The notes under the pieces: generated by a model | Database searches by the model: none | Told to the model about the DNA's origin: nothing | What the model saw: the letters and a program-made list of their open reading frames with translations, nothing else | IMG/VR virus record: IMGVR_UViG_3300045988_028789 | Location: 1-5,297 of that record | Strand: one strand, 5' to 3' | DNA: 5,297 nt | Source of the DNA: a virus | Program-made: the position numbers and the translations under genes | Part shown: positions 1 through 5,297 of the stretch, piece after piece | How the letters are laid out: every line of letters begins with the position of its first letter | How positions within the stretch are numbered: the first letter of the stretch is position 1

Positions 1-55
1 AGCCAAAGCTATCGTAGAAGAAATCTACAAACTCAAGGCCGAAAGAATTGAAAAG
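1..55. repeat. Terminal redundancy from circular genome linearisation (copy 1 of 2), identical to 5243..5297
   Basis: Direct comparison: 1..55 (agccaaagctatcgtagaagaaatctacaaactcaaggccgaaagaattgaaaag) is identical to 5243..5297. This implies a circular 5242-nt unit genome. Confidence 0.9.
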
Positions 56-79
56 GAGATGAGCATATGGCATTCATAA
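56..79 (+). CDS. C-terminal continuation of the wrap-spanning small ORF (same gene as 5112..5297; the residues encoded in 1..55 duplicate 5243..5297)
   Basis: Same reading frame (codons gcc 2..4 through taa 77..79). It is listed separately only because the window is a linearised circle. Confidence 0.3.
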   Translation, partial: EMSIWHS

Positions 80-189
80 GCGTGAAGGAGGTCAAGAACG
101 CCATCCGGATTATGATGGAAATTCTTGAAAAGCTTGACATGATTTATCATGCACTTCATGATAACAAGGAGGAAGAGAACGATGGCTAA
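67..189 (+). CDS. Small hypothetical protein, 40 aa (MAFISVKEVKNAIRIMMEILEKLDMIYHALHDNKEEENDG)
   Basis: ATG 67 is preceded by SD AAAGGAG (51..57) with a 9-nt spacer. The TAA stop at 187..189 overlaps the ATG 182 of the downstream basic-protein gene (ATGGCTAA), indicating translational coupling. It was not in the supplied track (below length cutoff). Confidence 0.4.
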   Translation: MAFISVKEVKNAIRIMMEILEKLDMIYHALHDNKEEENDG

Positions 190-301
190 GAGAGTCAAGA
201 TGAGTACCAACAAAGACAAAAAGGTCTTTACCCAGACGGCGAAGAAAACCAAGGCCGTCAACGTAAGCCCGAAAAACATGCGCGGAGGAACGAGACTGTA
301 A
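182..301 (+). CDS. Small highly basic DNA-binding protein, 39 aa (MAKRVKMSTNKDKKVFTQTAKKTKAVNVSPKNMRGGTRL); analogue of phiX174 J / gokushovirus ORF8
   Basis: ATG 182 is preceded by SD AAGGAGG (166..172) with a 9-nt spacer. Eleven of 39 residues are K/R and there are no acidic clusters. The size, composition and position upstream of the scaffold/capsid genes fit the small basic ssDNA-packaging protein of Microviridae. TAA 299..301 overlaps the next ATG (TAATG). It was missed by the ORF track. Confidence 0.6.
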   Translation: MAKRVKMSTNKDKKVFTQTAKKTKAVNVSPKNMRGGTRL

Positions 302-543
302 TGCTTAAAAAATATTATGCAATTTACGACAAAGTGGCCAAGAGCTACAGCGGACTCTTCGAACAGCAGAACGACGCAGTCGCAAGCAGACTCTTTGAGA
401 GCCAGCAGAAGAACAAAGACAGCTTTATCAACGTGAAGCCGGAAGACTTCCAGCTGTGCTACATCTGCACCATGGATGACGAAACCGGCAAAATCATCGA
501 TAACACCAACATGTGCGTATGTGAGGGCAAGCCCAATGAGTGA
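301..543 (+). CDS. Hypothetical 80-aa protein with a C-terminal Cys4 cluster (CYIC-x15-CVC), a putative zinc-binding knuckle; occupies the position where gokushoviruses often carry VP5 (inference)
   Basis: ORF in track. ATG 301 overlaps the upstream stop (TAATG), with a GGAGG-like SD at 285..289. TGA 541..543 overlaps the ATG 536 of the VP3-like gene (ATGAGTGA). Four cysteines lie at residues 53, 56, 72 and 74. Confidence 0.55.
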   Translation: MLKKYYAIYDKVAKSYSGLFEQQNDAVASRLFESQQKNKDSFINVKPEDFQLCYICTMDDETGKIIDNTNMCVCEGKPNE

Positions 544-1012
544 GTTTCGAAGCGCGTACAGCGGACAGGTAAGGCATACGAGCCTGACCGGCAACGGCCA
601 CGAGCCGGAATATGAGTACAAGGTAACGGACGAAGGCCGGGAACTGGTAAAAACCGGCGAAACAGACGTCTATGCACTCATTCAGAGCCGTCTGGATGAA
701 ACCAAAATCGAAAACATCATCAAACGAGCAACATACGACCCGAATGCGCTGGGCAGTCAGGACTGGCAGACCAGCGAGACGATGACCGATATTTCGGAAG
801 CGCCGACAAACTACCACGAGTGGTATGGGCGTATCAAAGACGCGGAAGCGGAGTTTGACAAGCTGCCCATCGAAGTCAAAAACAAGTGGGACAACGATGT
901 GGAAAAATACATCATGGCCTATGGAACCCAAGAGTGGGCAGACAAAATGGGCGTAGCAAAACAGAAAGCCGAAGCAGAAAAACCGGCTGAAAAAAGTGAG
1001 GTGAAAGAATGA
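536..1012 (+). CDS. Internal scaffolding protein, gokushovirus VP3-like (158 aa from ATG 536; alternative upstream ATG 476 gives 178 aa)
   Basis: The N-terminus MSEFRSAYSG and the C-terminal block FDKLPIEVKNKWDNDVEKYIMAY resemble conserved segments of Chlamydia-phage-type VP3 scaffold proteins (recalled from family knowledge, not searched). A start at 536 gives an 8-nt overlap with the upstream gene instead of 68 nt. TGA 1010..1012 overlaps the ATG 1009 of VP1 (ATGA). Confidence 0.75.
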   Translation: MSEFRSAYSGQVRHTSLTGNGHEPEYEYKVTDEGRELVKTGETDVYALIQSRLDETKIENIIKRATYDPNALGSQDWQTSETMTDISEAPTNYHEWYGRIKDAEAEFDKLPIEVKNKWDNDVEKYIMAYGTQEWADKMGVAKQKAEAEKPAEKSEVKE

Positions 1013-2601
1013 ACCGCAACAGTGAATACAACTTTGCGCAAAATCCGCAGGTCGGAGTAAGCCGCAGCCGATTCCAGCGCAACAGCGACAGCAAAACGAC
1101 CTTCAACACGGGCGACCTCATCCCTGTCTATCTAGACGAGGTGCTACCGGGTGATACGCACCAAGTCGATGTTGCCTGTGTAATGCGAATGGCGACACCC
1201 ATCTTCCCGGTGATGGACAACGCCTTTTGCGACTTCTACTTCTTCTTCGTACCTAACCGCTTGCTCTGGGAACATTGGAAGGAGTTTATGGGCGAGAACA
1301 AGGAAACCGCATGGACACCTAAGACAGAGTACAGTGTGCCGCAGGTAACGGCACCGAAAGGCGGATGGGAAGAAGGTACGCTAGCTGACTATCTGGGGCT
1401 GCCTACCAAAGTGGAAGGTATCAGCGTGAGCGCACTGCCAGGCAGAGCCTATGGCCTTATCTACAACGAATGGTTTAGAAATCAAAACGTGACACAGCCG
1501 ACACTTGTAGAAGTGACGGATGCAACCACGACCGGCAAAAACGATGGCAGCGCTACCAATGACAGCGCTATCACACTAGCAAAGCCTCTCAAGGCAGCGA
1601 AGGTGTTTGACTACTACACCGGAGCTTTACCGGAGCCGCAGAAAGGCGAGCCGATTCAGCTTCCTCTGACAGGAGCTGCACCGATAAAGGCATACAGCGA
1701 AAAAGAGCTGACAAACATAAGAGACTCGTTTATGTGGATAGCAACAGCGTCGCCCATCGAGGTAGCAAACGTGGACAAAAACGGAACAAAAGCAAACGGT
1801 CTGCCGACCAACACATACATGGGTGCAGACCTGAGCGCAGTAACTTCCGCAACTATCAACCAGCTCCGACAGGCATTCCAAATCCAGAAACTTCTGGAAA
1901 AAGACGCACGCGGCGGCACGAGATACCGTGAAGTGCTGCGTGAACACTTCGGGGTTATTTCTCCTGACTCTCGTATGCAGATTCCAGAATATCTGGGCGG
2001 CTACAGACTGCCTATCAACGTATCTCAGGTTATCCAAACCTCTTCGACCGACGGCACGAGTCCGCTGGGCAACACAGCAGCGTTGAGTGTAACCACCATG
2101 AACAAACCTATGTTTACAAAGTCCTTTACTGAGCATGGTTTCATTATGGGTCTGGCAGTCGTCCGTACCGACCAGACCTATCAGCAGGGTATCGAGCGCA
2201 TGTGGAGCCGCAAAGGCCGATATGACTACTATTGGCCTGTGCTGGCAAACATCGGCGAACAAGCAATTTTGAACAAAGAACTCTATGCACAGGGCAGCGC
2301 AAAGGACGAAGAGGCCTTTGGCTACCAAGAGGCTTGGGCGGACTACCGCTACAAGCCCTCAAAGGTAACAGGCCTTTTCAGAAGCAATGCACAGCAGAGC
2401 TTGGACGCATGGCACTACGCACAGGACTACGACGCACTTCCCACGCTAAGTACGGCGTGGATGGAGCAGACCGATACCGAAATGAAGAGAACGCTGGCGG
2501 TGCAGAATCAGCCAGACTTCATCGCGGACTTCTACTTTATGAACAAAACAACCAGATGTATGCCGGTATACAGCATTCCCGGCCTCATCGACCATCACTA
2601 A
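1009..2601 (+). CDS. Major capsid protein VP1 (Microviridae F-protein family), 530 aa
   Basis: The N-terminal region [33 protein letters not shown]...[29 protein letters not shown] matches the hallmark conserved N-terminal block of gokushovirus VP1 / phiX174 F. The size is typical (530 aa). An SD-like GAGGTGA lies upstream. It is the largest ORF and is followed by an intrinsic terminator. Confidence 0.95.
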
Positions 2602-2612
2602 GGAAAGGAGAC

Positions 2613-2640
2613 AGCCGGGGACAAGACCCCGGCTATTTTT
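2613..2640 (+). terminator. Rho-independent terminator hairpin between VP1 and VP2 (8-bp stem AGCCGGGG / CCCCGGCT, 6-nt loop ACAAGA, then A + T5)
   Basis: Seen directly: 2613..2620 is the reverse complement of 2627..2634, followed by ATTTTT (2635..2640). It sits 12 nt after the VP1 stop. An SD-like AAGGAAAGGAG (2600..2610) lies immediately 5' of the stem. Confidence 0.6.
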
Positions 2641-2644
2641 GAAA

Positions 2645-3499
2645 ATGGTATTACCAGCCTTTTTAGGAGCCTTAGAAACAGGCACGAAAATACTGGGCGG
2701 CGTAAGCGGTCTTATAAGCGCCGGAACAGGCATCTACAACGCACTCAAAGGCACATCAGGTAGCGGAGCAACAAGCTCAAGCGGATACCAAACAAGTCAA
2801 GGGGCAAGCGGTTCGACCATGACCGGAGAAAGCGGGGTAAACGTAGACCAAACAAAAGACCTCGCAAAATACTTCCTTGGTCAAAGTCAGCAAGCACAAG
2901 GGATGCAGAGCTTGCAAAACAACAAAAACTCTCTCATGGCACTGGGATTAAACACTCTGGGAGCTATCCAGCAGGGCGTTTACAATCGTATCCAGCAAGA
3001 CGCAGCAATGTCCTACAACTCCGCAGAGGCAGCAGCTAACAGAGCATGGCAGGAGCGAATGAGTAACACAAGCTATCAAAGGACAATGGCCGACATGGAA
3101 AAAGCGGGACTTAATCCCATACTGGCCTACGCACAAGGCGGCGCAAGCACTCCGGGAGGAGCACAAGGAAGCATCGGCCAAAGCAGCATAAGCGCACCAA
3201 GCGTTGGAACGCAGTCGGCAAGTATGCCGACAATCTCCGGTACAATGGCAAACTATAGCCGCCAAAAGGCGGAAAGCTGGTCGTGGACAGACTCGCACGG
3301 AGAGCAGCACAGCAGCGGCTACAACAGCTATCAAACAGATTTCCCGGATTTAACGCCTTGGCTCAATCAAAACAAAAACAGCGGCGAAAAAGCCGGAAAT
3401 AACACGGTGGACGCGCTAAGCGGAGCTGACCACAAAGCAAGAAGCGGCAAAGTGCCAAATCTTAATCCGATGAACAAATATATTAACGGAGGCAAATAA
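2645..3499 (+). CDS. Minor capsid / DNA pilot protein VP2 (phiX174 H analogue), about 284 aa from ATG 2645 (the track uses TTG 2639)
   Basis: Composition is typical of gokushovirus VP2: a hydrophobic N-terminus ([27 protein letters not shown]), a Gly/Ser/Gln-rich low-complexity centre and a C-terminal [12 protein letters not shown]-type segment. It lies between VP1 and VP4. TAA 3497..3499 overlaps the ATG 3499 of VP4 (TAATG). Confidence 0.75.
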
Positions 3500-4521
3500 T
3501 GAGTTGCGAACGACCACTTATCCGCGTATACAATCCGAATGACCACAACATAACAGGGTCAATAATGACCTTAGAAAAGTACAGAGAAAGAACGCACAAT
3601 CCAACAGCAACTTATGAGAGCATCGCATACAGACCAGACGTAATGCTACTACCGTGCGGAAAATGTTTGGGATGCAGACTCAGACAGCGGCAAGATTGGG
3701 AAACGCGAATGCTGATGGAGTCAAAAACACTAACTCCAGTATGGTTTTTAACTCTAACATGGAATCAAGAATATGTGCCCGGAATGATAAGAGCAACAGG
3801 CGAACTTATACGTGGAGCAGTACACCAGTGGACAACGGGAGACGCGCCAGAAGTTGTGCAAATCCTATTGCAAAAGGACATGGTACTTTTTAACAAGAGG
3901 CTCCGAAAAAAGCAAGAAATGTCCGATAAATGGGGTACAGACCTCAGATATTTTTATTGCGGCGAATACGGCGAAACCACAGGCAGACCGCATCACCATG
4001 CAATCTATTATGGGTTAGAAATACCAGACCTCAAGAAAAAAAGAGGCAATAATCCATACTTTGAGAGCGAAACAATAGATAGAATCTGGGGAATGGGCAA
4101 TGTCATCATTGCAGAAGCATCACCGGAAACAATGGCGTATGTAGCGGGATATGTGACAAAAAAAGCCTACGGCAACGACACAAAACGATACAATGAACTA
4201 GGACTACCAGCGCCTTACTGCTGTATGTCACGAAATCCGGGCCTAGGATACGACTACTACCAAGAGCACAAAGAGCAAATGTACAAAGACGATGGGCTAT
4301 ATTTTAACGGCAAAAAAAGGCCCATTCCAAGGTACTTTGACAAAATGCAAGAAACTGAAAATCCCAAAAGGTTATGGGAAATCAAAGAAAAAAGGCAATC
4401 AAGTGCAATAAATGCACTTAAAGTCAAAATGTCAAACACAGACGTAACCATCGAAGAGCAAGGAAAAATTAAGGAAAAGAATCTCAGAGAACGCTTTAGT
4501 AAAGCAAGGGGGATTCTCTAA
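3499..4521 (+). CDS. Rolling-circle replication initiation protein VP4 (phiX174 gene A analogue; HUH superfamily endonuclease), 340 aa
   Basis: All three rolling-circle Rep motifs are present: motif I FLTLTW (nt 3745..3762), motif II HHHAIYYG (HHH at nt 3991..3999) and motif III with paired catalytic tyrosines YVAGYVTKK (nt 4138..4164; compare phiX174 A YVAKYVNKK). There is also an N-terminal CGKCLGCR Cys cluster. SD GGAGG lies at 3488..3492 with a 6-nt spacer. Confidence 0.93.
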   Translation: MSCERPLIRVYNPNDHNITGSIMTLEKYRERTHNPTATYESIAYRPDVMLLPCGKCLGCRLRQRQDWETRMLMESKTLTPVWFLTLTWNQEYVPGMIRATGELIRGAVHQWTTGDAPEVVQILLQKDMVLFNKRLRKKQEMSDKWGTDLRYFYCGEYGETTGRPHHHAIYYGLEIPDLKKKRGNNPYFESETIDRIWGMGNVIIAEASPETMAYVAGYVTKKAYGNDTKRYNELGLPAPYCCMSRNPGLGYDYYQEHKEQMYKDDGLYFNGKKRPIPRYFDKMQETENPKRLWEIKEKRQSSAINALKVKMSNTDVTIEEQGKIKEKNLRERFSKARGIL

Positions 4522-4530
4522 ATGGTGTCA

Positions 4531-4566
4531 GTGGGCCTAATCCTATCAAGAAACGATTAGGCCCAC
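4531..4566 (+). other. Perfect 12-bp stem-loop (GTGGGCCTAATC / GATTAGGCCCAC, 12-nt loop) 10 nt after the VP4 stop
   Basis: 4531..4542 is the exact reverse complement of 4555..4566. It is not followed by a T-run, so it may be an ssDNA structural element or origin/primosome-type hairpin rather than a canonical terminator. Confidence 0.5.
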
Positions 4567-4618
4567 ACCTAAAATTCATAGTCATTCACGGCTAAACAAA
4601 TCATCACTCATAAAAGTG

Positions 4619-4666
4619 AGGGGTCTCCTACGGGAGACCCCTTTCGTCTGCGCCCCTAGTAGGGGC
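4619..4666 (+). other. Two adjacent GC-rich hairpins (10-bp stem AGGGGTCTCC/GGAGACCCCT with a UACG-type tetraloop; 6-bp stem GCCCCT/AGGGGC with a 3-nt loop)
   Basis: 4619..4628 pairs with 4633..4642, and 4652..4657 pairs with 4661..4666. CTG trinucleotides sit between and after the hairpins (4647..4649, 4667..4669). They could be a weak terminator (CCCCTTTCG) or a complementary-strand origin-like structure. Confidence 0.45.
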
Positions 4667-4703
4667 TGCCGAGGTCACGAAGCGAATCATAAGTTCAATC
4701 ACA

Positions 4704-4754
4704 GTACACGCGCACGCACGCACGCGCGAAACGCGCACGCACGCACGCACGCAT
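4704..4754. repeat. Perfectly alternating purine/pyrimidine tract, (CACG)n/(CGCG)n tetranucleotide repeats in two 22-25-nt arms around GCGCG-AAA-CGCGC
   Basis: Seen directly: gtacacgcgcacgcacgcacgcgcg aaa cgcgcacgcacgcacgcacgcat. Alternation is unbroken over 4704..4728 and 4732..4754. It has Z-DNA-forming potential and is a simple-sequence (slippage-prone) repeat. Confidence 0.8.
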
Positions 4755-4815
4755 TCTATTATTTTATTCATTACTTGTTGTAGTCGTAGTAGTAGTGTAT
4801 GTGGAAAAGTTGAAT

Positions 4816-4846
4816 GTGATAATAATTCTTCGTTATCACGTGATAA
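4816..4846. promoter_or_regulatory. 14-bp perfect palindrome TTATCACGTGATAA (4833..4846) plus an upstream third half-site GTGATAA (4816..4822); candidate dimeric protein-binding operator
   Basis: TTATCACGTGATAA is its own reverse complement. GTGATAA at 4816..4822 is also the reverse complement of TTATCAC (4833..4839) and gives an alternative 7-bp stem with a 10-nt loop. Confidence 0.5.
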
Positions 4847-4874
4847 TTAACAACATTTCTCAGTTGAAAGTTTT

Positions 4875-4965
4875 GTTGAAAACTTGTGGAAGATGTTGAA
4901 ATATAGCAAGTTGCACAAAATCCTTTGTGCATATTGTTGTTGAAAACTTGTGGAAAGTGTTGAAA
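4875..4965. repeat. 27-bp direct repeat GTTGAAAACTTGTGGAARRTGTTGAAA (4875..4901 and 4939..4965; 25/27 identical, 64-bp period) with additional GTTGAAA / GTGGAAA reiterations (4801, 4864, 4968); iteron-like
   Basis: Seen directly in an AT-rich block. A 7-bp hairpin GCACAAA/TTTGTGC (4913..4930) lies between the two copies. Confidence 0.7.
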
Positions 4966-5000
4966 ATGTGGAAAACTCAGGAACCAGTTAGTATAAGCAA

Positions 5001-5077
5001 TCTCGCCTGCGGGCGAGAAACCGACGCCTTGCCCAAAATTGCTGCGCAACCTTGGGCAAAACGCCGGTTGTTTTTTT
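5001..5077 (+). terminator. GC hairpins (TCTCGCC/GGCGAGA 5001..5018; TTGCCCAA/TTGGGCAA 5029..5059 with an internal mini-hairpin) followed by a T-rich run TTGTTTTTTT (5068..5077); terminator-like element closing the non-coding region
   Basis: The reverse-complement arms were verified by eye. A T7 run follows 8 nt after the last stem. It would terminate read-through from VP4 before the promoter of the gene chain. The spacing to the T-run is slightly long for a canonical intrinsic terminator. Confidence 0.4.
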
Positions 5078-5095
5078 ACAGAAAAGCATTATAAT
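5068..5095 (+). promoter_or_regulatory. Sigma70-like promoter candidate: -35 TTGTTT (5068..5073), 16-nt spacer, -10 TATAAT (5090..5095)
   Basis: The -10 hexamer is a perfect consensus. The -35 matches 3/6 (TTGxxx). It sits about 15-25 nt upstream of the SD-like AAGGTGGTG and the first ORF of the + strand gene chain, right after a terminator-like element. Confidence 0.35.
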
Positions 5096-5111
5096 AGACT
5101 ATAGAAAGGTG

Positions 5112-5297
5112 GTGTTTCAAATAACAGAAGCACGAAGAAAACAACTCAACACCAGCGTAATAAAGCCGTCAGAGCAAGAAGATTTCGAATACCTCATCAA
5201 AAAACTTTACAGAGCGCTCAATCGAGCATATACTGTAGAAGAAGCCAAAGCTATCGTAGAAGAAATCTACAAACTCAAGGCCGAAAGAATTGAAAAG
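5112..5297 (+). CDS. Small hypothetical protein spanning the linearisation point (continues at 1..79 by wrap; roughly 65-72 aa depending on start), helical and charged, unknown function
   Basis: The frame is open from 4992 through the wrap to a TAA at 77..79. It contains no ATG. Candidate starts are GTG 5109/5112, or a non-canonical in-frame ATA 5121 placed 6 nt after an SD-like AAGGTGGTG (5106..5114). The translation (..EARRKQLNTSVIKPSEQEDFEYLIKKLYRALNRAYTVEEAKAIVEEIYKLKAERIEKEMSIWHS) looks protein-like. Its stop overlaps the ATG of the next ORF by 13 nt, a coupling pattern. It lies just downstream of the candidate promoter. Confidence 0.3.
   Translation, partial: MFQITEARRKQLNTSVIKPSEQEDFEYLIKKLYRALNRAYTVEEAKAIVEEIYKLKAERIEK
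5243..5297. repeat. Terminal redundancy (copy 2 of 2), identical to 1..55
   Basis: Exact 55/55 identity with the window start. It is consistent with a circular ssDNA phage genome assembled with overlapping ends. Confidence 0.9.

Follow-up and report, generated by a model that had tools for sequence, protein, structure and literature searches.

The closest described counterpart of the locus studied here is the basal unwinding system (BUS) of bacterial chromosomal origins, in which a DnaA box is followed by a spacer of about 4 bp, a run of DnaA-trios (3′-GAT-5′) and an AT-rich region (PMC8287927). The box has no more than two mismatches to TTATCCACA and lies 0–16 bp from the trios, at least three of which follow one another on the strand that reads 5′-trios-spacer-TGTGGATAA-3′; the AT-rich unwinding region is distal to the trios, further boxes occur in the same region and the element stands beside dnaA/dnaN on the chromosome. 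The DnaA-trio has been defined previously (PMC8287927, PMC6669920), and we accepted NAN as a trio, with 3′-GAT-5′ as the consensus. In bacterial origins the spacer is GC-rich as well as about 4 bp long (PMC8287927, PMC8235120). Firmicute origins are bipartite, and in C. difficile, where the complement of the trio is TAGTAGTAATAGTAGTAG, melting in vitro requires both halves (PMC7561715).

Extent and coding potential of the region

The window analysed, 5,297 nt in its full length, holds a circular gokushovirus genome of 5242 nt, positions 5243–5297 being a repeat of 1–55. VP4, the Rep gene, ends at 4521 and the next conserved ORF starts at about 5089–5109, which leaves a non-coding stretch from 4522 to about 5108 (approximately 570–590 nt, 11% of the genome). 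An earlier reading made from the letters alone, here called the sequence-only reading, had described about 590 nt without a convincing ORF, and the ORF, Pfam and PHROG checks agree. None of the four ORFs inside the region has a counterpart in Pfam or PHROG, and the relatives do not share a stop-free frame: of the stop-free runs across the core, none reaches 80 codons on the trio strand and 12% do on the other. These two results rule out a hidden protein gene; the ‘hypothetical protein’ features placed over the region in GenBank are inconsistent between records. Known RNAs are also excluded, since ARAGORN finds no tRNA and no Rfam family was found, either in a permissive search of the window or at the gathering threshold on six relatives, the only hits being chance microRNA-like matches on repeats. 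Neither of the two objections that the sequence-only reading raised against itself applies. No conserved ORF spans the stretch, and a chimeric assembly is contradicted by its recurrence at the corresponding position of over 160 independently assembled genomes and by phage-specific features that are absent from bacteria. The description ‘unusually long’ is correct for Microviridae generally but not within the clade, in which VP4–VP5 gaps of about 1.2 kb or more are found.

Architecture of the core cassette

Read along the + strand, positions 4755–4975 comprise an AT-rich stretch, the five triplets TAG TCG TAG TAG TAG, a 4-nt spacer and ten TGTGGAAA/TGTTGAAA repeats, the putative DnaA boxes, nine of which are 9-mers and all of which share a single orientation. 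The GC content of the block (4750–4975) is 28–34%. The motif GTKGAAA occurs nine times in the window against 1.56 expected, with eight of the nine inside 4801–4974, all on the + strand. TTWTNCACA with at most one mismatch gives 24 matches, and the eight that fall within 4755–4985 have one orientation. The composite GTAGTAGTAG-TGTA-TGTGGAAAA has a single occurrence in the window and none in shuffled sequences. An AT-rich iteron block with a 14-bp palindrome had been claimed; both are present, but the palindrome, TTATCACGTGATAA at 4833–4846, is not conserved in relatives and was dropped as a conserved operator. What the block is had gone unrecognised in the sequence-only reading.

The AT-rich stretch (4755–4772; 30% GC over 4750–4799) lies distal to the trios, as in a BUS, and the AT fraction at equal offset from the trios is 0.75 in the phages versus 0.80 in bacterial origins. 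It is followed on the + strand by ACTTGTTG (4773–4780), an extension in register with the trios that is found in 13 of 13 phages, is at least 95% conserved in 129 cores and is missing in bacterial origins. The DnaA-trio array occupies 4781–4795 of the + strand, TAG being 3′-GAT-5′ read 5′ to 3′; three perfect trios, TAG TAG TAG at 4787–4795, adjoin the box, and another TAG lies at 4781–4783. Trios and box have the strand relation expected of a BUS, which is identical in 55 of 55 bacterial loci. The spacer TGTA (4796–4799) fits in length (4 nt) but is not GC-rich; in most of the relatives and bacteria it reads GGGC or GGAG.

All of the boxes lie on the − strand. Adjoining the trios is a tandem (4800–4817) of TGTGGAAAA at 4800–4808 and the degenerate AGTTGAATG. 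The complement of TGTGGAAAA, TTTTCCACA, has one mismatch to TTATCCACA at a distance of 4 nt from the trios, within the box rule, and AGTTGAATG has five mismatches in the window. The second cluster (4862–4902) contains AGTTGAAAG (4862–4870), TGTTGAAAA (4874–4882), TGTGGAAGA (4885–4893) and TGTTGAAAT (4894–4902), and starts about 60 nt past the trios in the phages and in Oscillospiraceae/Ruminococcus origins alike. The third (4938–4975) contains TGTTGAAAA (4938–4946), TGTGGAAAG (4949–4957), TGTTGAAAA again (4958–4966) and TGTGGAAAA (4967–4975), with box starts spaced by 11, 9 and 9 nt; the two clusters provide the further boxes that a BUS has in the same region. Between them lies a conserved, phage-specific palindrome, TGCACAAA-n4-TTTGTGCA (4912–4931; the GCACAAA palindrome), at the position of which bacterial origins carry a head-to-head box pair. 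TGTTGAAA (complement TTTTCAACA) departs from the classic box at the conserved C6, and we read it as a DnaA box solely because of its location in bacterial origins.

Correspondence with bacterial chromosomal origins

To compare the block with chromosomes, a 29-nt signature with 25 specified bases was taken from it and scanned against bacterial genomes. The 76 loci found carry the same tandem of boxes. Of these, 55 lie between dnaA and dnaN in a uniform orientation and a further 18 have one of the two genes adjacent, so that 73 of the 76 stand beside dnaA or dnaN. VP1 or VP4 accompanies none of the 76, which excludes an integration site or a prophage. For example, at the Neomoorella locus, whose oriC contains TAGTAGTCGTAGTAATAG, the products DnaA, DnaN and RecF are confirmed by Pfam. 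The core has no match among PLSDB plasmids, and plasmid relatives were dropped from consideration.

The similarity extends beyond the signature. In 24 origins from Ruminococcus, Oscillospiraceae and Eubacteriales, TGTTGAAA boxes are laid out as in the phages, both having a tandem pair at 0–20 and a cluster from +60, and the number of boxes per 230 nt is 9.0 against 8.6 (phage cores and bacterial origins compared). Phage cores align with those origins at 65–71% along some 200 nt (E-values between 1e-13 and 1e-19). Reverse-oriented boxes differ, at 0.1 per origin in the phages versus 1.6 in the bacteria. The variant box TTTTCAACA is thus in use in Oscillospiraceae and Ruminococcus origins and, because origins there share the TGTTGAAA variant, Oscillospirales (Ruminococcus/Oscillospiraceae) are the likely hosts. 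The phage element lies between VP4 and small ORFs instead of beside dnaA/dnaN, and this location makes it a mimic or captured copy and not a chromosomal origin.

Conservation and mobility among phages

The cassette is retained in more than 160 gut gokushoviruses, although their Rep proteins are only about 44% identical. In IMG/VR at least 120 contigs contain its signature, and 119 of these are microviruses; the core also matches 44 GenBank gokushoviruses. Core sequences are about 72% identical and collinear whether VP4 identity is 97% or 44%. Alignment against relatives, which the sequence-only reading had proposed as a check, shows conserved boxes and trios (at least 90–95%) and variable spacers (40–60%); the trios and first box were part of the pattern by which the IMG/VR and bacterial sets were picked, which makes conservation at those positions partly a product of the selection, and the unbiased sample is the 12 relatives from BLAST. 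All 12 keep the trios, their 4-nt distance from the first box and the AT-rich element, and so do the inverted cassettes.

In 116 of 119 IMG/VR phages the trios lie on the coding strand, which is presumably the one packaged. Inverted cassettes are found in L016, L080, L100, MG945447 and KT264801, and in KT264784 the cassette has been relocated between VP2 and VP4. These arrangements point to an autonomous duplex element that would act independently of orientation and position, and occurrence in either orientation, together with the relocated case, suggests a function on the duplex replicative form. A role in complementary-strand initiation had been proposed for the region; the iteron block does not suit it, being a duplex-type host origin module that is weakly structured on the single strand and occurs in either orientation. 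ACTTG|TTGTAG, which resembles the phiX174 sequence CAACTTG^A, was considered as a + strand Rep nick site and rejected, because the motif inverts together with the cassette. An unusual packaged strand had been considered from the A>T skew and was dropped, the same skew being found in cultured phiMH2K.

The trio-plus-box module is absent from the cultured gokushoviruses phiMH2K, Chp2 and SpV4, which rules it out as a general gokushovirus feature. Separately, twelve large viral contigs carry canonical modules, a hint that some other phage groups have host-matched mimics.

Flanking modules

Folding of the single strand, the other check that had been proposed, separates the flanks from the core. 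The flanks fold far better than shuffles (z = −5.7, and −4.5 for the 3′ module), whereas the iteron core is the least structured single-strand part of the region (z = −2.0). All three hairpins named in the sequence-only reading are found, at 4531–4566, 4619–4642 and about 4650–4669.

The first of them (hairpin 1; 4525–4566, + strand) begins with an invariant GTGTC (4525–4529), pairs 4531–4542 with 4555–4566 and has a loop that opens with the invariant CTATCAAG (4543–4550). Of 132 phages, 130 have the motif. Across 104 distinct sequences compensatory changes occur at 8 of the 12 stem pairs while the loop is invariant, and 88.5% of cells are paired versus 24–44% with the partner slid. Hairpin 1 stays in gene orientation where the core is inverted, and is possibly a strand-specific recognition site for Rep or primase. 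The nick core of phiX174/pC194-type rolling-circle systems is CTTG^ATA on the displaced strand. On the + strand CTTGAT is absent in the window and in 102 of 107 relatives; it is found solely opposite the hairpin-1 loop, on the complementary strand. Since CTTGATA is thus on the non-coding strand, the loop is a poor fit as a + strand nick site of this type. The other two hairpins, both GC-rich and on the + strand, form a variable module seen in some relatives only (L004, L005 and L012), and are absent in the closest relative, L001.

The alternating purine/pyrimidine microsatellite is also present at 4704–4754, as two GC-rich (CG/CA)n runs of 25 and 24 nt (4704–4728 and 4731–4754) with AA (4729–4730) between them. 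Of 130 phages, 103 have an alternating run of at least 20 nt, where the controls have a median of 8, and two adjacent runs are seen in 92 of 117. The fold energy of the tract does not improve on that of alternation-preserving shuffles (median z = −0.45), so that a selected hairpin was rejected and alternation itself is the conserved property. The tract has the sequence pattern of a Z-DNA-forming tract and is predicted to be Z-DNA-prone.

The 3′ GC-rich module (5001–5077, + strand) consists of a hairpin (5001–5018), a long imperfect hairpin (5019–5069) and T7 (5071–5077), as the claim of a hairpin followed by a T-run had it; relatives carry one or other of two alternative structured modules here. 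The 5019–5069 hairpin with T7 looks like an intrinsic terminator by eye and by folding, although the stem is long and imperfect and a simple scan of the + strand made no call. Of the promoter that had been claimed, the −10 element stands as a perfect TATAAT (5090–5095), but the TTTACA assigned to it is only 9 nt away and a consensus scan made no call. The best −35, TTGTTT, matches at 3 of 6 positions and gives a weak sigma-70/A-type candidate with a 16-nt spacer (5068–5095, + strand); the corresponding place in relatives has TTGACA, 17 nt and TATAAT. Terminator-like hairpin and weak promoter fit the suggested role in transcription control, and nothing supports a role in packaging. The flanking modules are real and separate from the core, and are less well explained than it. 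Overall, the view of the region as functional and modular and not filler, with replication control as the main theme, has held up, while most of the specific roles proposed for it found no support.

A probable copy of the host unwinding module

Since the conserved centre closely copies the unwinding part of host origins, the phage probably borrows host DnaA. We read 4755–4975 as a mimic or copy, carried by the phage and dependent on host DnaA, of the basal unwinding system of the host oriC, with a probability of roughly 0.6. The part mimicked would be the dnaA–dnaN ‘incC’ half of a Firmicute origin, with about ten boxes of the same orientation in three clusters. What carries this reading is that the module matches bacterial origins in sequence and architecture, is conserved, and is tied to neither orientation nor position; from these observations we predict that DnaA binds and unwinds it and that helicase is loaded there. 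First, host DnaA would bind the box array on the double-stranded replicative form. Starting at the boxes next to the trios, a DnaA-ATP filament would then be loaded onto the TAG triplets and open the adjacent AT-rich DNA, and opening at 4755–4795 is expected to depend on an intact TAGTAGTAG and on its polarity. The opened DNA would serve as the entry point for the helicase-loading and priming machinery of the host. Finally, DnaA-triggered (theta-type) synthesis of the replicative form would proceed beside that driven by the phage's own rolling-circle Rep, VP4.

Some features count against a mimic. Firmicute origins are bipartite and the phage has an incC-like half only, and it is not evident why a phage that replicates by rolling circle should need a theta origin. 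The TGTA spacer, the degenerate second box, the lack of reverse-oriented boxes and the C6 break in TGTTGAAA belong here as well.

No feature is better conserved than the box array, and the cassette could instead bind host DnaA without firing. As a sink, the many replicative-form copies with about ten boxes each would titrate DnaA, so that initiation on the host chromosome is delayed or shut off; as a sensor, the array would couple phage gene expression to the DnaA level. Plasmids with the B. subtilis incC region do inhibit chromosomal initiation, an effect termed ‘partial incompatibility’ (PMC6669920), and independence of orientation and position suits a pure binding site equally. Boxes alone would suffice for either version, yet trios, 4-nt spacing and AT-rich element are kept together in the BLAST relatives and through inversions. 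These are requirements of an unwinding-competent module, beyond those of a sink, and we consider a sink or sensor unlikely.

A single-strand origin appears more improbable still. Here the trios and boxes of the packaged + strand would recruit DnaA to build a helicase–primase complex for converting the ssDNA into replicative form, much as the ABC primosome does at a DnaA-box hairpin. This would agree with the presence of the trios on the coding strand in nearly all of the IMG/VR phages and with the DnaA-dependent priming established on M13 ssDNA carrying a DnaA-box hairpin (PMC6127211). However, several lineages are inverted with their motifs intact, so that the packaged strand may carry either strand of the module, and no conserved hairpin provides a double-stranded box in a core with less structure than any other part of the region. 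Iterons beside a Rep gene are common in rolling-circle replicons and ACTTGTTG and the GCACAAA palindrome are phage-specific additions, but it is very improbable indeed that the iterons bind a phage protein (VP4 or a small DNA-binding protein) and that their likeness to oriC is coincidental or that of a captured passenger, since a signature of 25 specified bases recurring 76 times in bacteria, 73 of them beside dnaA/dnaN, is no coincidence, the iterons are unchanged while VP4 drops to 44% identity, and passenger DNA would not hold its boxes above 90% with decaying spacers or outlast inversion and relocation.

If the cassette is an origin mimic, an ssDNA phage with a rolling-circle Rep would, by carrying a complete host-type unwinding module of trios and boxes, show a new means by which a minimal virus captures the host initiator. 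A full-text literature search found no paper linking Microviridae or gokushoviruses to DnaA, DnaA boxes or oriC. More tentatively, and with doubt prevailing, these gut gokushoviruses may have two replication modes, Rep-driven rolling circle and a minichromosome-like theta mode fired by host DnaA from the captured oriC module. The theta mode would then copy the replicative form in step with the host cell cycle and allow plasmid-like persistence without an integrase, and the two modes would help to account for how long and how stably Microviridae are carried in the gut. The origin mimic would then also be a direct read-out of host taxonomy, here Oscillospirales. The 220-bp cassette offers a testable handle on replication and persistence, sequence-based host prediction for abundant uncultured gut phages, and a natural, compact and orientation-independent test case for what suffices as an unwinding module.

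Comparison with known systems

The origins of P1 (oriR), pSC101, F, RK2 and R6K use their own initiator on their own iterons, with one to few DnaA boxes. The phage cassette resembles them as part of a mobile replicon that would recruit host DnaA through DnaA boxes, but its array is wholly host-type, includes DnaA-trios and has no separate iteron set. Complementary-strand origins of Microviridae, such as the phiX174 primosome assembly site and the G4 primase site, are strand-specific ssDNA hairpins that act through PriA or primase. These non-coding, structured elements likewise serve to bring host replication proteins to a microvirus, whereas the core described here is unstructured, duplex-type and DnaA-type.

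The A-site of the ABC primosome, as given in PMC6127211 with reference to Masai and Arai, is an ssDNA hairpin with a DnaA box. What the two would have in common is that DnaA initiates DNA synthesis where the template is single-stranded phage or plasmid DNA. At the A-site this requires a hairpin in which one box becomes double-stranded. No conserved hairpin of this kind is present in the phage cassette, which occurs in either orientation; the sole box-containing stem, at 4847–4885, is unconserved in relatives.

The bacterial BUS is the closest match. Compared with the B. subtilis incC-type BUS (boxes 6/7, GC spacer, DnaA-trios and AT-rich region), the phage element is alike in its components, their order, spacing and relative orientation, with a spacer that in the window is TGTA, and the whole architecture of about 200 nt is common to the phage cassette and Ruminococcus/Oscillospiraceae origins. 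Unlike these, the phage copy stands in a 5.2-kb ssDNA genome beside a rolling-circle Rep gene and not between dnaA and dnaN, and has neither a partner half-origin upstream of dnaA nor reverse-oriented boxes. To the shared plan the phage adds ACTTGTTG, the GCACAAA palindrome and a flanking tract that is probably Z-DNA-prone.

Genome and non-coding region

The window contains a single gokushovirus genome, a circle of 5242 nt that is closed by an exact 55-nt repeat of 1–55 at 5243–5297. All genes lie on the + strand: small ORFs, VP5 (301–543), VP3 (ending at 1012), VP1 (1009–2601), VP2 (2639–3499) and the rolling-circle Rep protein VP4 (3499–4521). The nearest GenBank relatives are the gut "Gokushovirus WZ-2015a" and Microviridae from pig, dog and human faeces. 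The sequence-only reading had described the stretch after VP4 as modular and without a convincing ORF, and both claims are borne out. No credible gene was found between the VP4 stop and ~5089–5109, ORFs within the stretch match no Pfam or PHROG family, and no tRNA or Rfam family was found in it. A conserved ORF was looked for among the relatives, and no frame stays open across the region. Every module that had been named was found close to its place: folded hairpins at 4531–4566, 4619–4642 and ~4650–4669, an alternating purine/pyrimidine tract at 4704–4754, a repeat block of 28–34% GC at 4750–4975 and a long hairpin plus T7 run at 5019–5077. Two modules held up in part. The 14-bp palindrome is present at 4833–4846 but is not conserved in relatives, and the promoter has a perfect TATAAT (5090–5095) but a weak −35 element, which leaves it half convincing in the window genome. 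The small conserved ORF 3′ of the region (~5089–5242, on to ~78) has no ATG in the window genome; its candidate starts are GTG at 5109 or 5112, both too near the ribosome-binding site, or ATT/ATA. Its homologue in the relative MG945423 (L004) has an ATG start ~75 nt downstream of a promoter.

Sequence and motifs of the core

On the + strand, the core reads as an AT-rich stretch (4755–4772), ACTTGTTG (4773–4780), TAG TCG TAG TAG TAG (4781–4795), TGTA (4796–4799) and TGTGGAAAA (4800–4808), which is followed by a degenerate repeat. A spacer of ~45 nt separates the degenerate repeat from four repeats at 4862–4902, and a short palindrome (4912–4931) precedes four more (4938–4975). Across 123 copies, the repeats have the consensus T-G-T-(T 78%, G 22%)-G-A-A-A-A, whose complement is TTTTCCACA or TTTTCAACA. 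The DnaA box has a high-affinity form, TTATCCACA, and a relaxed form, TTWTNCACA. The complement of the repeat thus reads as a probable DnaA box, and some relatives have a perfect TGTGGATAA at the corresponding positions. TAG in the 5′→3′ reading is the DnaA-trio, 3′-GAT-5′, the single-strand binding motif of DnaA (PMC8287927, PMC6669920). The basal unwinding system is ordered as DnaA boxes, a ~4-bp spacer, at least three trios and an AT-rich region (PMC8287927, PMC6669920, PMC8235120, PMC7561715), and the predicted elements of the core stand in exactly this order. With a 4-nt spacer and a single mismatch in the box, the window satisfies the published search rule. Just 4% of shuffled genomes do so, and the exact trio–spacer–box string has zero occurrences in the shuffles.

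Comparison with bacterial origins

From the phage family we derived a 29-nt signature in which 25 bases are specified, GTAGTARTAG-N5-GTKGAAAWGTTGAW, and scanned one genome per species for 185,579 bacterial and archaeal species. The scan gave 76 loci; in the pattern-selected phage and bacterial sets, conservation is overstated at the pattern positions. The signature lies between dnaA and dnaN at 55 loci, with TAG and the genes always on opposite strands, and adjoins one of these genes at a further 18, mostly where the locus is cut off. Phage VP1 or VP4 is near the signature at none of the 76. For example, in the complete chromosome of Neomoorella carbonis it occupies 1373–1401, between the Pfam-confirmed DnaA (1–1329) and DnaN (1446–2597), where the origin reads ...TAGTAGTCGTAGTAATAG-agcc-TGTGGAAATGTTGATAG... 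The phage signature is thus that of the unwinding module in genuine chromosomal origins.

Twenty-four origins, mainly from Ruminococcus, Oscillospiraceae and "Eubacteriales" gut metagenome-assembled genomes, are built from the phage-type TGTTGAAA(A/G) variant in matching orientation. They share a layout with the phage cores: a tandem pair at 0–20, a ~45-nt gap, a cluster that starts at +60 and a further one at ~+120 to +170. The two groups compare at 9.0 versus 8.6 boxes per 230 nt. Phage cores and origins align over ~200 nt with 65–71% identity (E-values 1e-13 to 1e-19), so that phage and origin are about as close as phage and phage. TTTTCAACA departs from the classic box, but the origins of the predicted hosts themselves use it, which answers that objection. 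The dnaA–dnaN spacers of Ruminococcus, Oscillospiraceae and Eubacteriales (bacterial loci L138, L141, L153, L155, L156, L159, L181, L186, L190, L205 and others) mainly contain TGTTGAAA(A/G), the complement of TTTTCAACA, and not the classic TTATCCACA; it looks like a lineage-specific variant DnaA box.

Proposed role of the core

The core is very probably a DnaA-type origin mimic. The best-supported reading, with a probability of roughly 0.6, is that it provides a synthesis start fired by host DnaA alongside VP4-driven rolling-circle replication. Host DnaA would occupy the box array on the double-stranded replicative form, and an ATP-DnaA filament would be loaded onto the trios. This filament would open the AT-rich element, and the opened DNA would be the entry point for host helicase and primase. 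We infer every functional step, including the firing itself, from sequence. Alternatively, the core may act as a DnaA sink or sensor, for which the incompatibility from plasmids carrying incC, the dnaA–dnaN half of the bipartite Firmicute origin, is a precedent (PMC6669920); we regard this as unlikely, as it gives no reason for keeping the AT-rich element and the trios with their spacing.

Conservation and orientation of the core

A sensitive BLAST search with 4500–5130 matched 49 gokushovirus records, compared with only 15 for the whole genome at the megablast level, and the block common to the BLAST matches is ~4707–4980. The core is collinear and nearly gap-free in the 12 fetched relatives, and its identity is ~72% both where VP4 shares 97% identity with that of the window and where it shares 44%. 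Its repeats are near-invariant and the intervening spacers are free to vary. This pattern, uncoupled from VP4, points to a cis-acting element read by a factor that is constant between these phages. Together with the scan of bacterial genomes, it makes it very improbable that the repeats are passenger DNA or iterons to which a phage protein binds. The 29-nt signature is present in at least 120 IMG/VR contigs, and 119 among the matches listed have VP1 and VP4. Matches to the core were also found in 44 GenBank gokushoviruses, from the gut of humans, monkeys, pigs, dogs, mink and raccoons, in which it is unannotated or mis-annotated. No plasmid match was found in PLSDB, and the module is absent from the cultured gokushoviruses phiMH2K, Chp2 and SpV4.

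The coding strand is the TAG strand in most phages. In the relatives L016, L080, L100, MG945447 (L224) and KT264801 (L225), the ~230-nt core is inverted while the flanks keep the gene orientation, and in KT264784 (L226, 2582–2797) the cassette lies inverted between VP2 and VP4, in a genome with neither hairpin 1 nor the alternating tract. The boxes and trios are intact in every inverted or relocated cassette, which argues against a strand-specific single-strand signal or a transcript. Retention in either orientation and at another site suggests that the element acts on duplex DNA. The single-strand fold is in line with this, as the core is the least structured part (z −2.0) between flanks with z −5.7 and −4.5. 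A DnaA-dependent single-strand origin resembling the ABC primosome is very unlikely, given the inversions in several lineages and the lack of a box-bearing hairpin. The inverted segment is bordered by quasi-palindromic CGCGCAC-type sequences, through which the inversion may occur.

Flanking modules

Hairpin 1 (4525–4566) is a true conserved structure: among 104 distinct sequences, compensatory changes occur in 8 of its 12 stem pairs, and the paired fraction of cells, 88.5%, drops to 24–44% with the partner slid. Neither the GTGTC upstream nor the loop CTATCAAG varies, the loop motif being found in 130 of 132 phages, and the hairpin stays in gene orientation where the core is inverted. These features make it the best candidate for a strand-specific site, putatively a Rep nick site or a primase start. 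Firmicute primases start at 5′-CTA-3′. Read as its complement, the loop becomes CTTGATAG, a sequence that contains the phiX174/pC194-type nick core. On the + strand of the window and 110 related phages (L013–L132; 111 genomes), CTTGAT ranks 12th in depletion among the 4096 hexamers (5 seen, 60 expected); its complement shows no depletion, and CTTGAT is absent from the coding strand of cultured phiMH2K. GATC-containing hexamers (GGATCG, TGGATC) are also among the most depleted on the + strand of the 111 related phages, which suggests that the phages avoid a GATC-specific restriction or methylation system. Many relatives (L005 at ~1180–1215, L028, L033, L038, L040, L042 and L060) have additional copies of CTATCAAG(T/A)A between the alternating tract and hairpin 1, in L005 again within a hairpin loop. 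Multiple copies would fit a protein recognition motif.

The alternating tract (4704–4754) is conserved as two GC-rich runs of ~20 nt each, and 103 of 130 phages have an alternating run of at least 20 nt (control median 8). Its fold is no better than that of alternation-preserving shuffles, so selection keeps the alternation itself, as Z-DNA potential or a CGCRCG-type motif. That it is a topological buffer beside the unwinding element is only a guess. The 3′ GC-rich module (near 5001–5077) has two alternative forms among the relatives, with the promoter downstream, and its form in the window resembles a terminator for VP4 read-through.

Comparison with known systems

In open-access papers and preprints we found none that connects Microviridae or gokushoviruses to DnaA, its boxes or oriC, an absence that is no proof. 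Most of 12 large viral contigs from IMG/VR (L209–L220, 8.8–162 kb) have canonical origin modules, with an AT-rich stretch, TAG trios, GGGC, tandem TGTGGATAA and more box clusters, and none of the 12 has dnaA, dnaN or microvirus genes in the examined stretch. Host-origin mimicry may thus reach beyond the gokushovirus clade, to dsDNA phages or phage-plasmids. The IMG/VR contig L067 (23.6 kb) has a very box-rich origin-like array (AGTTGAAAA/TGTTGAAAA/GGTTGAAAA), and VP1, VP4, dnaA and dnaN are all absent from the 2313 nt examined.

Known microvirus elements that recruit host factors, the phiX174 primosome assembly site and the G4 primase site, are strand-specific hairpins, and the phage core differs from both. 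Plasmid and phage origins that use DnaA have a box or two beside the iterons of their own initiator, whereas the array here is wholly host-type, DnaA-trios included. Firmicute origins are usually bipartite, and the phage has one half. Compared with the basal unwinding system of oriC, the phage element is built alike and would work alike, but it is not chromosomal by location and is therefore classed as a mimic or captured copy.

Follow-up and report, generated by a model that had tools for sequence, protein, structure and literature searches.

The genome of a gut gokushovirus, IMG/VR record IMGVR_UViG_3300045988_028789, carries a cluster of three hairpins directly behind its replication gene, which raises the question of whether these structures serve DNA replication, the end of a transcript, or both. 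A first-pass annotation had proposed, by comparison with phage G4, that they form a complementary-strand origin at which host primase starts next to a CTG, with transcription terminators as the alternative. We found that the cluster is not a unit. The hairpins, and the first one (H1) more than the others, are selected DNA structures tied to replication and not a product of chance. Our preferred reading, to which we assign a probability of roughly 0.55, is that H1 is the origin element of the viral replication protein VP4, placed in inverted orientation relative to the genes, and that the other two hairpins (H2 and H3) are a separate matter, likely of terminator type.

A structured region follows the replication gene

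The window, that is, the whole stretch of 5,297 nt that was analysed, is a complete circular gokushovirus genome. Comparison of the window ends revealed a terminal overlap of 55 nt (bases 1–55 equal bases 5243–5297), giving a unique length of 5242 nt. All recognisable genes lie on the plus strand, namely VP5 (301–543), VP3 (476–1012), VP1 (1009–2601), VP2 (2639–3499) and VP4 (3499–4521). VP4 is the rolling-circle replication initiator (Rep), matching PHROG 942 (E = 4.7e-104) and the Pfam family REP_ORF2-G2P. It contains the HUH motif PHHHAIYY and the tyrosine pair YVAGY (Y-x3-Y), and residues Y214 and Y218 as well as those of the H-x-H motif are invariant in alignments A1 and A3, which include distant relatives. 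VP4 is followed by a non-coding region of about 590 nt, with the three-hairpin cluster at its start.

The hairpins themselves proved to be as the first-pass annotation had described them. H1 pairs 4531–4542 with 4555–4566 in a perfect 12-bp stem closed by a 12-nt loop (CTATCAAGAAAC), H2 pairs 4619–4628 with 4633–4642 in a 10-bp stem with the loop TACG, and H3 pairs 4652–4657 with 4661–4666 in a 6-bp stem with a 3-nt loop. Folding of 4522–4700 as DNA gave −35.3 kcal/mol, compared with −16.6 ± 2.8 kcal/mol for shuffled sequences (z = −6.7; 0 of 200 shuffles were as stable), and folding as RNA gave z = −6.8. Apart from H1 and H2, the genome contains no perfect hairpin of 10 bp or more; shuffled genomes have 0.025 such hairpins on average. 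A scan against Rfam detected no family in 4522–4700; the only matches in the window had E = 0.26 and 0.61, far under the gathering scores.

H1 is conserved in structure, loop and position

In all close relatives from GenBank and IMG/VR, H1 lies a few bases past the VP4 stop codon and is preceded by (G/A)GTGTCA. In a sample of 80 genomes chosen by VP4 similarity alone, 76 carried H1 about 9 nt after the VP4 stop, with the loop core TATCAAG on the coding strand, and the reverse orientation was found in none. Even in distant gut gokushoviruses, whose VP4 is about 47% identical, the position of H1, the GGTGTCA box and the loop (CTATCAAGTAA) were all kept, on stems that are very different (CTCAGCCAAGTA, CCTAGCCCAGTACC and others). 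The box occupies 4524–4530 in the window and is invariant in alignment A2; on the minus strand, where it reads TGACACC, it directly adjoins the 3′ side of the hairpin, on the CTTG-bearing strand. Read on this non-coding strand, H1 (4531–4566) and its box take the form GTGGGCCTAATC-gtttCTTGATAG-GATTAGGCCCAC-TGACACC with the loop GTTTCTTGATAG, and the complete minus strand of 4522–4566 is GTGGGCCTAATCGTTTCTTGATAGGATTAGGCCCACTGACACC. The reverse complement of the H1 loop is (T)TTCTTGATAG, and the second gut clade has TTACTTGATAG.

The stem of H1 covaries. In alignment A2, which holds 30 distinct sequences, nine of the 14 H1 pairs showed compensatory double changes, and 88% of the stem cells were paired, compared with 17–47% when the partners were slid. 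The covariation score was 0.337 versus 0.108 in shuffles, and none of 500 shuffles reached 0.337. On the coding strand, the CAAG of the loop was invariant in 78 of 78 relatives. This covariation, together with the invariant loop, indicates that the hairpin is under selection and did not arise by chance. The first-pass annotation had named a lack of covariation among relatives as an observation that would speak against a function; for H1 we observed the reverse, in nine of 14 pairs and above every one of the 500 shuffles. The comparison across gokushoviruses that it had suggested thus bore out the structural conservation of H1, but not of H2 and H3, which are absent from many close relatives.

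A dif/XerCD site was considered for H1 and rejected: the element has covarying arms of 12–16 bp at a spacing of 10–13 nt, unlike a host-matched 11-6-11 site.

The same element lies on the coding strand of other gokushoviruses

A single dominant hairpin stands out in each of Chp2, SpV4 and phiMH2K, and its coding-strand loop contains ACTTG(A/T)T. It is located at 2904–2941 in Chp2 (loop tctACTTGAT), at 512–544 in SpV4 (loop attACTTGTTATA) and at 3296–3335 in phiMH2K (loop ggaccctACTTGTTGTAA). A set of 79 diverse environmental gokushoviruses (VP4 31–100% identical to that of phiMH2K) was oriented with VP4 as plus; a perfect hairpin of at least 9 bp carried CTTG in the plus-strand loop in 59 of them and CAAG in one. 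The stems of the coding-strand elements are often GGGCCTAATTA or GTGGGCATAAT, of the same family as the H1 stem on the minus strand of the window. TGACA(C/G), the reverse complement of the GGTGTCA box, is found 3′ of the hairpin in nearly all of them, and GAC follows exactly 17 nt past CTTG in 48 of 64 distinct elements. A stretch of 18 nt, ATTAGGCCCACTGACACC, is identical between the minus strand of the window and L276, L284 and L290. The composite element is therefore laid out as a covarying stem of 9–16 bp, a CTTG(A/T)T loop and a TGACAC box, with GAC 17 nt past CTTG.

We searched the window with a profile, R1, built from coding-strand elements only (alignment A4), from which gut-clade sequences had been excluded. 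R1 is a sequence-only profile because RNAalifold returned no consensus pairs on the MAFFT alignment of the elements, in which the stem registers differ. Its best match in the window was 4522–4564 on the minus strand (15.6 bits, E = 6e-5, model positions 12–55 of 56), and in 79 gut relatives all significant matches (52/52) were on the minus strand. Judged by these sequence features, H1 with its box belongs to an element found across the subfamily, here in an orientation opposite to that of the genes. It has the stem of at least 9 bp, the CTTG[AT]T loop, the TGACAC box and the match to a profile from outside its clade; what it does not share with the class is the location on the coding strand.

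In most gokushoviruses the homologous hairpin is found ahead of VP4 or in the space between other genes. The inverted element, in turn, is found between VP1 and VP2 in the related faecal gokushoviruses PQ006607 and OM869558, and it overlaps the start of VP4 in the related faecal gokushovirus KT264797. The inversion is no local accident, as the element is on the non-coding strand in every gut member examined, at three genomic positions. The host search yielded no more than a free contig of 5.8 kb from the bin of a Prevotella MAG, and this contig carries the inverted element too. A Desulfovibrio prophage has the element on the coding strand. The literature that we searched contained no description of a CTTG-loop hairpin or of a gokushovirus origin, although the older SpV4, Chp2 and phiMH2K papers may already mention the hairpins. 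A study of enterogokushoviruses describes dif sites and no origin (PMC7062461).

H1 has the layout of the phiX174/G4 viral-strand origin

The gene A protein of phiX174 cuts at CAACTTG^A, and in the GenBank record of this phage the A right after CTTG is annotated as the 'origin of viral strand synthesis'. The viral-strand origin of phiX174 and G4, the sole microvirus Rep origin to have been defined by experiment, reads CAACTTG^ATATTAATAACACTATAGACCAC, with GAC 17 nt past CTTG. On the minus strand of the window we read CTTG-ATAGGATTAGGCCCACT-GACACC, again with 17 nt from CTTG to GAC. The pattern CTTG[AT]T-N15-GAC matched the whole G4 genome once, at the annotated viral-strand origin, with 0.1 matches expected, and it matched the window once, in H1 (minus strand, 4550). 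Of the nick-site core CAACTTG^ATA, the window keeps CTTGATA (7/7) and the second gut clade ACTTGATA (8/8), both on the minus strand. The phiX174 origin and the window element are identical at 17 of 30 nt, and R1 had no match at E ≤ 1 in the phiX174 origin fragment.

Since H1 has the layout of the phiX174/G4 viral-strand origin, we infer that it is most likely the site at which VP4 binds and nicks. VP4 would bind the box and the hairpin and nick there, both to start and to end rolling-circle synthesis. By analogy with phiX174, the predicted nick follows CTTG on the minus strand and separates the complements of 4547 and 4546. This site, lying in the loop, would be exposed when the supercoiled replicative form extrudes a cruciform or, at termination, in single-stranded DNA. 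An H1-type element would thus be a concrete origin candidate for gokushoviruses from the phages of Chlamydia to those of the gut, with a core and spacing like those of phiX174. The positive sense of the Microviridae stands against H1 as the origin, as it leads one to expect an origin on the coding strand. On that strand, the actual nick might fall in a conserved copy of the loop motif.

The loop motif recurs in part on the coding strand

This partial copy, ATTCATTACTTGTTGTA, is located at 4766–4782 on the plus strand and was the second-best R1 match in the window (E = 0.023, model positions 19–35 only). It might belong to a split origin, in which H1 and its box serve for VP4 binding only, the coding strand is nicked at AACTTG^TTGTAG (4771–4782) and the coding strand is packaged. 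Such an arrangement keeps the accepted polarity of the Microviridae. The motif AACTTG|TTGTAG is conserved in 71 of 78 distinct relatives and matches CTTGTTGTA, the consensus loop of most gokushoviruses, and pMV158 offers a precedent, having bind and nic loci apart from each other (PMC1851628). However, the copy has neither a stem nor a GAC box, and three relatives depart from its CTTG core (AATTTG, TATTTG and AAGTTG), whereas the CAAG of H1 is invariant. A split origin also leaves unexplained why a nick motif is retained in the loop of H1, and why substitutions and G.T pairing are biased towards the minus strand (see below). We therefore consider a split origin rather unlikely, and the invariant loop core mildly favours H1 over 4766–4782 as the probable cut site.

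The AACTTG^TTGTAG motif sits in an AT-rich stretch beside a Z-DNA-prone tract. We rejected a kissing contact of this motif with the loop of H1, as we found no correlated changes.

H2 and H3 belong to a facultative cassette

H2 and H3 are part of a facultative, GC-rich cassette of about 190 nt (4567–4755) that also contains an (ACGC)n palindrome. The cassette is absent from a relative with a 97% identical VP4 (L011), from KT264798 and MG945135, and from many others. In the relatives that lack it, H1 adjoins sequence equivalent to position ~4755 of the window, and H1 is followed by a T-run. Absence from a relative with so similar a VP4 shows that both H2 and H3 can be dispensed with. Among cassette-bearing genomes, the H2/H3 fold occurs in five different sequence versions. 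H2 (4619–4642, plus strand) is GC-rich, with seven G-C pairs in its 10 bp, and its tetraloop hairpin is followed by TTTCGTCT, which contains a short T-run; in other cassette types the tail is TTGCGT. The terminator scan called the minus strand only. H3 extends to an interrupted helix, TCG / GC / GCCCCT-agt-AGGGGC / GC / CGA (4644–4672, plus strand), as judged from minimum free energy structures of 14 cassette variants. Reading the cassette as protein-coding was rejected: MG945391 and MG945136 annotate a 'hypothetical protein', but the corresponding start codon in the window is ACG.

Several H2 variants contain a T.G wobble on the coding strand, which fits a function at the RNA level. H2 and H3 are most likely accessory hairpins of the VP4 transcript, of terminator or 3′-end type, an assignment that we hold loosely, with H2 as the candidate terminator or 3′-end stabiliser. 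To this extent the terminator alternative of the first-pass annotation is reasonable. For H1 the picture is mixed: a T-run (at least 5 T in 8 nt) follows it in about half of the distinct variants (25/53), so that a part in termination is conceivable for H1 as well.

One could go further and propose that RNA is the only level at which the three hairpins work, where they would terminate the VP4 transcript or stabilise it. All of them stand right behind the final gene of the operon, and H2, with its GC-rich stem, its tetraloop and some T behind it, resembles an intrinsic (rho-independent) terminator; the wobble pairs of some H2 variants and the T-runs after H1 are in line with this. In the window, however, the T-run of H2 is weak, and H1 is followed by ACACCTAAAA and not by a T-run. 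A terminator would need neither the invariant 8-nt loop of H1 nor the conserved box at its upstream flank, and in most gokushoviruses the homologous hairpin does not follow VP4 but precedes it or lies between other genes. A role in RNA only, for all three, is thus very improbable.

The cluster shows little likeness to the G4 complementary-strand origin

The case for priming had rested on two CTGs, placed at 4647–4649 and 4667–4669 and thought to flank the hairpins immediately. Both positions were one base off, the CTGs being at 4648–4650 and 4666–4668, and instead of flanking hairpins both lie within the extended H3 helix. Among 27 distinct cassette variants, CTG was present in three at the first site and in five at the second. 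Across the genome CTG occurs once per 107 nt, without enrichment. Comparison with the complementary-strand origin region of G4 (3884–4019) gave no similarity, only chance words of 7–8 nt with E ≥ 1.2, and the ssoA CS-6 motif TAGCG(T/A) was found on neither strand of 4522–5110. The likeness to the G4 origin, with its three hairpins and its primase start by a CTG, is therefore confined to the presence of an intergenic hairpin cluster in a microvirus; the sequences are not similar, the CTGs of the window are unconserved and paired, and two of its hairpins are optional. Of the proposed replication signal, what holds is a selected, replication-linked H1, and the G4-like primase start at a CTG is not supported.

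In a more general form, hairpins in the packaged strand could recruit primase, RNA polymerase or a primosome for synthesis of the second strand. Every microvirus needs such a signal, the structures are strong, and conserved, covarying hairpins in two clades of very small microviruses have been tied tentatively to the initiation of the negative strand (PMC9865509). Besides the unconserved CTGs, the missing G4 and ssoA similarities and the dispensability of H2 and H3, the distribution of H1 speaks against this. The element is common to phages of Chlamydia, Spiroplasma, Bdellovibrio and gut bacteria, and a presence across such different hosts fits a signal for the shared viral Rep better than one for host enzymes. 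H1 moreover resembles the viral-strand origin of phiX174 and G4, not their complementary-strand origins. We consider it improbable that the cluster is a complementary-strand origin.

The true complementary-strand origin must lie somewhere, and candidates are the (ACGC)n hairpin and a conserved hairpin at 4912–4931. The latter is located within a field of iterons and DnaA-box-like sequence (4798–4976, plus strand), in which GTTGAAA occurs five times (4863, 4875, 4895, 4939 and 4959) and TGTGGAAAA twice (4800 and 4967); GTTGAAA is found nowhere else on either strand. No other non-coding block is as widely conserved as this field in distant gut gokushoviruses, and a similarity search found the block (query positions 308–577) conserved in 45 records.

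The orientation of H1 questions the polarity of the packaged strand

Microviridae are taken as positive-sense, and the first-pass annotation had started from the premise that the encapsidated strand is the coding strand. The orientation of H1 now places this premise in doubt. If the element on the non-coding strand is the origin, the straightforward consequence is that the non-coding strand would be displaced and packaged.

A strand that is packaged in single-stranded form can be looked for in its substitutions. For 29 genomes of the clade of the window, we determined the direction of substitutions at 225 four-fold sites. On the coding strand G>A outnumbered C>T (211 vs 76, per-base ratio 0.33, p = 6e-19) and C>A outnumbered G>T (80 vs 33), with the caveat that the four-fold sites are saturated and that codon selection against T-ending codons could mimic such an asymmetry. 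For the non-coding strand this means an excess of C>T and of G>T, the damage spectrum to be expected of the strand that is single-stranded. The second inverted clade, a small sample, had the same sign (ratios 0.54 and 0.15). Of two clades with coding-strand elements that served as controls, both underpowered, one showed the opposite for G>T (8 vs 0). Base composition was rejected as a test of polarity: AT skew at four-fold sites was +0.56 in the inverted clades and −0.95 to +0.45 in genomes with coding-strand elements (+0.29 in phiMH2K), and it overlaps between the orientation classes and is not diagnostic.

A second asymmetry was found in the (ACGC)n palindrome (4708–4754), an alternating purine-pyrimidine tract that forms a continuous 19-bp hairpin with G.T pairs on the minus strand only. 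In the window it folds with −16.8 kcal/mol on the minus strand versus −9.2 kcal/mol on the plus strand. In each of 59 distinct relatives the fold was more stable on the minus strand, and G.T pairs numbered 247 there versus 19 on the plus strand. As a control for folding asymmetry, the flanks of coding-strand elements showed no bias (29 vs 29).

The asymmetries in substitution and folding point to an antisense packaged strand, as a hint and without proving it. In the whole animal-gut gokushovirus group, the strand that is displaced and packaged may be the complement of the mRNAs, which would make the members of this group negative-sense microviruses; we put this forward as a tentative possibility, with the odds somewhat against it. 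If true, abundant microviruses of the human and animal gut would package antisense DNA, and the assumption that all Microviridae are positive-sense would be overturned. Strand-specific virome analyses would be affected, and the hairpins, damage spectrum and priming signals to be considered would be those of the other strand. The orientation of the element would then be a possible marker of polarity, readable from metagenomic contigs.

Comparison with known origins

The closest counterpart of H1 is the CTTG-loop element of other Gokushovirinae, which is alike in stem family (GGGC[CA]TAAT), loop motif, flank and spacing. That element lies on the coding strand about 200 nt before VP4, whereas H1 lies on the non-coding strand directly after it.

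With the viral-strand origin of phiX174 and G4, H1 shares the CTTGATA core, the GAC 17 nt later, for which the GGTGTCA box of the window is the counterpart, and a homologous HUH initiator with a tyrosine pair. The likeness in DNA is limited to a core of 7–8 nt and the spaced GAC. The phiX174/G4 origin has no hairpin and is located inside gene A on the coding strand; in H1 a 12-bp stem takes the place of the spacer, and the element lies between genes, on the non-coding strand. The cut-and-rejoin chemistry is presumably common to the gene A protein of phiX174 and VP4.

In architecture, H1 also recalls the origins of CRESS-DNA viruses (geminiviruses, circoviruses and nanoviruses), where the nick motif, a nonanucleotide, occupies the loop of a stem that covaries, with iterons nearby and an HUH Rep. 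The loop sequence is unrelated, the Rep is of a different lineage and the hosts are eukaryotic. In CRESS-DNA viruses, the orientation of the stem-loop sets the virion strand, which is not necessarily the sense strand.

Genome form and the facultative cassette

The first and last 55 nt of the window (1-55 and 5243-5297) overlap, so that the window represents a complete, circularly permuted genome of 5242 nt. Within the cassette found downstream of the VP4 (Rep) gene in this genome, positions 4708-4754 are occupied by an (ACGC)n palindrome of alternating purines and pyrimidines, which forms a long G.T-paired hairpin on the minus strand only. This strand bias was found in all relatives carrying the palindrome (59/59), and the palindrome is missing in relatives that lack the cassette. 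The tract is also Z-DNA-prone. Searching Rfam at 4708-4754 returned only a chance miRNA-like match (E = 0.26). In two relatives, MG945391 (L002, 986-1216) and MG945136 (L006, 1021-1254), an annotated 'hypothetical protein' spans the (ACGC)n tract together with the two other cassette structures, hairpin H2 and the interrupted helix H3. This open reading frame is probably spurious, since its counterpart in the window has ACG at the start codon.

Variants in related genomes

In L060 (MG945694, approx. 655-690) the H3 loop also holds TATCAAGA, a second copy of the loop motif of H1, the hairpin that follows the VP4 stop codon, here placed in a different hairpin. Many cassette-less relatives (L011, L019, L024, L059 and others) encode a small hydrophobic open reading frame (MNFYPWNDIFWIILMLILL...) in the non-coding region, approximately 45 nt after the coding-strand motif, the partial plus-strand copy of the origin loop motif. 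This frame, which is absent in the window, could encode a lysis or membrane protein. The environmental contig L283 (8366 nt) contains two differing origin-type hairpin elements, at 3187 and 7663, which may reflect chimeric or dimeric assembly or the joining of two phages.

Terminator-like hairpins and the iteron field

Two GC-rich hairpins lie at 5001-5018 and 5021-5078, the second followed by T7; downstream are a TATAAT-like hexamer, a Shine-Dalgarno-like GAAAGG and then the next open reading frame. Lying where the non-coding region ends, this arrangement could be a terminator or a small structured transcript. Between VP1 and VP2, a GC hairpin with an 8-bp stem precedes ATTTTTGAAA (2613-2634); it is terminator-like and is a possible attenuator downstream of the capsid gene.

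Of all non-coding blocks, an iteron field at 4798-4976 is the best conserved across distant gut gokushoviruses. It contains five copies of GTTGAAA, all on the plus strand and found nowhere else in the genome. Placed between both groups of iterons is a conserved 8-bp hairpin, TGCACAAA-atcc-TTTGTGCA (4912-4931), which a distant clade (L059-L066) has too and which is a possible candidate for a host-dependent priming site. The field also carries two copies, at 4800 and 4967, of TGTGGAAAA, which is the relaxed DnaA box TTTTCCACA in reverse. A perfect TGTGGATAA is present in some relatives (L059).

Follow-up and report, generated by a model that had tools for sequence, protein, structure and literature searches.

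A conserved, accessory and strand-asymmetric element of predicted stem-loop structure in gut gokushoviruses

The described systems closest to the alternating tract reported here range from Z-forming plasmid inserts and phase-variable repeats to the hairpins of replication origins and operon ends, and the tract resembles each of them in some respects and departs from it in others. Like the (CG)n and (CA)n tracts that form Z-DNA on plasmids, it is an uninterrupted alternation with CG and CA steps only, and its modelled B-Z midpoint (sigma about -0.045) lies between those of (CG)12 (-0.038) and (CA)12 (-0.051) in the same circle; unlike these tracts it is bipartite, with a conserved loop, compensatory changes, inverted repeats that reach past the alternation, and CA and TG steps that remain unmixed. 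Its (CACG)n units (period 4, 11 copies) and the variation of their number between deeper subclades are reminiscent of the tetranucleotide contingency repeats that underlie phase variation, whereas its length is constant within subclades, its conservation exceeds that of the flanks five-fold, and it is located neither inside nor upstream of a reading frame with switchable phase.

Further likenesses concern palindromes. The oric of phage G4, the n' site of phiX174, the ori(-) of M13 and the sso of plasmids correspond to the tract in that it belongs to an intergenic cluster of imperfect hairpins, is orientation-specific and, like sso, accessory and exchangeable; its pairing is, however, preserved on the other strand, and the viral-strand fold of the window is weak. 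With REP/BIME palindromes and Rho-independent terminators the tract shares an imperfect, GC-rich palindrome behind the final operon gene and, in many cases, a T-rich stretch after it, but it occurs in one copy per genome, has A.C mismatches on the transcribed sense, and did not elicit a plus-strand terminator call. Finally, iteron/DnaA-box origins have a GC-rich element or palindrome on the far side of their AT-rich unwinding region, namely, the 28-bp palindrome of ori-lambda and the GC-rich region of RK2 oriV. The order of DnaA-box-like repeats, (TAG)n, AT-rich stretch, and GC-rich palindrome in the stretch analyzed here is comparable, but in five related genomes the box/trio cassette is inverted and the tract is not, so that the relatives do not conserve a fixed link to the unwinding element. 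Our literature search found no description of the tract, nor a link of Microviridae with Z-DNA or DnaA boxes.

The tract and its genomic setting

The window, i.e. the whole stretch of 5,297 nt that was analyzed, is flanked by a 55-nt terminal direct repeat and thus corresponds to a 5,242-nt circle of a gokushovirus, with the terminal-redundancy junction of the assembly located away from the tract. Its long ORFs are all found on the plus strand and include those for a Chlamydia-phage-type scaffold protein (536-1012), the Phage_F major capsid protein (1009-2601; E = 1e-173), and the replication-associated protein VP4 (3499-4521). Megablast with the window retrieved 15 records of Microviridae/Gokushovirinae from human, pig, and dog faeces, and the top record, KT264798, which is annotated with VP1-VP5, is 90% identical across 82% of the genome. 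The sole large non-coding region ranges from 4522 to about 5110, directly 3' of VP4, and contains the tract at positions 4704-4754.

The tract reads GTACACGCGCACGCACGCACGCGCG-AA-ACGCGCACGCACGCACGCACGCAT on the plus strand. Its left arm (4704-4728) is a strict purine/pyrimidine alternation of 25 nt with the composition GTA-CACG-CG-(CACG)3-CGCG, the dyad centre is an AAA loop or interruption (4729-4731), and the right arm (4732-4754) alternates as CGCG-(CACG)4-CAT. Two alternating runs with AA between them result: the first of 25 nt (4704-4728), and a second that begins at A4731 and extends over 24 nt (4731-4754), which corrects the 23 nt of the preliminary description and confirms the 25 nt. 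The central GCGCG-AAA-CGCGC core proposed there is present at 4724-4736 as a 5-bp G-C stem with a triloop. Within the arms C is the sole pyrimidine on the plus strand, and apart from the ends only CG and CA steps occur. TRF reports 11 copies of a CGCA unit (period 4, positions 4711-4753, 75% matches), and the two arms represent a 21-nt direct repeat of 95% identity.

The second-ranking alternating run in the window comprises 15 nt, and the longest runs in 2000 dinucleotide-preserving shuffles had a mean of 12.7 and a maximum of 22 nt. As none of the 2000 shuffles reached 24 nt, a chance origin is ruled out, and the initial claim of a non-random alternating tract in a phage intergenic region holds for this location after VP4. 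Alternation of C and purines as such is widespread, since a scan detected generic alternations of this kind of 30 nt or longer in more than 120 unrelated viral contigs of all sizes. Tracts of this kind are not special per se, the scan was not informative, and a composition specific to microviruses was rejected. A coding function was likewise dismissed: a 55-aa ORF (4616-4783) spans the tract, and its frame conflicts with the 4-nt differences in arm length between subclades. The covariance models of Rfam recovered no family at gathering score, and the sole overlap was a chance-level mir-3149 match of 24.7 bits (gathering score 100).

An accessory module of about 190 nt (4567-4753, plus strand), the extent of which was delimited by alignment with the tract-less loci L003, L005, and L013, comprises three hairpins, and the tract is the final one. 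The module is inserted between the first hairpin after VP4 and a T/A-rich stretch. Its first hairpin (4619-4642; AGGGGTCTCC-TACG-GGAGACCCCT) has a perfect 10-bp stem and resembles a terminator whose T-run, in the window, is on the minus side, and the second (GCCCCTAGTAGGGGC) is located at 4652-4666. The preceding hairpin (4531-4566, plus strand; GTGGGCCTAATC...GATTAGGCCCAC) lies outside the module; its loop CTATCAAG is kept across the gut-gokushovirus lineages examined, and its stem covaries. Among genomes with 95-97% identical VP4 the whole module is either present or absent, and many of the closest relatives are without it. Judged by this sequence comparison, the module is accessory and dispensable.

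Directly 3' of the tract a T/A-rich spacer with the conserved TTACTTGTTG (4755-4780, plus strand) leads to a sequence match to DnaA-trio-like repeats, TAG-TCG-TAG-TAG-TAG, followed by the spacer TGTA and the DnaA box TGTGGAAAA with one mismatch (4781-4808, plus strand). This bacterial-type module of a putative DnaA box and a (TAG)n "DnaA-trio" starts 27 nt downstream of the tract. The basal unwinding system (BUS) of bacteria has been defined by a DnaA box with at most two mismatches, a spacer of at most 16 bp and at least three trios with a central A, 3'-GAT-5' being preferred (PMC8287927); definitions of the DnaA box and the DnaA-trio have also been given elsewhere (PMC10201434). In sequence, positions 4781-4808 conform to the bacterial BUS definition, and they represent a neighbouring element that is distinct from the tract. 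The exact pattern (TAG)3-N4-TGTGGAWAA is present in 32 loci, and the orientation in the window (AT-rich, then the box as TGTGGATAA) agrees with that of a verified E. coli oriC fragment. We regard this module as a candidate, and as context for the tract only.

About 20 gut lineages have the CA form of the tract on the gene-sense strand. In KT264784, KT264800, KT264801, and MG945447 the neighbouring trio/box cassette is turned around with respect to the genes and the tract retains the CA form on the gene-sense strand. Where the cassette is inverted, which applies to five relatives, the tract either abuts the box end or is about 190 nt away, and in KT264784 it is located 70 nt upstream of VP4. 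These rearrangements weaken two candidate roles, a "one-sided latch" that borders an AT-rich region opened by DnaA, which fits the window, and a VP4 nick site at ACTTGTTGTAG on the viral strand, since the cassette is inverted in relatives and the tract is not. The idea that the antisense strand is the packaged one relied on AT skew and was dropped because the cultured phage phiMH2K has an equally A-rich coding strand.

Recurrence and conservation among relatives

The tract recurs in more than 30 independent assemblies and in about 20 lineages. Among 48 loci chosen solely by VP4 similarity, 18 harbor the bipartite tract in the equivalent place and at least ten others are clearly without it. A scan with the 24-nt core detected 25 IMG/VR contigs, all of 4.3-5.7 kb, and 13 metagenome contigs, 11 of them from microviruses, with 31 distinct sequences. 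More distant gokushoviruses in GenBank exhibit variant loops (TAAT, GTAG, TAG, CAGA, or 2 nt) or a loop-less version, and the variant-bearing records include KT264789, KT264793, KX513868, KT264791, MG945138, MG945334, and MG945430; the version of KT264793 is loop-less and 44 nt long. A plain perfect hairpin that does not alternate occupies the equivalent position in KT264790.

Two of the 13 metagenome matches are non-phage and represent one host CRISPR array with the repeat GTCGCCCTCCTCGCGGAGGGCGTGGATAGAAAT, which appears in them with 65 and 27 copies, respectively. At least 12 of its spacers match the virus clade of the window, two of them over 34/34 nt of the window itself (2507-2540 and 574-607), and TTC precedes the protospacers. 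One spacer corresponds to the tract and is identical to window positions 4714-4744 over 31 of its 34 nt. The recurrence in independent assemblies and GenBank records together with this spacer excludes an assembly or chimera artefact and the insertion of contaminant sequence, for which the preliminary description had suggested that related genomes be consulted. A host-derived repeat was rejected as well: a search of the 24-nt core against the genomes of 185,579 species resulted in a single match, which is located at a MAG contig end and surrounded by unrelated sequence.

A distant clade (L053/55/60/72), whose VP1 and VP4 are only about 40% and about 27-30% identical, respectively, contains an identical 33-nt core within unrelated flanks. 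Here the core is reversed with respect to the structural genes and positioned between divergent sigma70-like promoters, just upstream of a -35 element and adjoining an opposite-strand ORF of 86 aa, a position in which transcription of the core is improbable. A recognition element for the Rep protein VP4, comparable to the GAGC repeats of AAV Rep, was considered and rejected. Genomes with 95-97% identical VP4 may or may not have the tract, and the clade with about 27-30% identical VP4 shares the core, so that the presence of the tract is uncoupled from the VP4 type and a role in Rep recognition is unlikely.

The tract is about five times more conserved than its flanks. In VP4-defined subclade B (11 loci) its divergence amounts to 3.5%, compared with 20.5% and 18.6% in the left and right 100 nt, and in subclade A (five loci) to 1.6%, compared with 3-4% in the flanks. 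A change in unit number was found neither within subclade B nor within subclade A. The number of CACG units varies solely between deeper subclades, one example being the extra CACG per arm of the window, L046, and L216 relative to the L015/L016 type. The proposal of a slippage-prone element that generates population heterogeneity is thus not supported: the length polymorphism that was to be looked for in related genomes is restricted to differences between deeper subclades, and conservation above that of the flanks together with a constant unit number indicates that the tract is not a contingency repeat.

Covariation and strand asymmetry of the quasi-palindrome

Comparison of the lineages identifies the tract as a bipartite quasi-palindrome with compensatory GC<->AT changes that goes beyond mere alternation. 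The arms face each other over a loop of 2-4 nt in every lineage (AAA, TAAT, GTAG, TAG, CAGA, or 2 nt in relatives), and the inverted repeat often continues into the non-alternating flanks, e.g. as TACACG/CGTGTA, ACAGGC/GCCTGT, TCATGCGC/GCGCATGA, and TATAG/CTATA; these outer stems covary. We aligned 16 lineages, evaluated both strands of the 24-pair stem, and counted the inner 17 pairs (272 cells). The closing pair of the central stem is invariant in 16/16 lineages, and the other four are G-C or C-G in 13-15 of the 16. Double changes were observed in 47 cells (14 pairs), compared with 19.6 +/- 3.7 after shuffling (0/500 reach 47) and 16-20 when the partner was slid by 2; the covariation score was 0.497, compared with 0.325 for shuffles (0/500) and 0.29-0.33 for the slid partner. 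Even after the slide, 80-83% of the positions still pair, from which it follows that any C-purine alternation comes with a large share of this pairing, and the observed rhythm of two paired and two wobble positions would already arise from a (CACG)n repeat in pure form. The real evidence for a selected stem, as far as it can be read from sequence, is therefore provided by the register-specific GC<->AT exchanges and the outer stems.

The mismatches are conspicuously one-sided. On the gene-sense strand the 272 cells comprise 178 G-C, 23 A-T, 71 A.C, and no G.T pairs, whereas on the complementary strand all 272 are standard pairs, i.e. G-C, A-T, or G.T. Every non-Watson-Crick cell is accordingly an A.C on the gene-sense strand and a G.T on its complement (71 vs 0). 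A T within an arm is always located opposite an A (23/23 cells), and no strand combines CA with TG steps. A.C mismatches affect about a quarter of the positions of the gene-sense strand, which is presumably the packaged one, and in the window fold prediction closes the whole tract (4704-4754) on the minus strand into one uninterrupted hairpin of G-C, A-T, and G.T pairs. The predicted energies are -16.8 kcal/mol for the minus strand vs -9.2 kcal/mol for the plus strand as DNA, and -36.6 vs -14.3 kcal/mol as RNA. The plus-strand DNA fold of the window has a z of +1.32, and 181 of 200 shuffles fold at least as well; the viral-strand fold of L007 is more stable than its composition predicts (z = -2.55).

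The complementary strand is the more stable one in 17/17 lineages, on average by 5.7 kcal/mol as DNA. Four control hairpins of the same genomes were compared: three differ by no more than 0.4 kcal/mol between the strands, and the fourth (5015-5075) by 3.1 kcal/mol in the same direction. Another mismatched non-coding hairpin, at 5019-5069, also has A.C mismatches only (5/5).

A mutational or compositional origin of the A.C-only pattern was examined and rejected. Synonymous sites prefer A over G and C over T, but the relevant singleton substitutions, counted in an alignment of 27 genomes, are symmetric, with rates per 1000 sites of 59.7 for G>A and 61.4 for C>T, and the non-coding sequence other than the tract is free of an A+C excess. 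The A.C-only mismatches thus do not result from mutation bias, and the strand asymmetry looks selected.

Possible modes of action

Conservation, modularity, covariation, and strand asymmetry characterize the tract, according to sequence comparison, as a conserved, accessory, strand-asymmetric stem-loop element of many gut gokushoviruses. Our tentative explanation, which we regard as possible but short of probable, is that it acts as a selected stem-loop on the strand complementary to the genes, or on the RNA copy of that strand, whenever the region is single-stranded or transcribed in antisense. As the last hairpin of the three-hairpin module behind the replication gene, it would owe its preservation to the fold on the complementary strand or its RNA copy, in which the inner 17 pairs are all G-C, A-T, or G.T/G.U. 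The hairpin might form in complementary-strand DNA or a primer made on the incoming viral strand, in the replicative form while it is unwound, or in an antisense RNA from the vicinity of the replication-control region. We infer both that the complementary-strand fold is the functional state and the process in which it would act. A.C mismatches on the gene-sense strand, exclusively G.T on the complement, and a gene-sense fold no better than that of shuffled sequences make a hairpin in the single-stranded or antisense-transcribed state the likeliest mode. The CA form on the gene-sense strand of four lineages in spite of their inverted cassette and the ordinary perfect hairpin at the equivalent spot of KT264790 point in the same direction.

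Several observations count against a stem-loop on the complementary strand. We know of no microvirus replication step that leaves this strand single-stranded; a large part of the pairing is automatic for C-purine alternation; and the gene-sense hairpin itself is stable in several lineages (-20 to -27 kcal/mol). In most lineages no U-run comes after the minus-sense hairpin, and minus-strand promoters are not conserved, a 9/12 match being present in the window only and none having been found in L016. The reversed and probably untranscribed core of the distant clade and the dispensability of the module in many of the closest relatives weigh on the same side. Action as duplex Z-DNA or as a mutable repeat nevertheless appears less likely than a hairpin on the complementary strand.

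The main rival, in our estimate unlikely, is a Z-DNA torsion sink or switch in the supercoiled replicative form, as proposed in the preliminary description: the arms would flip to the left-handed form, each absorbing about four turns under negative supercoiling, and thereby modulate the melting of the neighbouring AT-rich, origin-like or promoter region. By sequence the tract is the most Z-DNA-prone segment of the genome, and with runs of 25 and 24 nt it exceeds the length of about 12-16 bp from which CG-rich uninterrupted alternation is taken as Z-forming. In a two-state B-Z model with the energies of Ho et al. 1986, 5 kcal/mol per junction and a 5.2-5.3-kb circle, the midpoint of each arm was located at a sigma of about -0.044 to -0.046. 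For 18 related versions of the tract it ranged from -0.036 to -0.053, whereas cruciform extrusion was modelled at about -0.10 in the window and at -0.047 to -0.106 across lineages. As the B-Z midpoint is the milder one, Z-DNA is a physically plausible state of the duplex replicative form and would be its accessible alternative structure. The modelled midpoint would be reachable in the purified replicative form or behind RNA polymerase and would be borderline for the average tension in vivo; unrestrained sigma in vivo is usually quoted as about -0.03, and the threshold lies above this value.

Further support for Z-DNA comes from the arm alternation, which is unbroken in about 20 lineages including all mismatch positions and the loop-less version of KT264793, and from the location between divergent promoters in the distant clade, where transcription-driven negative supercoiling peaks. 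A duplex-level function would, moreover, be free of orientation, as observed between the two clades. The physical potential for Z-DNA thus stands, but as sole explanation it leaves the loop and the bipartite dyad with its compensatory GC<->AT changes unexplained, as well as the inverted repeats into the non-alternating flanks, the strict separation of CA and TG steps on one strand, and the one-sided mismatches. Loops of 3 nt place the arms out of phase and those of 4 nt in phase, i.e. joint Z formation is not conserved, and KT264790 dispenses with alternation altogether at this position. If the stem tolerates transitions only, alternation is conserved automatically, and once the ancestor alternated no selection for Z-DNA is needed.

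If the complementary-strand stem-loop is read as RNA, transcription of the viral strand may produce a structured antisense RNA or primer whose body is the module at 4567-4753, with the tract as its long 5' stem-loop. This reading, which we consider rather improbable, would explain why all wobbles are G.U in the minus sense. The window has a promoter-like site on the minus strand (4846->4819, 9/12 match) and, at the far end of the module, a terminator-like minus-strand hairpin (4642->4619) followed by CACTTTTATG; conservation of such signals was not found in L016 or L002. If true, it would be the first regulatory or priming RNA of this kind described in Microviridae, and it would adjoin an apparently host-DnaA-dependent control region with DnaA box and DnaA-trio.

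Action in the opposite sense, as a leaky Rho-independent terminator or insulator or as a 3'-end stabiliser of the gene-sense VP operon transcript, is quite doubtful. The tract follows the last operon gene in most lineages with an orientation that is fixed relative to transcription, its plus-sense RNA hairpin ranges from -13 to -45 kcal/mol across lineages, and T-rich tails are present in many of them (TTCTATTATTTTATT in the window, TTTTTTATTTT in L007, ATTTTTATTATTT in L199, TTTTATTTTT in KT264800 and KT264801); tract-less relatives exhibit a canonical-looking terminator hairpin before the equivalent T-rich stretch. A gene-sense RNA hairpin should, however, tolerate G.U and purge A.C, and 71 A.C and no G.U pairs were counted. 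In the window, where the plus-sense RNA fold of -14.3 kcal/mol has the tail UUCUAUUAUUUUAUU, the scan for consensus terminators made no plus-strand call, nor did it do so in L016, L007, or L002. The T-run is missing in several lineages (L200, MG945447), the tract precedes VP4 in KT264784, and other terminator-like hairpins are already present upstream of the tract.

Comparably slight is the prospect that the tract is part of a complementary-strand (minus) origin or a single-strand origin for which the packaged viral strand is the one read; the closest models are the oric of phage G4 with its three hairpins and, in rolling-circle plasmids, the sso cassettes. An accessory, exchangeable cassette with fixed orientation is the hallmark of sso modules, and the module of the window, one of whose three clustered hairpins is the tract, is a cassette-like accessory of the intergenic region of a ssDNA phage that has been exchanged between lineages. 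The orientation expected for a minus origin is found in about 20 gut lineages, fixed to the gene-sense strand even where the neighbouring cassette is inverted, but the L053/72 clade has the reverse one. In microviruses, the hairpins usually proposed for minus-strand initiation are intergenic (PMC9865509). For this role the universally conserved first hairpin with the loop CTATCAAG is the better candidate, given that the viral-strand fold of the tract in the window is no better than that of shuffles (-9.2 kcal/mol, z = +1.3) and that the type of mismatch opposes selection for viral-strand pairing.

A binding site on the duplex for a host or phage protein, for instance a strong site for gyrase or a site for a regulator that acts between promoters or for a reader of tandem CGCA units, is clearly improbable. 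It would account for the high conservation of the exact sequence relative to the flanks, for the identical 33-nt core in two clades with unrelated flanks and proteins of about 27-40% identity, and for the location just upstream of a -35 element in the distant clade, and it could work in either orientation. The half-sites differ systematically (CAC vs GTG), unlike those of a symmetric dimer site, lineages are distinguished by compensatory substitutions instead of fixed contact bases, arm length and spacing vary (direct-repeat spacing 19-23 bp), and the missing correlation with the VP4 type argues against a specificity element of Rep. A neutral simple-sequence expansion by slippage or a functionless assembly artefact, for which the low-complexity tetranucleotide periodicity, the C-purine alternations of at least 30 nt in more than 120 unrelated viral contigs, and the dispensable module might be invoked, is extremely unlikely in view of the run length reached by 0/2000 shuffles, the five-fold conservation over the flanks at constant length within subclades, the compensatory changes, and the many independent assemblies and the CRISPR spacer.

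Gokushoviruses rank with the most abundant phages in the gut of humans and animals, and almost nothing has been learned about their cis-acting signals for replication and regulation. The tract combines strong conservation and modularity with a clean strand signature, 71 G.T-type vs 0 A.C-type mismatches on one strand, that is not accompanied by a mutational bias. This signature suggests that one of the two strands in particular is read, in some process, in a folded single-stranded state, and if so it would mark a step of the life cycle beyond the phiX174 paradigm, e.g. one with an antisense RNA, a primer, or an asymmetric open complex. The tract thus represents a compact test case for the separation of hairpin function from Z-DNA function, and mutagenesis in a resurrected gokushovirus could be aimed at it and at the adjacent DnaA-box/(TAG)n module as concrete targets.

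A putative DnaA-trio and DnaA-box cassette beside the tract

Immediately 3' of the alternating CG/CA quasi-palindrome (4704-4754), the plus strand carries a region with sequence motifs resembling DnaA-trios and DnaA boxes (4755-4975, core 4781-4808). An AT-rich stretch is followed by TTACTTGTTG and the series TAG-TCG-TAG-TAG-TAG, from which a spacer of 4 nt separates TGTGGAAAA, a putative DnaA box with one mismatch. Four further TGTKGAWAA boxes, all of them on the plus strand, lie beyond TGTGGAAAA in the non-coding region, and the window as a whole holds six, where 0.18 would be expected by chance. The bacterial basal unwinding system has been defined by sequence as a DnaA box, a spacer of at most 16 bp and at least three DnaA-trios 3'-GAT-5' (PMC8287927), and the putative element at 4755-4975 conforms in its motifs to this published definition. 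The exact pattern (TAG)3-N4-TGTGGAWAA is present in 32 of the fetched loci. Our literature search for Microviridae together with DnaA boxes found no paper connecting the two.

Five related genomes carry the entire cassette in reverse with respect to their structural genes, namely, L225 (KT264784, 2592-2781), L226 (MG945447, 1220-1411), L227 (KT264800, 3856-4016), L228 (KT264801, 3888-4048) and L224 (KX513876, 5386-5567). This inversion argues that its orientation is free and that it does not represent a strand-specific nick site of rolling-circle replication.

The tract core in distant genomes and strand asymmetry

Four IMG/VR contigs of 4.6-4.8 kb (L053, L055, L060 and L072) represent a distant gokushovirus clade. 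All four harbor the 33-nt tract core with identical sequence in inverted orientation. The clade appears to be ambisense; opposite to the VP genes it carries a bidirectional terminator and an ORF of 86 aa, which has a canonical promoter (TTGACA-17-TATTAT). Its VP-sense strand is G+T-rich with an AT skew of -0.16 to -0.28, the reverse in sign of the skew in the gut clade (+0.27 to +0.36). Among 27 aligned genomes of the window clade, singleton transitions on the gene-sense strand are symmetric, whereas some transversions are not (C>A 25 vs G>T 6.6 and A>C 21.8 vs T>G 0 per 1000 sites), which hints at strand-specific damage or selection.

The sole match of the 24-nt tract core in a bacterial genome (L208, positions 21-44; MAG contig CAXTCJ010000051.1 of an uncultured Acetobacteraceae) is located at the extreme end of a 34.5-kb contig between GC-rich, unrelated flanks. 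Chance similarity of low-complexity sequence, or an artefact of the contig end, is its probable explanation.

Further elements of the non-coding region

The first hairpin after the replication gene VP4 (4531-4566, loop about 4543-4553) has a conserved loop, CTATCAAG, and a stem with covariation from lineage to lineage. In the complementary sense the loop reads (A)CTTGATAGG, the same as the core of the nick site, CTTG|ATA, in the origins of phiX174 and of the pC194 type; this core-like sequence is carried by the non-gene strand.

A candidate antisense small RNA is suggested by motifs on the minus strand at 4992-5120: a promoter-like site (5120->5091, TTGAAA-18-TATTAT, 10/12), a hairpin (5069->5019) whose mismatches are in 5/5 cases A.C on the plus strand, i.e. 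G.U in the minus sense, and a subsequent terminator-like hairpin (5018->5001) with TTGCTTATAC. Positions 4815-4848 read GTGATAATAATTCTTCGTTATCACGTGATAATTAAC and include the palindrome TTATCACGTGATAA and the inverted repeat GTGATAA/TTATCAC; related sequences (GTTATCACGTGA) are also found in KT264793 and MG945334.

A CRISPR array directed against the clade

Two human-gut metagenome contigs (L221, 1-4397; L209, 1-1823) contain a CRISPR array with the repeat GTCGCCCTCCTCGCGGAGGGCGTGGATAGAAAT, in 65 and 27 copies, respectively, and a TTC PAM. At least 12 of its spacers are directed against the gokushovirus clade of the window; two match the window over 34/34 positions (2507-2540 and 574-607) and one spans the tract. 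The array provides a handle on the identity of the gokushovirus host.

Follow-up and report, generated by a model that had tools for sequence, protein, structure and literature searches.

Genome context of the repeats

The window, by which we mean the whole stretch of DNA analysed here (5297 nt), is the complete genome of a gut gokushovirus, with an overall identity of 78-88% to faecal gokushoviruses of humans, pigs and dogs. The repeats considered below sit in a non-coding region of about 580 nt that extends from VP4 to the next operon, which carries the structural genes. Genes and signals around this region are as follows.

476-1012: VP3
1009-2601: major capsid protein VP1 (Pfam Phage_F, E 1e-173)
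2639-3499: VP2
3499-4521: Rep protein VP4
4531-4566 and 4619-4642: GC-rich hairpins 3' of VP4, probable terminators judging from their sequence
5019-5069, plus strand: long imperfect hairpin followed by a T-run at 5072-5078, likewise a probable terminator
5090-5095, plus strand: perfect TATAAT, followed by a strong ribosome-binding site (to 5115)

Strong Shine-Dalgarno sequences precede VP1 and VP4, which fits a Firmicutes-type host. The hairpins at 4531-4642 are probably transcription terminators that would insulate the repeats on the VP4 side, and the TATAAT and ribosome-binding site at 5090-5115 suggest that the main promoter lies downstream of the repeats and not among them. Comparison of 98 copies of the repeat-bearing module described below revealed stops in every plus-strand frame, and the minus strand was fully open in just 17 of them, in inconsistent frames. 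Two open reading frames overlapping the region in the window gave no Pfam match. An Rfam scan of the whole window returned two sub-threshold chance matches, none of them within the region, and a scan of the window for tRNA and tmRNA genes found none.

Anatomy of the repeat module

The repeats are part of a module (about 4755-4975) with a simple order: an AT-rich stretch, a run of TAG triplets, a 4-nt spacer, and ten same-strand 9-mers of the form TGT[T/G]GAAAA (boxes B1 to B10) grouped as 2+4+4. Its elements, together with the tract that borders it, are listed here.

4708-4754: alternating purine-pyrimidine GC-rich tract, (CGCA/CGCG)n, forming the outer border; period 4 and 11 copies by tandem repeat finder
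4755-4774: AT-rich stretch, candidate DNA unwinding element; 18 of 20 bases are A or T
4775-4795, plus strand: core TTGTTG followed by TAG TCG TAG TAG TAG (triplets at 4781-4795), DnaA-trio-like; the most conserved block
4796-4799, plus strand: trio-to-box spacer of 4 nt, TGTA here, GGGC or GGGAG in most relatives and bacteria
4800-4808, plus strand: B1, TGTGGAAAA; its reverse complement TTTTCCACA fits the relaxed DnaA-box consensus TTWTNCACA perfectly
4808-4816, plus strand: B2, AGTTGAATG, degenerate here; AGTTGAAAA in most relatives
4817-4861: variable spacer 1, with the palindrome TTATCACGTGATAA at 4833-4846
4862-4902, plus strand: box cluster 2, with B3 AGTTGAAAG (4862-4870), B4 TGTTGAAAA (4874-4882), B5 TGTGGAAGA (4885-4893) and B6 TGTTGAAAT (4894-4902)
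4907-4936: spacer 2, with the hairpin or palindrome TGCACAAA-atcc-TTTGTGCA at 4912-4931
4938-4975, plus strand: box cluster 3, with B7 TGTTGAAAA (4938-4946), B8 TGTGGAAAG (4949-4957), B9 TGTTGAAAA (4958-4966) and B10 TGTGGAAAA (4967-4975)

The repeats are phased by 8-12 nt. A third half-site, GTGATAA, is found at the start of spacer 1 (4816-4822).

The original prediction had reported a 27-mer, GTTGAAAACTTGTGGAARRTGTTGAAA, occurring twice 64 bp apart in an AT-rich block with recurring GTTGAAA and GTGGAAA 7-mers, and had proposed iterons or host-factor sites. Both copies of the 27-mer are present, at 4875-4901 and 4939-4965, and a repeat tool returned 29 nt at 4873-4901 and 4937-4965 (93% identical, start-to-start distance 64). 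The combined 7-mer GTKGAAA has nine exact matches in 5297 nt, eight of which fall in 4801-4974, all on the plus strand. Shuffled sequences contained 1.56 matches on average, and none of 200 shuffles reached nine. The near-copies GTTGAAT (4809) and GTGGAAG (4886) provide two further sites, and the GC content of 0.32 over 4801-5000 bears out the AT-rich composition. The repeats also withstood the controls named in that prediction, being conserved in relatives, conserved in spacing and more numerous than in shuffles. What needed correction was the unit and the extent. The true repeat unit is the 9-mer TGT[T/G]GAAAA, and the 64-bp recurrence of the 27-mer arises from a pair of four-box clusters that are paralogous (B3-B6 and B7-B10), as in Clostridia origins. 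The functional element begins at about 4755, some 45 nt upstream of where the array had been placed. The diagnostic upstream part, the TAG-triplet (DnaA-trio) run and the AT-rich stretch, had been missed.

Conservation of the module among gokushoviruses

A BLAST search with 4780-5000 recovered the region in 34 GenBank gokushovirus records, nearly always as unannotated non-coding DNA. Alignment of 16 GenBank records derived from this search delineated a module of about 220 nt in which the order of elements is fixed: the GC-rich alternating tract, the AT-rich stretch, the core, a 4-nt G-rich spacer and B1-B2, then a variable spacer followed by B3-B6 and a variable, palindrome-bearing spacer followed by B7-B10. 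The core is the most conserved block in this alignment (n=16) and is near-invariant as (A)ACTTGTTG TAG nnG TAG TAG TAG. GC-rich tracts similar to that of the window border most phage modules, and the AT-rich stretch is equivalently placed in all of them.

Scanning IMG/VR with a pattern for the core gave 120 loci. Together with the GenBank genomes and the window, those with a VP1 match represent 98 distinct genomes. Box starts relative to the core are near-invariant in these genomes (25 and 33; 87, 99, 110 and 118; 162, 173, 182 and 191), and the box sequence is unchanged even though their VP4 proteins are 32-100% identical to that of the window. The consensus over 927 boxes is T G T [T 85% / G 15%] G A A A [A/G]. 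The canonical G form is enriched in the first box of clusters (B1 52%, B4 30% and B7 35%, by our labels). Spacer 1 varies in sequence across genomes while the distance from B2 to B3 stays steady at about 54 nt. The spacer-2 palindrome, which comes in two sequence types, reaches at least 5 bp in 66 of 98 modules versus 15% of shuffles. A second scan used the B7-B9 pattern alone and was hence unbiased toward the core; it found 66 further loci, and the TAG-triplet run is kept in all of the approximately 59 modules that could be evaluated. Among matches outside the microviruses, IMG/VR locus L301 carries a real box array; two others (L264 and L298) were set aside as they look like coding or chance matches to the box pattern.

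Orientation of the module relative to the genes is not fixed. It is direct in 77 and inverted in 21 of the 98 genomes, and in one clade (VP4 32-37% identical to that of the window) an inverted module is located upstream of VP4 instead of downstream. The module is also decoupled from the rest of the genome in its similarity. The closest module to that of the window (80.7%) belongs to a genome with 42% VP4 identity to the window, whereas genomes with 96-97% identical VP4 have modules that are just 65-72% similar to it. Either lineages exchange the module, or its spacers evolve rapidly while the boxes stay constrained. The reference gokushoviruses Chp2, SpV4 and phiMH2K (4.4-4.6 kb) contain no box cluster, indicating that the module is accessory and lies outside the core microvirus replication scheme.

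Correspondence with bacterial chromosome origins

Bacterial origins contain a basal unwinding system (BUS), defined by a DnaA box with no more than two mismatches to TTATCCACA, a spacer that does not exceed 16 nt, three or more consecutive NAN trios, whose strand and side follow from the orientation of the box, and an AT-rich unwinding element; the DnaA-trio consensus is 3'-GAT-5', and the spacer is usually a short GC-rich cluster (PMC8287927). Each of these parts has a counterpart in the window. B1 differs from TTATCCACA by one mismatch and from TTWTNCACA by none, and some relatives carry the canonical TGTGGATAA in its place. The trio-box spacer of 4 nt is within the BUS range of 0-16. Three consecutive TAG triplets occupy 4787-4795, and a further TAG (4781-4783) lies beyond a single TCG; 5'-TAG-3' equals 3'-GAT-5' on reading of the trio consensus. 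The A/T-rich element beyond the trios (4755-4774) is placed as in relatives and in the bacterial origin matches described below. As to the tandem second box, for which the BUS allows up to four mismatches, B2 has five mismatches to TTATCCACA in the window and three in most relatives (AGTTGAAAA). In C. difficile the sequence of the trio region, on the other strand, is 5'-CACCTACTACTATTACTACTATGA-3', flanked upstream by boxes and downstream by the unwinding element (PMC7561715). The DnaD recognition element of Firmicutes is the complement of the trios where it carries two or more TnnT motifs (PMC10201434); the complement of the trio run in the window, CTACTACTAC, bears TnnT repeats and agrees with this definition. 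The setting of the module is not the chromosomal dnaA/dnaN neighbourhood: in this 5.3-kb phage it is flanked by VP4 and by the operon of structural genes, so that we regard it as an oriC-derived module and not as a chromosomal origin.

The boxes were also compared with the DnaA-box consensus TGTGNAWAA, to which seven of the ten have zero or one mismatch. Allowing one mismatch, the window contains 24 matches against 9.4 expected, a count that none of 200 shuffles reached. Eight of these are within 4800-4975, all on the plus strand, and comprise the seven boxes plus TGTGCATAT, which resides inside the spacer-2 hairpin (4926-4934). The commonest box, TGTTGAAAA (reverse complement TTTTCAACA), departs from the E. 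coli consensus at one of its base-contacted positions; we take it as a true DnaA box because of its enrichment at Clostridia origins, as follows.

We scanned one genome per bacterial species with the phage-derived pattern TAGTAGTAG-N3-5-TGTKGAAAA and obtained at least 120 bacterial loci, with a dnaA or dnaN open reading frame within 1 kb in 90 of the 120 listed. Clustering of the open reading frames around the listed loci placed DnaN in 80 (median distance 66 nt) and DnaA in 69 (median 238 nt), with RecF and GyrB next in frequency, and Pfam confirmed these assignments. Read along the TAG strand, dnaN flanks the AT-rich stretch and dnaA flanks the boxes, in 67 listed loci each. The polarity of trios relative to boxes in the window is the same as in the 90 origin matches among those listed, and the B1-B2 pair after the trios is present in bacterial origins as well. 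As the canonical origin runs dnaA, boxes, trios, unwinding element, dnaN, the elements of the phage are ordered, oriented and spaced like those of a chromosomal origin.

When searched with nhmmer, a profile built from the 98 phage modules aligned over nearly the whole module to two origins of gut Clostridia, in L253 (an uncultured Clostridia MAG; E 2.9e-20) and in L226 (an Eubacteriales MAG from a Hadza gut sample; E 4.9e-19), the latter between dnaA and dnaN. Clusters and spacers of both are arranged as in the phage, and L226 has a short CTCGCGCGCGCC at the place equivalent to the phage GC-rich tract. Because the whole-module match was partly seeded by the scan pattern, the profile was rebuilt from B3-B10 only (about 4822-4990) and searched against 0.9 Mb. 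It recovered L191 (Ruminococcus; E 2e-11), L253 (1e-10) and L226 (7e-9 and 7e-8), and there were no matches in three dinucleotide-shuffled copies. Clusters 2 and 3 therefore match bacterial origin arrays in their own right. The best bacterial matches to the module are 65-80% alike, short of near-identity, over about 200 nt. In L191 the box array (607-727) is far from the unwinding module.

The box variant with T at the fourth position is found in the same bacteria. Among the matches listed, 13 of 15 T-form matches adjoining dnaA or dnaN belong to gut or rumen Clostridia. Among box 8-mers, TGTTGAAA is the most frequent one in 15 origin regions of Clostridia, with 63 copies in 11.4 kb versus 62 in 104 kb (about ninefold), indicating that the T-rich box of the phage is the host group's own dialect.

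Proposed role of the module

We consider it probable that the repeats are DnaA boxes and that they form, together with trios, spacer and AT-rich stretch, an oriC-type unwinding module to which two extra four-box arrays are added. By the similarities above, the module is homologous to the origin that lies between dnaA and dnaN in gut and rumen Clostridia, and these bacteria are thereby the predicted host group. Near-invariance of the boxes across such divergent VP4 proteins points to a conserved host factor. Retention of the trio run in every evaluable module of the box-only scan argues for unwinding and not for mere titration of DnaA. The occurrence of both orientations fits an element acting at the level of duplex DNA. 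It excludes a signal that depends on one strand, as RNA or as single-stranded DNA, unless the packaged strand flips together with the module.

In the mechanism we propose, the double-stranded replicative form would be bound by host DnaA at the boxes, of which the leading one in each cluster tends to be the most canonical. DnaA would then oligomerise from B1/B2 onto the TAG strand. The AT-rich stretch would open after this oligomerisation, and the opening would recruit the host helicase-loading machinery so that replication of the replicative form is started or boosted. The many copies of the ten-box array would also soak up DnaA, a titration that is likely as an accompanying effect and is at the same time the basis of the main rival reading. 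The opening itself could serve helicase loading, could help VP4, or could serve nothing past titration. In C. difficile, oriC2 by itself, without oriC1, is not unwound (PMC7561715), suggesting that a lone phage module may not fire as an autonomous origin. A stronger proposal, that a large gut gokushovirus clade captured a working Clostridia origin and replicates from it in theta mode through the host DnaA machinery, independently of VP4, is one we put forward tentatively.

Alternative explanations

According to the main rival, the array is only a sink or sensor that binds DnaA and never fires, its titration of DnaA turning host initiation off or changing the DnaA regulon. In a variant, phage gene expression is coupled to the host's DnaA-ATP level. 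A sink or sensor of this kind would resemble DnaA-box clusters outside oriC. Such clusters are able to bind much DnaA, as would ten boxes per genome multiplied by a multicopy replicative form. Orientation independence fits a sink, and so does the C. difficile result that a lone oriC2 may not unwind (PMC7561715). Yet a sink needs neither trios nor an AT-rich stretch, and no evaluable module has lost either of these, the 4-nt spacer or the polarity of the trios; the parts for unwinding are conserved with the same strictness as the boxes. We regard a module that does nothing beyond this as unlikely.

If the repeats were iterons for VP4, they would be the place where this Rep binds at the rolling-circle (+) origin; the nick would fall within the core or beside it, and inversion would flip the packaged strand. 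Rep origins, such as that of pMV158 with its bind locus, typically have direct repeats near a strongly conserved core. The module always adjoins VP4, and the core TTGTTG has no obvious bacterial counterpart in the origin matches. However, the boxes do not co-vary with VP4, the same arrays are found at bacterial origins beside dnaA/dnaN, and the cultured gokushoviruses Chp2, SpV4 and phiMH2K replicate without the module. The AT skew at four-fold sites on the gene strand was 0.37-0.52 in direct genomes versus 0.49 in inverted ones. This equality between the two orientation classes gives no sign of a packaged-strand flip and no support for a (+) origin, although it is weak evidence as the skew could reflect coding-strand selection. 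We thus consider binding by VP4 improbable. The iteron idea of the original prediction holds to the extent that these would be initiator-binding direct repeats of an origin-type element; the predicted initiator is host DnaA and not VP4. A likeness of the core to the phiX174 origin (CAACTTG/ATA) was considered and dropped: the window reads TTACTTG, and AACTTG occurs by chance in the reference phages.

Two further readings deserve very little weight. In phage phi29, Spo0A silencing leads to trapping of the genome in the spore, and an array of 0A-boxes could act likewise here in a spore-forming host, with Spo0A-P silencing phage replication. The phage box resembles the 0A-box core TGTCGAA at six of seven positions and the predicted hosts are Clostridia. 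Position 4 argues against it, being T (85%) or G (15%) and C in none of 927 boxes; moreover, TGTCGAAA is absent from the 15 Clostridia origin regions, and the layout of trios, spacer and AT-rich stretch is specific to DnaA. Alternatively, the module could be a patch of homology through which the replicative form recombines into the chromosome beside dnaA, as the similarity of about 200 nt to Clostridia origins and its decoupling from the rest of the genome might suggest. What is conserved, however, are boxes and trios while spacers vary, a pattern that indicates protein-binding constraint and not selection for overall homology. The one-genome-per-species scan, which was aimed at origins and not at prophages, showed no clearly integrated copy among its listed matches, a few short bacterial contigs being set aside. 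We find this scarcely credible, and the Spo0A reading equally so.

A promoter, an UP-element, an IHF/Fis cluster or chance repeats in AT-rich DNA can practically be dismissed: TTGAAA does resemble a -35 hexamer and one weak promoter-like match occurs at 4940-4967, but orientation flips relative to the genes, the consensus holds no conserved -10 partner, the module is enclosed by terminator-like hairpins with the perfect TATAAT downstream, no site with up to one mismatch to WATCAANNNNTTR exists in 4700-5000 to uphold the IHF sites suggested in the original prediction, and the motif count was reached by none of the 200 shuffles.

Relation to known replicons and implications

With the predicted DnaA-dependent unwinding module as the preferred reading, the closest known system is the BUS of bacterial oriC, as in the dnaA-dnaN regions of B. 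subtilis and C. difficile. The two agree in element order, polarity and spacing. Both contain trios of the 5'-TAG-3' type and a short spacer that is G-rich in most relatives, and in both a pair of tandem boxes, the second one degenerate in the window, is accompanied by more box arrays on the same strand, spaced by roughly one helical turn. The phage module differs from oriC in its carrier, a single-stranded-DNA phage of 5.3 kb that encodes a rolling-circle Rep, in its position outside dnaA-dnaN in either orientation to the neighbouring genes, and in the invariant TTGTTG that precedes its trios. It also lacks the second (upstream) box cluster of a bipartite bacterial origin.

DnaA boxes are known from plasmid and phage-plasmid origins. 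P1 oriR, F, pSC101 and RK2 carry them at their origins and, like the phage as we read it, are mobile replicons that borrow host DnaA. There, one to few boxes assist a plasmid-encoded initiator with iterons of its own, whereas the phage, which lacks separate iterons, combines ten boxes and trios into an entire unwinding module of the chromosome type. Iterons and bind loci of Rep replicons, such as the pMV158 direct repeats and geminivirus iterons, share with the phage array the phased direct repeats in AT-rich non-coding DNA of a replicon that encodes an HUH Rep. They co-vary with their Rep, in contrast to the phage boxes, which stay constant as VP4 varies and match the sites of a host protein. 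Finally, DnaA-box clusters outside oriC (the B. subtilis DBCs and E. coli datA) are dense arrays able to titrate DnaA, as the phage array would be; these lack trios and an unwinding element, and the phage module keeps both.

Microviruses are the textbook minimal rolling-circle replicons, with a single Rep nick site as origin. The original prediction had stated that elements of this kind are not described for them, and in the literature we searched, which covered few subscription journals, no description of DnaA boxes or DnaA-trios in Microviridae was found. The basal unwinding system itself is established in bacteria (PMC8287927). What appears to be new is a chromosome-type unwinding module, a homologue of Clostridia origins, in a rolling-circle single-stranded-DNA phage and throughout a large gut clade. 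With the module in more than 100 gut gokushovirus genomes, very abundant gut phages may engage the master initiator of their hosts, which offers a handle on how these phages replicate or persist in the gut and on phage shutdown or sensing of host chromosome replication. The hosts suggested by the box dialect are Ruminococcus, Acutalibacteraceae and other Clostridia; we know of no cultured microvirus with a Clostridia host range. [quoted passage not shown]

Should the tentative proposal of a captured origin be true, it would imply minichromosome-like persistence or early amplification, with competition between phage and host origin for DnaA. These phages would then be the first microviruses to replicate in two ways, and origin mimicry would become a sequence-only predictor of hosts for uncultured phages.

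Relatives differ from the window in one further detail. The R6K/pBR322 'A site' is a DnaA-box hairpin (ABC primosome); a hairpin-embedded box, in which the last box is inverted, occurs in a subset of the relatives only and not in the window.

Palindromes between the box clusters and tracts flanking the module

The module in the window combines an AT-rich stretch, a run of TAG triplets and ten predicted DnaA boxes (B1-B10) in three clusters separated by two spacers. The following features lie within it or beside it:

4708-4754: alternating purine-pyrimidine tract (CGCA/CGCG)n, immediately outside the AT-rich stretch
4816-4846: spacer-1 palindrome TTATCACGTGATAA and a third half-site
4912-4931: spacer-2 palindrome TGCACAAA-N4-TTTGTGCA
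5019-5115: long imperfect hairpin and T-run, then TATAAT and a ribosome-binding site
5090-5095: perfect TATAAT, 3' of the hairpin and T-run
within 5019-5115, after TATAAT: strong ribosome-binding site AAAGGTGGTG

A palindrome in spacer 2 was found in 66 of the 98 modules compared, against 15% of shuffles, and these palindromes fall into two unrelated sequence types. The spacer palindromes may form hairpins or may serve as sites for a second, dimeric factor. Small palindromes were also seen in the bacterial origin of L226, a gut Eubacteriales MAG, at places equivalent to the phage spacers.

At the other border, the (CGCA/CGCG)n tract is prone to form Z-DNA, or may act as a GC clamp that restricts the opened bubble. 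Most phage modules are flanked by similar tracts, and the L226 origin carries a short CTCGCGCGCGCC at the equivalent position. Downstream of the module, the hairpin and T-run are likely a terminator. The TATAAT and AAAGGTGGTG that follow are located upstream of an ORF that continues from the last bases of the window into its first ones, in keeping with a circular genome.

Variation among module carriers

In about one-third of modules (L001, L009, L012-L014 and others), the last box is inverted (TTTTCCACA), sits approximately 196-198 nt from the conserved core of TTGTTG and TAG triplets, and forms an imperfect hairpin with B9. On single-stranded DNA, this pairing would offer a duplex form of a predicted DnaA box. 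Such a duplex box recalls the 'A site' of R6K. The module of the window has no inverted last box or B9 hairpin of the type found in these relatives. In three genomes (L069, L283 and L315), the left part of the module is seemingly duplicated in part, with a second trio run and box pair.

Genomes carrying the module (the window and L001-L135) measure 5.3-6.1 kb, compared with 4.4-4.6 kb for the cultured gokushoviruses Chp2, SpV4 and phiMH2K (L256-L258), which are without it. A very strong skew of A over T at four-fold sites of the gene strand (+0.37 to +0.52) was found in all carriers.

Similar arrays outside gokushoviruses

In L301, a non-microvirus IMG/VR contig, at least 17 TGTTGAAAA-type boxes occupy about 450 nt (about 10890-11200) after an AT-rich stretch. 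Long ORFs are very scarce in this contig, which may be a recoded phage. DnaA-box arrays may also reside on other mobile elements that share hosts with the module carriers. A second phage-like array in the Ruminococcus MAG L191 (607-727), past yidC and approximately 4.6 kb from the unwinding module, may represent a DnaA-box cluster outside the origin. Finally, in one bacterial locus (L255) the unwinding module lies in reverse orientation with respect to dnaA and dnaN; orientation flips are therefore possible in chromosomes too.
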